A DNA stretch of 64,000 nt, from the NCBI GenBank assembly GCA_006226305.1, contig SBHG01000147.1, positions 775 to 64,774 of the forward strand. Direction: 5' to 3'. The stretch comes from Alphaproteobacteria bacterium. GTDB lineage: Bacteria > Pseudomonadota > Alphaproteobacteria > M2410. Position numbers and translations under genes: made by a program. This document shows positions 1 through 64,000 of the stretch, piece by piece; the stretch's first letter is position 1; each line of letters opens with the position of its first letter. Below the pieces are notes generated by a model, which did no database searches, was not told the DNA's origin, and was given only the letters and a program-made list of their open reading frames with translations.

Positions 1-815
1 ACATAAAGGCTCACCAGATAGGCCACCATCCGGTGATTAAACTGCACAGACAGCGGATCTTCAAAAGAGCTTAAGTAGCAGGGATCGCTGGCATAAAGAT
101 GCGGCGGGATAAAATCGCCTTCCATCAGGGGCCAGGTGTTATAGCCGATGCCCGCATCAAGCCCGGCGACAAAGCCGCCCAGCAAGATCTGGCCAAAGAC
201 CAAAACCACCAGCCCGGCCACCAGACGAAAAAGACCAGCCGAGGGTGCGAGACGATGGCGACGCTCCTCAAAGAGAATGCCAAAGGCAACCCACAGACAG
301 GCGCAATAAATGGCGACGGCAACACCCAAGTGAGCAGTCAACCGGTATTGACTGACATCCACCCGGTCGACAAGCCCGCTCATCACCATGTACCAACCAA
401 GACCCCCTTGCAGTCCGCCCAGCACAAAGATGCCGATGAGCTTGGGGAGCAAAGCGCGGCTGATCCGTTTGGTAACAGCAAACCAGACGAGCGGTACCGC
501 AAAAGCCACGCCAATCAGCCGCCCCAGCAGTCGGTGAAACCACTCCCAGAAAAAGATCCCCTTGAAGGCCTCAAGGCTCATGCCCTTGTTCTGATATTTA
601 TACTCCGGGATTTCCTGGTATTTTTCGAAGGCTTCGCGCCAGCCCTCTTCGGTCATAGGAGGGATTGCCCCCATAATCGGATCCCATTCGGTAATGGAAA
701 GTCCGGAATCGGTCAGACGGGTAATTCCCCCAACCAGCACCATGAGGAAAATCAACCCCGCAATTCCGATCAGCCAGAGACCGATGGGACGCTCGCTCTT
801 TGCAGAAACAACCAT
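1..815 (-). CDS. ctaA: heme A synthase (COX15/CtaA); C-terminal end runs off the window start
   Basis: Absent from the ORF track because it is open at the window edge. My reverse-strand translation from the ATG (complement of 813-815) reads MVVSAKSERPIGLWLIGIAGLIFLMVLVGGITRLTDSGLSITEWDPIMGAIPPMTEEGW...FHRLLGRLIG...GYNTWPLMEG, typical of CtaA/COX15. An in-frame stop at 846-848 fixes the start. Confidence 0.85.
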   Translation of the reverse strand, partial: MVVSAKSERPIGLWLIGIAGLIFLMVLVGGITRLTDSGLSITEWDPIMGAIPPMTEEGWREAFEKYQEIPEYKYQNKGMSLEAFKGIFFWEWFHRLLGRLIGVAFAVPLVWFAVTKRISRALLPKLIGIFVLGGLQGGLGWYMVMSGLVDRVDVSQYRLTAHLGVAVAIYCACLWVAFGILFEERRHRLAPSAGLFRLVAGLVVLVFGQILLGGFVAGLDAGIGYNTWPLMEGDFIPPHLYASDPCYLSSFEDPLSVQFNHRMVAYLVSLY

Positions 816-883
816 GAGGAAAAAGACCTTTGCCGGACGGCTTTTTTAGTGACAGGACGCACCACCTTTTGTATCGATCCCCC

Positions 884-1105
884 ATGAGTGTTTCAACAAA
901 GAAGCTGATAGGCACAATCGTGCTCCTGGTCGGGTTGGTGATCTATGCCTTCCTTTGCATGATCATCGCGGTCACGATCGTGCCGCCGATCAAATGGGTC
1001 GAACTCGCGTACTACGCCTTTGTCGGTGTCGCCTGGGCCTTCCCATGCAAATATCTGATCATCTGGATGTTGCGCCCGGTGGGCGAAGACGAGGACACTC
1101 AATAG
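884..1105 (+). CDS. DUF2842-like small two-TM membrane protein
   Basis: Track ORF 830-1105. The internal ATG at 884 gives MSVSTKKLIGTIVLLVGLVIYAF...AYYAFVGVAWAFPCKYLIIWM, with two hydrophobic helices. This is the pattern I recall for DUF2842, which often sits beside ctaA. Confidence 0.65.
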   Translation: MSVSTKKLIGTIVLLVGLVIYAFLCMIIAVTIVPPIKWVELAYYAFVGVAWAFPCKYLIIWMLRPVGEDEDTQ

Positions 1106-1172
1106 GCCTTGCATCCGGCCTCGCGATCTCTAGGATGTGCCGCAAATTAACCTCTTCAATTGGGAGTTCCCC

Positions 1173-1253
1173 ATGACCGCCATCTATATCGTCGCCATTA
1201 TGCTGGCCATCTTTGCCCTCCTCAATTTCGTGACCCAGGGCCGAATTGACTAG
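1173..1253 (+). CDS. candidate 26-aa hydrophobic small protein (MTAIYIVAIMLAIFALLNFVTQGRID)
   Basis: Below the ORF-track length cutoff. GGGAG lies 6 nt upstream of the ATG at 1173. It has one TM-length hydrophobic stretch and stops at TAG 1251-1253. An intrinsic terminator follows about 25 nt downstream. Confidence 0.45.
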   Translation: MTAIYIVAIMLAIFALLNFVTQGRID

Positions 1254-1278
1254 GTTTACTGGCATTTTTCAGGCATGA

Positions 1279-1306
1279 GGGGCGGCTTTAGAGGCCGCCT
1301 TTTGTG
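1279..1306 (+). terminator. rho-independent terminator
   Basis: GGCGGC (1281-1286) pairs with GCCGCC (1294-1299) around a 7-nt loop, followed by TTTTGTGT. Confidence 0.6.
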
Positions 1307-1424
1307 TAGTTAGGTCAAGCTTTCTGCCATTTACCATAAGGCCAAGTTCTGATTGCTCTGACGCCCAATCACTGCAAAACTTCCCCTGGGGATAACTTTG
1401 TTTGTATGTGTTGGAGTAAGGGGC

Positions 1425-2141
1425 ATGAACCGGATCATCTTCGGTCTATCAGCCGTCTATTTGGCGGCTCTCGCATTTATCGGATATCTTTGGCTGTCCG
1501 GCCCGCATGAACAGGGGCAGACGGACAACGCCCCTCAGACCGACTCGCTTGTCGAGGTGCCGGAAAGTGACGCAGCCGCGCAGGCAAAAGATCTCGACGA
1601 CGAAGAGCCCTTGCAAGGCTATACCGCGGATATCGGCCTGGAAGAAAACGCCAGCCTGCGCACCAACGATGCAGGCATCCAGATCATTAAAGACTATGAA
1701 GGCCTGAGGCTTGAGGCCTATTCAGGCGAAGGCGGCTGGCTGATCGGCTACGGACATATGAAAGGCGTCAAGGAAGGCCAAAGCATCACCGAAGCAGAAG
1801 CCGAAAGCCTCCTGCGCGAAGACCTCGTACTCTATGAAAACGAAGTCAAAGCAGCCCTCACAGTCCCGGTCAACGAAAACGAATTCTCTGCCCTCGTCTC
1901 ACTGACATATAACATCGGCCCGTCCGCCCTTTGGAGTTCGACAACTTTGGAGGAACTCAATGAGGGCAATCGGCAGGCAGCCGCAGATGCTTTCATGTTT
2001 TGGAACAAAATCCGTCAGGACGGAGAACTCGTGCAAAGCATGAGCCTGACCGCCCGCCGTGAGGCGGAACGCGACCTTTTCCTGACGCCCGTTGCAGGTA
2101 GCGACGAAATGATGGAAGAACCCATCCCCGACGAGGGCTAG
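1425..2141 (+). CDS. GH24 (phage T4-type) lysozyme-family protein with N-terminal membrane anchor and acidic linker
   Basis: IIKDYEGLRLEAYSGEGGWLIGYGH...NEFSALVSLTYNIG matches the GH24 core. The N-terminus MNRIIFGLSAVYLAALAFIGYLWL is a TM helix. I prefer the ATG at 1425 (GGAG/AAGGGG upstream) over the track's TTG at 1398. Confidence 0.8.
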   Translation: MNRIIFGLSAVYLAALAFIGYLWLSGPHEQGQTDNAPQTDSLVEVPESDAAAQAKDLDDEEPLQGYTADIGLEENASLRTNDAGIQIIKDYEGLRLEAYSGEGGWLIGYGHMKGVKEGQSITEAEAESLLREDLVLYENEVKAALTVPVNENEFSALVSLTYNIGPSALWSSTTLEELNEGNRQAAADAFMFWNKIRQDGELVQSMSLTARREAERDLFLTPVAGSDEMMEEPIPDEG

Positions 2142-2347
2142 CCGATAATGGGCTCCAGAGGCTCATTATCATCAATTTTTTCGAGAGCTTCTGGAGGAAA
2201 GTTACTCGTTTGACGGACTCCCTTAGAGTCAAACCAGACGCACCAAATCTTTTCACGCCCAGTCGAGTTTTCTTCAATCTTGGTCACAGTCATCACCGGC
2301 CCGCCCGATTTCAGCATCACAACATCACCTATGGAAAAATCGCTCAT
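2138..2347 (-). CDS. DUF2158 (YodC-like) small protein, 69 aa
   Basis: MSDFSIGDVVMLKSGGPVMTVTKIE...IWCVWFD is the DUF2158 pattern. The track ORF 2138-2785 is an artificial N-terminal extension that reads through the tRNA. Confidence 0.7.
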   Translation of the reverse strand: MSDFSIGDVVMLKSGGPVMTVTKIEENSTGREKIWCVWFDSKGVRQTSNFPPEALEKIDDNEPLEPIIG

Positions 2348-2492
2348 CACCAATTCGCCTTCACTTGAATTTAGGGGAGCGCGAAAATAGGTGAATTCGA
2401 CGCGGCGAGCCAGCGACCGAAAGTCGAGCGGAGTTGCAAAATAATGCCGAGCCCGAATGGACCCAAACTGGCGACACGTTGTTTGGAAAAAA

Positions 2493-2570
2493 TGGTCGGA
2501 GCGAGTGGATTCGAACCACCGACCCCTACACCCCCAGTGTAGTGCGCTAACCTGACTGCGCCACGCTCCG
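2493..2570 (-). tRNA. tRNA-Pro (anticodon GGG), 78 nt with encoded CCA
   Basis: Reverse complement folds as a cloverleaf: CGGAGCG-TG-GCGC-AGTCAGGTTA-GCGC-A-CTACA-CTGGGGG-TGTAG-GGGTC-GGTGG-TTCGAAT-CCACT-CGCTCCG-A-CCA. The anticodon loop is CU-GGG-GG. Confidence 0.93.
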
Positions 2571-2600
2571 ACTTGGCTCCGCGCATGCGAAGAGACCGAT

Positions 2601-2629
2601 GATTTAGGGGGAAAGACCCCGGGTGTCAA
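2601..2629 (-). promoter_or_regulatory. sigma70-type promoter for tRNA-Pro
   Basis: On the minus strand: TTGACA (2624-2629), a 17-nt spacer, then TAAATC (2601-2606), about 30 nt upstream of the mature tRNA 5' end. Confidence 0.5.
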
Positions 2630-2660
2630 CAGATATAGACCCGGCAATCCAGGCCGTAAG

Positions 2661-3194
2661 TCACAGATTTTCAGGACTTTTCTGCGAGATTTCCGGCCCC
2701 CGTGCGCCAAGCGACACCAAACCCCGCTCCGCGCCGGTTTCTTTGAGTGACCGGATCGCCGCCATGGTATCCGGCGGGAGCACACTTTGTACCCAGGGGT
2801 CCGTCAACCAACGATCCATACCGGGTGTATTAAGGCCGGAATAGATATAGCCTTCGTAACTGCGCAGAATGTCTTCTGAAATCGCACCCTCTTCATGCAT
2901 GTGGCGAAGCACATCGTAAGTATTGAACGCCTTCAGATACATGGAGGTGAACTGCACATACTCCGCTTGAGTCTGACTATTGGGCTCAAATACGCCCTTG
3001 AGAAATCCTTCAGACATTTCGATATCAGACATAAAATCAAGGATCGTGTTTTGGACAGTCAGGTTCTCGTGATATCGGCGAAGCCGCTGTTCGCGCGTAT
3101 TGTCACGCAGCTGATAGCCAACAAAAATTAGCGAAACGATCACCGCAATTGCAGAAAGGATCTGCGCAATGAAATAGAGGCCCTCAAGCGTCAT
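2661..3194 (-). CDS. hypothetical membrane-anchored protein, tandem paralog B (177 aa)
   Basis: The start MTLEGLYFIAQILSAIAVIVSLIFVGYQLR was chosen by alignment with the upstream paralog (ATG = complement of 3192-3194). One N-terminal TM helix, then a helical soluble part. I recognise no family. Confidence 0.6.
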   Translation of the reverse strand: MTLEGLYFIAQILSAIAVIVSLIFVGYQLRDNTREQRLRRYHENLTVQNTILDFMSDIEMSEGFLKGVFEPNSQTQAEYVQFTSMYLKAFNTYDVLRHMHEEGAISEDILRSYEGYIYSGLNTPGMDRWLTDPWVQSVLPPDTMAAIRSLKETGAERGLVSLGARGPEISQKSPENL

Positions 3195-3717
3195 CCGGCT
3201 GCTCTCTTTCCTCAACCGGTTCATCGCGTAACGCAAAAACCGGCGCATCCAACCCTTCTGCAATACCCCAGGCCCGTAGCCGTTCAACAAATTCGACAAA
3301 ATCCGGAGAGTAATCCGACTTCAAACGTGGCCACAGGTCCTGAAGCATCGGGCCAGTTAAGGCGCGGGCTAACGTGCCGATAGCATTGCGATCCGGCAGA
3401 CCGCCCTTGGGCGCATTAAAGTAATTGATCTGGGTAAGCAAAAGGATGTTTCGGAACAAGGCGCTCATGATCATGATCTCTTCTTGGGTCAGGCTGCCCA
3501 CTCCCTTCTGGTTGACTTTTATCATGACCCGGCGAAGCTCTTTATCTTCAACCGTCTGTTTATTGAGGGTCGCAGTCAGTGCGATCCGATCCTGCAGCCG
3601 CCGGGCTTCCTGCTCGGCGGTCTGCGCACGAACCTGAAGGCCAACAAAGATCAAAGACGCCACCACAGCAATAGCCGCGATTATCTGAGCAATGAAGTAA
3701 GCTGTTTCAAGGGCCAT
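3184..3717 (-). CDS. hypothetical membrane-anchored protein, tandem paralog A (177 aa)
   Basis: MALETAYFIAQIIAAIAVVASLIFVGLQVR... has the same architecture as 2661-3194. Its stop overlaps the paralog B start by 11 nt. Confidence 0.65.
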   Translation of the reverse strand: MALETAYFIAQIIAAIAVVASLIFVGLQVRAQTAEQEARRLQDRIALTATLNKQTVEDKELRRVMIKVNQKGVGSLTQEEIMIMSALFRNILLLTQINYFNAPKGGLPDRNAIGTLARALTGPMLQDLWPRLKSDYSPDFVEFVERLRAWGIAEGLDAPVFALRDEPVEEREQPDDA

Positions 3718-3774
3718 CTAACGCGAGCACCTCCCCTTCATTTGGCGCCAGGAGAGACGTGGGCAAAAACCGAA

Positions 3775-4305
3775 CTAGTCCCGCGCTCTGGCAAGTAGCG
3801 GCGCATCGTCATCCAGCGATGCAGAAGCTTTCGCCGCGATAACCTTCGCCTTGAGCGCCACAAGGTCGGCAAGCACCGATTTGAGGCTGTCCTTTTGCTT
3901 ATCGCTAAGCCCCACGACTTCACCGGGTGCTTGCGAGATCGGCGCGGCTTTCGCAGTGGCTGGAGGCACCGGCAGCTCGGCTTTGCCCGCTTCCGGATCA
4001 ATGGGCGCGGTGCTTGTGCCCGCCGCCTCAACGCCCCGCCCCGTATCGACAACGAAGCGGACCCCCTGCTCCTTCAGAATCCGCTGCACGCCTTTGATCG
4101 TGTAGCCTTCCTCATAGAGCAACGTCTGAATTCCCTTGATCAGGTCCACATCATTGGGACGGTAAAACCGCCGACCACCGGCACGCTTCACCGGTTTGAT
4201 CTGCGAAAACTTGGTTTCCCAAAAGCGCAAGACATGCTGCGGCACATCGATATGCGTCGCCACCTCGCTGATGGTGCGAAAGGCTTCTGAGGATTTCTGA
4301 ACCAT
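3775..4305 (-). CDS. MerR-family transcriptional regulator
   Basis: [66 protein letters not shown] is a MerR HTH. It sits in the conserved position downstream of ihfA. Confidence 0.85.
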
Positions 4306-4316
4306 CTGTGACGCTC

Positions 4317-4649
4317 CTATTCAGGCGTGGCGGCTGTGTCTTGCCCATTGCCAGAGAGCGCCTTGTTCACATTGTCCTTCAGCACATGGCTCGGACGGAA
4401 AGTCAAAACCCGGCGCGGGGAAATCGGCACCTCTTCTCCGGTCTTTGGGTTACGCCCAATGCGCCCGCCCTTTTGGCGAACGGAAAAGGATCCAAAGGAG
4501 GAGAGCTTCACCGTCTCGCCGGCCACAAGATGGCTGGCGATATTCTCAAGGACGGATTCCACAAGATCCGCCGACTCGGTCCGCGACAGTCCAACTTCAC
4601 GAAATACCGCCTCGCTGAGGTCCGCCCGGGTCAGGGTTTTGCTATTCAT
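4317..4649 (-). CDS. ihfA: integration host factor subunit alpha
   Basis: [30 protein letters not shown]...[36 protein letters not shown]. Confidence 0.93.
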
Positions 4650-4790
4650 CTCTCGCCTCCAAAATGGTTATGGCAAGAGACTAGGCGGCAAGCCAAAACC
4701 CGTCAATATCAAAGGGATAGAAGAGTTTGTGAAAGTAGTGGCAAGGCCACAGGAAGTCCTGATTCCTTGCGGGACTCCGCTCAACGGAGA

Positions 4791-5765
4791 TTACCAGCGT
4801 ACGAGCGCCGATCCCCAGGTAAAGCCCCCGCCCATGGCCTCCATGAGCACAAGATCACCTTTTTTGATTCGCCCGTCCCGGAGCGCCTCTACCAGCGCCA
4901 GAGGAACCGAAGCGGCAGACGTATTGCCGTGCTTGGAGACCGTGGTGACCACTTTCTCATCCGGTAAACCGATACGCCGCGCCGTCGCGGTCAGGATCCG
5001 CTGGTTAGCCTGATGCGGCACGAACCAGTCCACGTCATCAATCGTCAGCCCCGTATGCTCAAGAGATTTCTCAATGGCTTCGGCAATGTTGACCACCGCA
5101 TGCTTGAAAACCTCACGGCCCGCCATGCGCAGATGCCCAACGGTCTGGGTCGACGAGGGACCACCGTCCACATAAAGAAGGTCGCCGTGACGGCCGTCGG
5201 ATCGAAGGTAGCTATCCAGCACACCCCGATCCTGATTGCTTGGATTTTCAACCTCTTCGGCCTGCAAGACGATCGCGCCCGCCCCATCGCCAAATAGCAC
5301 ACAGGTCGTGCGATCTTCCCAATCGAGAATGCGCGAAAACGTTTCGGCCCCAATCACCAAAGCGGTTTTGAATTGACCGGATTTTAAAAAATTGTCGGCA
5401 GTCGCCATGGCATAGATAAAGCCGGTGCACACCGCCTGCACATCAAAGGCGGCCCCATGGGTAATCCCAAGCCGGGCCTGAATGCGCGTGGCTGTTGCTG
5501 GAAAGGTCCGGTCTGGCGTCGCTGTCGCCAGAACGATGAGGTCTACCTCACTTGCCTCAATCCCGGCGTCTTTGAGAGCCCGCCGCGCCGCCTTTTCCCC
5601 CAGATCGGACGTCTTTTCGTTTTCGGCGGCGATGTGGCGCTGACGAATGCCGGTGCGTTCCTGAATCCATTCATCGCTCGTATCGACCATCTTGGCCAGT
5701 TCGCCATTCGTCAAGATGCGCTCAGGCAAATAGGAGCCCGCGCCCTTTGCGACAGATCGGATCAT
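4791..5765 (-). CDS. fabH: beta-ketoacyl-ACP synthase III
   Basis: Full-length FabH-like translation (...[14 protein letters not shown]...VPHQANQRI...[12 protein letters not shown]). ATGA overlap with plsX. Confidence 0.93.
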
Positions 5766-6847
5766 GATTCAGCCACCTGAATTTCTTCTGTTTCTTGCGG
5801 GGTGATCTCACCGACAGGTCTTTCGGCTTCGTGAAAGGCAAGCGCGGCAAGTCGTTCATGTGCACGCGCGGCAAAATCGCTGCCGGCCATATCCACGGCC
5901 ACATCAAGAGCAGATGCAAAGCCCATTGCATCTGTCCCGCCGTGGCTCTTCACGACCAAGCCATTAAGGCCCAGAAAGACGCCGCCATTGGCAGAACGCG
6001 GGTCCATTTTTCTTTTCAGTGCCTTAAAGGCTCCTTGGGCGATAAAGGCTCCCAGCCGTCCCCAAAAGGTGCGACTTAATGCAGAGCGCAAATAATCGGC
6101 AAATTGTCGGGCAGTCCCCTCCGCCGTTTTTAGGGCAACATTGCCCGTAAACCCGTCCGTGACCACCACATCCACTTTGCCAGCGCCAATATCGTTACCC
6201 TCAACAAAGCCCACGAAATTCATCTCAGGGACATTCTCGCGCAAAATACGCGCGGCCTCACGAATCTCGTCATGGCCCTTGAGCTCTTCTTCCCCGATGT
6301 TGAGAAGGCCCACCGTCGGATGTTCAAGCCCCAACTCCACACGGGCAAAAGACTCGCCCAGGATGGCAAAATCAACGAGTTGCTTTTCATCGGCTTCCAA
6401 ATTGGCGCCGAGATCCAGAACAATGCTTTCGCCGCGATTGGTCGGCCATATACCCGCAATGGCAGGACGGCTGATACCGGGCATGGTTTTAAGTTGCACT
6501 TTCGCCATGGCCATCAGGGCGCCCGTATTGCCGGCCGACACAACGGCTTCTGCTTGGCCCTTGCGCACCGCATCCACGCTCATCCACATAGATGTTTGGC
6601 GTCCGCGCCGAACCGCCTCGCTGGGCTTGTCCGACATGGCGACAGCCTTGTCTGTATGAATGATTTCAGAAGCCTCAGCGACCTTCGGATACTGAGCCAT
6701 CAACGGCTTCAGCTTCTCTTCGTCACCAAAAAGCAAAAATCGAATATCGGGATATTTAACAAGCGCCAAGTCTGCACCGGCCACAACGACATCGGGGGCG
6801 AAATCGCCCCCCATGGCATCTAGTGCAAGTGTTGGATCACTGCTCAA
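5762..6847 (-). CDS. plsX: phosphate acyltransferase PlsX
   Basis: [12 protein letters not shown]...[12 protein letters not shown]...[17 protein letters not shown]. Confidence 0.92.
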
Positions 6848-6940
6848 TTGTCTGCTCGCCGTGCTGTGCTGTTTGCCCCTGTTGCCCGGCCCACCAAAAG
6901 AGAATCGGGAACAGCCAAGTATAGCAAGAATTGCAGCCCT

Positions 6941-7126
6941 TTAGAGGGACTCTTGCGCGGCGACCACTTCGCGGCCGTCATAGTGGCCACAAGCGCCACA
7001 AACATGGTGCGGCAGCTTCAATTCTCCGCAATTGGAGCATTCATTAGATTGCACGCTCACCAGCGCATCGTGACCCCGGCGCATGCCCCGGCGCGACCGG
7101 GTAACTTTTCTCTTCGGAACAGCCAT
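6941..7126 (-). CDS. rpmF: 50S ribosomal protein L32
   Basis: [22 protein letters not shown]...[20 protein letters not shown]. Confidence 0.95.
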
Positions 7127-7307
7127 GGCTCTTCTCTCTTTAAATATTTACTCTGAAAATCGCGGTTTTCCGCGCCTTTCAAGCTGACAATGTCCTATAG
7201 GCGGATCCCGACAATTGCCGACCCGCTTTCGCGAGCGGCAAACATACTCATTTCGCGCCAGGATACAAGGCGAAAGTCACGCGCGCCCGGTTCCAAATCG
7301 CTGAATT

Positions 7308-7853
7308 TTACGGCTTTTTCCCACCTTTAAGCACTTTCAGGCCAGCAAATGGGTGGGGTGGCTCATCCTCCGGCGCGCCGTCGGGGGTACCCGCCCCTTC
7401 CAGATTCGCGCCTTCTTTTCTCGGAAAGGGGGATTTGGCCAGGATTATCTGCTCCCGAATAATCTCAAAAAGCGAAATCTCCGGCCCTTCAAGGGGCTCA
7501 GGGGGCTCCGGCGCATCCAGAAAAACCTCCACCTCCTCAAGGCTCGGCGGGGCCAGGGCATCAATCTCTTCCGGCGGCAGAAAATAGCGCTCCACCTCCT
7601 CCTTGAGGACCTCAGCCACCGGCTCCAGAGTGACACTGCAACTCTGAGTGATTTTCGCCTCAAACGCCCCTCGGACGGAAAACCCGTGAGCGCGCCAGGG
7701 GCGCACTGTCAGGGTCCCTGACAGGCTGTCGACGGAAAGCACATCCACAGCCCTGGCAAGCTCGGCAGCAACCGCGTCATTGAGCGCAAGATCGACCGCG
7801 ATACCTTCCTTGGGCATGCGCGTCACATTTATCGGTTTAGCCAGGCTCGACAT
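7308..7853 (-). CDS. yceD: YceD/DUF177 family protein
   Basis: Size, acidic C-terminal half and the conserved position upstream of rpmF-plsX. Confidence 0.75.
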   Translation of the reverse strand: MSSLAKPINVTRMPKEGIAVDLALNDAVAAELARAVDVLSVDSLSGTLTVRPWRAHGFSVRGAFEAKITQSCSVTLEPVAEVLKEEVERYFLPPEEIDALAPPSLEEVEVFLDAPEPPEPLEGPEISLFEIIREQIILAKSPFPRKEGANLEGAGTPDGAPEDEPPHPFAGLKVLKGGKKP

Positions 7854-8411
7854 CTATTGCCCCTCCGGATCGGGGAACCGCACCTGCCCGGCCGCGAGTT
7901 CCGTCAGGCTCTGTTCTTTCAGCAAAGAAGCCGCCTTTACGGCATAGTCCGCCACCTTTCCCACGACTTCAGGATTGCCCTGGCCCCGGTAGAGATTGCG
8001 ATTAATTGCCTCGACCAGAGCGTCCCGGTCGCCCGCCTCCAGTGGCACCGTATAGGCGTCGACGCGGCCATAAAAGGCCGTCGCCATGCCCCTTATGCGC
8101 TTGCCCACAATTAGATCACCGACACCCATCTCGCGCAGGGAGACATCCATCCCTTCGAATAATTTGTCAAACAGGGTCTGCGACAGAACCTTGGCTTTCT
8201 CACCTTCCTGTTTTAACCGGTGCATCACCAAAAACCCGTGCAAAACCAGGAGATCAAACCGCCCGTCAATGGTGTCCGCCACCTCAAAATCGGTAAAAAA
8301 GACAGGCAGGCGAGATTGGCCTGCAATCTCCCGGTGCAAGGCGGCAGCGGCCGCCTTCCGGGGATCCTTTTGGAAAAATGACCAGAATTTCATGTCTCTA
8401 ACCTTTGACAA
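7854..8411 (-). CDS. ubiquinol-cytochrome c chaperone (CBP3-like) family protein
   Basis: GRFDLLVLHGFLVMHRL...LFDKLFEGMDVSLREMGVGDL.VGKRIRGMATAFYGR matches the pattern I recall for this family. It neighbours yceD and bamE as in other alphaproteobacteria. Confidence 0.65.
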   Translation of the reverse strand: MSKVRDMKFWSFFQKDPRKAAAAALHREIAGQSRLPVFFTDFEVADTIDGRFDLLVLHGFLVMHRLKQEGEKAKVLSQTLFDKLFEGMDVSLREMGVGDLIVGKRIRGMATAFYGRVDAYTVPLEAGDRDALVEAINRNLYRGQGNPEVVGKVADYAVKAASLLKEQSLTELAAGQVRFPDPEGQ

Positions 8412-8542
8412 TCGCGCCCCATTCGAGGAATGTTCGACAAATTCTTGAACTTAGCCTCTCGCCGCGCTAGGTGAAGAGCTCAAGTCGGCGAATCCGCCAG
8501 ATCATGACCTTTCTATAAGCCCTTGGCTTAAAGGACCCAAGT

Positions 8543-9034
8543 ATGAAGTTCAACAAGTCCTCACTCAAGACGCGGATGCTCTTAGGCGTAACAGTCTTCG
8601 CCCTGACCACAGCCTCCTGCGCGCCAATTGTGCGTCAGAACGGCCATTTGATGGACCAGCGGGTTATCAACAATCTCGAGGTGGGTCTGATCACTCAGCG
8701 TGAGGTTTCCCGCATGATGGGCGCCCCTTCCACCGTCGGCGATTTTGACGGCGAAACCTGGTACTACATTACCAGCGTCATTGAACAATACGCCTGGCGC
8801 GCGCCCACCGTCACCAACCGGCAAATTGTGGCGGTCAAATTCGATAACGAGTCACACCTGATCGCCAGCGTCGACAAATACGGCATTGAAGACGGTCGGA
8901 TCATCAATTTCTCAAAACGAGAGACCCCCACCAAGGGCCGTGAGTTGTCTTTCCTTGAACAGCTCTTCGGCAACGTGGGCCGGGTATCTGCTGAGGATTT
9001 GACCGACCCGAATAATCAAAACCAGCGCAACTAG
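8543..9034 (+). CDS. bamE: outer membrane protein assembly factor BamE (SmpA/OmlA lipoprotein)
   Basis: Lipobox-like LTTASC, then GLITQREVSRMMGAPSTVGDFDGETWYYI. Confidence 0.82.
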   Translation: MKFNKSSLKTRMLLGVTVFALTTASCAPIVRQNGHLMDQRVINNLEVGLITQREVSRMMGAPSTVGDFDGETWYYITSVIEQYAWRAPTVTNRQIVAVKFDNESHLIASVDKYGIEDGRIINFSKRETPTKGRELSFLEQLFGNVGRVSAEDLTDPNNQNQRN

Positions 9035-9052
9035 CGACAACCGCTTCCATCC

Positions 9053-9097
9053 AAAACAAAAAAGCCCCGGAGATCGCTCTCCGGGGCTTTCTTTTTC
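9053..9097. terminator. bidirectional rho-independent terminator between convergent bamE and hppA
   Basis: A 10-bp perfect stem, GCCCCGGAGA (9064-9073) with TCTCCGGGGC (9078-9087), and loop TCGC. An A-run lies on one side and a T-run on the other. Confidence 0.85.
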
Positions 9098-9115
9098 TTG
9101 GATGGTCCCGCCGGA

Positions 9116-11209
9116 TTAGCCAGCCAGAACAGCCAACAGCAGGAGCGCCACGATGTTCGTGATCTTGATCATCGGATTGACAGCAGGGCCCGCTGTGTCC
9201 TTGTAAGGATCTCCTACGGTGTCGCCGGTCACTGACGCTTTGTGAGCTTCAGAACCCTTGCCGCCAAAGGCCCCATCTTCGATGTATTTTTTGGCATTGT
9301 CCCAGGCACCACCACCGGCGGTCATGGACAGAGCTACAAAGAGACCGGTTACGATTACACCGAGTAGCATCGCGCCAACCGCCGCCAGAGCAGATTCCAT
9401 ATCCTCAGCAGCACGAATCACCAGGAACAGAACAACCGGAGACAGAACCGGCAGAAGCGATGGAACAACCATTTCCTTAATCGCAGCCTTGGTCAGAAGG
9501 TCAACCGCGCGGGAATAATCCGGCTTCGCGGTCCGGTCCATAATGCCCGGGATTTCCTTGAACTGACGACGCACCTCAGCAACCACAGCCTCAGCCGCGC
9601 GGCCAACAGCCGTCATCGCCAGAGCGCCAAAGAGATACGGCAACAGCCCCCCGATCAACAGGCCAATCACAACAAACGGATTGGACAGCGAGAAGTCGAT
9701 GGTCAGATCCGGGAAGTAACGGGAGATGTCTTCGGTGTAAGCGGCAAAGAGCACCAGAGCCCCAAGACCAGCAGATCCAATCGCATAACCCTTGGTCACC
9801 GCCTTGGTGGTGTTCCCAACGGCGTCGAGCGTATCCGTAGTGTTACGAACCGCCTCATCCAACTCAGCCATCTCCGCAATACCGCCAGCGTTGTCAGTCA
9901 CCGGACCAAAGGCGTCCAGAGCCACAACCAAACCAGCCAGTGACAACATGGCGGAAACCGCAACAGCCGTACCGAAAAGGCCAGCAATGGAATAGGTCGC
10001 AAAAATCCCAACACAGATGATCACAGCTGGGATCGCGGTCGCTTCCATGGAAACCGCAAGGCCCTGGATCACGTTGGTGCCGTGGCCAGAAACAGAGGCC
10101 TTGGCAACGCTTTTCACCGGACGGTGTTCAGTGCCCGTATAATATTCGGTGACCCAAATGATCAGGCCCGTGATAACCAAGCCAACAAGCGCGCACAGAT
10201 AAAGGTCCATGCCGGTGAAGTTTGTGGTCCGGGATTGGAAGGTCGTGCCCAAACCGATCATCTTCATAAAGACCGGATAAAGCGCTACCGCAGCCAAAAG
10301 CGCGGAAACGATGAAGCCTTTGTAAAGAGCCCCCATCACGTTGTTGGTTTTGCCGAGCTTCACGAAGTAGGTGCCCACGATCGACGTGATGATACCCACA
10401 GCGCCAATGCCGAGCGGCAAAAGCATCAACTGCTCTTGTGCAGCACCGGTGAAGTAGATCGCCGCCAACACCATGGTCGCGCCAACGGTCACGACATAGG
10501 TTTCAAAGAGGTCAGCCGCCATACCAGCGCAATCACCAACATTGTCGCCAACGTTGTCAGCAATGGTTGCCGCATTACGTGGGTCATCTTCCGGGATACC
10601 CGCTTCGACCTTACCCACCATGTCACCGCCAACATCGGCGCCTTTGGTGAAGATACCGCCGCCAAGACGGGCAAAGATCGAAATCAACGAGGCGCCCAGA
10701 GCCAAAGCTACCAGGGCTGCGATGATTTCGTGGCTGTGTTCAGCAACACTCCAGCCCAGACCCCCAACCAGTATGGCGTAGAAGATCGAGATGGCCAGCA
10801 AAGCCAGGCCCGCCACCAGCATGCCCGTTACCGCGCCTGACTTAAAGGCAACATCCAGACCCGCCGCTAGGCTGGTCTTGGAGGCCTCCGTGGTCCGCAC
10901 GTTGGCACGAACAGAAACCAGCATGCCAATATAACCAGCAGCGCCGGACAGAACTGCGCCGAGCGCAAATCCGATCGCGGTGATGGGACCCAAAGCAAGG
11001 CCCAGAATGATCGCGACCGCGACACCGGCAATCGCAATGGTCCGGTATTGACGGTCAAGATAGGCTTTCGCGCCTTCCTGAATCGCCTGAGCGATTTCCT
11101 GCATCCGCTCCGAGCCAGCCGAGGCCGACATAACCGAGCGAACTGTCAAGGCACCGTAAACGATCGCAAGCAGACCGCAGACGATGATGATCAGTAGAGA
11201 AGTAGTCAT
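9116..11209 (-). CDS. hppA: membrane-bound H+-translocating pyrophosphatase
   Basis: Full-length polytopic HppA-like translation ([29 protein letters not shown]...[19 protein letters not shown]...[15 protein letters not shown]). ATG at 11209 with AGGAAA upstream; the track start 11257 is a TTG extension. Confidence 0.93.
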
Positions 11210-11442
11210 CGAGTTTCCTTTTTTATGTCTCTGCTCTTGTAGGCCAAGCAGATTCAAAAATGATCAGTGTGGGCAAAGACTTGGGGAGCGACTCGCACGG
11301 CCCGCCCAGCATCCGCACCAAAGCGCGCGGAACATGCCAAAGTTACCCGTGAAAAGCAACCTAATCCGGGGAATTTCCGCCACAGAGCACACTTTTGCCA
11401 TTGCCCGTCTGTGGGCCACCCGGCAAAGCTCAAGGGCCTTCT

Positions 11443-12417
11443 TCAAAAATGCTGATAACTCTTTGATTTTATGTTGATTATCTTCTGGTCGCAGTCCAGA
11501 AGCTCAACCCCGGACCCGGCGACGACTTCCCCAATCCGGGTAATCTCGACACCTGCCGCCGCTCCAATCTCAGTGATTCCCGCGATCACTTGCGGCGCAG
11601 CGGTGAATACCAGCTCATAATCATCCCCTCCGGTTAAGAGGCGCTCAAGCTTAACCTGTCCCTGACTCAAACACCGTCTTGCCGGATCAGAAAGAGGGAT
11701 CTCATCTGCCTGCAAGCGCAAACAGCACCCCGCCAGCTCCGCCAGATGCCCGGCATCCCCCATCAGGCCGTCTGAAATGTCCAGTGCCGCCGACGCCAAG
11801 TCTCGAATGCCCACGCCAATCTCAAGCCTTGGCACTGGCCGACGAAATCGCTCGATCAGGGCGTCGCGGTCCTGCGCCAGTTCGGGCGTAACCTTGCCTT
11901 GCAGCACATCGAGCCCCAGTGCAGCATCGCCAATCGTCCCAGTCACAAAGACCCAGTCGCCCATCTTTGCCCCGCGGCGGGAAATCATGCCCCCTTCCGG
12001 CACTTCGCCTATCGCCGTCAGAGAAAAACTCAGCGGACCAGGGGTTGCGACCGTATCGCCGCCAAGCAGGGAGAGACCAAAGCGTTCCTGATCAGCCTTC
12101 AGCCCTTCAGCAAACCCGGCAATCCATTTTTCAGGGGTTTTGGCGGTCCAGGCGCAGGTCAAAAGATAGCCAAGCGGCGCAGCGCCCTTCGCAGCCAGGT
12201 CTGACAGATTAACCCGCAAGAGCTTGCGCGCCACGTCCTTTGCAGGGTCTTCCGCCAGAAAATGCACGCCCTCAACCATGGCATCCTGAGTCAGCACAAG
12301 GTCATAGCCTGCGCGCGGCTGCAAAAAGGCCGCATCGTCTGTCAAACCCATAGCGCCCGGCGCTGTCGCCAGCGGGGCGAAATAGGTCTTTATACGGGCA
12401 AATTCACCAAGGGCCAT
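11443..12417 (-). CDS. thiL: thiamine-monophosphate kinase
   Basis: GLTDDAAFL...DAMVEGVHF...GGDT...GTIGDAALG. Start at MALGEFARI (12417), just downstream of the nusB stop. Confidence 0.88.
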   Translation of the reverse strand: MALGEFARIKTYFAPLATAPGAMGLTDDAAFLQPRAGYDLVLTQDAMVEGVHFLAEDPAKDVARKLLRVNLSDLAAKGAAPLGYLLTCAWTAKTPEKWIAGFAEGLKADQERFGLSLLGGDTVATPGPLSFSLTAIGEVPEGGMISRRGAKMGDWVFVTGTIGDAALGLDVLQGKVTPELAQDRDALIERFRRPVPRLEIGVGIRDLASAALDISDGLMGDAGHLAELAGCCLRLQADEIPLSDPARRCLSQGQVKLERLLTGGDDYELVFTAAPQVIAGITEIGAAAGVEITRIGEVVAGSGVELLDCDQKIINIKSKSYQHF

Positions 12418-12427
12418 AAAAGCCACT

Positions 12428-12907
12428 TTAGGATGAAAACTCCGAGGCGCGAAGCACTCGTGCAATTTTGTCCAATACGCCGTTCAGGAATTTTGGCTCG
12501 TCGCCTTCAAAAAAGGCATGTACCACATTAAGATATTCGTTAATGACCACTTTTGCGGGGATTTGCGGTTCGGACATCATCTCATAGACGGCACAGCGCA
12601 GTGCCGCCCGCAAAATTGAGTCAATCCGGCTCATGGTCCAGCCTGAGGCGAGCGTGTCTTCAATCCGTCGGTCAATCGACGCTTGTTCAGCAACTACTCC
12701 ATTGACGATCTGAGAAAAATGACCGGCATCGGCCTCAACATACTGATCGCCTTCAATCTCCTGCCCCAAACGATGGGAAACGAATTCCTCGATGACTTCA
12801 TCCGTGGTGATGTCGCTCATATCCATCTGGTAAAGAGCTTGAACCGCAGCCAGACGCGCGGCCCTTCGGGATTCTTGCGTAAAGCCTTTTTTGCTGCCGT
12901 CAGTCAT
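12428..12907 (-). CDS. nusB: transcription antitermination factor NusB
   Basis: [17 protein letters not shown]...[12 protein letters not shown]...[13 protein letters not shown]. Confidence 0.92.
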
Positions 12908-13365
12908 CGAAGTGCCACGTGAAATTTGCGTTTGAGCGCGATCATTTCGAGCGCAGCCGCCGCGGCCCCGCCCCCTTTGTTCTTCTCTTCCTTGCGTGCC
13001 CGTGCCCAGGCTTGCGCCTCATTTTCAACCGTTTGGATGCCGTTGCCGAGCGCAAGCTGATACTTCAGTGTCAAATCCATCAGCCCACGCGCACTCTCAT
13101 TGCAGACAATGTCATAGTGTGTGGTTTCACCTCGGATCACACAGCCCAGAGCGACAAAACCATCATAAGAGCCAACCGCATAGCGAACCGCGGCGGGGAT
13201 CTCCAACACACCGGGAACCGCGACACGGTCGTAAGCAGCTCCCCGCGCCTCAATCTCCGCGATAGCACCGTCTGCCAGCGCATCGGCCAGCTCCGGATAA
13301 AACCGGGCTTCGACTATCAGAAGTTTATAGGCGCTCATGGGAATTGATCCGTTTTCAGGCGTCAA
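12904..13365 (-). CDS. ribH: 6,7-dimethyl-8-ribityllumazine synthase
   Basis: [20 protein letters not shown]...[11 protein letters not shown]...[12 protein letters not shown]. The start may instead be the internal ATG at 13338. Confidence 0.9.
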
Positions 13366-14474
13366 GGAATAGCCCGCGTCTCTACGATTGACAGGCCATA
13401 GCCGTCAAGTCCTACAACAGTTTTCGTTGTGTTTGATAGGTTGATCAGCTTGCTCAGCCCCAAATCAAGCAGAATCTGAGCGCCAATCCCGTACTCCCGG
13501 AGCCGCTGCGGCGGATGCATATCCATATTTCGGCGCAAAAGAAGGTCGGAGAGCCTTTTCGGCTCGGTCTCGCGCAAGAGCACCACGACACCGCGCCCTT
13601 CCTTGGCGATCATGTCCATAGCCCGCGCCAGAAGGCTGTCCGGGGCCCCGTCCATCGCCAAAAGGTCACTGAAAACACTCACCGCATGCATGCGCACCAT
13701 AACCGGCTCGGGTCCTGAAATATCCCCCATAACCAAAGCCACATGCTCAGAATATTCTTCCTTATTCACATAGAGTTTGAGTTGCCATTCACCGCCAATC
13801 CGGCTCTTGAAAGGCACTTCCGCTTCGCAGTGTACCAGGTTGTCATGCCGGCGACGGTAGGCAATCAGGTCTTCAATCGTGCCAACCTTCATGCCGTGGA
13901 GCTGGGCAAACTTAACAAGATCGGGCATCCGCGCCATGGAGCCATCGTCATTCATGATCTCACAAATAACCCCGGCTGGCTGAAGGCCGGCAAGCCGCGC
14001 AATATCCACCGCCGCTTCTGTATGGCCGGCGCGCACGAGCACCCCTCCATCTTTGGCGACCAGAGGAAACACATGCCCCGGAGTGACAATATCCTCGCGC
14101 CCCTTCGACGGATCAATGGCCGTCGCGATGGTGTGGGCCCGATCGTGCGCGGAGATCCCCGTCGACACACCGTGTTTGGCCTCAATTGAAACTGTAAAAG
14201 CGGTTTGATGCCGGGTCTGATTGTCATGGCTCATATAACGCAGATCCAGCGCGGCGGCGCGCTCAGGATTGAGCGACAGACAAATCAGGCCGCGGCCATG
14301 TCGCGCCATGAAATTCACCATTTCCGGCGTTGCCATCTGAGCCGGTATAACGAGGTCCCCCTCGTTTTCGCGCTCCTCTGCATCGACCAGAATAAACATC
14401 CGCCCATTGCGGGCGTCCTCGATAATATCTTCGATCGGAGACAAAAAATCTCCGAACTCGCTTTCGCCAGACAT
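13362..14474 (-). CDS. ribB: 3,4-dihydroxy-2-butanone-4-phosphate synthase fused to a degenerate GTP cyclohydrolase II-like domain (RibBX type)
   Basis: The N-terminal half is a RibB domain ([18 protein letters not shown]...THTEAAVD). The C-terminal half aligns to RibA but reads [22 protein letters not shown] where RibA has RVHSECLTGD..RCDCG. ATG at 14474 has GGGAAGGGAG upstream. Confidence 0.88.
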
Positions 14475-14512
14475 CAAGAATGGCTCCCTTCCCAATTTAT
14501 TTTTAGTTCTTA

Positions 14513-15124
14513 TCAGGACGCGGCCTGTAGACGCGCAACGTAGCGTGCCAAGACATCAATCTCCAGATTTACTGTGTCCCCTACCGACAAATCCCCAAGG
14601 GATGTGACCGATTGTGTGTGCGGAATGATATTGACACCAAAAAGCTGGCCCTCAACTTCGTTGACGGTCAGGGAAACTCCTTCCACGGTAATGGAGCCTT
14701 TTGACGCGATGTAGCGGGTCAGATCGCTCGGTGCCTCAAACTGATAGCGCAAACTGTCGCCCTCCGGTGTGATCGAGACCACCCTGGCAACCCCGTCAAC
14801 ATGGCCAGATACAATGTGACCACCAATCTCGTCTCCCACCCGCAGGGCGCGCTCAAGATTGATACGCGTCCCTCGCGTCCAGCCCCCAAGACTTGAACAA
14901 GCCAGCGTTTCGCCGGAGGCATCAACCGAGAACCAATAGGGTTTTTGAGAGCCTTCAGGGGCCGCGCCTTTGTCCACCACTGTCAAACAAACACCGGCGC
15001 AAGCGATTGACGCACCAATTTCCACACGGGCCGTGTCATAATCGGTTGCAATGACAAACCGCGTGTCACCGTTTTTCTCAACACGAGTAACCTCACCCAC
15101 GTCTGTCACAATGCCTGTAAACAT
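14513..15124 (-). CDS. ribE: riboflavin synthase (alpha subunit)
   Basis: MFTGIVTDVGEV...GASIACAGVCLTVV...GGHIVSGHVDG...GSITVEGVSLTVN. Confidence 0.93.
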   Translation of the reverse strand: MFTGIVTDVGEVTRVEKNGDTRFVIATDYDTARVEIGASIACAGVCLTVVDKGAAPEGSQKPYWFSVDASGETLACSSLGGWTRGTRINLERALRVGDEIGGHIVSGHVDGVARVVSITPEGDSLRYQFEAPSDLTRYIASKGSITVEGVSLTVNEVEGQLFGVNIIPHTQSVTSLGDLSVGDTVNLEIDVLARYVARLQAAS

Positions 15125-15127
15125 AGT

Positions 15128-16249
15128 CTAAACCTCAACGGCCATCAGGGTTTCCAGGCAATCGTCTCCGATCTGTTCCAGACCAGTGCGCACAAACCCT
15201 GCGGCATCTTCAAGAAGATCAACGCCCATCGAACTTACGCCAGAGACACCGTCCCCGCCAATCACTTTCGCCGCGCGAAACCAAAGCAAACGGTCCACCA
15301 TCCCCGACTTCAAAAGCGAGCCGTGCAAACTGGCCCCTCCTTCCGCCAGAACACGGGTCAACCCCCGCGCGGCCAGCTCGGCCAAAACCTCCCGAATGTC
15401 GAGGTGATGGCCCTTGCCACCCGGCAATTCAATCACCTCAACGCCGCACCCCCGAAAGGCTTCCGCCCGGGCCGCATCTCCATGGGAAAGCGTAACAATC
15501 CAGGTTGGAATTTCCCGCGCGGTCTGAACCAGTTTGGAGGTCAAGGGCAGTCGCAACCGCCCATCCAGCACAATGCGTACTGGAGATCGGCTCTCAAGAC
15601 CTGCAATCCGGCAGGTCAGCATAGGGTCATCGACAATCGCCGTGGTGCTGCCCACCATGATCGCATCGTGAAAAGCCCGCTCCATGTGTCCACGCTCTCG
15701 CGCCGCTGGGCCCGTAATCCAATTGCTTTTTCCCGATACGGTCGCGATCTTGCCATCAAGGGAGCTCGCCACCTTTGCCGTTACGAAGGGGCGACCTGCT
15801 TCCATGCGTTTTAAAAAGCCGATGGCAACCTCGTGGGCCTCGCGCCCGAGCAGGCCGAGCTCCACGGGGATGCCTGCCTTCTCCAGCATGGCAATACCAG
15901 CGCCGGATACCTTCGGGTTTGGGTCCTGTAGGGCACACACCACCTTGCCAACACCTGCCGCGATCAGCGCCTCAGCGCAGGGACCGGTTTGGCCCTGATG
16001 GGCGCAAGGTTCAAGGCTCACATATGCCGTTGTGCCCCGTGCCTTGTCGCCCGCCATGGCGAGAGCGTTGACTTCCGCATGAGGCCGTCCGCCCGGAGAC
16101 GTTACCCCGCGGCCAACGACAACCGGAAAATCGCTTTGTGAAAAATCAACCAGCACACAGCCAACGGAAGGATTGGGCCACGTCGTCCCGTTGCCGCGCG
16201 CGGCAAGGCCGATGGCCATTTTCATAAAGTGAGCATCTCGTGCTGTCAT
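15128..16249 (-). CDS. ribD: bifunctional riboflavin biosynthesis deaminase/reductase RibD
   Basis: PNPSVGCV...GRPHAEVNAL...YVSLEPCAHQGQTGPC, plus the C-terminal reductase domain. Confidence 0.92.
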   Translation of the reverse strand: MTARDAHFMKMAIGLAARGNGTTWPNPSVGCVLVDFSQSDFPVVVGRGVTSPGGRPHAEVNALAMAGDKARGTTAYVSLEPCAHQGQTGPCAEALIAAGVGKVVCALQDPNPKVSGAGIAMLEKAGIPVELGLLGREAHEVAIGFLKRMEAGRPFVTAKVASSLDGKIATVSGKSNWITGPAARERGHMERAFHDAIMVGSTTAIVDDPMLTCRIAGLESRSPVRIVLDGRLRLPLTSKLVQTAREIPTWIVTLSHGDAARAEAFRGCGVEVIELPGGKGHHLDIREVLAELAARGLTRVLAEGGASLHGSLLKSGMVDRLLWFRAAKVIGGDGVSGVSSMGVDLLEDAAGFVRTGLEQIGDDCLETLMAVEV

Positions 16250-16278
16250 CGCTCACCTGCGCCCTGTTCTTATGACGA

Positions 16279-16755
16279 TTAGTCGAAGCTGTCTTCGTCG
16301 CCGTCTTCAAGACGGCCAAGGAAATTACTGAAGTCCTTGGCCTCATGGAAATTCTTATAAACGGAGGCAAATCGCACATAGGCGACCGCATCAAGAGATT
16401 CCAGTCCCTGCATCACCAGACCGCCAATAATATCAGATTGGATTTCAGGCTCGCCCATGCTTTCAAGACGCCGTACGATCCCGCTCACCATGCGCTCAAT
16501 ACGCTCCGGCTCGACCGGGCGCTTGCGCAGCGCAATCTGCACGGAGCGCATCAACTTATCCCGATCAAAGGGTACCCGCTTCCCAGTTTTCTTAACGATG
16601 GTGAGTTCACGTAATTGCACCCGCTCAAAGGTGGTAAACCGCCCGCCACAGGCCGAACAATAGCGCCGACGCCGGATCGCCGTATTGTCTTCCGTTGGGC
16701 GTGAGTCCTTCACCTGGGTGTCGTCATGACCACAATAGGGGCATCGCATTTTCAA
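16279..16755 (-). CDS. nrdR: transcriptional repressor NrdR
   Basis: [45 protein letters not shown]. Confidence 0.95.
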
Positions 16756-16788
16756 GAAAACCTTCTCTGTTGGTTTCGGTGGCGAATA

Positions 16789-18093
16789 TCAGACGTAGAT
16801 CGGAAAACGCTCCGTCAATTCCTTTACCTTTTCGCGAACCGCGGCTTCCACCGCCGAATTATCTTCCGGGTTCGCGGCAAGGCCTTCCAGAACTTCAATA
16901 ATAAGGGCACCGACCCGAGTAAATTCGGCCACACCAAAGCCCCGTGTCGTGCCCGCGGGCGTGCCCAGCCGAACCCCGGAGGTAACCGTTGGCTTTTCCG
17001 GATCAAACGGCACACCGTTTTTATTGCAGGTGATATTGGCCCGCTCCAGGCTGGCCTCAGCCGCATTGCCTTTAAGGCCTTTAGGCCGCAGGTCCAGAAG
17101 AACCACATGGGTATCCGTCCCGCCGGAGACAATATCAAATCCGCCGGCCTTCAGGGTTGACGACAAGGCCTTGGCGTTGTCGACCACGGCCTTGGCGTAA
17201 GACTTAAATTCCGGCTTAAGAGCTTCGCCAAACGCGACCGCCTTGGCCGCGATCACGTGCATCAGCGGCCCGCCCTGAATACCCGGAAAGATAGCTGAAT
17301 TCACTTTTTTGGCGATGTCCTCATCATTGGTCAGGATCATGCCGCCGCGGGGTCCGCGCAAAGTTTTATGGGTCGTGGTCGTCGCCACATGGGCGTAGTC
17401 CAGCGGGTTGGGATGAGCCCCTCCCGCGACGAGCCCGGCAAAATGCGCCATGTCCACCATGAGGTAAGCGCCAACTTCGTCGGCAATCTCACGGAAAGCT
17501 TTAAAATCGATAATCCGCGGATAGGCCGACCCGCCTGCAATAATCAGCTTGGGATTGTTCGCCTTCGCAAAGGCGCGCACCTCATCAAAATCGATCTGGT
17601 CATTATCTTTGCGAACCCCATATTGAACCGCATCAAACCATTTGCCGGACTGGTTGGGCGGCGCGCCGTGGGTCAAATGCCCGCCAGCGGCCAGGCTCAT
17701 CCCCAAAATCGTGTCGCCCGGCTTGATAAGTGCCTGAAAGACCCCTTGGTTCGCCTGGCTGCCCGAATTTGGCTGCACATTGGCAAAACCGCAATTAAAG
17801 AGCTTTTTGGCGCGCTCAATGGCCAGATTTTCAGCCACATCAACAAATTCACAGCCGCCGTAATAACGCCGCCCCGGATAGCCTTCCGCATATTTGTTGG
17901 TCAGGATAGACCCCTGAGCCTCAAGCACGGCCCGGGACACTATGTTCTCCGAGGCGATCAGCTCAATCTGATGGCGCTGCCGCCCCAACTCATCGGTCAG
18001 GGATTTGTAGAGCTCTGGATCAGACTTGGTAAGGGGTTCGGTAAAAAATCCGGATTCGGTGGGAGTTTCCGCAGGACGAACATTGGCGGTCAT
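16789..18093 (-). CDS. glyA: serine hydroxymethyltransferase
   Basis: [38 protein letters not shown]...[14 protein letters not shown]. Confidence 0.96.
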
Positions 18094-18145
18094 GTGTGGG
18101 CGATCCTTTTTGGACTTTAGGGTCTGCTTCTCAATTTTGACACAT

Positions 18146-18207
18146 CAGGTGCCGCTGGCACGGCCAGACAGGGGGAAATCGACCAAAACGACTACCCATG
18201 GCACCTG
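18146..18207 (-). promoter_or_regulatory. structured element (three-way junction) in the glyA 5' leader; class unknown
   Basis: Sense RNA: CAGGUGCC-AU-[GGGUAGUCG-UUUUGGU-CGAUUUCCC]-CCUGU-[CUGGC-CGU-GCCAG]-C-GGCACCUG. An 8-bp closing helix encloses two hairpins, ending 52 nt upstream of the glyA ATG. Confidence 0.4.
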
Positions 18208-18292
18208 GGCGCAGCGCTCAATACCATATATCGGCTGGAGCGAACATGCCCTTTTTGCCAGAAAAACAGCTTTTTTAAATTGAGTTTGGATC

Positions 18293-19501
18293 TTAAGCGG
18301 CGAGCTTGAGATCGCGCCGTTTCCAGATCGTTGAGAGCGCTTTCACCAGGTCGTCAATCTGCTCATCGGTATGGGCCGGACCCGGCGTAAACCGCAGCCG
18401 CTCTGTTCCTCTCGGCACCGTCGGGAAGTTGATCGGCTGCACATAAATCTTGAAGTCGTTGAGCAGCTCATCCGAAATCTGCTTGCAGATCACCGGATCT
18501 CCCACCAGCACCGGCACAATATGGCAGACAGACGGCATTACCGGAAGGCCGGCCGCTGCCAGTTTACGCTTCAGGACCGCCGCACGCTCTTGATGCTGCG
18601 CCCGCTCAACCTGGCTGGTTTTCAAATGCCGGATCGACGCCGTCGCCCCAGCTGCCAGCACAGGCGCCAGAGAGGTCGTGAAAATAAACCCCGGAGCATA
18701 AGAGCGGATCACGTCCACCATGGTGGCGCTGGACACAATATAGCCGCCCATAAGGCCAAAGCCCTTGGCCAGCGTTCCTTCAATGATATCGACCCGGTGC
18801 ATCACCCCGTCGCGCTCCCCGATGCCGCCGCCGCGAGGACCATAAAGACCGACCGCATGGACTTCGTCCAAATAGGTCATGGCGTTGTATTTCTCAGCCA
18901 GATCGCAAATCGCTCCGATCGGCGCGATATCGCCATCCATGGAGTAAACGGACTCAAAGGCAATCAGCTTGGGCTGGTCATAAGGCAGCGCTTTAAGCCG
19001 TTCTTCAAGATCAGCCAGGTCATTGTGTTTCCAGATCTGCTTAGAACCGCCCCCGCGCTTAATCCCTTCGATCATTGACGCATGATTAAGCTCATCCGAC
19101 AGAATGACCAGACCAGGAAAAATCTTGACCAGGGTCGACAGGGTTGCGTCATTGGCAATATAGCCGGAGGTAAACAACAGCGCCGCTTCTTTGCCGTGCA
19201 AGTCGGCCAGCTCCGTTTCCAGCTCGATATGATAATGGGTCGTACCAGCAATGTTGCGCGTGCCGCCCGAGCCCGCGCCAACCGTATCAATGGCTTCATG
19301 CATGGCCTGTAAAACAACCGGATGCTGGCCCATGGCCAGATAGTCATTTGAACACCACACAACAATCTCATCGGTCCCACCGGGGCGATGATAGGTCGCA
19401 TTCGGAAAGTTACCCTTATGCCGGATGATATCCGCAAACACACGGTAGCGGCCTTCGGAGTGGAGGGAAGCGATTGCCTTCTCTAACGCCTTTTTGTACA
19501 T
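18293..19501 (-). CDS. hemA: 5-aminolevulinate synthase
   Basis: [22 protein letters not shown]...[14 protein letters not shown]...[13 protein letters not shown] (alpha-oxoamine synthase fold, ALAS type). ATG at 19501 preferred; the track's GTG at 19534 is an alternative. Confidence 0.92.
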
Positions 19502-19659
19502 GGGCCCCTTAAAATCCTGTTCTTCTTCAAGCACGTGCGACGCCAGGCCGATAAACCCCTAGCAGGTCAAATCTCGACCAGACTTTAAACATTTCAGACA
19601 AATAGAATACAGACGAAATGTCGCAATTGACACAAAAACTGTGTGTATATAGCCACAAA

Positions 19660-20463
19660 TCAGGCTTTTTCCGGGGTTTCCTCTCGGAGGGCCTGATCCC
19701 CCGCCCCGTCAGGCCACATACCGCGGCGCTCCATGACCTTCTTTAGAAGGCTCGGCCGGTCGGTCATAATGCCGTGCACCCCGACATCGATCAGCCGCTC
19801 CATCTCGTCCTCATCGTTGATCGTCCACGCATGGACTTTAACGCCCCGAGCCTCCGCCGCCCTAAGCAGACCTTTGGTGATGATATTGCGCCCCTGGAAA
19901 CGGGCGGGCATCTGGGCGCAATGCCCGTCGATCCGAAAAAACGGCATTTTGTAGCCGGCCAAAACCAGCTTGACCACGTCCGACTGGCCAAGTGCGGTAC
20001 ACAGCCAGTCCCCGCCCAAACGCCGGATCTGTTTGAGACGCGCTGCAGGAAAGGTCCCCAGACAGACCCGGTCCTGCGCGCCGAGCCGCCGAATGGTCTC
20101 AATCAGCGGCACCACCGCCCTGTCATTCTTCGGCTCAATATTGATGTGAATGTCCGGCCAGGTGGACAAAAGCTCTTCAAGATAAGGGACCGGATGCGAA
20201 CCCTTGACCTTTACCCCTCGCAAGTCCTCTCGGGTGAGATCTGTCGACAGGCCCGGCTGGCCGGTGAGGCGGGCCAGATCCAGATCGTGAAAACACACCA
20301 GAGAGTTATCCCGTGTCACGATGACATCTGTTTCGATGTACTTAAACCCAAGGTCCACTGCGGCTTGAAAAGCCGCCATCGTGTTCTCCGGCGCCTCCAG
20401 CGACCCCCCACGATGTGCAAATGGGATAAATTCACCGGGCTGCAAATATGGATGCAGGCCCAT
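19660..20463 (-). CDS. glycerophosphodiester phosphodiesterase family protein
   Basis: IPFAHRGGSLEAPENTMAAFQAAVDLGFKYIETDV. Start at MGLHPYL (20463) with AAGGGAGGG upstream; the track start 20706 would overlap the MarR gene. Confidence 0.87.
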   Translation of the reverse strand: MGLHPYLQPGEFIPFAHRGGSLEAPENTMAAFQAAVDLGFKYIETDVIVTRDNSLVCFHDLDLARLTGQPGLSTDLTREDLRGVKVKGSHPVPYLEELLSTWPDIHINIEPKNDRAVVPLIETIRRLGAQDRVCLGTFPAARLKQIRRLGGDWLCTALGQSDVVKLVLAGYKMPFFRIDGHCAQMPARFQGRNIITKGLLRAAEARGVKVHAWTINDEDEMERLIDVGVHGIMTDRPSLLKKVMERRGMWPDGAGDQALREETPEKA

Positions 20464-20569
20464 GCCGCCCTCCCTTGGCAAAGAATCAATTGCCGCCAAG
20501 GGACCACAAAAATACGCACAAAAAAAGGCGACCCGCTCAGGCCGCCCTTCAACAATTTGTGAGCTGGGC

Positions 20570-21091
20570 TCAGAGCCGGTAGCGGATCTGGTCTGTCCAG
20601 AAGCGCTCAAGCCGCTTGAGTGTCTTGTTGAGAACTGACAGATCTTCCGACTTGATCCCACCCACTTCCGATAAAGTGGAGGTGTGATGGTTGTAAAGAT
20701 CCTCAACCCGGCGGCAAATATCTTCCCCCGATTGTGTCAGGCTTACGCGCACCGACCGGCGATCTTGCTCGGATCGCTTGTGATCGATATAGCCGGCCTC
20801 CACCAGTTTTTTCAGATTGTAGGAAACATTCGATCCCAGATAGTGCCCGCGCGTGCGCAGCTCACCGGCCGTTAATTCCGATTCCCCGATATTGAAGAGC
20901 AACAGTGCCTGAACGCTGTTGATATCCGTCTGGCCCGAACGCTCAAGATCGTCCTTGATGACGTCCAGCAACTGACGGTGCAAACGCTCAATCAGGTTCA
21001 AGGCCTCCAGATAATTGACTTTCAGGTCTGCCTTGCCCTCGTTCTGTTTGATCCCAACTCCGATCAGCTCAGCTGTATTTGTCGCGCTCAT
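20570..21091 (-). CDS. MarR-family (winged-helix) transcriptional regulator
   Basis: INSVQALLLFNIGESELTAGELRTRGHYLGSNVSYNLKKLVEAGYIDHKRSEQDRRSVRVSLT. Confidence 0.8.
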   Translation of the reverse strand: MSATNTAELIGVGIKQNEGKADLKVNYLEALNLIERLHRQLLDVIKDDLERSGQTDINSVQALLLFNIGESELTAGELRTRGHYLGSNVSYNLKKLVEAGYIDHKRSEQDRRSVRVSLTQSGEDICRRVEDLYNHHTSTLSEVGGIKSEDLSVLNKTLKRLERFWTDQIRYRL

Positions 21092-21334
21092 CTTTAAAAC
21101 ACCCTACTCATAATCATGAAACACAAGTGTCAACATAAGGGTGATTGCCTAAAGAGTAGTTAAGTGAAGGCATTTCTTATTCTTTACAGAGGCTTAACCA
21201 CCCAGCCCCAACCCAAGGCAAATACTGAGCGCCATCAAAACAACGTAGTTAAAATCTATTCACCTAATCGCCCTACACCCAGTGGTGCCTCAATCTTTCC
21301 ATTTACCTTCTGGTAATCTTCCCTGTCTGCAAAG

Positions 21335-21363
21335 GTGACCCACTTGTAGAAGGGTGTTATACT
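21335..21363 (+). promoter_or_regulatory. candidate sigma70-type promoter of the islet gene
   Basis: GTGACC (21335-21340), a 17-nt spacer, then TATACT (21358-21363), 30 nt upstream of the GTG at 21393. GGGGG sits 7 nt before the start. Confidence 0.35.
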
Positions 21364-21392
21364 CGACCTGCTACACTTTATGGGGGTAAAGC

Positions 21393-23446
21393 GTGACAAC
21401 CTTGAAATACATTGCAGTGTCGATTGCCTTGTCAGTCATGCTGCCATCAAAAGTCGCTTTTGCGTGTATGTGCGGCCAAGACAACGAGTTCGAGGACTTT
21501 GCGCGTTCTGTACTTGTATTTGAAGGTATCGCGATCCGAACCATCGACAATCCCGATCTAAATACAGCCGACTACCAGTGGCCTTTTATCACCAGCTTCG
21601 AGGTTCTGGAGACCTATAAAGGTGAAAGCAGCCACGTTCAAAACATCCCGCACGCCACTCCGGGAGCACCCTACTGCGGCGCTGAGTTTATTCCGGGGCG
21701 GCACTATCATGTCTCCGTTCATCGACGTTTCAATGGCGAATTGGAAATCCATGGGTGCAGTAACACGTTTGAGATAGTCGCGCGCCCATGGGATTCCGAC
21801 CAGTTACCTGAACTTCTCGAACAGCCAAACAGCGATACACGGAATCTTTCTCGCAAGGTAAGTGAATTGCTGTATCAAAAGAGAATTCTCGAATTTGAGA
21901 ACTCCTACATCTCAGAATATTCGAACCTAATGAAGTCAGACAGATTTCAATTAGATCACTATCTCCGCTTTATAGCACGCGCCAAGAATTTCAACGACCC
22001 GGACAAAATAGAAGATCTATACAGTCTCGCGGAGATCAAATGGCCAGACGATCAAAAACTCATTAAACAAAGAGCCAGTTATCTGTTTGAATCAGGTCGG
22101 TTCGCCGAGGCCCTTCCTGCTCTGGTCAACGCTTTAAAGAACGATCCCAGAGACCAAAATCTTGAATCTCAGAAAGCCAAAGCCCTGTTGGCTCAAGAGG
22201 CCGAACTGACCCCCCGACAACTTGATTACACGAACCGTTCAATAGCCGATGCACAGCTTGACAATAACTACCTCTCCTATCGGGACTTTTCTGAAAGTCG
22301 CATTCAAATGCAAACTTTCAAAGCAGCATTCTCGCAAATACACGCTTCAACGACACTTTCATATCCAACTCGTCCTTTGAACAATCCCAACTATCGGGCG
22401 CAAATTTCTCTGGCGCGTACCTCGGTCAAACCTTCGAAGCGCCCAATAACAATAGCTTCGCCGATGCCGTGGGTCACCGCACAACATTCAAAGCAGCAAG
22501 CCTGGCCCAGGTAAACTTTACCCGAGCCCAATTCACACAATCAGATTTCACGCGAGCCAACCTCCAGCGCGCGAACTTCACCAATGCCAGCCTCAAGAAG
22601 TCCGTCTTGGACGGCGCCGATTTATCAAACGCAAATCTGCGCGGCGCCAATGTCTCAACAGTTAGTTTGGCAGGAGCTCAACTAATAGGGGCAAAAATTG
22701 ACTGTAAGACGCAGCTTCCCAGGGGCTTAAATATTAAGTACAGTCAGATCATTTGGGCTGAGCCAAGCTGCGATGGACATCCCCAAAGCAGGGATTTTTC
22801 AAATACCGATTGGGTTGAGGTCGACTTGTCCGGCTTAAATTTAGATGGAGCCAAGTTCTCTAACTCAAAGCTGGAGCTTGTGGACTTTCGCAGGAGTAGT
22901 CTCCAAGGTGCCGATTTTTCTAACGTGACCGGCAAAAAGCCATGGCAGGCAGCCGTGTTTTCGCAGGCCGATCTAACCAATGCCAGTTTCACGAATGCAA
23001 ATTTTCACCCCTATTTCGGCAGCAATGCGCGGTCTCCTGTACCCTCCCTTGCCGAGGAGAAAACGGGCCCCGCCGTTCTCCACAATACAGATTTCACCGG
23101 CGCAACATTGTCGACTAGTGCGTTTTTCACAAGATACCAAGGACAAGCAAATTTGCCGGACCTTCAGACCGCAAAATTCGACAATCTCACGCTGATATGT
23201 GCCTACAGCTCATTGGCTGACACCACGCATGAGCTGAACCAAATCCAACGACTAAAATCAGATGAAACCGGATTTTACAAAACCAGGTTTATGAAAGACC
23301 ATATAATCAAGAACTACGAAGAAGATTTGAGGCATGCCAGCGAAACCGTTGCGACAGAACGCAATCTTTTTATGTTTTTCAAAAATAACTGGCCGGACAC
23401 CAAATTTGACAAGTCCTGTGCTCAATACTTAAGCGATCAGCATTAG
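21393..23446 (+). pseudogene. frameshifted gene for a secreted protein: signal peptide, TIMP/NTR-like Cys-x-Cys module, TPR-like helices, pentapeptide repeats
   Basis: Track ORFs 21393-22514 and 22469-23446 are one reading frame broken near 22293-22296. Pentapeptide periodicity runs in frame 0 up to YRDFS (ends 22292) and resumes in the next frame at 22295 (KSHS NANFQ SSILA NTRFN DTFIS NSSFE QSQLS GANFS GAYLG...). The pentad across the junction has 14 nt instead of 15. Restored length would be 684 aa. Confidence 0.7.
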
Positions 23447-24150
23447 CCAAAAAGAATATGACGCAGGTCGTCGTACTTGCCCAGATAGATGAGGATGATC
23501 CCATAGGTGTCGACAAAACCGTGGAGCAAGATAGTGAACCAGAGGTTTCGCCCACTCCAGACATAAATCACACCAAAGACGAGGCCCATGAGCCCTGTCA
23601 TGATCATGCCCACCGTGTCCTGATAGAAATGCGGCAGGCCGAAGAGGACTGACGAGCCGGCAATGGCGATGACCGTTGCAGCAAAGGAACCACCCAAAAG
23701 TCGTTCGATGCCCTGCAGGATAAACCCCCGAAACAGCATCTCTTCCAAAAACCCACCGACAATCCAGCCCAGGGCCAGCATAATCCCTGTGTTGAGAATA
23801 TTGCCCTCAAGAGAGTCAAAATTGGAAAGGTCAATGGTCTCGCCCAGATACTGGCTTACCAAGGGCTCAATCCCGCCCGACAAAAGTGTTTCGAACAAAA
23901 CCGCCAGAACAACTGTGATACCAATCAGTCGCCACCAGTTTTCCTGCCCGCGATAGCCAAGTTTTCGAAATCCATCCCGACGCAGGGTCGTAAAGACCAG
24001 CATTAAAAGAAAACTGCCAAGTACCGCGACATTCGAATAGGCATTTGAAAAGGTCGCGCAAATGGCAAGGATGATGAGAACAACCGCACCGCCCAGCACT
24101 GCCGGTTGGTCGAAGTTGGATCGAAATCCATCTTGTCCGGTTTCGCTCAT
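23443..24150 (-). CDS. CPBP-family intramembrane glutamic endopeptidase (CAAX protease/Abi-like)
   Basis: Polytopic, with the EEMLFRGF motif, FGLPHF and LLHGFVD. Confidence 0.8.
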   Translation of the reverse strand: MSETGQDGFRSNFDQPAVLGGAVVLIILAICATFSNAYSNVAVLGSFLLMLVFTTLRRDGFRKLGYRGQENWWRLIGITVVLAVLFETLLSGGIEPLVSQYLGETIDLSNFDSLEGNILNTGIMLALGWIVGGFLEEMLFRGFILQGIERLLGGSFAATVIAIAGSSVLFGLPHFYQDTVGMIMTGLMGLVFGVIYVWSGRNLWFTILLHGFVDTYGIILIYLGKYDDLRHILFG

Positions 24151-24162
24151 ACCACCCTCCTC

Positions 24163-27100
24163 TTACATATTTCTCCGATACTGGCCACCGACCTCGAAGA
24201 ATGCCTCTGTGATTTGCCCGAGTGAGCATACCCGCGCCGCATTCATCAGCTCTGCAAACACATTCTCATTCGCGATCACGGAGGCCTTGAGCCGCTCAAG
24301 CGCCACCTTGGCCTCCTCAGCGTGAGTTTCCTGGAAAGTCTGTAGCCGCGCAAGCTGGCCCTGCTTCATGGTTTCAGAAGAGCGCGCAAGTTCGATAACT
24401 TTCTCCTCCGCCTCATCCTCTTCCGGGTTGAGGAAAGTATTGACGCCAATGATCGGCAATGAGCCATCGTGCTTCTTGTGTTCATAAAGCATGCTCTCTT
24501 CCTGGATGCGGCCCCGCTGATAGCCCGTCTCCATGGCCCCAAGCACCCCGCCGCGCTCCGAAATCCGTTCAAACTCTTTGAGTACCGCTTCTTCAACGAG
24601 ATCGGTCAGCTCATCAATGACATAGCTACCTTGGTTCGGGTTCTCGTTCTTCGCCAGACCCCATTCCCGGTTGATGATGAGCTGGATGGCCAGCGCCCGG
24701 CGCACGCTTTCATTCGTCGGCGTGGTCACCGCCTCGTCATAGGCATTGGTGTGCAGCGAGTTGCAATTGTCATAAATGGCGATGAGCGCCTGTAGCGTGG
24801 TGCGGATGTCATTGAACGACATTTCCTGTGCGTGCAGCGAACGGCCCGAGGTTTGAATGTGATACTTCAGCTTCTGGCTGCGCTCATTGGCACCATACTT
24901 GTCGCGCAGGGTCGTCGCCCAGATGCGCCGCGCCACCCGGCCCATCACCGTATATTCCGGGTCCATGCCATTTGAGAAGAAGTAGGAAAAGTTGGGCGCA
25001 AAGTCGTCGATATCAAGGCCGCGCGCGAGGTAGGCCTCCACATAGGTAAAGCCATTGGCGAGGGTGAACGCCAACTGGCTGATCGGGTTCGCGCCTGCCT
25101 CGGCAATGTGATAGCCCGAAATCGATACCGAGTAGAAATTGCGTACTTTGTTGGCAACGAAATACTCGGCAATGTCGCCCATCATCTTCAAAGAGAACTC
25201 GGTTGAGAAGATGCAGGTATTCTGACCCTGGTCTTCCTTCAAGATATCCGCCTGCACTGTCCCGCGAACGTTTTCCAGGACCCAGGCCCTCAGTTCCGCC
25301 CGCTCTGCCTCCGTGGCAGCACGGCCTTCTTCGGCTTCATACTGCTTAAGCCGTTGATCGATCGCCGCATTAAGGAAGAACGCCAGGATCGTCGGCGCCG
25401 GACCATTGATGGTCATTGAGACCGAATTCATCGGACTGCAAAGATCAAAGCCATCGTAAAGCACCTTCATGTCGTCGAGAGTCGCGATGGAAACGCCGGA
25501 ATTGCCCACCTTGCCATAGATGTCGGGGCGCTCCGCCGGATCACAGCCATAGAGGGTTACCGAGTCAAAGGCCGTCGATAGCCGCTTGGCATCGGAATAT
25601 TCGGAGAGGACTTTAAAGCGTCGGTTGGTCTGCGCGGCGTCCCCCTCGCCCGCAAACATCCGAGCCGGATCTTCATTCTCCCGCTTGAACGGAAACACAC
25701 CCGCAGTAAAGGGGAAGTACCCCGGCAAATTCTCTTTGAGGAGGAAGCGCAAAATCTCGCCCGCATCTTCATACTTGGGCACCGAGACCCGGCGCACGTC
25801 ATTGCCTGAAAGCGTTTCAGATTTAAGCCGCGAGCGGATCTCCCGGTCCCGCACGCGGGTCACGAGCTCATCCCCTTGATAGGCTTCCTTAAGCGCAGGC
25901 CATGCCGCCAGCAACTCTTTCGAACGGGCATCAAGAGCATTATCTTTAACGCCAATCAGCGCATTAAGCGGCGCCCCATCCGAGCCTGCAGCCTCAAGCA
26001 TCTCTTTGGAGGCGGTCAATTGTTGCCGTTCCCGCGCAAGCTTGGCCTGACTTTCCGCGTGGTCATGATAAGCCCGCACCGTCTCGGCAATCTCCGCCAG
26101 ATAGCGCCGCCGCTCAGGGGGCACAATCACAGTAGCCTCTGTTGAGACCTTGGTTGTGACCACAGGCAGGGTTCCTGCCCCAAGATCAAGGAGGCCGCGT
26201 TCTTTCAAAAGCGATTTGATGCCCTGATAGAGCGCCGTCACCCCATCGTCGTTGAATTTAGCCGCAATGGTGCCAAACACAGGCATGTCCTCAGGCGCTT
26301 TGGAGAAATCCTCGTGATTGCGCTGCACCTGCTTGCGCACATCCCTCAGCGCATCTTCCGCGCCGCGCCGATCAAACTTGTTGATAGCAACGATGTCTGC
26401 AAAGTCCAGCATGTCGATTTTTTCAAGCTGGCTGGCCGCGCCAAACTCCGGCGTCATGACATATAGCGAGGCATCGACCAGCGGCAACAGACCCGCATTG
26501 CCCTGCCCGATCCCAGGGGTCTCAACAATGATGAGGTCAAAGCCGCCAAGCTTGACCGCCGCGATCATGTCGTCCAGATGCGCCGGCACTTCCGTTTGCG
26601 CGTCCCGGGTCGCGATCGAGCGCATATAAATATTCGGATGATCAATGGCATTCATGCGGATCCGGTCGCCAAGCAAAGCCCCCCCGGAGCGCCGCCGGGT
26701 CGGATCAATCGCCAGGATCGCAATCTTCAAAGCATCACTTTGGTCATTGCGGAACCGCCGGATCACTTCGTCCGTCAGAGAGGATTTGCCAGCCCCGCCC
26801 GTGCCGGTAATACCGAACACCGGGACTTTGACAGCTTTCGCCCCTTCCCGGATCGCCCCTACGAGACCTTCCGGCGCTTCTTCATTCTCAATCGCGGTAA
26901 TGATCCGGGCAAGGTCCTGCCAGCCTTCAGCAGCCAGTCCAGAGATGTCGCCTGGCACCTTTTCGCAGAGATCAAAATCTGACTTTGCGATGATGTCGTT
27001 GATCATGCCCTGTAGCCCAAGCCGCTGGCCATCTTCTGGCGAATAAATCCGTTTCACCCCTTGGGCCTCCAGCGCCTTGATCTCGCGCGGCACAATCACG

Positions 27101-27423
27101 CCGCCGCCACCGCCAAAGACACCGATGTGCCCGGCGCCGCGCTCGGCCAGCATATCCACCATGTATTTGAAGTATTCATTGTGGCCGCCCTGATAGGACG
27201 ACACGGCAATCGCCTGGACATCTTCCTGGATGGCCGCCCGGACAATCTCTTCCACAGAGCGGTTGTGCCCCAGGTGAATCAGCTCCGCCCCGGTGGACTG
27301 TAAAATTCGCCGCATCACATTGATCGCCGCATCATGCCCATCAAACAGGCTCGTGGCGGTGACGACCCGGATCTTGTTCCGGGCTTGATATTTTTGCGGC
27401 AAATGGCTGGCGGTCTCAGACAT
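24163..27423 (-). CDS. icmF: fused isobutyryl-CoA mutase IcmF (B12-binding domain + MeaB-like GTPase + mutase barrel)
   Basis: N-terminal B12 domain ([14 protein letters not shown]), central G-domain ([16 protein letters not shown]...ILAIDPTRR...NKFD), C-terminal mutase domain. ATG at 27423. Confidence 0.9.
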
Positions 27424-27535
27424 CCCGGTTGCTTCCCTACCTTCTGATTTCCAAGTCACAATATACACCCAATTTCCTCGCCCGATGCGCCGCCCAAGTC
27501 AATTTGCTTTTTTCCTTGAAAACAGACAGTTTTGA

Positions 27536-28621
<1,086 letters not shown>

Positions 28622-28685
28622 AGGCTAGCGAGGGAAATTTGTCCCGATCTGGGACTTGCGTGATCCCCCTCTGACATGAAATGAT

Positions 28686-28709
28686 AGAGCCGCAATTGGG
28701 GGCTCTTTA
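28686..28709 (+). terminator. weak candidate terminator after hemB
   Basis: AGAGCC (28686-28691) pairs with GGCTCT (28701-28706), followed by only TTT. Confidence 0.3.
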
Positions 28710-28734
28710 GGCGAGCCAAGGGGTGATTCTTGGG

Positions 28735-29547
28735 ATGAAAAAGCTACTGGATAGCTTCGTTGATTGGTTTAACCGCCTGTTTGGCTGGGATTATGCCGGC
28801 TATGATTCGATCATCGGGATCAGCCTCATCATCATTGGCGCGATTGTTTTCTATTTCCTGCTGAAGCTGGCCATGCGGCCGCTGGTGCCCCTCTTCAACG
28901 CCGAACACGCCAAAATCAATGCCCATCTACCGGATATCCAGAAGGGCGTCCGCGAGGCCCATCGCCGCTCCGCAGCCCCCGTTCCGAGCTTTCAGGACAG
29001 CGCTGGCGCAGAGCTCGAGCCACTGCCAGCAGGCCAAAGCCAAAATGAAAACATTCCCTTTGTTCACATCCTGCCGATGGAAGACTTCAACCACGCAAGC
29101 GAAGAGGCAAGCAAACTCGCCGGACTCTTTGCGGACGGGCTTGCCGATACCTTGACCAATATCCCGCAAGTAGAGGTCACACGGACGCGGGTAGACGATG
29201 ATTTGGAAACACTCTGTAAAGGCAAGGGCTTGCGCTATACCGTCAATGGCAAAATCGAACCGCGCGACGATGATCTGTCCGTGTCGCTCATCGTCAAGGA
29301 TACCGCCGCCGGCCACTGCATTATGAAGAACACGCAGATCTGCGCCTACGACAAGATGCCCGCTCTGGAAAAGGAATTTGCCGCCGAGGTTGCCTCAGCT
29401 GTCTTGATGCATCATCGCCAGCTCCTCAAGAACACCCGAGATCTGATCAATTCTCAGCAGCAAGGCGGGCAATCAGGCTCGACGTATCCCAGCGGCCGCC
29501 GCCCATCTCCTGCACTTCCGCGTAAAACTGGTCGACCAATCGCGTAA
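28735..29547 (+). CDS. hypothetical membrane-anchored protein with a TolB-N/LpoB-like domain
   Basis: One TM helix (IIGISLIIIGAIVFYFLL). IPFVHILPMEDFNHASEEASKLAGLFADGLADTLTNIPQVEVTRTR...LRYTVNGKI resembles the (AVLPFxN...YFADGLTEELIT.LS...L.VISR) module found in membrane and regulatory proteins. The low-complexity tail overlaps the next gene. Confidence 0.55.
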   Translation: MKKLLDSFVDWFNRLFGWDYAGYDSIIGISLIIIGAIVFYFLLKLAMRPLVPLFNAEHAKINAHLPDIQKGVREAHRRSAAPVPSFQDSAGAELEPLPAGQSQNENIPFVHILPMEDFNHASEEASKLAGLFADGLADTLTNIPQVEVTRTRVDDDLETLCKGKGLRYTVNGKIEPRDDDLSVSLIVKDTAAGHCIMKNTQICAYDKMPALEKEFAAEVASAVLMHHRQLLKNTRDLINSQQQGGQSGSTYPSGRRPSPALPRKTGRPIA

Positions 29548-30319
29548 CAGGTAGCGGCGCGCCCACCCGCTCGGCCTCCTTCAGACAAATGCCTAAATCC
29601 TTGCGCATCCAATCCACTGCAAAGCCGTAGTCGAACTTACGCGCATGCATGGTCGCCGAGCGATTTTCCATCTGCCAGCTTTGCGCCGCCCCTTTCGAAA
29701 TCACATCGACAACGGCCTCAACATCCAGCCCAACTTTCTCGGCAAACAAGATTGCTTCTGACAGGCCTTGAACCAACCCGGCGATGCAGATTTGATTGAC
29801 CATCTTCGCAAGTTGACCGCTACCAGCAGGCCCAAGCAATCGCACGGACTTGGCGTAGACGTCCAATAATGGCCGCGCGCGCTCAAAAGGCTCTTCTTCA
29901 CCACCAACCATAATGGTCAATTGACCCAGCTCAGCGCCGCTTTGGCCACCTGAAACGGGCGCGTCCAGAAATCCGACGCCTATCTTCTGTGCTGCTTGAA
30001 AGAGCTCCCGCGCCAGCTCTGCTGAAGCCGTGGTGTGATCGACAAGAATGGCCCCAGGCGACATGCCTTCCAGAGCGCCCTCTTGGCCAAAGACAACCGA
30101 GCGCACGTCATCATCATTTCCCACGCAAAGCGCCACCAGTTCAGCCCCAAATGCGGCTTCCCGAGGGGTCGGGGCGCAATGGCCGCCGTGCTCGGCGACC
30201 CACTTCTCAGCCCTGGATGCTGTGCGATTATAGACTGTCACCTCATGGCCTTTCTTCCTGAGGTGCCCGGCCATCGGATATCCCATGACCCCGAGCCCGA
30301 TAAATGCAACCTTTGCCAT
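29447..30319 (-). CDS. NAD(P)-dependent oxidoreductase, 3-hydroxyisobutyrate dehydrogenase family
   Basis: MAKVAFIGLGVMGYPMAGHL...LDAPVSGG..GA..G.LTIMVGG. Confidence 0.85.
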   Translation of the reverse strand: MAKVAFIGLGVMGYPMAGHLRKKGHEVTVYNRTASRAEKWVAEHGGHCAPTPREAAFGAELVALCVGNDDDVRSVVFGQEGALEGMSPGAILVDHTTASAELARELFQAAQKIGVGFLDAPVSGGQSGAELGQLTIMVGGEEEPFERARPLLDVYAKSVRLLGPAGSGQLAKMVNQICIAGLVQGLSEAILFAEKVGLDVEAVVDVISKGAAQSWQMENRSATMHARKFDYGFAVDWMRKDLGICLKEAERVGAPLPVTRLVDQFYAEVQEMGGGRWDTSSLIARLAAEN

Positions 30320-30539
30320 GACTTTTTGATCCTTTTTCGTCTTGCGCCTTACCCGCCTTGGTTAACAGAGGGATGCGACACTTCGCCCATCAAGTCAAAA
30401 AAGTTTTTCAAAAGTTCTTGGGAAAAATTCGCCAAAAGATGGTAGGGTTCTCAAATACAGATCCCGGTTTTCTGCGCTTTAACAACAAAAACAATAATCG
30501 TCGTAGCAACTCCCCTCTCAGCCCATTAAAATCATCTTT

Positions 30540-32405
30540 ATGGACGCCATCCTCGCCACCCCCTTTCAGATGTGGATGACCTTCGGGATCATCTTTACCG
30601 CTGTTGTTATCTATTCCATCGACCGCTGGTCGCTAGAAATCGTTTCGACGGCCACGCTTTTGGCGCTCCTCTTGTTCTTTCAATTCTTCGAGGTCCTTGA
30701 TCCAAACACCGGCAGCAATTTGCTTTCTGCGGAGGTCCTGCTGTCAGGGTTCGCAAATCCGGCCCTCATCTCCATCATTGCCCTGCTCATAGTCGGCCAA
30801 GGGATGTATCAGGCCGGCGCGCTGGAAGGGCCGACCCGTCGCCTCACCCAGCTCACAGGCAATCGGCCCTGGGTAACAATAATCCTAATATTGCTGGTTA
30901 TCGCCGTGGTCAGCGCCTTTTTGAACAACACACCCGTTGCGGTGATGTTCATCCCAATTCTCAGCGCCATTGCCGCGCGCGCCGAGATCCCGGTCTCAAA
31001 GGTCATGATCCCCTTGAGCTTCATGTGCATCCTTGGTGGCATGACCACCCTGATCGGCTCGTCCACCAACTTGCTCGTTGCACAAAGCGCCCTCTTGTCG
31101 GCAGTCGATGGCGCTCAGCGCGCCGAACTCAATATCAGTTTCTTTGATTTTACTGTGCCGGGTCTGGTGCTTGCCGGTGTTGGCGCCATTTACGTTCTCT
31201 ATATTTTGCCGCGCATTCTGCCGCAGCGCCAATCGCTCTCTGGAGAACTTGTCGGCTCTTCCGGCAAGCAATATATCGCGCAGATCGACATCACGCCCGG
31301 GCACCCTCTAATTGGTGTTAAATCCACCGCTGGCTTGTTCCCCGAACTTAAAAACATGACCGTGCGCATGGTCCAGCGCCGAGAAGACGCAATCCTGCCA
31401 CCCTTTGAGGATGTTGAGCTTCAATTGGGCGACGTTGTCATCGTTGCCGCCACCCGCAAAACCCTGACCGAAATCCTGGCTTCAAAGGAAAACATCCTCA
31501 GCGGCATGATCGACGCGCAAGAGGCGCCACGAGGACGCGGCGGGCAAAACCTTAGCCTGATCGAATGTGTGGTGGCGCCGGGCTCGCGCATGATTGGCCG
31601 CGACATCCAGCAAATCGGCTTTCGATACCAGACCGGCTGTATTGTCCTGGGCATTCAGCGCCGCAGCCGCATGATCCGCGGACGCATGAAAGATATTCGT
31701 CTTGAAGCTGGCGACGTTCTGCTGATTTTTGGAACCCGCAAGAACATCATCGGCCTGCGCGCCAATCGGGATATTTTGCCCCTGGAATGGTCCGCCGAAG
31801 AGGTTCCCGATATCACCTTCGCTTTCCGTGCGCGCACCATATTTGGCGGCGTCATTTTGGCGGCCGCTTCCGGCTTGCTACCCATTGTCGTCGCCGCTCT
31901 CTTGGGCGCGGTCGCCATGATTGCCTCTGGATGTCTCAATATCCGTCAGGCCTCGCGCGCCTTTGATCGGCGTATCTATCTCCTCGTTGGCGCGGCACTC
32001 GCCATGGGCACCTCACTGGAAGTTACCGGCGGCGCGACCTATCTCGCCCATAGTTTGGTTTTCATCTCGACCTTTGCCGGCACGACCGCACTGTTGTCAG
32101 CATTTTTCCTGTTGGTGGCCTTGATGACCAACGTCCTGTCCAACAACGCCACCGCGGTGCTTTTTACGCCCATTGCCGTCAGCCTCGCCGCCGAGACCGG
32201 TGCCGATCCGCGTGCCTTTGTCTTCGCGGTGATATTTGCGGCCAATTGTTCCTTTGCCACGCCTATGTCCTATCAGACTAACCTTTTGGTCATGGGTCCG
32301 GGTCATTATCAATTTGTCGACTTCGTCAAAGCCGGAACACCGCTGATCATCATTATCTGGCTCACCTTTACCTTCTTTGCACCCTTCTATTTCAGCGGTT
32401 TCTGA
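30540..32405 (+). CDS. SLC13/DASS-type anion permease with two central TrkA-C (RCK-C) domains
   Basis: Polytopic halves flank two repeats of the type L.GD...V.G....I (LQLGDVVIVAATRK; LEAGDVLLIFGTRK). Confidence 0.8.
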   Translation: MDAILATPFQMWMTFGIIFTAVVIYSIDRWSLEIVSTATLLALLLFFQFFEVLDPNTGSNLLSAEVLLSGFANPALISIIALLIVGQGMYQAGALEGPTRRLTQLTGNRPWVTIILILLVIAVVSAFLNNTPVAVMFIPILSAIAARAEIPVSKVMIPLSFMCILGGMTTLIGSSTNLLVAQSALLSAVDGAQRAELNISFFDFTVPGLVLAGVGAIYVLYILPRILPQRQSLSGELVGSSGKQYIAQIDITPGHPLIGVKSTAGLFPELKNMTVRMVQRREDAILPPFEDVELQLGDVVIVAATRKTLTEILASKENILSGMIDAQEAPRGRGGQNLSLIECVVAPGSRMIGRDIQQIGFRYQTGCIVLGIQRRSRMIRGRMKDIRLEAGDVLLIFGTRKNIIGLRANRDILPLEWSAEEVPDITFAFRARTIFGGVILAAASGLLPIVVAALLGAVAMIASGCLNIRQASRAFDRRIYLLVGAALAMGTSLEVTGGATYLAHSLVFISTFAGTTALLSAFFLLVALMTNVLSNNATAVLFTPIAVSLAAETGADPRAFVFAVIFAANCSFATPMSYQTNLLVMGPGHYQFVDFVKAGTPLIIIIWLTFTFFAPFYFSGF

Positions 32406-32469
32406 CCCTTTGCGCGCGGGCGCAGATTCCGCTAAACTAAACCTGTGATAAAGGGAGCAGGACAAAGGA

Positions 32470-33222
32470 ATGACCAATCAGTCATCACGCTATATTCCGC
32501 AATTTTATGTCACCGCACCGACACCCTGCCCTTATCTGGAAGGGCGCCAGGAACGGAAGATCTTCACGTCGCTAGCGGGCCCCCTGGCTGAAACCCTTCA
32601 TTCAGAACTGATCAGAGATGGCTTTCGCCGCTCCCAAAGCATCGCTTACAAACCGGCTTGCGAAGAATGTTTTGCCTGCGTCTCCGTCCGCATCCCTGTC
32701 GATAGCTTTATCCCCTCGCGTTCGCAGCGACGCATCATCAACGCTAACCGCGATCTCATGACCCTGGAACGGGCGCCCCTTGCTACCGAGGATCAGTTTG
32801 CCCTTTTAAGGACTTACATTGACAATCGGCATGCCGAGGGCGGCATGGCTGACATGAGCTATCTTGACTACCAAGGCATGGTGCAGGACAGCCCCATTAC
32901 GACCAAGATCTTCGAATATCGCATTGGCACCAAGATCCATGACCGGGGACCAACCCTGGCAATTGGCCTCACCGACGTCCTCGATGACGGACTGTCCATG
33001 GTCTACTCCTTTTTTGACCCCGCCGAGAGCCCCCGGTCCCTCGGCACCTATATGATTCTGGATCACATCCGCCTCGCCCGACAAAAAGGTCTGCCTTTTC
33101 TTTATCTGGGGTATTGGATCGAAGGGTGCGACAAGATGAACTACAAATCCAAGTTCAAGCCCCTGGAATACCTCAAAGGCGGCACCTGGGCCTCCGCGCA
33201 AGAGCACGCCCTTAAGACCTAG
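32470..33222 (+). CDS. bpt: arginyl/leucyl-tRNA--protein transferase Bpt (ATE family)
   Basis: FYVTAPTPCPYLEGRQERKIFT...GFRRSQSIAYKPACEECFACVSVRIPV...YLGYWI. Confidence 0.9.
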   Translation: MTNQSSRYIPQFYVTAPTPCPYLEGRQERKIFTSLAGPLAETLHSELIRDGFRRSQSIAYKPACEECFACVSVRIPVDSFIPSRSQRRIINANRDLMTLERAPLATEDQFALLRTYIDNRHAEGGMADMSYLDYQGMVQDSPITTKIFEYRIGTKIHDRGPTLAIGLTDVLDDGLSMVYSFFDPAESPRSLGTYMILDHIRLARQKGLPFLYLGYWIEGCDKMNYKSKFKPLEYLKGGTWASAQEHALKT

Positions 33223-33309
33223 GGCATCTTTGCCTTCTTCTTTGCCCACTGGAGACAAGCCCCTATACTGGCACCGAAATGGATTCGGGATCAGGGGAGA
33301 CCAAGCCAC

Positions 33310-34470
33310 ATGGATCGCAGAAAAGTTCTGTCAGGTGCCGGCCTATTGGCCACAGCTGGCGTGACCGGCGCCGCCCTCGTTGGCCTCAGCCAGACACGTT
33401 CAAAACCCGGCGCGAATAATGCGGGCAATGCCAGCGATACCCTTGCCAGTCCCGCCATCGTTACCGGCAAACGAACACTTAAACTTGTCACCACATGGCC
33501 AAAAAACTTCCCCGGCCTCGGCATGACACCCGAACGCATCGCCGAACGCGTTACTCAGATGACTGACGGGACTCTAACGGTCAAAGTTCTGGCGGCGGGC
33601 GAATTCGTCGGCGCTTTTGAAGCTTTCGATGCGGTTTCCACAGGTGCCGCGGACATGTATCACGGCGCGGAATACTATTGGCAGGGCAAGTCAAAGGCCT
33701 TCAACTTCTTCACAACCGTTCCATTTGGCATGACGACCCTGGAACACCAGGCCTGGGTCAATTTCGGCGGCGGACAGGCCTTGTGGGACGAACTATCCGG
33801 ACAGTTTAACATCCGCGCCTTTATGTCCGGCAACACGGGCAATCAGATGGGTGGCTGGTTCAACAAGGAGATCAACACTCTTGAGGACTTTAAGGGCCTC
33901 AAGATGCGCATGCCGGGCCTAGGTGGCGAGGTCCTGCGCCGTATGGGTGCCTCTGCCATCGCCTTGCCGGGCGGTGAGATTTATTCAAGCCTTCAATCCG
34001 GCGCGATCGACGCGACAGAATGGGTCGGACCCTGGAACGACCTTGCTTTCGGGTTCTACGAAATCACCAAATATTATTATTACCCGGGTTTTCACGAACC
34101 GGGCGCACAGCTCGCCTTTGGCATCAACCTCGACGTCTGGAACAGCCTGACCCAGCAACAGCAAGTCATCGTGCAACAGGCCTGCGCCGCGGAGAACAAT
34201 TGGAGTGCTTCTGAATTCAAATATCAGGACACCAAAGCCCTTAAGACCCTTATTGAAGATCACGGCGTTCAGATGCGCACTTTCTCTGACGAGATCTTGA
34301 TGGAGATGGAGCGTCAATCATCCCTCGTCGTGAAGGAAACCGGTGAAGGTGATGAACTGAGCCGGCGCATTTACGAAAGTTATATTGCAGCTCGTCGCAG
34401 CGGTATGGAAATTGCCGCCTATAATTACGAACCCTATTTGCGCGCCCGACGCCTGCGAAATAACTTTTAA
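33310..34470 (+). CDS. TRAP transporter substrate-binding protein (Tat-type signal)
   Basis: MDRRKVLSGAGLLATAG is a twin-arginine leader, followed by a DctP-like body. Sits upstream of the Q and M subunits. Confidence 0.88.
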   Translation: MDRRKVLSGAGLLATAGVTGAALVGLSQTRSKPGANNAGNASDTLASPAIVTGKRTLKLVTTWPKNFPGLGMTPERIAERVTQMTDGTLTVKVLAAGEFVGAFEAFDAVSTGAADMYHGAEYYWQGKSKAFNFFTTVPFGMTTLEHQAWVNFGGGQALWDELSGQFNIRAFMSGNTGNQMGGWFNKEINTLEDFKGLKMRMPGLGGEVLRRMGASAIALPGGEIYSSLQSGAIDATEWVGPWNDLAFGFYEITKYYYYPGFHEPGAQLAFGINLDVWNSLTQQQQVIVQQACAAENNWSASEFKYQDTKALKTLIEDHGVQMRTFSDEILMEMERQSSLVVKETGEGDELSRRIYESYIAARRSGMEIAAYNYEPYLRARRLRNNF

Positions 34471-34482
34471 AGGCGCAGGCTC

Positions 34483-35163
34483 ATGACCGCCCTCATGCCC
34501 TACATCGATGTGCTGCTTTACGCCCTGATCGCCTTACCGCCATTGGCGTTAGCACTCGGGGCTCTGTCAATCAAGCATGACAGCGCCGCCGTTTCCCTGT
34601 TAACCGGAGTAAGGGCTGTTCTTCAAAGCTTGCTGAACATGATTGGGCGCGCCACGGCCTGGCTCAGCTTAATCATGGTTCTGGTCATGTTTACCATTGT
34701 TTTGATGCGTTATGTTTTTGGCATCAGTTTCATCTGGCTGCAGGAAAGCATCACCTACATGCATGGCCTCCTGTTCATGCTCGCCTCCGCCTATACGCTC
34801 TCAATTGATGGCCATGTCCGTGTCGACATTTTTTATCGAGAGGCCTCAGAACACAAAAAGGCCATCACCAATCTGCTTGGCATCTACTTACTGCTCTTTC
34901 CTTTCATGTTTTTGATCGTCGATATGGCGCTGCCCTATGTGCAGACAGCCTGGGAAGTTCGAGAAGGCTCGAAAGAAACCAGTGGCATACAAGCAATTTA
35001 TCTTCTGAAAACAGTAATACTCGCCTTTGCCTGGACCATGATCCTGCAAGGCATATCTCTTGCCTGCTCCGCCGCCCTCTATCTTCTCGGCGCCGCTGAG
35101 TCTCAAAACCCCTTTGCAGAAGATGAAAGCATCCAAAGCGAGAGAGCGAGCGACAATGGCTGA
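34483..35163 (+). CDS. TRAP transporter small permease (DctQ-like)
   Basis: Four-TM protein between the P and M components. 8-nt overlap with the M start. Confidence 0.8.
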   Translation: MTALMPYIDVLLYALIALPPLALALGALSIKHDSAAVSLLTGVRAVLQSLLNMIGRATAWLSLIMVLVMFTIVLMRYVFGISFIWLQESITYMHGLLFMLASAYTLSIDGHVRVDIFYREASEHKKAITNLLGIYLLLFPFMFLIVDMALPYVQTAWEVREGSKETSGIQAIYLLKTVILAFAWTMILQGISLACSAALYLLGAAESQNPFAEDESIQSERASDNG

Positions 35164-36733
35164 ACATCTCGATCTTCTTCTTTTTGCGGTCGCCTGCCTT
35201 CTTCTCCTGCGCGGCTTTCCTGTGGCTCTGACCCTGGGCGGTACCGCTCTCATCTTTGCGTTAATTGGTAATGTATTGGGCGTCTTCGACGTCGCCTATC
35301 TGGTTGCTCTGCCACAGCGCATCTTCGGAACCATGACGAATGAGGTCCTCATCGCTGTTCCCCTCTTTATTTTCATGGGTTCCATGCTCGAACGTTCAAA
35401 AGTGGCCGAAGAGCTCCTCAGTGCCATGGGGCTCCTGTTTGGCAAACTCCACGGCGGACTTGGTATCTCGGTTTGTGTCGTTGGCGCCCTCTTGGCCGCC
35501 TCGACAGGCATTGTCGGCGCCACGGTGGTCACCATGGGCCTTCTCTCGCTGCCCACCATGCTGCATCAGGGTTACAACAAACGCCTTGCGACCGGGGTTA
35601 TTGCCGCTTCCGGCACCTTGGGACAGATTATCCCACCCTCCATCGTTCTCATTCTTCTTGGCGATGTCATTTCATCAGCATATCAGAAGGCCCAACTCGA
35701 TCAGGGTGTCCTGTCGCCTGATACGGTTTCCGTGGGCGATATGTTTGCTGGCGCCCTTGTGCCCGGGCTCATTCTTGTGGGTCTCTACATCATATATGTG
35801 GCGCTCTTTGCGTTCTTCTCACCAAAATCGGCGCCAGCCGTAAGCCGCAACGAAGACCAAGCCACCCGTGACTTGATGCGCGATATTGCCCGGGCTCTGG
35901 TGCCTCCCCTCGGCCTCATCATCGCTGTTCTTGGGTCAATCCTCGGCGGCATCGCCACACCAACAGAAGCAGCCGCCGTGGGCGCCATCGGCGCCATACT
36001 CCTTGCCGGCGCCCGCCTCGATCACGCCTCCAAATCCCTGTGGACCGGCAATATCGCCATTACCCTCACCACCCTCAGCCTAATCGCCCTTCTCGGCCTC
36101 TCACAAACCACAGACCTGCGGCTTGGCCTTGAAGACGCCACTTTACATCCCGCCCACTACGTCGCCTTTGTCCTAATCGGCATCACCGTCTGGGGGTTGG
36201 GTCTTAGCCTTTGGCGCATTGATCGAAATGGCATCCTGAAAGACGTGGTCCATAGCACGACGCGCATTACCGCCATGGTCTTCGTCATCTTGATCGGCGC
36301 CGCGCTTTTCAGCCTAGTTTTCAGGGGCCTTGGCGGCGACGACAAAGTTCATGCGCTTTTGACCAACCTGCCAGGCGGTATCTTTGGCGCCGTGCTGGTC
36401 GTCATGCTGATTATGTTCCTGCTGGGCTTTTTCCTCGACTTTATCGAGATCACTTTCGTCGTCGTTCCCATTGTCGCGCCCATCCTGCTTATGATGGGGC
36501 TTGATCCCATCTGGCTCGGGATCATGATGGCAATCAACCTGCAGACATCTTTCCTGACCCCGCCCTTCGGCTTTGCGCTTTTTTATCTACGCGGTGTCGC
36601 GCCACCCGAGATTCGCACGAGCGAGATTTATCGAGGAGCCATCCCCTTCGTTCTCATTCAGATTGTTATGCTGATATTATTGGCGCTCTATCCAGGCATT
36701 GCCACATGGCTTCCAAGCCAGATCTTCAATTAG
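35156..36733 (+). CDS. TRAP transporter large permease (DctM-like)
   Basis: Polytopic DctM-like translation. ATG at 35156 (MAEHLDLLLFAV...) rather than the track's 35060. Confidence 0.88.
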   Translation: MAEHLDLLLFAVACLLLLRGFPVALTLGGTALIFALIGNVLGVFDVAYLVALPQRIFGTMTNEVLIAVPLFIFMGSMLERSKVAEELLSAMGLLFGKLHGGLGISVCVVGALLAASTGIVGATVVTMGLLSLPTMLHQGYNKRLATGVIAASGTLGQIIPPSIVLILLGDVISSAYQKAQLDQGVLSPDTVSVGDMFAGALVPGLILVGLYIIYVALFAFFSPKSAPAVSRNEDQATRDLMRDIARALVPPLGLIIAVLGSILGGIATPTEAAAVGAIGAILLAGARLDHASKSLWTGNIAITLTTLSLIALLGLSQTTDLRLGLEDATLHPAHYVAFVLIGITVWGLGLSLWRIDRNGILKDVVHSTTRITAMVFVILIGAALFSLVFRGLGGDDKVHALLTNLPGGIFGAVLVVMLIMFLLGFFLDFIEITFVVVPIVAPILLMMGLDPIWLGIMMAINLQTSFLTPPFGFALFYLRGVAPPEIRTSEIYRGAIPFVLIQIVMLILLALYPGIATWLPSQIFN

Positions 36734-37586
36734 CCGAGTATCCTTCAACGGAAGGTACCCTTAGCTCCAAAATCTCATTCATGGGCGTTGACACCAGGCT
36801 CTCATAGCCAACCGAACGAAACAGAGTGTCGAGCGGCGCCCAATGTTCTGGGCTCCCTCGTTCAATAATGACATGCGTCGGGAAAAGATCCGCCCGACCC
36901 GACCGAAAAAACGGCTCTAGCGCCGCCATCTCATGACCCTCAACATCGATTTTGATCATGTCAACATGCCCCACACCATGCTCATCCAAAAGCAAGGTCA
37001 GCGGTTTGCCTTCGACCCTGATGACAGGGCCGTCACGTGCCTCACCCTCACTGATCACACGCCCTTCACCGAGATTGCGCTCCGGTTCCAAAAAGGAGAC
37101 CTCGCCCTCTGAGGACGTCACAGCGACCTGCAGAGGCAGGATGTTCGCAACGTCCTCGTTCTGATTGAACATGACATTTGTACTGAGCCGGACAAAAACC
37201 GATGGATTAGGCTCAAAAGCCAAAACGGTTCCAGAAGGTCCAGCCGCCCCGGCCGCAACAATGGAAAACAGACCCACATTAGCGCCGATATCAAGAAAAA
37301 CGCCGCCTGACCCGAGCGAGCTTGAGATAAAATCAAGCTCAATAGGATCGAACCGCGCCGGATTGAGCAACGCCCGCTTCTCCGCCGTATTTCCGTTCGG
37401 GAAAAACCGCGCCCGCCCGCCTCGAAATTCGTAATCAACCGGGCGGTCTTTAATCAAATCCAACGCGCGGCGGCGGCAATAGGAAGACGGATACTTCAAT
37501 CCCGGCTTAAAGGACCACAAGCGCGCCTTTTCGATCAGCCGTGTCAGCTTCTTGTCCGGCGCATGGGTTCCAAAGGGCGCCACCAT
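36726..37586 (-). CDS. FkbM-family methyltransferase
   Basis: FLDIGANVGLFSI...AFEPNP...MIKIDVEGHE. The start ATG overlaps the parC stop (ATGA). Confidence 0.82.
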   Translation of the reverse strand: MVAPFGTHAPDKKLTRLIEKARLWSFKPGLKYPSSYCRRRALDLIKDRPVDYEFRGGRARFFPNGNTAEKRALLNPARFDPIELDFISSSLGSGGVFLDIGANVGLFSIVAAGAAGPSGTVLAFEPNPSVFVRLSTNVMFNQNEDVANILPLQVAVTSSEGEVSFLEPERNLGEGRVISEGEARDGPVIRVEGKPLTLLLDEHGVGHVDMIKIDVEGHEMAALEPFFRSGRADLFPTHVIIERGSPEHWAPLDTLFRSVGYESLVSTPMNEILELRVPSVEGYSAN

Positions 37587-39817
37587 CAGGGGTTCAGTTT
37601 CTTTTGTTTGGGAAATCCGCGCGGCGGCAAACGCCCGGCATTACCGCGCTTGCCTTCCCAGTCCCGAAGGTCGGTATAGGTATGCATTCGGCCAGAGCGG
37701 TCCGGCACAATCAAACCGTCCTTACCATGATAGGTCGTCACATCAGACAGGCCGCCATCCTTGTAGCGTTGTAGAACCACCCCGCGCCCACGAGACATGG
37801 TCGGCAGCTCATCCAGGCTGAACAGCAGAAGTTTGTTATTCTCGCCAATGACCGCCACCTTGTCCCCGTCGACAACTGTACAGGCCTGCGCTTCCACAGC
37901 CCCTTTGACGTTAAGCACCACTTTCCCCTTGCGCGTATTAGCCACAACATCACTTTCCGGCACGAGGAAACCATGCCCCGAAGTCGCGGCCACCAACAAA
38001 GTCCGCTCGCCCTTAAACACCATCATACTGACGATATCCTGATCATTCTCCAGATCGATGATCAAACGGATGGGCTCACCATTTCCCCGGCCACCGGGAA
38101 GCTTGTCAGCCCCAATCGTGTAAAAGCGTCCATTCGTGCAGAAAACAAGGATCTTGTCGTGCGTGTCGGCATGGAAGCGGAACCGCTCCCGGTCCCCTTC
38201 CTTGTATTTCACCTCGGTGGCCGCATCCACATGCCCCTTCATGGCGCGGATCCAGCCCTTTTCGGAGCAGATCACCGTAACCGGCTCTCTTTCCACCAGG
38301 GCCTCAAGGGCCTCGCCCACATCGATGGTTGGCGCTTCGGCAAAATCTGTCCGCCGACGGCCAAGCTCCGTCTTTTGGCCAAACCGCACCTTGATATCCT
38401 TAAACTCAGCACCCAGCGCCTTGTCCTGCAAATCGACAGATTTCAGAAGCTTCTTCAGATCTGCCTTTTCCTTTTTGAGCTCTTTGTCTTCCGTTCTAAG
38501 CTCCATCTCCTCAAGCTTGCGCAGACTTCTCAGGCGCATATTAAGGATCGCCTCAGCCTGCACATCCGTCAGCTTGAAGGCCTTCATCAGCTCTTCCTTG
38601 GGCTCATCCTCTTCCCGGATGATGCGGATCACTTCGTCCAGATTGAGATAGGCGATCAGATAGCCCGCCAACACCTCAAGCCGCCTCTCGATCTTGTCGA
38701 GACGGAAATTAGAACGCCGGATCAATACGTCCCGTCGATGGTCAATAAAGGCTTGAAGGATTTCCTTCAGGTTCATCACTCGCGGTATTTGATCGGCATC
38801 CAAAACATTCATGTTGAGGGAAATCCGGTTCTCAAGCTCCGTCAGCTTGAAAAGGCTTTCCATCAAGATTTCCGGATCGACCGACCGGCTGCGCGGCACG
38901 AGCACCAGACGAATGTCCTCCGCCGATTCATCACGGACATCCTCCAGAAGCGGGACCTTCTTGGTTTGAATGAGTTCGGCGATCTTTTCAATCAGGCGCG
39001 ACTTCTGCACCTGATAGGGAATTTCGGTCACGACGATCTGCCACACCCCGCGCGGCAGCTCTTCCTTTTCCCATTTGGCCCGAACGCGGAAACCGCCACG
39101 ACCCGTTGTATAGGCCTCCAGAATAGACGCGGTGCTTTCAACAATAATTCCGCCGGTGGGCAGATCCGGCCCCGGCATAAACCCGACCAGCTTGGCAACG
39201 CCTGCGTTTGGTGTTTTGAGAAGATGCAACAAGGCATCACAGATTTCACCGGCATTGTGCGGCGGAATGCTGGTGGCCATGCCGACCGCAATACCTGCAG
39301 CACCGTTGGCCAAGAGATTGGGGAAGCCCCCAGGCAGAACAACAGGCTCTTTGTCTTCCCCGTCGTAAGTTTCGCGGAAATCCACTGTGTCGAGATCGAT
39401 AAACTCCAGCAGAGCTCCCGCCACTTCCGTCAAACGGCTTTCCGTGTAACGCATGGCCGCGGCGTTGTCGCCGTCGATATTGCCAAAGTTGCCCTGTCCA
39501 TCAATCAAGGGATAGCGAACCGCAAAGTCCTGCGCCAGGCGCACAAGGGCATCATAAACCGCCTGATCCCCATGAGGGTGGAAGCGACCAATGACATCCC
39601 CCACAACCCGGGCTGATTTCTTAAAGCTCGAATTGGCATCCAGCTTCAACTGCCGCATCGCATAGAGCAGCCGCCGGTGAACCGGTTTCAAACCATCCCT
39701 GACGTCCGGCAAGGCCCGGTTCATTATGGTGGACAGGGCATAGGACAGATAACGCTCGCCCAGCGCCTCGCCGAGGGGCTGGTGGGATATCTTGTTCATG
39801 TCGGAGGGTGCACTCAT
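37586..39817 (-). CDS. parC: DNA topoisomerase IV subunit A
   Basis: [32 protein letters not shown]...[24 protein letters not shown]; about 740 aa. Confidence 0.92.
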
Positions 39818-39901
39818 GGGATAACTGTTCAGCTAAATGGGCTCAAAAATGGCAGAATCAAATGATGGTCAGCCTAGCAAATTTCGCAGCAAAACTCAGG
39901 C

Positions 39902-40636
39902 CTAGGCGGCCTCTCGCCGTAAAAGATCCTCAAGTCGATAGCGCGCTTCGGGTAAATCCAGCCCATGTGGCCTCAAAAGGCGCCGTTCAATGAAATATCC
40001 GGTCATTTTGAGGCCTTCCAATATGCCCTCCATACCGTCTGCCCCGCCAAGCCGGTCCTCCCGCAGAAACGCGGGGATGACGAACAACCGGTCTTTGTAA
40101 GGACCCGCCGCCCCTTCGCTCACCGCATTGCCCGACTTTGGGCTGAGATATTTCAGGTTATCGGTCACCCCTGTCGCTGCGCAATGGCTGAAATCAAGCC
40201 CAAAGCCAAGCTCTCGTAAAAGCCCGATCTCCCATTTCACGTATAGCGCCGACCAAACTGTCAGATCCTCCATGGCGCCCAGCACAATTTCAAAGGCATC
40301 ATAGAGCCTCTCATGGGCCTCCCGCTCAGGTAGACAAACCACGGTAAGCGCACACATCGCATTGAGGCCCGCCAAACACAGCCGGTCCGACATCAGCCCG
40401 GCGGCACGTGTTTTCACGGGCTCAAAGCTATAGGCACCCAAATGCTCTTCCAGCCGAGCCCGCCAATGTGCCGCCAATGTATTGCCCGGCTGCAGCATGG
40501 CCTTATGGCGCCGCGAGGTTCCGCCACGCACCAACCCGGCGTGGCGACCGTGCCGGCGCGTCAACAGTTCAACAATCAGGGACGTTTCGCCGTGCCGGCG
40601 CGTGGTGAGGACAATACCTTCATCCGACCAATCCAT
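39902..40636 (-). CDS. recO: DNA repair protein RecO
   Basis: MDWSDEGIVLTTRRHGETSLIVELLTRRHGRHAGLVRGG. Start at 40636, 1 nt after the era stop. Confidence 0.88.
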   Translation of the reverse strand: MDWSDEGIVLTTRRHGETSLIVELLTRRHGRHAGLVRGGTSRRHKAMLQPGNTLAAHWRARLEEHLGAYSFEPVKTRAAGLMSDRLCLAGLNAMCALTVVCLPEREAHERLYDAFEIVLGAMEDLTVWSALYVKWEIGLLRELGFGLDFSHCAATGVTDNLKYLSPKSGNAVSEGAAGPYKDRLFVIPAFLREDRLGGADGMEGILEGLKMTGYFIERRLLRPHGLDLPEARYRLEDLLRREAA

Positions 40637-40637
40637 A

Positions 40638-41576
40638 TCAGCTTGGGAACTCCAGCCCCAGCTCGCGGTAACGCTCTGGGTCATCGCCCCAGTTCTCGCG
40701 CACTTTGACAAAAAGGAAGAGATGCACCTTACGCCCAAAGCTATCCATCATCTCCTTGCGCGCTTCCGATCCTACTTCCTTGATGGTCTTGCCATTCTTA
40801 CCGAGCACCAAAGCCTTCTGGCCCTTACGCTGAACATAGACCACCTGTTCGATCCGCACAGAGCCATCCTTGAGCTCCTTCCACGTTTCCGTTTCCACGG
40901 TCAGCGCATAAGGCAGCTCATCATGAAGCCGCAGGGTCAGCTTTTCCCGAGTGATCTCCGCCGCCAGAAGACGCATGGACACATCTGCGATCTGATCCTC
41001 CGGATAAAGCCAGGGCCCTTCCGGTACATGGGCCGACAGATAATCCGCCAGATCTTTGACCCCACTGCCTTTCTCGGCAGAGATCATGAAGACCTCCTCA
41101 AAAGAAAACTGACCATTTAGGTCCTCAACAATCCTCAGAAGCGTCTCCGGTTTGATGAGATCTATCTTGTTCAGGGCCAAAACCGCTTTGCGCCCGCCTT
41201 CCTTCAGACCCTTGATGATCCGCGCCACATCTTCTGCCGATCGCGAGGCCTGACCACCTTTCTCCTTATCCCGATAGGCAGCAGCGTCAACAAGCAGGAC
41301 TATCACGTCTGCATCGCCCGCGCCGCCCCAGGCCGCTTCCACCATGGCCCGGTCAAGACGTCGCTTCGGCGCAAAAATGCCCGGCGTATCGACAAAGACC
41401 AATTGTGCATTGTTATGCACCGCAAGGCCGCGCACCCGCGTTCGGGTCGTCTGAACCTTATGCGTGACAATCGAGACCTTCGCCCCAACCAGCCGGTTGG
41501 TCAGCGTAGATTTGCCGGCATTCGGCGCCCCGATGATCGCGACGAACCCCGCGCGTGTCATTTCTGGTTCACTCAA
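40638..41576 (-). CDS. era: GTPase Era
   Basis: GFVAIIGAPNAGKSTL.N...VDTPG...NKIDL, plus a C-terminal KH domain. Confidence 0.94.
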   Translation of the reverse strand: MSEPEMTRAGFVAIIGAPNAGKSTLTNRLVGAKVSIVTHKVQTTRTRVRGLAVHNNAQLVFVDTPGIFAPKRRLDRAMVEAAWGGAGDADVIVLLVDAAAYRDKEKGGQASRSAEDVARIIKGLKEGGRKAVLALNKIDLIKPETLLRIVEDLNGQFSFEEVFMISAEKGSGVKDLADYLSAHVPEGPWLYPEDQIADVSMRLLAAEITREKLTLRLHDELPYALTVETETWKELKDGSVRIEQVVYVQRKGQKALVLGKNGKTIKEVGSEARKEMMDSFGRKVHLFLFVKVRENWGDDPERYRELGLEFPS

Positions 41577-42253
41577 GCCTCTGCTCCTTCACGTGACAAG
41601 AGGGCACGAGCGGCCGCTTGTTCTGCCTTACGCTTTGAAGGTCCTTCTCCGACTTCCAAGTCCAGCATGCCAACACGCACAGCCACCCTAAAATGGGGCG
41701 CATGGTCGGGCCCCGACCGTTCAAGAACCTCATAGGACGGTGTAAGACTGTGTGTTTTATGTGCCCATTCCTGCAGCGCGGTTTTGGGATCTCTCGCCAC
41801 GACCTCAACCGCATCAATGCGGTCCCTCCAATATCGTGTGATGAAATCAGCCGCTGCCTCAAATCCACCGTCAAGATAAATAGCCGCAATTAGCGCCTCG
41901 CAGGCGTCCCCCAAGATTGCGTTCTTCTCGCGCCCGCCCGAACGCGCTTCCGCGTCATCCATAATGAGCGCGCCGCCAAGCCCCACCTGCCGCGCCACAT
42001 CAGCGCAGGTTTCTTTCCGAACCAACGCATTGAGACGGCGCGCCAAGCCCCCTTCCGCTGCATCTGGATAGTGGACGATCAGTTTGTCCGCTATCACGAG
42101 CCCCAAAACACGGTCGCCCAAAAATTCAAGCCGCTCGTTGTCCACATCCGGCGTAGCGCTCGAGTGGGTCAGCGCCAATTCAAACAGTTTAAGGTCCTGA
42201 AACCTGTATCCGATTTCTTCGGCGAGCTTGGCAAGGGACGACTTACGATCCAT
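41573..42253 (-). CDS. rnc: ribonuclease III
   Basis: ALTHSS......NERLEFLGDRVLGLV, plus a dsRBD. Start at MDRKSS (42253), downstream of the lepB stop. Confidence 0.92.
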   Translation of the reverse strand: MDRKSSLAKLAEEIGYRFQDLKLFELALTHSSATPDVDNERLEFLGDRVLGLVIADKLIVHYPDAAEGGLARRLNALVRKETCADVARQVGLGGALIMDDAEARSGGREKNAILGDACEALIAAIYLDGGFEAAADFITRYWRDRIDAVEVVARDPKTALQEWAHKTHSLTPSYEVLERSGPDHAPHFRVAVRVGMLDLEVGEGPSKRKAEQAAARALLSREGAEA

Positions 42254-42270
42254 CAATGGCAAACCTCCGC

Positions 42271-43119
42271 TCAAAGCCGTGTAAACAGACGATTGTAGCG
42301 GATTGCGCCCGGCCACTTCCAGATCTGCCAAAGCTTCGCCGAGCCGTCGACCGACATAAAGATCAACTCGGCGCGCCCAACAAGATTTTCCTCTGGCACA
42401 AAATTAACCCCGCCGCGCGGATCACGGCTGTCGGATGAATTATCTCGGTTGTCACCCATCATAAAATAGTGACCCTGCGGCACCGTGAAGACCCCAGTGT
42501 CGTCCAACGGCATATCCGGATATTCATCGAGCGTTTCGTGAAGAACACCATTGGGAAGCATTTCCATATACGCGCTGATTTCCGCTGAAAAGCCATTGCG
42601 CGGATCATCATCGAAAAAGGAGCCATCCGGCGTCTTGGAAACCGCCACCCCGTTTATATAGAGCACGCCCCGCTTCATTTGAATCTTGTCGCCAGGCAAT
42701 CCGATCAGCCGCTTGATAAAATCGGTTTTACCATCAGACGTTTTCTTGAAGACAACAATGTCGCCTCGCTTCGGCGTGGCTGCCAGGATCCGTCCGTCAA
42801 AAAGGTCAATGCCAGAGAAAAAACTTTTCGAGCTGTAACCATAGGAATATTTGGAGACAAAGACATAGTCGCCAATCAGCAATGTCGGTTTCATGCTGCC
42901 GGAGGGGATATTGAAGGGCTGGAATAAGAACCATTTGAACACAAATGCGATCACCAGAGCGCTGACCACAATCTCAATGATTTCCCGCGCCGGGTTTTTG
43001 TCGACTTCTGCGCTGTGCTCCTTAAGCGCTGCGCGCCGGTGCCGGATCGGCCTCAGCACCCACTTCTCAAACAACGCTTTGGCTTCTGACAGAAAGTCTT
43101 CAAGGTTTTTAGGGGCCAT
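42271..43119 (-). CDS. lepB: signal peptidase I
   Basis: FNIPSGSMKPTLLIGDYVFV...IKRLIGLPGD...GDNRDNSSDSR. Confidence 0.93.
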   Translation of the reverse strand: MAPKNLEDFLSEAKALFEKWVLRPIRHRRAALKEHSAEVDKNPAREIIEIVVSALVIAFVFKWFLFQPFNIPSGSMKPTLLIGDYVFVSKYSYGYSSKSFFSGIDLFDGRILAATPKRGDIVVFKKTSDGKTDFIKRLIGLPGDKIQMKRGVLYINGVAVSKTPDGSFFDDDPRNGFSAEISAYMEMLPNGVLHETLDEYPDMPLDDTGVFTVPQGHYFMMGDNRDNSSDSRDPRGGVNFVPEENLVGRAELIFMSVDGSAKLWQIWKWPGAIRYNRLFTRL

Positions 43120-43130
43120 GAAAAATACTC

Positions 43131-43547
43131 TTACCTTTGTTCCGGCGCATCAGCAGGCACGGCACTGATGATGACAATCGCCTGAGCGAGCGGGAAATCG
43201 TCTGTAATGGTCAAGTCAATCTGCGCGCGCATACCCTGTGGCGTCAGCTCTTCAAGCCGCCGCAAGGCGCCACCAGTAAGATTCATGGTGGGCTTGCCCG
43301 AGGGCAGGTTGACAACCCCCAGATCACGCCAATAAACGCTTTTGCGGAATCCGGTCCCCAGCGCTTTCGACATCGCCTCCTTGGCCGCAAATCGCTTGGC
43401 ATAACTGGCCGCTCGATTGTGCCGACGTTCAGATTTAGCTTGCTCAATCTCTGTGAAAAGCCGTTGCACAAACCGATCGCCAAAGCGTTCGAGGGTTATT
43501 TCGATCCGGCGGATGTCGATGAGGTCATTTCCAATGCCAATAATCAT
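43131..43547 (-). CDS. acpS: holo-[acyl-carrier-protein] synthase
   Basis: [16 protein letters not shown]...RFAAKEA.SKALGTG. Confidence 0.92.
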
Positions 43548-43553
43548 GTGATG

Positions 43554-44336
43554 TCAGGCCGTCCTGTTTCCAGAGATCTCGGCCCGCGCCTGATCCATCA
43601 GCGCTCGCATACGCTTGATCGCGCTCTCGAGGCCGCTAAAGATCGCTTCGCCAATCAGAAAATGCCCGATATTAAGCTCAACCACTTCAGGCACGCGGGC
43701 CAGCGCCCCAACTGTGTCAAAGGTGAGCCCATGGCCAGCGTGAACCTCAAGGCCCATAGCGGAGGCTTCCGCGGCGCCCTCCTCCAGCCGTTTTAAAAGA
43801 TCAGCGGCACGCGACAGATCTCCTTCGGACATCGCGTCACAATAGGCTCCGGTATGCAGCTCTACCACCTGCGCGCCCATGGCCACAGCAACCGCAAACT
43901 GCACTTTGCTCGGTTCGACAAAAAGCGAGACCCTTGAGCCATTGCTGGCCAGTCTTTCCACATAGTAACTGAGATGATTGTGATGGGCGGCGGCATCCAA
44001 ACCGCCCTCTGTCGTCAACTCTTCCCGTTTCTCCGGGACCAGACACACCGCATGAGGCTTATGCCGAAGCGCAATCTCCAGCATTTCTTCCGTCGCCGCC
44101 ATTTCCAGATTGAGGGGCAAACCCATTTCCGCCACCAGCCGGTCAATGTCACGATCAGAAATGTGCCGTCGGTCCTCGCGCAAATGCGCCGTAATCCCAT
44201 CAGCGCCGGCCTGGGCCGCTGTCACCGCCGCCCGAACCGGATCAGGATGACCGCCGCCACGGGCATTGCGGATTGTTGCCACGTGATCAATGTTGACCCC
44301 CAGCCTGATGGATCCTCCAACGCTACCCTTTTGCAT
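43554..44336 (-). CDS. pdxJ: pyridoxine 5'-phosphate synthase
   Basis: LGVNIDHVATIRNARGG.HPDPV...GITAHLREDRRHI...NLEMA...ELHTG.Y...HAGHGL. Confidence 0.94.
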   Translation of the reverse strand: MQKGSVGGSIRLGVNIDHVATIRNARGGGHPDPVRAAVTAAQAGADGITAHLREDRRHISDRDIDRLVAEMGLPLNLEMAATEEMLEIALRHKPHAVCLVPEKREELTTEGGLDAAAHHNHLSYYVERLASNGSRVSLFVEPSKVQFAVAVAMGAQVVELHTGAYCDAMSEGDLSRAADLLKRLEEGAAEASAMGLEVHAGHGLTFDTVGALARVPEVVELNIGHFLIGEAIFSGLESAIKRMRALMDQARAEISGNRTA

Positions 44337-44370
44337 GATAAAACCGTTATAACCTATTTAAAATAAGGCG

Positions 44371-44955
44371 TTATTTTAAACCACGACTGCCTGGCTTTAC
44401 AGCAGGAATATCCTGCAAATGCACCGGCAAATCACTTGGGTCCCAGGATTGTATATTGAGACCCGCCAGAGAGACCAGCTTTGTTCCTATGCGGGCCTTG
44501 CCGCCGGAACGATCGATCAGGCAAGCCCCGCCCACGACGACACCCCCTTCGGCGCGAATCGCATCAATGCACTCTTTCGAGGAAAGGCCGGTGGTTACAA
44601 TATCTTCCACCATGAGGCATTTGGCGCGTTTGGGAATATCAAACCCACGACGCAGCGCAAATTCTCCCTCCACCCGCTCAAAGAAAATTCCCGGAACGCC
44701 GAGCTGCCGGGCCATCTCATAGCCCACAACCACACCCCCCATGGCAGGCGAGACCACCAAATCAATCTCCTTACGCAGAGTTTCCTTTACCTTTCGAGCC
44801 AGTGCCCGACAAAGCCTGGCCCCACGTTTGGGATCCATCATCACGCGCGCGCATTGTAGATAGCGGTCACTATGGCGCCCGGAGGACAGAACAAAATGCC
44901 CCTCCAAGAGAGCTCCTGCCGCGCGAAATTCTTTCAAGACCCTTTCTTGATTCAT
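44371..44955 (-). CDS. pyrE: orotate phosphoribosyltransferase
   Basis: GHFVLSSGRHSD.Y...LMVEDIVTTGLS (PRPP-binding motif). Confidence 0.88.
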   Translation of the reverse strand: MNQERVLKEFRAAGALLEGHFVLSSGRHSDRYLQCARVMMDPKRGARLCRALARKVKETLRKEIDLVVSPAMGGVVVGYEMARQLGVPGIFFERVEGEFALRRGFDIPKRAKCLMVEDIVTTGLSSKECIDAIRAEGGVVVGGACLIDRSGGKARIGTKLVSLAGLNIQSWDPSDLPVHLQDIPAVKPGSRGLK

Positions 44956-45000
44956 GGATTGACTGCCTTTCTGAAATCGGAAGCGCGTTTTTGCCTCTTA

Positions 45001-47166
45001 TCATCCGCGCATCCGGCGAACATTTTTAATAAGTTCAGAGGCACGAAGCGCCGCAACAATGTTGCTCAAGTGCTTAACATCTTCTACTTCAATATCAACC
45101 TCTACATTGAAGAAGTCCTCGCGCCGCTCGGCAAAATTCATATTCATGATATTGCCCTCATATTCGGCAATTCGGGAGGTCAGGGCCGCAAGGGCACCCA
45201 TCTCATTATTCAAAACAACCCTCAGACGGCCCACCATCCTTATCTCACCAGCGTCCTCTTTGCTCTGCCAGGCCAGATCAATCCATTCCTCGCCGGATTC
45301 CTGATGTTTGGCCAACGTTCCGCAATCAATGGTGTGAACGATAATTCCCTTGCCCGATTCCAGAATTCCGACAATCCGGTCCCCGGGAATTGGATGGCAG
45401 CACTGGGCAAAATGAACCGCCAGTCCGGCCTTCAGGCCCTTAATCGGGACCGACTTGGGTTCGGTCCTTGAAAGCCCAACCGCTGACCGGAGCGTATCGC
45501 GCGCGCGCCGCGCCCGACTGCGAAACCCGGGAAACACAGCCTGAAAGACATCACTTGCCCCCAAAACATTGGAGCCAACGCGGAAGAGCATCTCGTCCAC
45601 ATCCGGCAGCGACAAGCGCTCCGCAGCCACACTCAGAGCTTTCTCGGTCAGCTCTTGCTCTTCACTTTCAAAAGCCGTCGCAACAAGTTGTCGCCCCAAC
45701 TTGACGAAATCCGTGCGCTTTGATTCCCGAATGAACCGCCGAATGGCCGACCGGGCCTTGCCCGTCACCACGATCTCGGCCCACATGGGCTCCGGCGTCT
45801 GTGCCTTCGATCGCAGAATCTCTACCGCATCACCATTGCGCAAGATGGTGTGAAGCGGCACGGTTGCTCCGTTGACCTTGGCGCCGACGCAAGTGTCACC
45901 CACATCCGTATGCACCGCATAGGCAAAGTCCACAGGGGTCGCTCCCTTGGGCAAGGCAATCAAATCCCCCTTCGGGGTGAAACAGAAAACCTGATCCAGA
46001 AAAAGCTCCAACTTGGAATTCTCAAGAAATTCCTCCGGTGACCCCTCGTGCGCCAGGAGCTCCGAAATCCGGTTCAAAAACTTACTGGCATCAAACGCCA
46101 CTTTGCCGGCGCCATTGCCATTTTTCCCGGGCTGATCCTTGTAGGACCAATGGGCCGCAACGCCATGCTCCGCCACGTCATGCATTTCCTGGGTTCGGAT
46201 CTGCAGCTCAACTTTCTGCCGCTCCGGACCCCAAACCGTCGTGTGAATGGACTGATAGCCATTTGATTTCGGAGTTGAGACATAGTCCTTGAACCGACCC
46301 GGAACGATCCGCCAACGCTGGTGCACAACCCCCAGCGCTCGATAACATTCATCAACAGATTTGCAGATGACCCGGAATCCCATGATGTCGGGCAGCTCCT
46401 CAAACGTAATCTCTTTCCGCTGAAGTTTTCGCCAAATCGAAAACGGTTTCTTCTGCCGACCAACAACGCGGGCTTCTATACCCTTAGCGCTGAGGACCTG
46501 GGTAATCTCATTGCAGATCCGATCAATACGTCCATCGCTTTCCTTCGTCAGAAACTCGAGCCGTTTCAGAATGCTCTCCCGGGCACCCGGATTGATCTCC
46601 TGAAACGCCAGATCCTCAAGCTCGTCACGGAAATCCTGCATACCGATCCGGCCTGCCAGCGGCGCATAAATATCAATTGTCTCCTGGGCGATCCGCTTGC
46701 GGCTTGCTTCCCGGGGGTGATGGCTGAGCGTGCGCATATTGTGCAGGCGGTCGGCAAGTTTTACCAACAGCACGCGCACGTCCTTCGACATGGCCATCAT
46801 AAATTTGCGGAAGTTTTCTGCTTGTTTGGTTTCTTCCGACGAAAGCTCAAGCAGCGACAGCTTGGTCACACCATCGACGAGCCCTGCCACCCGCTCGCCA
46901 AACATGCCGCGGATCTCTTCCAGGGTCGCATCGGTATCCTCGACCGTGTCATGCAACAAGGCGGTTATAATCGTGTCGGAATCCAGTTTCAGGTCCGTCA
47001 GGATCCCGGCCACCTCAATCGGGTGTGAGAAGTAGGGGTCACCCGAATGGCGGGTCTGATGCCCATGCATCTTGGTGCCATAAACATAGGCGCGGTTAAG
47101 CCCCGCCTCGTCCGCATTGCGGTCGTACGCCAAAACGCGATCTACCAGCTCATACTGGCGGATCAT
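45001..47166 (-). CDS. spoT: bifunctional (p)ppGpp synthetase/hydrolase (RSH, SpoT/Rel)
   Basis: HD hydrolase domain (GDPYFSHPIEVA..L...D..TI.AALLHDTVEDT), synthetase domain (YQSIHTTV...E.QIRT.EMH), then TGS and ACT. GGAGG lies upstream of the ATG at 47166. Confidence 0.93.
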   Translation of the reverse strand: MIRQYELVDRVLAYDRNADEAGLNRAYVYGTKMHGHQTRHSGDPYFSHPIEVAGILTDLKLDSDTIITALLHDTVEDTDATLEEIRGMFGERVAGLVDGVTKLSLLELSSEETKQAENFRKFMMAMSKDVRVLLVKLADRLHNMRTLSHHPREASRKRIAQETIDIYAPLAGRIGMQDFRDELEDLAFQEINPGARESILKRLEFLTKESDGRIDRICNEITQVLSAKGIEARVVGRQKKPFSIWRKLQRKEITFEELPDIMGFRVICKSVDECYRALGVVHQRWRIVPGRFKDYVSTPKSNGYQSIHTTVWGPERQKVELQIRTQEMHDVAEHGVAAHWSYKDQPGKNGNGAGKVAFDASKFLNRISELLAHEGSPEEFLENSKLELFLDQVFCFTPKGDLIALPKGATPVDFAYAVHTDVGDTCVGAKVNGATVPLHTILRNGDAVEILRSKAQTPEPMWAEIVVTGKARSAIRRFIRESKRTDFVKLGRQLVATAFESEEQELTEKALSVAAERLSLPDVDEMLFRVGSNVLGASDVFQAVFPGFRSRARRARDTLRSAVGLSRTEPKSVPIKGLKAGLAVHFAQCCHPIPGDRIVGILESGKGIIVHTIDCGTLAKHQESGEEWIDLAWQSKEDAGEIRMVGRLRVVLNNEMGALAALTSRIAEYEGNIMNMNFAERREDFFNVEVDIEVEDVKHLSNIVAALRASELIKNVRRMRG

Positions 47167-47216
47167 AGGAGACCTCCTTCTTCAGTGTCAGAAGGCCATG
47201 ATATAGAAATTGATTT

Positions 47217-47243
47217 AAAAAAAGCCAGTCGAAAGCTTCGACT
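47217..47243 (-). terminator. candidate intrinsic terminator/attenuator between rpoZ and spoT
   Basis: On the minus strand: AGUCGAA-GCU-UUCGACU (47227-47243), then GGC and U7 (47217-47223). It starts 8 nt after the rpoZ stop. Confidence 0.5.
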
Positions 47244-47250
47244 TTGTGTC

Positions 47251-47625
47251 TTAGGCCCCGAAGCCTGAACCACCAATCGGTCCTTCGGTTCTGAGCGCCC
47301 GCAAAAGGTCCGCTTCGGTCAGCGGAGACGGCTCGGGCAGATCCGGGCGGCTTTCGCCCATCAGGGCGGCCATATTGTCTTCTTCCGGCTCATCCACTTC
47401 GATGTGTTTTTGCATCGAGGAAATCAGCTCTTCTTCCAATACTTCCGGCGGAATGGCCTCTTCTGCAATCTCGCGCAGCGCAACAACCGGGTTCTTGTCA
47501 TTGTCGCGGTCGACCGTAATGGCTTCGCCGGACGAAATCGACCGTGCCCGCTGGGATGCCAGAAGCACCAGCTGGAACCGGTTTTGAACCTTATCGACGC
47601 AATCTTCTACGGTAACACGTGCCAT
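47251..47625 (-). CDS. rpoZ: DNA-directed RNA polymerase subunit omega
   Basis: [28 protein letters not shown]. Confidence 0.95.
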
Positions 47626-47735
47626 TGGGGGTATTCTCCATGAGCCAAATGCAAGAGCCTGTAACAGGGACTGGCTTGTTTAGGCGGTTGGCTCGGCGAA
47701 TGCAAGACTTTGGCCGCCAAAAATCCACCGAATCC

Positions 47736-48236
47736 TCACAAAACATCGACTTTTTGGGTCGGATCGAGCTTTTTCAGGAGATCTGAGCCCTTTTCTCCGG
47801 ACGTCGGATGGCGCCAGTCCGGGGCAATATCAAGGAGCGGTTGCAGGACAAACCCCCGCTCGGCGGCCCTGGGATGGGGCAGATGCAGGGTCAAACCGTC
47901 CCTGTCAAGGTCGGCCACCAGACCATCAAAATCGACAATATCCAGGTCGAGAACCCTGGGCCCCCACCGCTCCCGGCGCTCACGACCAAACTCTGCCTCC
48001 AAATCAAGCAGGACACTTAGGAGTTCCAGGGGCCCAAGCCGGGTCGAAATCTCTGCAATTCCGTTCACAAAATCCGGCTGATCTGTGAGCCCGACCGCCG
48101 ATGTCCGATACCAGCGCGAGCGTTGCACCACTTCAATGTCTCGGCGCAAATTTAGCACCGCAAGCGCTGCCTCCAGCGTCACCTCCGGGCCCCCTTTTTC
48201 CGAGGGAATATTTGCGCCCAGTCCAATCAGGATCAT
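47736..48236 (-). CDS. folK: 2-amino-4-hydroxy-6-hydroxymethyldihydropteridine diphosphokinase
   Basis: MILIGLGANI...RSRWYRT.AVG...F.N.....T.L.P.ELL..L..IE...GR.R..RWGPR.LDLDI. ATG at 48236; the track's 48470 start adds an implausible 78-aa leader. Confidence 0.88.
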   Translation of the reverse strand: MILIGLGANIPSEKGGPEVTLEAALAVLNLRRDIEVVQRSRWYRTSAVGLTDQPDFVNGIAEISTRLGPLELLSVLLDLEAEFGRERRERWGPRVLDLDIVDFDGLVADLDRDGLTLHLPHPRAAERGFVLQPLLDIAPDWRHPTSGEKGSDLLKKLDPTQKVDVL

Positions 48237-48347
48237 TTTGCAATTGCTCTTATTTGTGTCTCGTTTCAGGGGATCGAGTCTTGCTATCCCCATTCCCCTT
48301 AAGGCACAAGGAGAGAAACCAGCGATTCCTGCAAGAAAGAGGTCCCC

Positions 48348-49013
48348 TTGGCAAAATCCCGACTTCAACCCCAGGGCAAATCCCCGGCAGAACCCTCCTA
48401 TGACTGCGACCTCTGCCCGCGTCTGGCGGCTTTCCACGAAGAAAACCGGCAGAAGTTTCCTGCCTATCATAACGGCCCGGTCGCCTCATTCGGCGATACC
48501 GATGCGCGGCTGCTCATTGTCGGTCTGGCGCCAGGACTGCACGGGGCCAATCAGACATCCCGGCCGTTCACCGGCGACTACGCCGGAGACCTTTTGTACG
48601 AAACCCTGGGCAAATTCGGCTTTGCCGCCGGAACCTATCAGGCGCGCATCGATGACGGCCTGGCGGTCACAGATTGCATGATCACCAACGCGGTGCGCTG
48701 TGTCCCGCCGCAAAACAAGCCAGTCGGCTCCGAAATCGCCAACTGCCGCCCCTTTCTAGTGGCCCGCATCAAGTCCCTAAAAAAGCTGAAGGTCATAATG
48801 GCTCTGGGCCGCATCGCCCATGAGAGCGTCATTAAGACCTTGGAGCTTCGGCAAAAGGATTTCCCATTCGCTCACAACAGACTGCATGACCTTGGAGAAG
48901 GGCTGACGCTGATCGACAGCTACCACTGCTCGCGCTACAACACGAACACAGGGCGCTTAACCCCAGAGATGTTTGAAGATGTATTTCGCAGCATCCGCGA
49001 TCAAATTACTTGA
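48348..49013 (+). CDS. uracil-DNA glycosylase superfamily protein (family 4/5-like)
   Basis: CDLCPRL......LLIVGLAPGLHGANQTSRPFTGDYAGDLLY...NAVRCVPP.NKP. TTG start with AGAGG 5 nt upstream. Confidence 0.8.
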   Translation: MAKSRLQPQGKSPAEPSYDCDLCPRLAAFHEENRQKFPAYHNGPVASFGDTDARLLIVGLAPGLHGANQTSRPFTGDYAGDLLYETLGKFGFAAGTYQARIDDGLAVTDCMITNAVRCVPPQNKPVGSEIANCRPFLVARIKSLKKLKVIMALGRIAHESVIKTLELRQKDFPFAHNRLHDLGEGLTLIDSYHCSRYNTNTGRLTPEMFEDVFRSIRDQIT

Positions 49014-49722
49014 GGGTATCCCAATCGGGACCCGGCACCGTTTCTTCAACCGGTCCATTTGAGTAGCGCTCTTCTTTCCAGGGATCGCCTTCGTTGTGAT
49101 AGCCGCGCACCTCCCAGAACCCTGGCTGATCCTCGTCCACAAACTCTATTCGCTTCAGCCACTTCGCGCTCTTCCACAAATACCATTTGGGAATGATGAC
49201 GCGAACAGGGCCGCCGTGTTCTCGTGTGATCGGTTTACCCTCCCAGGTATGGGCGAGCAGAACATCGTCATCGGCGAAGACCGAAAGTTTTACGTTTGTC
49301 GTATAGCCATCAAAAGAATGAAAGATCACATGATTGGCTTTATGGAGCGGCCGCACGAGATTGAGAATGTCGCGCGCGGAAACCCCGACCCAGCGATTGT
49401 CGTACCGGCTCCACTGGGTCACGCAGTGCATATCCGAAACAAATTCGGATTGCGGCTGAGCCATGAAATCGTCAAATGACCACTGGATTGTTTCGGCCAC
49501 CAAGCCATCAACAGTCAGCTGCCAGCTTGCTGCATCAATGACAGGCTGCACACCCAGATCCAGAACCGGCCAGTTTTCCACCAGACGCTGCCCCGGCGGT
49601 AGACGGTTTTCCCTGGCCTCATCCGTCTTGCCGGTTAGAAGACGCCCGTCCTGCGCCCATTTCTCCTTGGACTTGATGAGCTTTTCCTTGATCTCGCCTT
49701 CAACTTTCGTTTCGTCCGCCAT
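49006..49722 (-). CDS. sulfite-oxidase-like molybdopterin-binding oxidoreductase
   Basis: LPPGQ....WPVLDLG..P......W.L.V.GLV.....W....F.......SDMHCVT.WSR.DN.W.G (Mo-ligand Cys context). Confidence 0.82.
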   Translation of the reverse strand: MADETKVEGEIKEKLIKSKEKWAQDGRLLTGKTDEARENRLPPGQRLVENWPVLDLGVQPVIDAASWQLTVDGLVAETIQWSFDDFMAQPQSEFVSDMHCVTQWSRYDNRWVGVSARDILNLVRPLHKANHVIFHSFDGYTTNVKLSVFADDDVLLAHTWEGKPITREHGGPVRVIIPKWYLWKSAKWLKRIEFVDEDQPGFWEVRGYHNEGDPWKEERYSNGPVEETVPGPDWDTLK

Positions 49723-49725
49723 GCC

Positions 49726-50202
49726 TCATCCCTTCTCGCGCAACAGCCGCGCTTTGTCTCGTGCCCATGAGCGATCTTTATCGGTTTGCCGCTTGTCATG
49801 CAGCTTCTTGCCCTTGGCAAGTCCAAGCTCCACCTTGGCGCGGCCCCGTTCATTAAAGTACAGCTTTAGAGGCACGAGTGTCATGCCCCCGCGCTGAACG
49901 CCTTGTGCCAGCCTGGCAATTTCTCGCTTGTGCAGCAAGAGTTTCCGGGGACGGCGCGGTTCGTGGTTGAACCGGTTACCGCCTTCATATTCCGGGATAT
50001 AAGCATTGATCAGGTAAAGCGCCCCATTTTCAACCGACGCATAGGACTCAGCAATATTGGACTTGCCCGTCCGCAAGCTTTTCACTTCAGTACCTTGAAG
50101 CATGATCCCCGCTTCCACCGTGTCTTCGATGAAATAGTTGTGGCGCGCCTTGCGGTTCTCCGCCACCACTTTCTGAACCGCATTTGATTTAGACTTGGTC
50201 AT
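49726..50202 (-). CDS. smpB: SsrA-binding protein
   Basis: [27 protein letters not shown].....I.ESYA...[13 protein letters not shown]. Confidence 0.95.
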
Positions 50203-50219
50203 GACAATCGATAAGTGCC

Positions 50220-51116
50220 TTAGGGCGCACTCACATCAAGCCCGGCCTGCTTCATGGCGGCAAGCACCTTCGCCTCAGCCTCTTTACTGGCGGGCACAAG
50301 AGGAAGCCGTAATTCGTTGGCGCACTTGCCAAGCACCGACAAGGCAAATTTGACAGGTGCCGGACTGGGTTCACAGAACAGAGCACTGTGCAACCCAAAA
50401 AGCTTGTCTTGAAGTGCAAGAGCATCGTCATAGCGCCCTTCCAGCGTCGCGATCTGAAACTGCGAGCAGAGGTCAGGCGCCACATTCGCTGTCACCGAGA
50501 TGCAGCCAACACCACCATGGGCGTTAAAGGCCAGAGCAGTGCCGTCTTCGCCGGAAAGTTGTACGAATTCTGGCCCCATGGCTGCACGCTGCTTGGAAAC
50601 ACGGGTTATGTCCCCCGTCGCGTCTTTAATGCCGACAATGTTTGGCAGGTCAAACAGGCGCGTCAAAGTTTCAACACTGATATCAACGATGGAGCGCCCT
50701 GGAATATTGTAAATGATGATCGGGATATCAGCAGCGTCATTGATGGCTTTATAATGCTGATAAAGCCCCTCCTGGTTGGGCTTGTTGTAATAAGGCGCGA
50801 CGACCAGCACCGCATCGGCGCCCGAGGTCTCAGCCGAGCGGGTCAGCGAAATTGCCTCTTCGGTGGAATTGGACCCGGCCCCTGCAATAACCGGCACACG
50901 GCCCCCTGCCGCTTCAATGCACAGAGCCACCACGCGCTCATGCTCATCGTGGCTCAAGGTCGGCGATTCACCGGTTGTCCCCACCGGAACCAGCCCATGT
51001 GTGCCACTTTGAACTTGCCACTCAACCAGTTCCTGAAAGGCGCGCTCGTCCAGGGCGCCATCCTTAAACGGGGTCACCAGCGCTACGATGGATCCTCTGA
51101 GGGGCTTTATGGACAT
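50220..51116 (-). CDS. dapA: 4-hydroxy-tetrahydrodipicolinate synthase
   Basis: [10 protein letters not shown].....D......LVEWQ...[19 protein letters not shown]...YNKP...YNIPGRS. Confidence 0.94.
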
Positions 51117-51342
51117 GGGCTCATCCCTAAAAATGGAGGTTTTTCAATCATTTCCCGGCGAGAGATATGGGCTTTCTTGCCCCCTCCCGTCAAGGTTAAT
51201 TAGGCGCATCTCCCCTATAACAAAGTCGCCACGAGAGATGGCGGGGATCTTGCAAAAAATCCCGCTGAACCGCTAGCCGAACGTGCAATCCCGGGTTAGA
51301 CTTTGTTTCTGGCGTGGGGGAAAACAGTTACCAGGGGAAGAT

Positions 51343-53499
51343 GTGACAAGCCTGCTTGGACAACAGCCCAAGAAGATTTTGCAATTTTCAGCTAAACGGC
51401 TGAAAAAACAATGTCTTATGCTTGTTTTCGTAAGCTTGACTACAGCTTTCTGCGCGCCCATGTCACAAGCGACGGAAACCAACATCCTGCCCCGCACCAA
51501 GCCTAACGTGCCGCCGCTCTCCCCCTATGTCGACAATCATGACTATCTTGCCCTTGAAGCTGCTTACAAGGCTTTTGACCAGCGCAACTGGAAGGCCGTG
51601 CGGATCCACCGCGATAATATTGGCGACGAGGTTGGTCAAGATCTTCTCACCTGGAAAATCCTGACGACCAAGAGCACCGACGCCACATTTGACGAAATCC
51701 TGTCTTTCGCGGAGAAACGCAGCACCTGGCCCAAAATGGATGGTCTTCTGGCCCGCGCCGAGGAAGTCATCCCCAAGGACATGAAACCAGAGCAGATCAT
51801 CGCCTGGTTCGCCGGACAGGAGCCGGTGACCGGTGAAGGCAAGATCCGATTGGGCGAAGCCTTTCTGGCTACAGGTCAGGACGACTATGGTCGTTACTGG
51901 ATTGAGCAGGCTTGGATTGAACACAATTTCTCCTACTCCCGAGAAAAAGAAATCCTCGCCGCCCACAAAACGCTGCTTTCCCGAGATGTTCACGAGAAAC
52001 GCATGACCCGCCTCTTGTGGCACCGCCAACACTCCGCTGCCAAACGTCTCTTGAATTACGTCAGCCCTGATATGCGGGCGCTGGCGAACGCTCGTATTGT
52101 TCTTGCCTCCGGCCCGGCCAACCCCGTGTCCGTTCTCAATAAGGTTCCAGACTCATTGAAAGCTGATCCGGGCCTTATCTACGATCAGGTTTATGGACTT
52201 CGCCGTCGCGGTAAAGACGAGGCAACCTGGCCGCTTCTTATCAATGGGCCCACAAACGTGGATGCCATGGTACGGCCTGACAAATGGTGGACAGAGCGGC
52301 ACCTCCAGGCCCGTAAAGCACTCAAGGAAAAGGATTATAATTCGGCCTATCAATTGGCTGCCAACAATGGACTAAAGAGCGGCGGCGATTTTGCAGAGGC
52401 GGAGTTCCTCGCAGGTTGGCTCGCGCTGCGCTACCTCTCTCAGCCAGATGTTGCTCTGAAACATTTTGAAAATCTTGAGCGCGGCGTTTCATTTCCCATC
52501 AGCCTTGCCCGCGCCCGCTATTGGCAAGGACGCGCCGCAGAAGCACTTGGCGACACCGCACGTGCCCGTGCCGAGTTCTCCGATGCCGGGCTCATGCCCT
52601 ATACCTTTTATGGCCAACTCGCCCTTGATCACCCCCTCATCAATGCTCAAACGCTGGAATTACCAAGCCAAGAGCCGGTACTCGATCACCTCAAATGGGC
52701 TTTTGACACCCAGGATGACATTAAAGCCATTCGGCTTCTGGATGAATTTGATCGGGGTAGCGATGTCCGCTCGTTCATATACCATTTGGCGGACGGTTAT
52801 CAGACGGCCGAACAGTTTGCACTGCTCGCGCAACTCGCAAAAGAAATCGGCGATGTCAATCATGCCATACGCGTCGCCAAAAAAGCATCCCAGCAGCACA
52901 TTGCCCTGATTGAGTATTCCTATCCAACCCGGGCAGTACCTGAATACACCGGCGGAGGGAATGCCCCCGATGCAGCCCTTGTCTTTGGGCTATCGCGTCA
53001 GGAAAGCGAGTTTAATCCGCGAGCCGTTTCGCACGCCGGCGCCTACGGTTTGATGCAGCTTCTGCCCAGCACCGCGCGCCTCACAGCCAAAAAGCATCGC
53101 CTTCAATACAATCGCAGCTGGCTGATTGATGATCCGGAGTACAATACGTTAATCGGCATGGCGCATCTGTCTGACCTCATTGACCGCTTTGATGGCTCCT
53201 ACATTATGACGGTTGCCGCTTATAATGCTGGCGCCCTAAGGATCGATCAGTGGGTGAAAGATTATGGTGATCCCCGCAAGGGCGAAATTGATGCGGTTGA
53301 CTGGATTGAGTCCATTCCGTTCAAGGAGACCCGCAACTATGTCCAGCGGGTCATGGAGAACACGCAAGTTTATCGCGGCCGTCTGGCCGGCACTGCTCAG
53401 CCAAACCAGATCACCTACGACATCAATCGCAAATTTCCAAAAAATGCCGCGCTATCAACGGACACAACAGAGAGCCAGCACGCACAGCTCATCAAGTAA
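51343..53499 (+). CDS. soluble lytic murein transglycosylase (Slt70-like)
   Basis: Superhelical N-terminal region plus a C-terminal SLT domain (LSRQESEFNPRAVSHAGAYGLMQLLPSTA...AAYNAG). The GTG at 51343 (GGGGAAGA upstream) gives a signal peptide ...LMLVFVSLTTAFCAPMSQA. The start is uncertain (51283, 51343 or 51418). Confidence 0.85.
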   Translation: MTSLLGQQPKKILQFSAKRLKKQCLMLVFVSLTTAFCAPMSQATETNILPRTKPNVPPLSPYVDNHDYLALEAAYKAFDQRNWKAVRIHRDNIGDEVGQDLLTWKILTTKSTDATFDEILSFAEKRSTWPKMDGLLARAEEVIPKDMKPEQIIAWFAGQEPVTGEGKIRLGEAFLATGQDDYGRYWIEQAWIEHNFSYSREKEILAAHKTLLSRDVHEKRMTRLLWHRQHSAAKRLLNYVSPDMRALANARIVLASGPANPVSVLNKVPDSLKADPGLIYDQVYGLRRRGKDEATWPLLINGPTNVDAMVRPDKWWTERHLQARKALKEKDYNSAYQLAANNGLKSGGDFAEAEFLAGWLALRYLSQPDVALKHFENLERGVSFPISLARARYWQGRAAEALGDTARARAEFSDAGLMPYTFYGQLALDHPLINAQTLELPSQEPVLDHLKWAFDTQDDIKAIRLLDEFDRGSDVRSFIYHLADGYQTAEQFALLAQLAKEIGDVNHAIRVAKKASQQHIALIEYSYPTRAVPEYTGGGNAPDAALVFGLSRQESEFNPRAVSHAGAYGLMQLLPSTARLTAKKHRLQYNRSWLIDDPEYNTLIGMAHLSDLIDRFDGSYIMTVAAYNAGALRIDQWVKDYGDPRKGEIDAVDWIESIPFKETRNYVQRVMENTQVYRGRLAGTAQPNQITYDINRKFPKNAALSTDTTESQHAQLIK

Positions 53500-53520
53500 G
53501 AGCTGACCCGCGATTAGTCC

Positions 53521-54330
53521 TCAATGGACGGTCGCCCCATCAAGTTCAAATTCCATCTCATACCGGGGCTTTTCATGGTCTTTTGCGCTGACGCATTTGC
53601 CAAGCGCATCGGCACTTTGTTGTCCAAGCGAAGCGTGTTCCAAGATCGGGAAGGTATCGATAAGCTCCTTGGTCTCTCTGAGTGCCGTCTCAGAGAGGCT
53701 CGAAAGATGGGTCGAGAGCATATTAATGCCCGCCTTGAAGTCCCGTTGTGCCAGCACATTGGTTACGAACCCCATGACAAAGGCCCGATCCGCGCTCACC
53801 ATGGCCCCGGTCAGACCCATCATACGCGCATGACTTTCACCAACCAATTGGGCCAGACGTGCAAGACCAGCCCCATTGGGCGCCAATCCAAAATTCATAC
53901 CCGTCAACCCGAAGCGGGAATTGTCCGTAACGACCCTGAGGTCACAGTGGAGAACCAGTTCCAGCCCCATGCCGAAGCAATCGCCATCAACAGCCGCGAT
54001 AGTAGGTTTGGGAAGCGCCGCCAAATGGCGATAAACATCCGAACAAAGAAGCGAAAAATACTGAGCTGTTTCGGTCGACATCCCGCCGACCCCCAGCACA
54101 TTGGTGTCAAAATGGGCGCCCTCGCCGCCGATCGATAAAACCAGCACCTTGATGCTGCGGGCGATCTTCATCTCGGTGAGGATCGACAACAGATCTTCCA
54201 TAACAACGATAGGATCAATCGTTCCACGGCCCTCCGGATCGAAAGAGATATGTCCGACACCCTCGTGTTCTATGAACATCAACCCAGACTCATACCGATC
54301 TTCGTTTGACGCGAAACTCATGTCACTCAT
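53521..54330 (-). CDS. enoyl-CoA hydratase/isomerase (crotonase) family protein
   Basis: KPTIAAVDGDCFGMGLELVLHCDLRVV.DNSRFGL. Start at 54330 or 54321. Confidence 0.78.
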   Translation of the reverse strand: MSDMSFASNEDRYESGLMFIEHEGVGHISFDPEGRGTIDPIVVMEDLLSILTEMKIARSIKVLVLSIGGEGAHFDTNVLGVGGMSTETAQYFSLLCSDVYRHLAALPKPTIAAVDGDCFGMGLELVLHCDLRVVTDNSRFGLTGMNFGLAPNGAGLARLAQLVGESHARMMGLTGAMVSADRAFVMGFVTNVLAQRDFKAGINMLSTHLSSLSETALRETKELIDTFPILEHASLGQQSADALGKCVSAKDHEKPRYEMEFELDGATVH

Positions 54331-54469
54331 TCCCTTTTTGGGGATCCCACATGTGGTGCGACCCGCCCAGCACATTACCCAGGTTCAAACCATGCCAAAA
54401 AGAAATGAATTTTCGCTAAAGCTGCGGAGCTTTGTTGCCCCGCCCCGTTAAGACTTTGTTAGGGACCCT

Positions 54470-55414
54470 TCAGCGCTTTGCGAGTTCAGCCATCATGCCG
54501 AAAAGCTCAAAGATGTCAGCGCCGCTCTCAGATCCCTGATATTCTTTGTAGAGCGTGTTGACGTTCACCGCGATGCGCTCTGAATCGATCCAGGAAGAAT
54601 AATCGCCCAATGCAATGTCCCTTGCCGCTTCCTTCCAATCCATGCCCGCATCAAAACGCTTACGCGCTTGGCCGTCTATATAGCTCAAATAATCCGCCAC
54701 CTTTTGAACGCCTGCTTTGTCGGTCAATGGCCCATGGCCGGGCACGATATAGTCTACATCCATGGCCTGGATCCGGTCACAGGCCTTTATCCAATTGGAC
54801 ACCGGCCCTTGCCACATGATCGGTGTCCCGTCGATAAAGAGCACGTCGCCCGTATAAACCACCCGGTCCTCGGGCACATGGACAAGAACGTCCCCATGGG
54901 TATGGCACGGCCCGACCTCGATAAGAGCAACCTCTTTGTCGCCTACCTTCAACGACAGATCGCCGGAAAATGTGCGTGTGGGCTTGGTTGCGGTAATCTT
55001 CTCAAAATCAAAGGCGCCAAAGCATTTGACGAGGTAATCCCCCAAGTCGCCCATATCGCCCGCGGCGCCCATCATAGCCGCCATGACAGAAGGCGGCACT
55101 TCGTCCATTTCCTTGGCGCTGGCATCAGAGGCGATAATCTCCGCCCCTTCCACCAGGTGATTGCCATAGCAATGATCCCCATTGGCATGGGTGTTTACAA
55201 GGGTCGTCATGTCTTTCGGACCACGACCGGTGGCATCCTTCATGACGTCGAGCATCTCTTTCGTCAGATGCTCATCAAACAGAGTGTCAACGAGCAGCGC
55301 TTCCTCGCCGTCAACAATGAGCCCCGCATTCGACCAGCCCCAACCGCCATCCGGTTGCAAATAGGCATAGGCACCCCGGCCAAGATCCTGCAGTCCTTTT
55401 GAATAATGCGCCAT
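54470..55414 (-). CDS. MBL-fold metallo-hydrolase
   Basis: LVNTHANGDHCYGN (variant of HxHxDH)...GPCHTHGD...VPGHGP. Confidence 0.78.
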   Translation of the reverse strand: MAHYSKGLQDLGRGAYAYLQPDGGWGWSNAGLIVDGEEALLVDTLFDEHLTKEMLDVMKDATGRGPKDMTTLVNTHANGDHCYGNHLVEGAEIIASDASAKEMDEVPPSVMAAMMGAAGDMGDLGDYLVKCFGAFDFEKITATKPTRTFSGDLSLKVGDKEVALIEVGPCHTHGDVLVHVPEDRVVYTGDVLFIDGTPIMWQGPVSNWIKACDRIQAMDVDYIVPGHGPLTDKAGVQKVADYLSYIDGQARKRFDAGMDWKEAARDIALGDYSSWIDSERIAVNVNTLYKEYQGSESGADIFELFGMMAELAKR

Positions 55415-55422
55415 GTCTCCTC

Positions 55423-56502
55423 CTATACGAGCGTTGGATCCACCAGGATCTTTGCATGTTTTTCCGGATGCGCAAGATCTTCAAAGGCCTGTGCCACGCC
55501 TTCAAGGCCAACCCTGCCGGTCACGAGCGGCGCAACATCAATTTCCCCTTCAGCGATCATGTGCAGTGTCCCGGCAAACTCCTCCTGGCTATAACCAAGC
55601 ACAAAGCGCAAATCCAATTGCTTTGTGACGGCGAGCGCTGGCTCAAAGTGATCGGTTTCCATGCAAACTCCTACGATCACAATACGCGAGCGGACCGGCA
55701 CCCCTTCAAGAATTTGCTGCACCACTCCCTTCACACCGACGCATTCAAAAATGATGGCGCGCCTCGGCGTCTCACCCATCATCTCCACCATCATGCGCTC
55801 CATGGAGGTCTGTGGCACCCCAAAATCCGCCCATTGCGAATAAGGTGATGTTTCTTTCGGATCAACTACGACATCCGCGCCCATAGTTTCAGCAAGCCCC
55901 CGCCGCCCGGGCGAGAAATCCGCAGCGATAACCGGCCCGAGCCCGCGCGCCTTCAGCCCAGCAATGACCGCAAGACCCACCGGACCGCAGCCGATTACTA
56001 GCGCCACGTCATTCGGGCCCATCTCGGCCTCGTTTACCGCATGCGCACCCACAGCCATAGGCTCTGTTAGCGCCGCATGGTCACTGGCAAGACCATTAGG
56101 TACTTCCACCAACATGGTTTCACTGAGAACCATTTGCTCCCCGTAACCGCCGGCATAGGTGTTGGAATACCCTATCCCTTGCACGCCGGACTCAGTGACC
56201 GCGATGGGCAGCGAACAAACCCGGGTTCCCGTACGAAACAGCTTTTGTGTCCCCGGGCCATGATCGAGGATCTCAGCGCAGAATTCATGGCCAAAAACCA
56301 GATCCTTGTCTGGTTCATAGGTCAGCGCCCCGCCGCCCCGCCGGGTCAGATCAACAAAGTGCTCGCCATGATTAAGCGCATGGAGATCTGATCCGCAAAT
56401 GCCGCAAACCAGCGTTTTAACCAAAACCTCGCCCTGCTTTGGTTCCGGATCGGGCCAATCGTCCACCACCAGCGATTTATTGCGCGCAATAACAGCCTTC
56501 AT
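55423..56502 (-). CDS. zinc-dependent alcohol dehydrogenase (MDR) family protein
   Basis: VCGICGSDLH...GHEFCAE...VIGCGPVGL. Confidence 0.85.
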   Translation of the reverse strand: MKAVIARNKSLVVDDWPDPEPKQGEVLVKTLVCGICGSDLHALNHGEHFVDLTRRGGGALTYEPDKDLVFGHEFCAEILDHGPGTQKLFRTGTRVCSLPIAVTESGVQGIGYSNTYAGGYGEQMVLSETMLVEVPNGLASDHAALTEPMAVGAHAVNEAEMGPNDVALVIGCGPVGLAVIAGLKARGLGPVIAADFSPGRRGLAETMGADVVVDPKETSPYSQWADFGVPQTSMERMMVEMMGETPRRAIIFECVGVKGVVQQILEGVPVRSRIVIVGVCMETDHFEPALAVTKQLDLRFVLGYSQEEFAGTLHMIAEGEIDVAPLVTGRVGLEGVAQAFEDLAHPEKHAKILVDPTLV

Positions 56503-56610
56503 TGGGGCCTCCCCTTATATTATTTTGGTTCCAAGTCTTTCACGGCTTGCGCCGCTTGAAAAGCCCGGTCAAGGCAGCTATGGAAAGACAAAAAGAGAAG
56601 GCCCAACCCG

Positions 56611-58458
56611 ATGCCCGACTATCGCTCAAAGACCTCTACATTTGGCCGCAACATGGCTGGGGCGCGTGCCCTATGGCGCGCGACAGGAATGGGCGAAGAT
56701 GATTGGGGCAAGCCCATCATCGCGGTTGCCAATTCATTCACACAATTTGTCCCGGGCCATGTGCATCTGAAGGACCTTGGCCAGATGGTCGCCCGTGAGA
56801 TTGAAGCCAACGGCGGGGTCGCCAAGGAATTCAATACCATTGCTGTCGACGATGGCATCGCCATGGGTCACGACGGGATGCTCTACAGCCTGCCGTCGCG
56901 CGAAATCATCGCCGACTCTGTTGAATATATGGCCAATGCCCATTGCGCCGATGCGCTGATCTGCATCTCCAATTGCGACAAGATCACCCCTGGCATGCTC
57001 ATGGCCGCGATGCGGCTCAATATCCCCACAGTCTTTGTTTCCGGAGGCCCGATGGAGGCCGGCAAAGTGGTCCTGGAAGGTGAGACACAGTCAATCGATC
57101 TCATAGATTCCATGATCGCAGCCGCCGACCCGACGGTTTCAGACGCGGCCAGCGACACCATCGAGCGATCCGCCTGCCCTACCTGCGGCTCCTGCTCGGG
57201 CATGTTCACCGCCAATTCCATGAATTGTCTCGCCGAGGCTCTAGGGCTTGCCCTTCCTGGCAACGGCTCCATGCTCGCAACTCATGCCGATCGCAAAGAC
57301 ATTTTCCTGAGGGCGGCGCGAACCGTTGTCGACATTACCCGGCGCTATTACATCGAGGATGACGAAAGCGTCCTACCGCGCTCGGTCGCCTCTTTCAAAG
57401 CCTTTGAAAACGCCATGAGCCTTGATATCGCCATGGGCGGCTCAACCAACACAGTGCTGCATTTGCTGGCCGCGGCCCAGGAGGGTAACGTCGATTTCAC
57501 CATGTCAGATATTGATCGGCTATCCCGCAAAGTGCCCAACCTCTCCAAGGTCGCGCCGGCAACTCAGCAATATCACATGGAAGATGTTCATCGCGCCGGT
57601 GGCATCATGGGAATTCTGGGCGAACTTGAGCGCGGCAACCTTCTGCACACAGATGTTTCAACTGTCCATGAACCGACCCTTGCCGCAGCGCTCGCCAAAT
57701 GGGACGTGTGCAGGACAAATGATCCAGAGGTCCATACCTTCTTCCGTGCGGCGCCCGGAGGTGTGCGCACCACACAGGCCTTCAGCCAGAACCGGCGCTT
57801 CGACGATCTTGACCTAGATCGCTCAAACGGCTGCATTCGCTCCATGGAGCATGCATACTCCAAGGACGGCGGCCTCGCGGTCCTCTACGGTAATATTGCT
57901 CTGGACGGCTGCATCGTCAAAACCGCCGGTGTTGATGAAAGCATCCTGACATTTAGGGGCCCCGCCCGGGTTTATGAATCTCAGGAAGATGCCGTAAGCG
58001 CCATCCTGAAAAAGGAGGTTAAGTCCGGCGATGTCGTTATCATTCGCTACGAGGGACCGCGGGGCGGACCGGGCATGCAGGAAATGCTTTACCCCACCAG
58101 CTACCTTAAGAGCATGGGGCTCGGCAAGGAATGCGCCCTCCTGACGGACGGACGTTTCTCGGGCGGCACATCGGGTCTGTCCATCGGTCACGCCTCTCCG
58201 GAAGCCGCCGAGGGCGGCGCCATTGGGTTGATCGAGGAAGGCGATACCATCGAGATCGACATCCCTAGTCGAACCATCAACCTAGACATCTCTGACTATG
58301 ACCTGACCATGCGCCGCGCTCGCATGGAGGCAAAGGGCGAAAAGGCCTGGAAACCTCAAAGCCGCGAGCGCCGGGTCTCAGCCGCCCTCAAGGCCTACGC
58401 GGCCATGACTACTTCTGCCGCGCGCGGGGCTGTACGGGATGTCACCAAATTTGATTGA
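56611..58458 (+). CDS. ilvD: dihydroxy-acid dehydratase
   Basis: [27 protein letters not shown]...[24 protein letters not shown]...[19 protein letters not shown]. Confidence 0.96.
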
Positions 58459-58567
58459 AGCGCGGACAAATCGCAGATTTCTGACGTTTTCGCGGTCAAT
58501 CGACAAAATGCCGTTTAAGCGCTAAACTCCGGTCAGGGTTCGGGGGAGCCCCGCGAGGAGGTCTGTC

Positions 58568-58984
58568 ATGGACGACTCACGTACTCGGCGCACACCGCCC
58601 GCCAAGGTCTGGCGGCTCTTGATTGTCACTTTGTTCTTTGTGGCGACCATCGCCCCGGCCTTTTTATTGACCGTCCATATCGGCAATCTTTGGTTTCTGG
58701 CCCTTCTCGCGATCCCATTACTCTGGATCGTGAGCCCGCGGATGTTCGCTTCCTGGCTTCCGTCCGCCTTGCGACCACCCATATCCGGCCGGCGTCTGCC
58801 TTTCGCCCTCCTTTTCACAGTCGTGGTGCTACTCACCATCAACCTGTCCGGAGTAGATTACGTGGAGAATCTCTATGCCCTCGGGGTCGTCATAGGACTG
58901 ACAGCTCTCATGATCATTTTCATTGCTTTGATGACCCGCATGCCTCGTTCCCAGGCGGATCGCTTCCTGGACTGGCTCGATTGA
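58568..58984 (+). CDS. hypothetical four-TM membrane protein
   Basis: GAGGAGG lies upstream of the ATG. Four hydrophobic segments. I recognise no family. Confidence 0.5.
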   Translation: MDDSRTRRTPPAKVWRLLIVTLFFVATIAPAFLLTVHIGNLWFLALLAIPLLWIVSPRMFASWLPSALRPPISGRRLPFALLFTVVVLLTINLSGVDYVENLYALGVVIGLTALMIIFIALMTRMPRSQADRFLDWLD

Positions 58985-59491
58985 TCAGTCCGGCTTGGGA
59001 TTGGTATTGCCGGTATCCAGAACGAACTTCCAGACCCCTGCGGCGTCCTTCTTCCAGACCGTCGTATATTTGCCGTGTTCCTCGATTGGATTGTCATCGG
59101 CATCTTTGCCCTTAAAGACATACCGCCCCCAGGTGACGCCAAGATCCATGGAGGCGCTCATATAGGCGTTCTCCGGGGCCCAGATCACCGTCCAATCCCC
59201 CGGACCCCCCAAAGCCGCGGTAATGCTTTCCCGTCCAACAACAGGCTGGCTGCCATCAGGTAAATAAACCGCATCCTCCATTGCATATTCCCCGAAAGCC
59301 GGTCCAAAACCAATATCCTGCGCGCGGTCGCTAAAAGCCGAATCAACCGCCATGAGTGCCACGCGCGCCTCTTCCTGAGCAAATATACCCGCCACGAGAG
59401 AGGCCTGATCGGGCATTTCCTCCGCCTTTACCACCCCGGCAAAAGCCGTCAAACCAGCGCCGAACACCAATAGGGATAACTTCTTCATCAT
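58985..59491 (-). CDS. secreted NTF2/SnoaL-like (DUF4440-like) protein
   Basis: MMKKLSLLVFGAGLTAFAGVVKA is a signal peptide. The end, ...GKYTTVWKKDAAGVWKFVLDTGN, is typical of the NTF2-like fold. The track ORF's 129-aa N-terminal extension is antisense to the next gene. Confidence 0.5.
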   Translation of the reverse strand: MMKKLSLLVFGAGLTAFAGVVKAEEMPDQASLVAGIFAQEEARVALMAVDSAFSDRAQDIGFGPAFGEYAMEDAVYLPDGSQPVVGRESITAALGGPGDWTVIWAPENAYMSASMDLGVTWGRYVFKGKDADDNPIEEHGKYTTVWKKDAAGVWKFVLDTGNTNPKPD

Positions 59492-59513
59492 TTGCAGGGC
59501 CCGCCTTGAACGA

Positions 59514-59531
59514 TTGAGAGATTCATGACAT
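59514..59531 (-). promoter_or_regulatory. Pho-box-like direct repeat upstream of orfA-pit
   Basis: The minus strand reads A-TGTCAT-GAAT-CTCTCAA. Compared with CTGTCAT-N4-CTGTCAT, I count 11 of 14 positions matching. It lies 52-69 nt upstream of the ATG at 59583. Confidence 0.3.
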
Positions 59532-59582
59532 TTAAGGGCATCAAAGCCCTCCAATTGGACATAAGAACCCCGGAGCCCTTTC

Positions 59583-60263
59583 ATGGCAACAAAAAGTACC
59601 ATTTCAGGATTGTTTGGTCGCTCGCCTATTCGGCCCCTCCAACAGCATATGGCCATTGTGACGGAAGCCGCCAAACAGGTCGTCGACCTCTTTGAGGCCC
59701 TATGTGCCAGCCAGTGGAAAGAAGCCGACACCATCGTCGACAAAATTTCCTCCCTTGAGTCCGAGGCCGACGAGGTAAAGAACGAGTTACGCGCGCATCT
59801 GCCCAAAAGCCTTTTCATGCCTATGGATCGCCGCGATATTCTCGAAATCCTGGATTTGCAGGACAACATCGCCGACATCGCTCAATCCATCGGCGGCATC
59901 ACGCGCGAGCGGCGCATGGAAGTACCCCCGAGCCTGGCCAAGCCTTTGATGACCCTTATCCGTCGCTGCGTCGACGCTTGTAAGCACTGCGACAAGACGA
60001 TCAACGAATTGGACGAGCTGCTCGCAACGGGTTTTCGCGGCCGTGAGTCCGACATGGTTCACACCATGGTGGAAGAACTCAACAAGATTGAATCAGACAC
60101 TGACCTGATGGGAACAGATCTGGCCCGCAGCCTCTTTGCGATAGAGGACGAACTCAGCCCGGTTTCAGTAATGCTGTGGTATCAACTCATCCAAATGATC
60201 GGCGGCCTTGCCGACAACGCCGAACGGGTCGGCAATCGCCTCAGATTGTTAACAGCCCGATAG
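59583..60263 (+). CDS. DUF47/TIGR00153 PhoU-like protein (OrfA of the orfA-pit operon)
   Basis: GLFGRSPIRPLQQHM....E.......L........W.......I..LE.EAD..K..L...L....F.P.DR.D.L. Confidence 0.85.
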   Translation: MATKSTISGLFGRSPIRPLQQHMAIVTEAAKQVVDLFEALCASQWKEADTIVDKISSLESEADEVKNELRAHLPKSLFMPMDRRDILEILDLQDNIADIAQSIGGITRERRMEVPPSLAKPLMTLIRRCVDACKHCDKTINELDELLATGFRGRESDMVHTMVEELNKIESDTDLMGTDLARSLFAIEDELSPVSVMLWYQLIQMIGGLADNAERVGNRLRLLTAR

Positions 60264-60323
60264 TCACTCCGCCCTTCAAATCCAGCCCCATAACAGGCGT
60301 CTTAAAGTCTCAGGAACTTCCCG

Positions 60324-61589
60324 ATGGATATTATTGCTCAATACGGCACCGTTTTTATCATTCTTGCTCTGATTTTCGGACTTTATATGACGTGGGGGAT
60401 CGGCGCCAACGACGTGGCCAATGCCATGGGAACCTCCGTTGGTTCTGGCGCCATCACCATTACGACCGCGATTTTTATCGCCGCTATCTTCGAGTTCGCG
60501 GGGGCAGCGCTGGCCGGTGGCAATGTGACCTCGACGATCCGAAAAGGGATCATTGATCCGGCCCCGATCATAAACAACCCGGAAATACTGGTCTTTGGCA
60601 TGTTGGCCGCGCTTCTGTCGGCCGCCATATGGCTCATGCTCGCTTCCAACCGGGGCTGGCCGGTTTCAACGACGCATTCGATCGTGGGCGCGATTGTCGG
60701 CTTTGCCCTTGCAGGTATCGGAACAGAAGCGGTTCAGTGGGACAAGATCAGCCAGATCGTCGCGAGCTGGGTTCTTTCACCCGTTCTTGGTGGCACGATC
60801 TCTTTTCTTTTGATGATGAGCGTGCGGCAACTCATCCTAAACACGGACAACCCGTTTGAAAACGCCAAGCGCTGGGGCCCTGTCTATCTTTTCTTCGTCG
60901 GGTTTATTATAGCGCTCGTCACCCTGTTTAAGGGATTGAAGCACCTCAATATCCATCTGACGGTGCCACAAAGCTTCTTCTCAGCGGCGGCGGTGGGCCT
61001 CCTGGTCGCATTCCTGGGATGGCTCATTCTGCGCCGCGTCACCATCGACCGTGACGCCGACCGCGAATTCCACTTCGCCAGTGTCGAGCGCATCTTCGGG
61101 CCAATGATGATTTTCACCGCCTGCTCCATGGCCTTTGCCCATGGCTCTAACGATGTAGCCAATGGTGTCGGCCCAATTGCGGCGGTCTACGGGATTGTTT
61201 CCTCAGGCGGCGAGGTGATGCAAAAATCTCAGCTGCCCATCTGGATCCTGATCCTGGGTGGCGGCGGTATTGTCCTTGGCCTGGCAACCTATGGCTACAA
61301 GGTAATGCGCACCATTGGCACCAAGATCACCGAGCTCACACCATCACGCGGCTTCTGTGCCGAACTGGCCGCCGCTTCGGTGGTTGTGCTGGCCTCTCGT
61401 ACGGGAATGCCGGTTTCGACAACGCACATCGCCGTGGGCGCGGTCGTTGGCGTCGGCTTTGCAAGGGGCATTGGCGCTCTCGATCTGCGCGTCATCATGG
61501 GCATCATTATGTCCTGGGTGATCACCCTTCCCGTAGCGGGCATTCTCTCCGCCCTGCTGTTCTTTATGCTGAAAGGGATCTTCGGCTAA
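60324..61589 (+). CDS. pit: inorganic phosphate transporter, PiT family
   Basis: GANDVANAMGTSVGSGA...PVSTTHSIVGAIVG...GSNDVANGVGP...PVSTTHIAVGAVVG. Confidence 0.93.
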   Translation: MDIIAQYGTVFIILALIFGLYMTWGIGANDVANAMGTSVGSGAITITTAIFIAAIFEFAGAALAGGNVTSTIRKGIIDPAPIINNPEILVFGMLAALLSAAIWLMLASNRGWPVSTTHSIVGAIVGFALAGIGTEAVQWDKISQIVASWVLSPVLGGTISFLLMMSVRQLILNTDNPFENAKRWGPVYLFFVGFIIALVTLFKGLKHLNIHLTVPQSFFSAAAVGLLVAFLGWLILRRVTIDRDADREFHFASVERIFGPMMIFTACSMAFAHGSNDVANGVGPIAAVYGIVSSGGEVMQKSQLPIWILILGGGGIVLGLATYGYKVMRTIGTKITELTPSRGFCAELAAASVVVLASRTGMPVSTTHIAVGAVVGVGFARGIGALDLRVIMGIIMSWVITLPVAGILSALLFFMLKGIFG

Positions 61590-63667
61590 AACGAGGACCT
61601 TTCCTCTTTCTCCTCAGAGTGCGCTTCCAGGTCACACAATGGCTCGGCATGATAATCCATGGCGACCATACGACCATTGATCCGCACCACGACCCCCATG
61701 AGGTCCTTTCTGGCGCTATAGACAATGAAATGGCGACGAATATTACCCGGCGCCACCCAATAGGCCTCGTCAGGGCTTTGCGGATTGTGCCCCACAATGA
61801 GAGGCGTATCGGAGGCGACCAGCAGGCTTTTTCGAAAACGTCGCACATTTGAGCGGGTGTATCCCGTCGGATGTCGAGGCGACCGCAGCCGGTTCCAGGT
61901 CAGCTCATTCACAAGCCCGGGATATTTCTTGACGTTGACGAGCGTTGCCGTATCCACCTGACTACGGGTCGGGCCCGCGTGCGAAGCAACATAGTCATCG
62001 GTCCGGGCAACGAGAGGCAATCTTTCAAAAAACCGCAAGATCGTCTCAGCATAGGCCTCGCCGCGCTCTTCGTTCAGCCACCTTCGAAACAACAACCCCT
62101 GCGGGACGCCTCCTTTTGACATGGCCGCGTCAAAACTTTCGTGATTGCCGCGAAGCATAAAGACGCTTTCGGGAAACCGAACTTTAAGCCTGAAGATTAG
62201 ATCCAGCATGACGCCAGAACTCACCATATCGTCCAGACCGTCTTCCCCCTCCGGGTGAACCACATCACCCAGCAAAAGAAGCAACGCTTTGCCGTGGGCA
62301 AGGTCGCGCAGGAAATTGTTCTCGCAAAGAATTTTGACCAGATTATCGATCTCGCCGTGAAGATCTCCGACAACAATCGGGTTCGGACCCTTTGGCAGTT
62401 CCAGCATTCCCCCTGGTTGACCTTCGTCGTCCAGAGGGCGAAACTTCTCATCCCGAAACAACAGAGTGGCCTGCCGCGCCAGGTCCAGAGCTTCGCTGGC
62501 CTCCAGCAACCCAAAAGGCCCTCCAAATATCTCCCGCAAAGCTCTTAAATTTTCAAACCGCAAATCATCCAGGCTCATATGTTCTTCCAGGCGCGCGACC
62601 TGTATGAGCGAACGGGTGCCGCGTGAGGAGATCACCAGCGTACCTCGATTGTTAAGCAATTGTACGGCATGCGGCGGAAAATCGGGCCGCAGGTTGAACA
62701 GCTTGGTCGTATTCTTATCGTGTCGACCAAAGTCCATTTCTTTGTTCATCTTAATCCGCAGCCGACCGAAAATGCCCCGTTTCATGGCCTGCGGATCAAG
62801 AATGAACCAATCGCGCGGATAGTCCTCACGCGCCTCGCCAATCGGGTGATCCGGCACCACCCAAAACTCATCATCATCAATGCGTATGCGAGCACCCTTG
62901 CCGCTATAGGGCACGCGCACCTTGCGATCCAGGATCTCAAAATGATCCCTCAGCCGCTGCGGGCCAACAAAACCCTTAACACCAAGCTGATGCATCAGAC
63001 GGGGCAACCCGCGGCTCGGCGTTGCTATTCGTTCAACGAGTGAAGGCGCTCCCGGAAGCAACTCCTCAACAGGCGGCGCGTCAAAGCCGTTCCGGTAATA
63101 AATCAGCAGTCCATTCGTTTGCAGATAATGACCGACGGCCAGATAGATTTCGTTCTGTTTTTGGACGATTTCCGGGGTCAGAAAAAGGTCAGCCGGATAA
63201 AGACCACTTTTGGCCCGCTCCTCCCGCCAAACGAAGGCCTTATCCGCGTCCGGCACCACAAACTCAAAAACGAACTTCCGGCGCCAATTCGTGATTGCAA
63301 AATCTCCAGCCTGTGGAGGGACCTGAATGCGATCAAAATCGATCTCAAGTGTGTCCCAATTGGCCAGCCACTCCTTGTCAAAGACCGTCAGCGCCTCTTT
63401 CACACCCTTATAAGGAACCCCCAGATGCACCTCGCGCGGCCGCAACGACAGGTCCCGCGACTGCCACCAATTGTTGCGCGACAGATCAAGATACCCCTCC
63501 AGAGGCCACCCTCGCAGACGCCGGACGATCGTCGATTTGCCTGACCCCGGCGGGCCCGTAATGATGAACTGGCGGAAGCGAAACCCGGAAGGAAACAAAC
63601 TTCCCCGGATATTCTGCGAATCTTCGATCTCCGCAAAAACTTCAGGAATGGAACCTTGGATTGTCAA
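61586..63667 (-). CDS. 693-aa multidomain protein: N-terminal P-loop NTPase (kinase-like), central FHA-like segment, C-terminal PPP-type metallophosphatase
   Basis: Walker A GPPGSGKST at aa 38-46. Metallophosphatase motifs occur in order: GDLHG (434-438), GDVVHPEG (467-474), RGNHE (506-510), SHAG (562-565), VGHN (625-628). aa 255-360 contain FGRHDKN...PPHAVQL...SSRGTRSLIQV. Confidence 0.75.
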   Translation of the reverse strand: MTIQGSIPEVFAEIEDSQNIRGSLFPSGFRFRQFIITGPPGSGKSTIVRRLRGWPLEGYLDLSRNNWWQSRDLSLRPREVHLGVPYKGVKEALTVFDKEWLANWDTLEIDFDRIQVPPQAGDFAITNWRRKFVFEFVVPDADKAFVWREERAKSGLYPADLFLTPEIVQKQNEIYLAVGHYLQTNGLLIYYRNGFDAPPVEELLPGAPSLVERIATPSRGLPRLMHQLGVKGFVGPQRLRDHFEILDRKVRVPYSGKGARIRIDDDEFWVVPDHPIGEAREDYPRDWFILDPQAMKRGIFGRLRIKMNKEMDFGRHDKNTTKLFNLRPDFPPHAVQLLNNRGTLVISSRGTRSLIQVARLEEHMSLDDLRFENLRALREIFGGPFGLLEASEALDLARQATLLFRDEKFRPLDDEGQPGGMLELPKGPNPIVVGDLHGEIDNLVKILCENNFLRDLAHGKALLLLLGDVVHPEGEDGLDDMVSSGVMLDLIFRLKVRFPESVFMLRGNHESFDAAMSKGGVPQGLLFRRWLNEERGEAYAETILRFFERLPLVARTDDYVASHAGPTRSQVDTATLVNVKKYPGLVNELTWNRLRSPRHPTGYTRSNVRRFRKSLLVASDTPLIVGHNPQSPDEAYWVAPGNIRRHFIVYSARKDLMGVVVRINGRMVAMDYHAEPLCDLEAHSEEKEERSSF

Positions 63668-63932
63668 TGTTGGCCGCCGGTGCTGGAATCACTGCCCACC
63701 ATTTTAGGTTTCTCCGGGCAAACAACAAACCCTTTACAAGGGGGAAATTGATGATGTTCGCCCCTCGCCCCCTCCACATTGGAGTGCCTTACTGACCACC
63801 CCACTCACTGCCTCGGCGCGCCTCGTTCAATACGGCGCAAATCCGCATTTCTTGCGATTTTGGGCGCAAAAGCCCGGGTTTTGCGGGAAAAAATGCTTGC
63901 CCTGTCCGCCCAAGTCCTTTATCCCCGCCGGT

Positions 63933-64000
63933 GGAGAGGTGGCCGAGTGGTCGAAGGCGCTCCCCTGCTAAGGGAGTAGGCGAGGAATCGTCTCGAGGGT
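63933..64000 (+). tRNA. tRNA-Ser (anticodon GCU), 3' end cut by the window end
   Basis: GGAGAGG-TG-GCC-GAGTGGTCGAA-GGC-G-CTCCC-CTGCTAA-GGGAG, then a long variable arm TAGGCGAGGAATCGTCTC and the start of the T arm GAGGGT. Confidence 0.88.

Follow-up and report, generated by a model that had tools for sequence, protein, structure and literature searches.

A P-loop, FHA-like and PPP phosphatase protein encoded beside pitR-pit phosphate transport genes, a candidate accessory signalling unit

Several phosphate transporters are encoded together with an accessory regulator, as PhoU is with Pst and PitR with PitA, and in S. aureus experiments have shown that PitR acts as an accessory regulator together with its cognate transporter PitA (PMC13170248). 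The module we describe here is likewise encoded beside a specific phosphate transporter, and we infer a role as accessory regulator for it too. It is unrelated to PhoU and PitR in sequence or fold. It is enzymatic, with a P-loop domain and a phosphatase, rather than a helical-bundle adaptor, and it is found alongside PitR as an additional layer rather than in its place. For protein phosphorylation that responds to inorganic phosphate there is a conceptual precedent in HPr kinase/phosphorylase and the PPDK regulatory protein, which are P-loop protein Ser/Thr kinases using Pi.

We analysed a 64,000-nucleotide stretch of an alphaproteobacterial contig, hereafter the window, in which an initial sequence-only reading had singled out a complete 693-aa ORF (Table 1). 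The ORF is real: it starts with TTG, and its product is 100% identical to a deposited protein that carries the title 'hypothetical protein [Alphaproteobacteria bacterium]'. As that reading had proposed, its stop codon overlaps that of the convergent pit gene, by 4 nt (61586-61589), and its composition is host-like, with a uniform G+C of 0.53-0.59. The tRNA-Ser predicted on its other side begins at 63933, leaving 265 bp to the ORF start codon, and runs off the end of the window (Rfam E 0.0022; anticodon GCT, Ser, read by eye). ARAGORN, run on the window, did not call this tRNA because it is truncated. We found no mobile-element context around the ORF among the Pfam-annotated window neighbours or in the G+C profile. 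The neighbouring pit and pitR genes are probably the functional partners of the 693-aa protein.

Table 1. Coordinates of the 693-aa protein, its modules and its phosphate transport neighbours within the window.
Feature	Position	Strand	Basis or remark
pitR / orfA, PhoU_div (DUF47) Pit accessory regulator	59583..60263	+	Pfam PhoU_div E 2.3e-54; directly upstream of pit
pit, PHO4-family inorganic phosphate transporter	60324..61589	+	Pfam PHO4 E 3.1e-123
Fused P-loop / FHA-like / PPP phosphatase protein, complete 693-aa ORF	61586..63667	-	TTG start; = TNE37260.1
Two lead-in helices and PPP-family binuclear metallophosphatase, aa 363-682	61622..62581	-	Pfam Metallophos E 5.5e-12
Beta-rich middle module, aa 236-362	62582..62962	-	core, aa ~285-360, a probable divergent FHA domain, via homologues
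Inter-module linker, disordered, aa 217-235	62963..63019	-	pLDDT below 50; matches stop/start junction of two-gene forms
P-loop module, aa 1-216	63020..63667	-	alignments; dedicated AF2 model; no Pfam family
Walker A GPPGSGKST, aa 38-46	63530..63556	-	sequence

To place the gene in its genomic context, we compared its neighbourhood across 80 genome loci. It had been described as standing alone, a view that the comparison overturns: pit and/or pitR are adjacent in 73 of these loci, that is, in 73 of the 78 informative ones, a count that leaves out two loci whose flanks are shorter than 350 bp. The arrangement takes three forms. At 52 loci, mostly from Desulfobulbales, the target gene is followed by pitR and pit on the same strand; at 15 gammaproteobacterial loci the order is pitR, pit and target, again on one strand; and six alphaproteobacterial loci share the arrangement of the window, where target and pitR-pit converge. 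The tie to pitR-pit spans three bacterial classes as well as three gene orders. At five adequately flanked loci pit is missing (L005, L018, L076, L080 and L082), and a distant P-loop homologue (L089) lies away from pit. Further phosphate-related neighbours are Na/Pi cotransporters (11 loci), PPK2, a PstS-like gene and the phosphate porin O/P; Usp is found as well. The linkage to pitR-pit and other phosphate-acquisition genes is strong and resistant to rearrangement. Such adjacency shows functional coupling, not its direction or its chemistry.

Nor is the protein an orphan, as it had been called. There are about 90 full-length homologues and 967 representative clusters, and relatives are encoded in at least 518 species-representative genomes; the carriers include Desulfobulbales with the cable bacteria, sulfur-oxidising gammaproteobacterial symbionts and several alphaproteobacterial orders. 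Many of these genomes encode the P-loop part and the FHA-PPP part in two genes that lie side by side. The detached P-loop ORFs, of about 200 aa, are 44-45% identical to the N-terminal module of the window protein (E 3e-57 to 5e-66) and adjoin FHA-PPP genes at pit loci, with the split falling exactly at the linker in 18 of 84 loci. The 693-aa protein is thus the single-chain counterpart of a two-gene module with a wide distribution, a Rosetta-stone relationship, in which one partner gene encodes a P-loop protein of about 200 aa from a previously undescribed family and the other an FHA-PPP phosphatase of about 480 aa. The P-loop module also occurs alone at Pit or Na/Pi-transporter loci, where it is plain, GAF-fused or DnaJ-fused; a P-loop+GAF gene sits between Na/Pi cotransporter and pitR-pit genes, and a DnaJ+P-loop gene adjoins NptA-PhoU. 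We found no description of a P-loop plus FHA-PPP module in the literature and no curated family that covers the full 693-aa length, in agreement with the earlier statement that the full architecture belongs to no described family. The lack of a curated family, and the presence of three modules in a single chain, would fit a self-contained 'writer-reader-eraser' switch that lacks a dedicated partner, or else a phage-defence or stress module. The family is widespread, however, and its conserved pit/pitR context supplies a partner; there is also no PADLOC match, and the composition is host-like without mobile-element context. We therefore consider this explanation highly improbable. Phospho-signalling as such, which the sequence-only reading had put forward, is still the leading interpretation; it is the self-contained nature of the switch that fell, given the tie to pitR-pit.

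The claimed architecture of P-loop, FHA-like and PPP phosphatase modules was borne out. AF2 predicts three folded modules for the full 693-aa chain (mean pLDDT 87.5, pTM 0.68). The P-loop domain folds confidently over residues 7-216 (pLDDT 91.9 and pTM 0.89 in a dedicated AF2 model), and the Walker A motif is present where it had been reported, with G38, P39, P40, G41, G43 and K44 at least 90% conserved in alignment A1 and invariant in alignment A4. Invariant positions across the family also include D61, R76/P77/R78, H81, F134/F136, R148, R151, Q171 and R192. Neither Pfam nor NCBIfam has a model for this module; sub-threshold Pfam matches to AAA, ABC and kinase families are confined to Walker A (AAA_33, 2e-4 at best). 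Foldseek searches gave best E values of 0.012 (PDB) and 0.0036 (BFVD) with TM no higher than 0.42; these weak structural neighbours are P-loop kinases almost without exception. Of the proposal that the P-loop is kinase-like, the folded domain and its weak kinase neighbours remain, whereas neither sequence searches nor the Foldseek fold search returned a significant kinase match. In the models, a kinase role is suggested weakly, by resemblance of fold class only. With the P-loop kinases (adenylate, thymidylate, shikimate, pantothenate and deoxynucleoside kinases, PPK2, zeta toxin and T4-type polynucleotide kinase) the module has Walker A in common; its invariant Asp after strand 2 may correspond to the catalytic Asp, and its invariant RxxR, in the helix after the FEF strand, may correspond to the lid arginines. 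Unlike these kinases, it has invariant WW, RPREVHLGxP and FEF motifs and an N-terminal three-stranded beta element. An HPr-kinase-type resemblance had also been suggested. It finds no support: the Hpr_kinase Pfam model does not match the window protein at E values up to 10, nor any of 39 family members, and HPrK is not among the PDB profile matches or the top 50 Foldseek matches of the module.

The missing kinase match fits an alternative in which the P-loop module is a nucleotide- or Pi-sensing switch instead of a kinase: it would bind ATP, ADP, Pi or polyphosphate and allosterically control the FHA-PPP phosphatase or PitR/Pit, and the phospho-sites would come from unrelated Hanks-type kinases. 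Seven invariant basic residues (K44, R76, R78, R113, R148, R151 and R192) would suit an anionic ligand, the GAF or J-domain fusions of the P-loop module in other lineages are typical for regulatory modules, and the classical companion of PhoU-type regulators, PstB, is a P-loop ATPase. Nearly all of the weak structural neighbours are nevertheless phosphotransferases, not GTPase or ABC switches, and the close association with a phosphatase suggests that the module is an enzyme working in the opposite direction. On balance we regard such a switch as unlikely.

The FHA-like character of the middle module emerges mainly through its homologues. The sequence pattern that had been noticed is present (G314-R315, H333 and SSRGT at 347-351). 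Pfam FHA does not match the window protein but does match homologues, namely six of 45 short-form members (best E 6.7e-06) and three of 39 fused ones (best E 0.0027), and when a family profile was searched against the PDB, all top 10 matches were FHA domains (best E 0.0013). The IGR...(S/A)xRH...DLxSxxGT signature of FHA domains (PF00498) can be seen in relatives. FHA domains form an eleven-stranded beta-sandwich; in the AF2 model the module has nine strands at aa 250-359, with pLDDT mostly above 85, and it differs from FHA domains by three extra N-terminal strands (aa 250-272). Taken through these homologues, the core of the module is most probably a divergent FHA domain. The residues that bind phosphothreonine in such domains are the Arg of GR, the Ser and His of SxxH and the Asn of NG, and the window copy does not carry this set: R315 is kept, but SxxH is degenerate, with P331 at the Ser position, A334 in the His column and H333 shifted by one, and in a residue census the NG motif is absent. 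Across the family, R or K occupies the Arg position of GR in only about 60-70% of members (fused, 26 of 38; short, 26 of 45), and the Ser of SxxH is mostly Ala. Because conservation of the pThr contacts is incomplete across the family and the contacts are degenerate in the window copy, a role for this module as a phospho-'reader', as originally proposed, is weakly suggested at most; the FHA pattern itself stands.

The phosphatase domain carries all the ordered metallophosphoesterase motifs that had been claimed for it: GDLHG (434-438), GDVVHPEG (467-474), RGNHE (506-510), SHAG (562-565) and VGHN (625-628). Its Pfam Metallophos match (PF00149) lies above the gathering score, its PDB sequence matches are BSU1, PPZ1, PP1 and PP2A, and Foldseek against the PDB retrieves PPZ1, PP5, PP2A, calcineurin and PP1 (E 8e-14 to 5e-12, TM on target 0.6-0.73). 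D435, H437, D468, H471, N508, H509, H563 and H627 are invariant in the family, some of them only nearly so: in GDLHG, 39 fused members show no variation at D435 or H437, and 46 short members show none at D435 and at least 90% conservation at H437, while motif III (RGNHE), H563 and H627 are all invariant or nearly so. All metal ligands are present, and the binuclear PPP active site is intact. The fold, GDxHG, GNHE and the two His ligands are common to the PPP Ser/Thr phosphatases (PP1, PP2A, PP5, calcineurin and PPZ1, as well as bacterial PrpA/B, lambda phosphatase and ApaH). The family differs from them in having an FHA domain ahead of the phosphatase, plus the P-loop module in the fused form, and a pit-dedicated context; by our own reading, the HAGP and TWNR stretches of the window protein occupy the places of HGG and LLWSDP in PP1. 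The loss of DRG from motif II, already pointed out from the sequence, proved to be family-wide: GDxxH(S/P)E replaces GDxVDRG, so that the bridging Asp (D468) is kept, the phosphate-binding Arg is absent and H471 is invariant throughout. Since motif II lacks the Arg that contacts the substrate phosphate, the substrate class is uncertain.

This motif II, without the DRG of protein phosphatases, would be compatible with a phosphate-metabolite enzyme pair, in which the P-loop module would phosphorylate small molecules, nucleotides or polyphosphate, the PPP domain would be a phosphoesterase for polyphosphate, Ap4A-type dinucleotides or similar compounds (compare ApaH and yeast Ppn2), and the two would generate or use up the Pi that Pit transports. 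The weak fold neighbours of the N-terminal module are small-molecule or nucleotide kinases, PPK2 included; PPK2 and Na/Pi transporters occur in some neighbourhoods, and the host lineages are known polyphosphate accumulators. Against this, the best structural matches of the C-terminal domain are the protein phosphatases PP1, PP2A, PP5 and calcineurin, and they extend over the N-terminal lead-in helices; an FHA domain serves protein interactions and would not be expected in a metabolic enzyme, and the GAF and J-domain fusions point towards signalling. We judge a metabolite pair to be improbable to about the same degree as the nucleotide- or Pi-sensing switch. A kinase-like P-loop and a calcineurin-type phosphoesterase in one chain also recall bacterial Pnkp, and mammalian PNKP combines FHA, phosphatase and kinase domains. 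A Pnkp/PNKP-type enzyme would heal nucleic-acid ends with 5'-kinase and 2',3'/3'-phosphatase activities and use the FHA domain for recruitment; Pnkp1 (4xrp) and phage polynucleotide kinases are among the weak fold matches, and the APLF FHA domain is among the profile matches. These Pnkp matches rank low, however (E ~0.1, TM ~0.3), and the window phosphatase is PP1/PP2A-like, as opposed to the lambda- or HAD-type phosphatases of Pnkp-Hen1 and PNKP. The PPP domain, which closes the chain at about aa 682, is not followed by a ligase (adenylyltransferase) domain, the window neighbours are pit, pitR and the tRNA with no Hen1 among them, and a repair gene such as hen1 or a ligase, or a methyltransferase gene, adjoins the module in 0 of 9 contexts with called genes. 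Together with the pit/pitR context at nearly all informative loci, these results leave the end-healing alternative of the sequence-only reading with a minimal probability, the lowest that we assign.

In summary, the ORF and motifs first noted from sequence are real, while the 'orphan' and 'stands alone' labels and the HPr-kinase resemblance are not upheld. The gene is almost always found beside pit and pitR and therefore probably helps to control phosphate transport. Our preferred reading, at a probability of roughly 0.45, is that the module is a dedicated accessory signalling unit of PitR (PhoU_div) and Pit (PHO4) low-affinity phosphate transport, probably a kinase/phosphatase or nucleotide-switch pair whose target and chemistry we put forward only provisionally. 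In such a unit, the P-loop module would bind ATP or another phospho-donor and would either phosphorylate Ser/Thr on PitR, Pit or itself, or change its conformation as the load of nucleotide or Pi changes. The FHA-like domain may tether the PPP domain to PitR, Pit or the P-loop partner, and the PPP domain would reverse the phosphorylation, so that Pit transport and/or PitR signalling to the Pho system could be set by cellular energy or phosphate status.

A more specific version, which we advance as speculative and rather doubtful, holds that the N-terminal module of about 200 aa represents a family of its own, either of P-loop protein kinases or of Pi/ATP-sensing switches, and that, with its dedicated FHA-PPP phosphatase, it gates Pit (or PitR signalling) post-translationally. 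If true, the N-terminal module would be a further case after HPr kinase/phosphorylase and the PPDK regulatory protein, and the pair would provide a layer of phosphate-flux control in polyphosphate-storing bacteria of the sulfur cycle, for example cable bacteria and chemosynthetic symbionts.

The protein encoded by the 693-aa target ORF matches GenBank TNE37260.1 at 100% identity; that record comes from an Alphaproteobacteria MAG and is annotated as a "hypothetical protein". The ORF, its Walker A motif and the ordered phosphoesterase motifs (GDLHG, GDVVHPEG, RGNHE, SHAG and VGHN) that the sequence-only reading described are all present, and the described flanks were confirmed: the target stop codon overlaps that of a convergent PHO4-family Pit transporter gene by 4 nt, and a tRNA lies on the other side. 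ARAGORN does not call this tRNA, whose GCT anticodon was read by eye. The computed G+C is uniform in the window, in line with the host-like composition noted earlier. A PhoU_div/PitR gene precedes pit. Metallophos is the sole Pfam family recognised in the target (aa 431-641, E 5.5e-12); Pfam matches at its P-loop are sub-threshold and limited to the Walker A stretch, and no NCBIfam family covers the protein. A mechanically called ORF on the strand opposite to pitR runs into the start of that gene, and its DUF4440 match is confined to the C-terminal part. An internal Met and a signal-peptide-like stretch (MKKLSLLVFGAG...) suggest a much shorter real gene that would not overlap pitR.

Positions of features in the window and in homologous loci (L-numbers)
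Feature	Position	Strand	Details
Target ORF	61586-63667	-	TTG start, 693 aa
Walker A of target	63530-63556	-	GPPGSGKST, aa 38-46
pit	60324-61589	+	Pfam E 3e-123
pitR	59583-60263	+	Pfam E 2e-54
tRNA	from 63933		runs off window end; 265 bp from target start codon; Rfam E 0.0022
Mechanical ORF	58985-59878	-	297 aa; ~300 nt overlap with pitR start; DUF4440 at aa 190-284
Weak Pho-box-like site	59514-59531	-	3 mismatches to CTGTCAT-N4-CTGTCAT; 52-69 bp upstream of pitR
PPK2 gene	L087:9860-11443		
P-loop+GAF protein P0091	L086:6001-7287		Magnetococcus sp. PR-3
DnaJ+P-loop protein P0184	L088:7001-7966		
Stand-alone P-loop protein P0183	L089:7001-7750		249 aa

The full-length AlphaFold2 model, built on 39 sequences, has a mean pLDDT of 87.5 and a pTM of 0.68 and comprises three folded parts, with a single disordered linker at aa 217-235. 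A dedicated model of the N-terminal module (aa 7-216) reached pLDDT 91.9 and pTM 0.89. Foldseek returned no significant match for this module in PDB (best E 0.012) or BFVD (best E 0.0036), with TM at most 0.42; the weak fold neighbours are almost all P-loop kinases (adenylate, thymidylate, shikimate, pantothenate and deoxynucleoside kinases, PPK2, zeta toxin and polynucleotide kinases). On the basis of these models, the N-terminal part is a well-folded, predicted nucleotide-binding P-loop module of a new family. None of the Pfam, PDB profile and Foldseek searches supported the HPr-kinase resemblance raised by the sequence-only reading. Kinship with ABC ATPases was also rejected: the PDB profile and Pfam ABC_tran matches cover just the Walker A motif and the following "G.WP" turn, the module has no ABC signature motif, and no ABC proteins appeared among the Foldseek matches. 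Besides Walker A, its invariant residues are D61, R76-P77-R78, H81, R113, F134/F136, R148, R151, Q171 and R192, and D61 together with R148xxR151 could represent the catalytic Asp and lid arginines of a P-loop kinase. The alternative to such a catalytic role, in which the module would control the phosphatase by sensing nucleotide or Pi without catalysis, seems unlikely to us.

The C-terminal part (aa ~363-682) superposes on PPZ1, PP5, PP2A, calcineurin and PP1 (Foldseek E ~1e-13; TM on target ~0.7 over ~335 columns), and its PDB sequence matches agree with this PPP fold. Residues D435, H437, D468, N508, H509, H563 and H627 show little or no variation among fused and short relatives, so the predicted binuclear PPP site is intact. 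Unlike canonical PPP Ser/Thr phosphatases, which carry GDxVDRG as motif II, the family has a distinctive GDxxH with an invariant His471. Domains of the same PPP clade also occur in one to five copies in very large proteins (P0156, 7186 aa; P0222, 4344 aa; P0218, 2009 aa; P0219, 1397 aa; P0236, 980 aa), and a canonical FHA domain lies C-terminal to the phosphatase in P0219 (E 2e-13) and P0236 (E 4e-08). The PP1/PP2A-like phosphatase bears on the earlier suggestion that the protein is a Pnkp/PNKP-like enzyme healing nucleic-acid ends. Together with the lack of a ligase or Hen1 and a genomic context of pit, it makes such a role highly improbable.

The middle part gave no Pfam FHA match in the window copy, whereas the same region matches in 3 of 39 fused homologues (best E 0.0027) and 6 of 45 short forms (best E 6.7e-06). 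Short forms carry the classical IGR...SxRH...DLxSxxGT pattern, and the top PDB profile matches of the region are exclusively FHA domains (FhaA, ArnA, 3gqs, 1uht, APLF and CEP170; best E 0.0013). We therefore accept it as a divergent FHA domain, for the window copy by transitive homology. The FHA-like pattern noticed earlier is present in the sequence, but its pThr-contact residues are degenerate in the window copy, where R315 is kept and the SxxH positions are occupied by P331 and A334. Across the family this contact set is poorly kept: the FHA Arg is R or K in 26 of 38 fused and 26 of 45 short members, and the Ser is mostly Ala. Phosphothreonine reading is for these reasons not established. 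We considered whether split forms retain the pThr residues better than fused forms do, a pattern that would make the P-loop protein a candidate FHA ligand, and rejected this since the difference in the census is only modest.

An exhaustive search revealed three architectures: full proteins of ~690 aa, FHA-PPP proteins of ~480 aa corresponding to residues ~245-680 only, and P-loop modules alone of ~200-320 aa. Fused proteins are found in 66 of 84 loci, and the remaining 18 are split into two adjacent genes. Split loci comprise all 15 from Gammaproteobacteria (L021, L022, L030, L032, L035, L043, L048, L049, L053, L057, L061, L062, L067, L073 and L075) and three of the nine alphaproteobacterial genome loci (L006, L007 and L045). 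The split point coincides exactly with the disordered linker of the window protein. Junctions consist of one stop codon (TAA, TAG and TGA are mixed) followed by an ATG 0-5 codons later, except in L073, where two stops lie 18 nt apart and the ATG follows after 24 codons. Both ORFs share one reading frame in 18/18 cases, plausibly reflecting shared ancestry and a ranking bias of tblastn. The frame is not shared in L087, L088 and L085, three split loci retrieved independently by other routes, in which an FHA-PPP gene directly adjoins a detached P-loop ORF that is 44-45% identical to the window module (E 3e-57 to 5e-66). Programmed readthrough or selenocysteine insertion was rejected in view of the mixed stops and the ATG that soon follows; the arrangement looks like translational coupling of ordinary genes. 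The target protein is a fusion of two genes, and the comparison of junctions shows that a single codon change would interconvert the two forms.

The description of the gene as an orphan is contradicted by the breadth of the family. A word-indexed search returned ~90 full-length homologues at 33-41% identity and one at 90%, named "metallophosphoesterase" at most, the exhaustive phmmer search gave 967 representative clusters, and among GTDB species, each sampled by one genome, at least 518 were found to encode relatives. At least 1081 proteins match the N-module profile, most of them 200-220 aa long without a Pfam domain. Three stand-alone ~200-aa P-loop proteins (P0307, P0330 and P0352) are listed by NCBI as "serine/threonine protein phosphatase" and contain no such domain; fused relatives are the probable source of the name. 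Carriers include Desulfobulbales (Desulfocapsa, Desulfofustis, Desulforhopalus, Desulfoprunum and the cable bacteria, among them Ca. Electrothrix), sulfur-oxidising Gammaproteobacteria (Ca. Thiodiazotropha, Sedimenticola, Lamellibrachia endosymbionts and Granulosicoccaceae) and Alphaproteobacteria (Rhodospirillales, Kiloniellales, Hyphomicrobiales and Kordiimonas aquimaris). The carrier lineages are linked to polyphosphate storage.

Nor does the gene stand alone. When the window Pit and PitR were used as tblastn probes against the 80 best-scoring genome loci, pit and/or pitR was immediately adjacent in 73, or 73 of 78 informative loci after leaving out two with <350 bp of flank; five loci with adequate flank are without pit. 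The order target, pitR, pit on the same strand occurs in 52 loci, mostly of Desulfobulbales (43-480 bp to the nearest pitR or pit). In 15 loci of Gammaproteobacteria, pitR and pit precede the target, or the P-loop and then the FHA-PPP gene, on the same strand (40-446 bp), and in 6 of Alphaproteobacteria the target is convergent with pitR-pit as in the window (30-97 bp). The linkage outlasts three rearrangements across two phyla, which argues for functional coupling and against inherited synteny. We consider a functional link of the module to Pit very probable (roughly 0.9). It is very unlikely that the protein is an orphan switch acting autonomously or part of a defence system, and PADLOC gave no match. 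The search for Pho boxes preceding pitR or the target gave no evidence of one (window matches with 3 mismatches numbered 3 against 3.9 expected from shuffles), and sigma-70 promoter and terminator scans found nothing above shuffled background.

Other phosphate genes occur in these neighbourhoods: Na/Pi cotransporters (11 of 80), PPK2, a PstS-like gene, phosphate porin O/P and Usp. In L007, L057 and L073 as well as L087, a PPK2 gene is located only a few kb from the module, a hint that the module may be tied to polyphosphate metabolism. We judge it unlikely that the module is a metabolic pair of kinase and phosphoesterase with polyphosphate or nucleotides as substrates. P-loop modules that occur without the FHA-PPP part show the same association with phosphate transporters. 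Some carry a C-terminal GAF domain (P0091, P0228 and P0211), and the P0091 gene sits between a Na/Pi cotransporter gene and pitR-pit with no FHA-PPP gene nearby, suggesting that the core of the Pit link is the P-loop module. Others have a J-domain at the N-terminus (DnaJ, E ~1e-18; P0184, P0188 and P0203), which may point to Hsp70. The P0184 gene directly follows an NptA-PhoU Na/Pi cotransporter gene, and a pit-pit-Ploop-FHA-PPP operon is present in that locus as well. P0183, a distant homologue, has no adjacent phosphate transporter; its neighbours encode PAS-GGDEF-EAL and hybrid histidine-kinase proteins, and the wider P-loop family may thus serve other signalling contexts too.

An intact predicted PPP active site, a well-folded P-loop module and an FHA-type domain are all tightly coupled to PitR-Pit, and the most economical inference is that this pair is under an additional layer of enzymatic control by the module. 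PitR, Pit or the P-loop part itself would be phosphorylated by the P-loop part, or the latter would sense ATP/Pi; the FHA domain would hold the phosphatase at its partner, and removal of the phospho-mark would fall to the PPP domain. We hold this specific phospho-switch tentatively, at a little under even odds, and find it doubtful that the N-terminal module represents a truly new class, whether of protein kinases or of Pi sensors, that gates Pit.

Pit transporters are generally viewed as simple carriers whose regulation is little known. Our literature search found no description of the module or of its association with pit. Each domain type is already known, the N-terminal module is without a curated family or significant structural neighbour, and the four-part association of P-loop, FHA-PPP, PitR and Pit appears undescribed. 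The module may be read as a bacterial Ser/Thr-type signalling module serving as a transporter accessory. PitR (PhoU_div) was only recently shown experimentally to be a transporter-specific accessory regulator; in S. aureus it controls the Pho two-component system only together with its cognate PitA, and no kinase or phosphatase partner of PitR is mentioned there (PMC13170248). A conserved module beside pitR-pit, with relatives in at least 518 species, suggests an unrecognised layer of post-translational control over phosphate uptake or efflux, and the regulation of Pit becomes a directly testable question. More than 1000 "hypothetical" P-loop proteins gain a context, some of them flagged as misannotated "serine/threonine protein phosphatase", and the module may matter for polyphosphate cycling in sediments and for phosphorus removal from wastewater.
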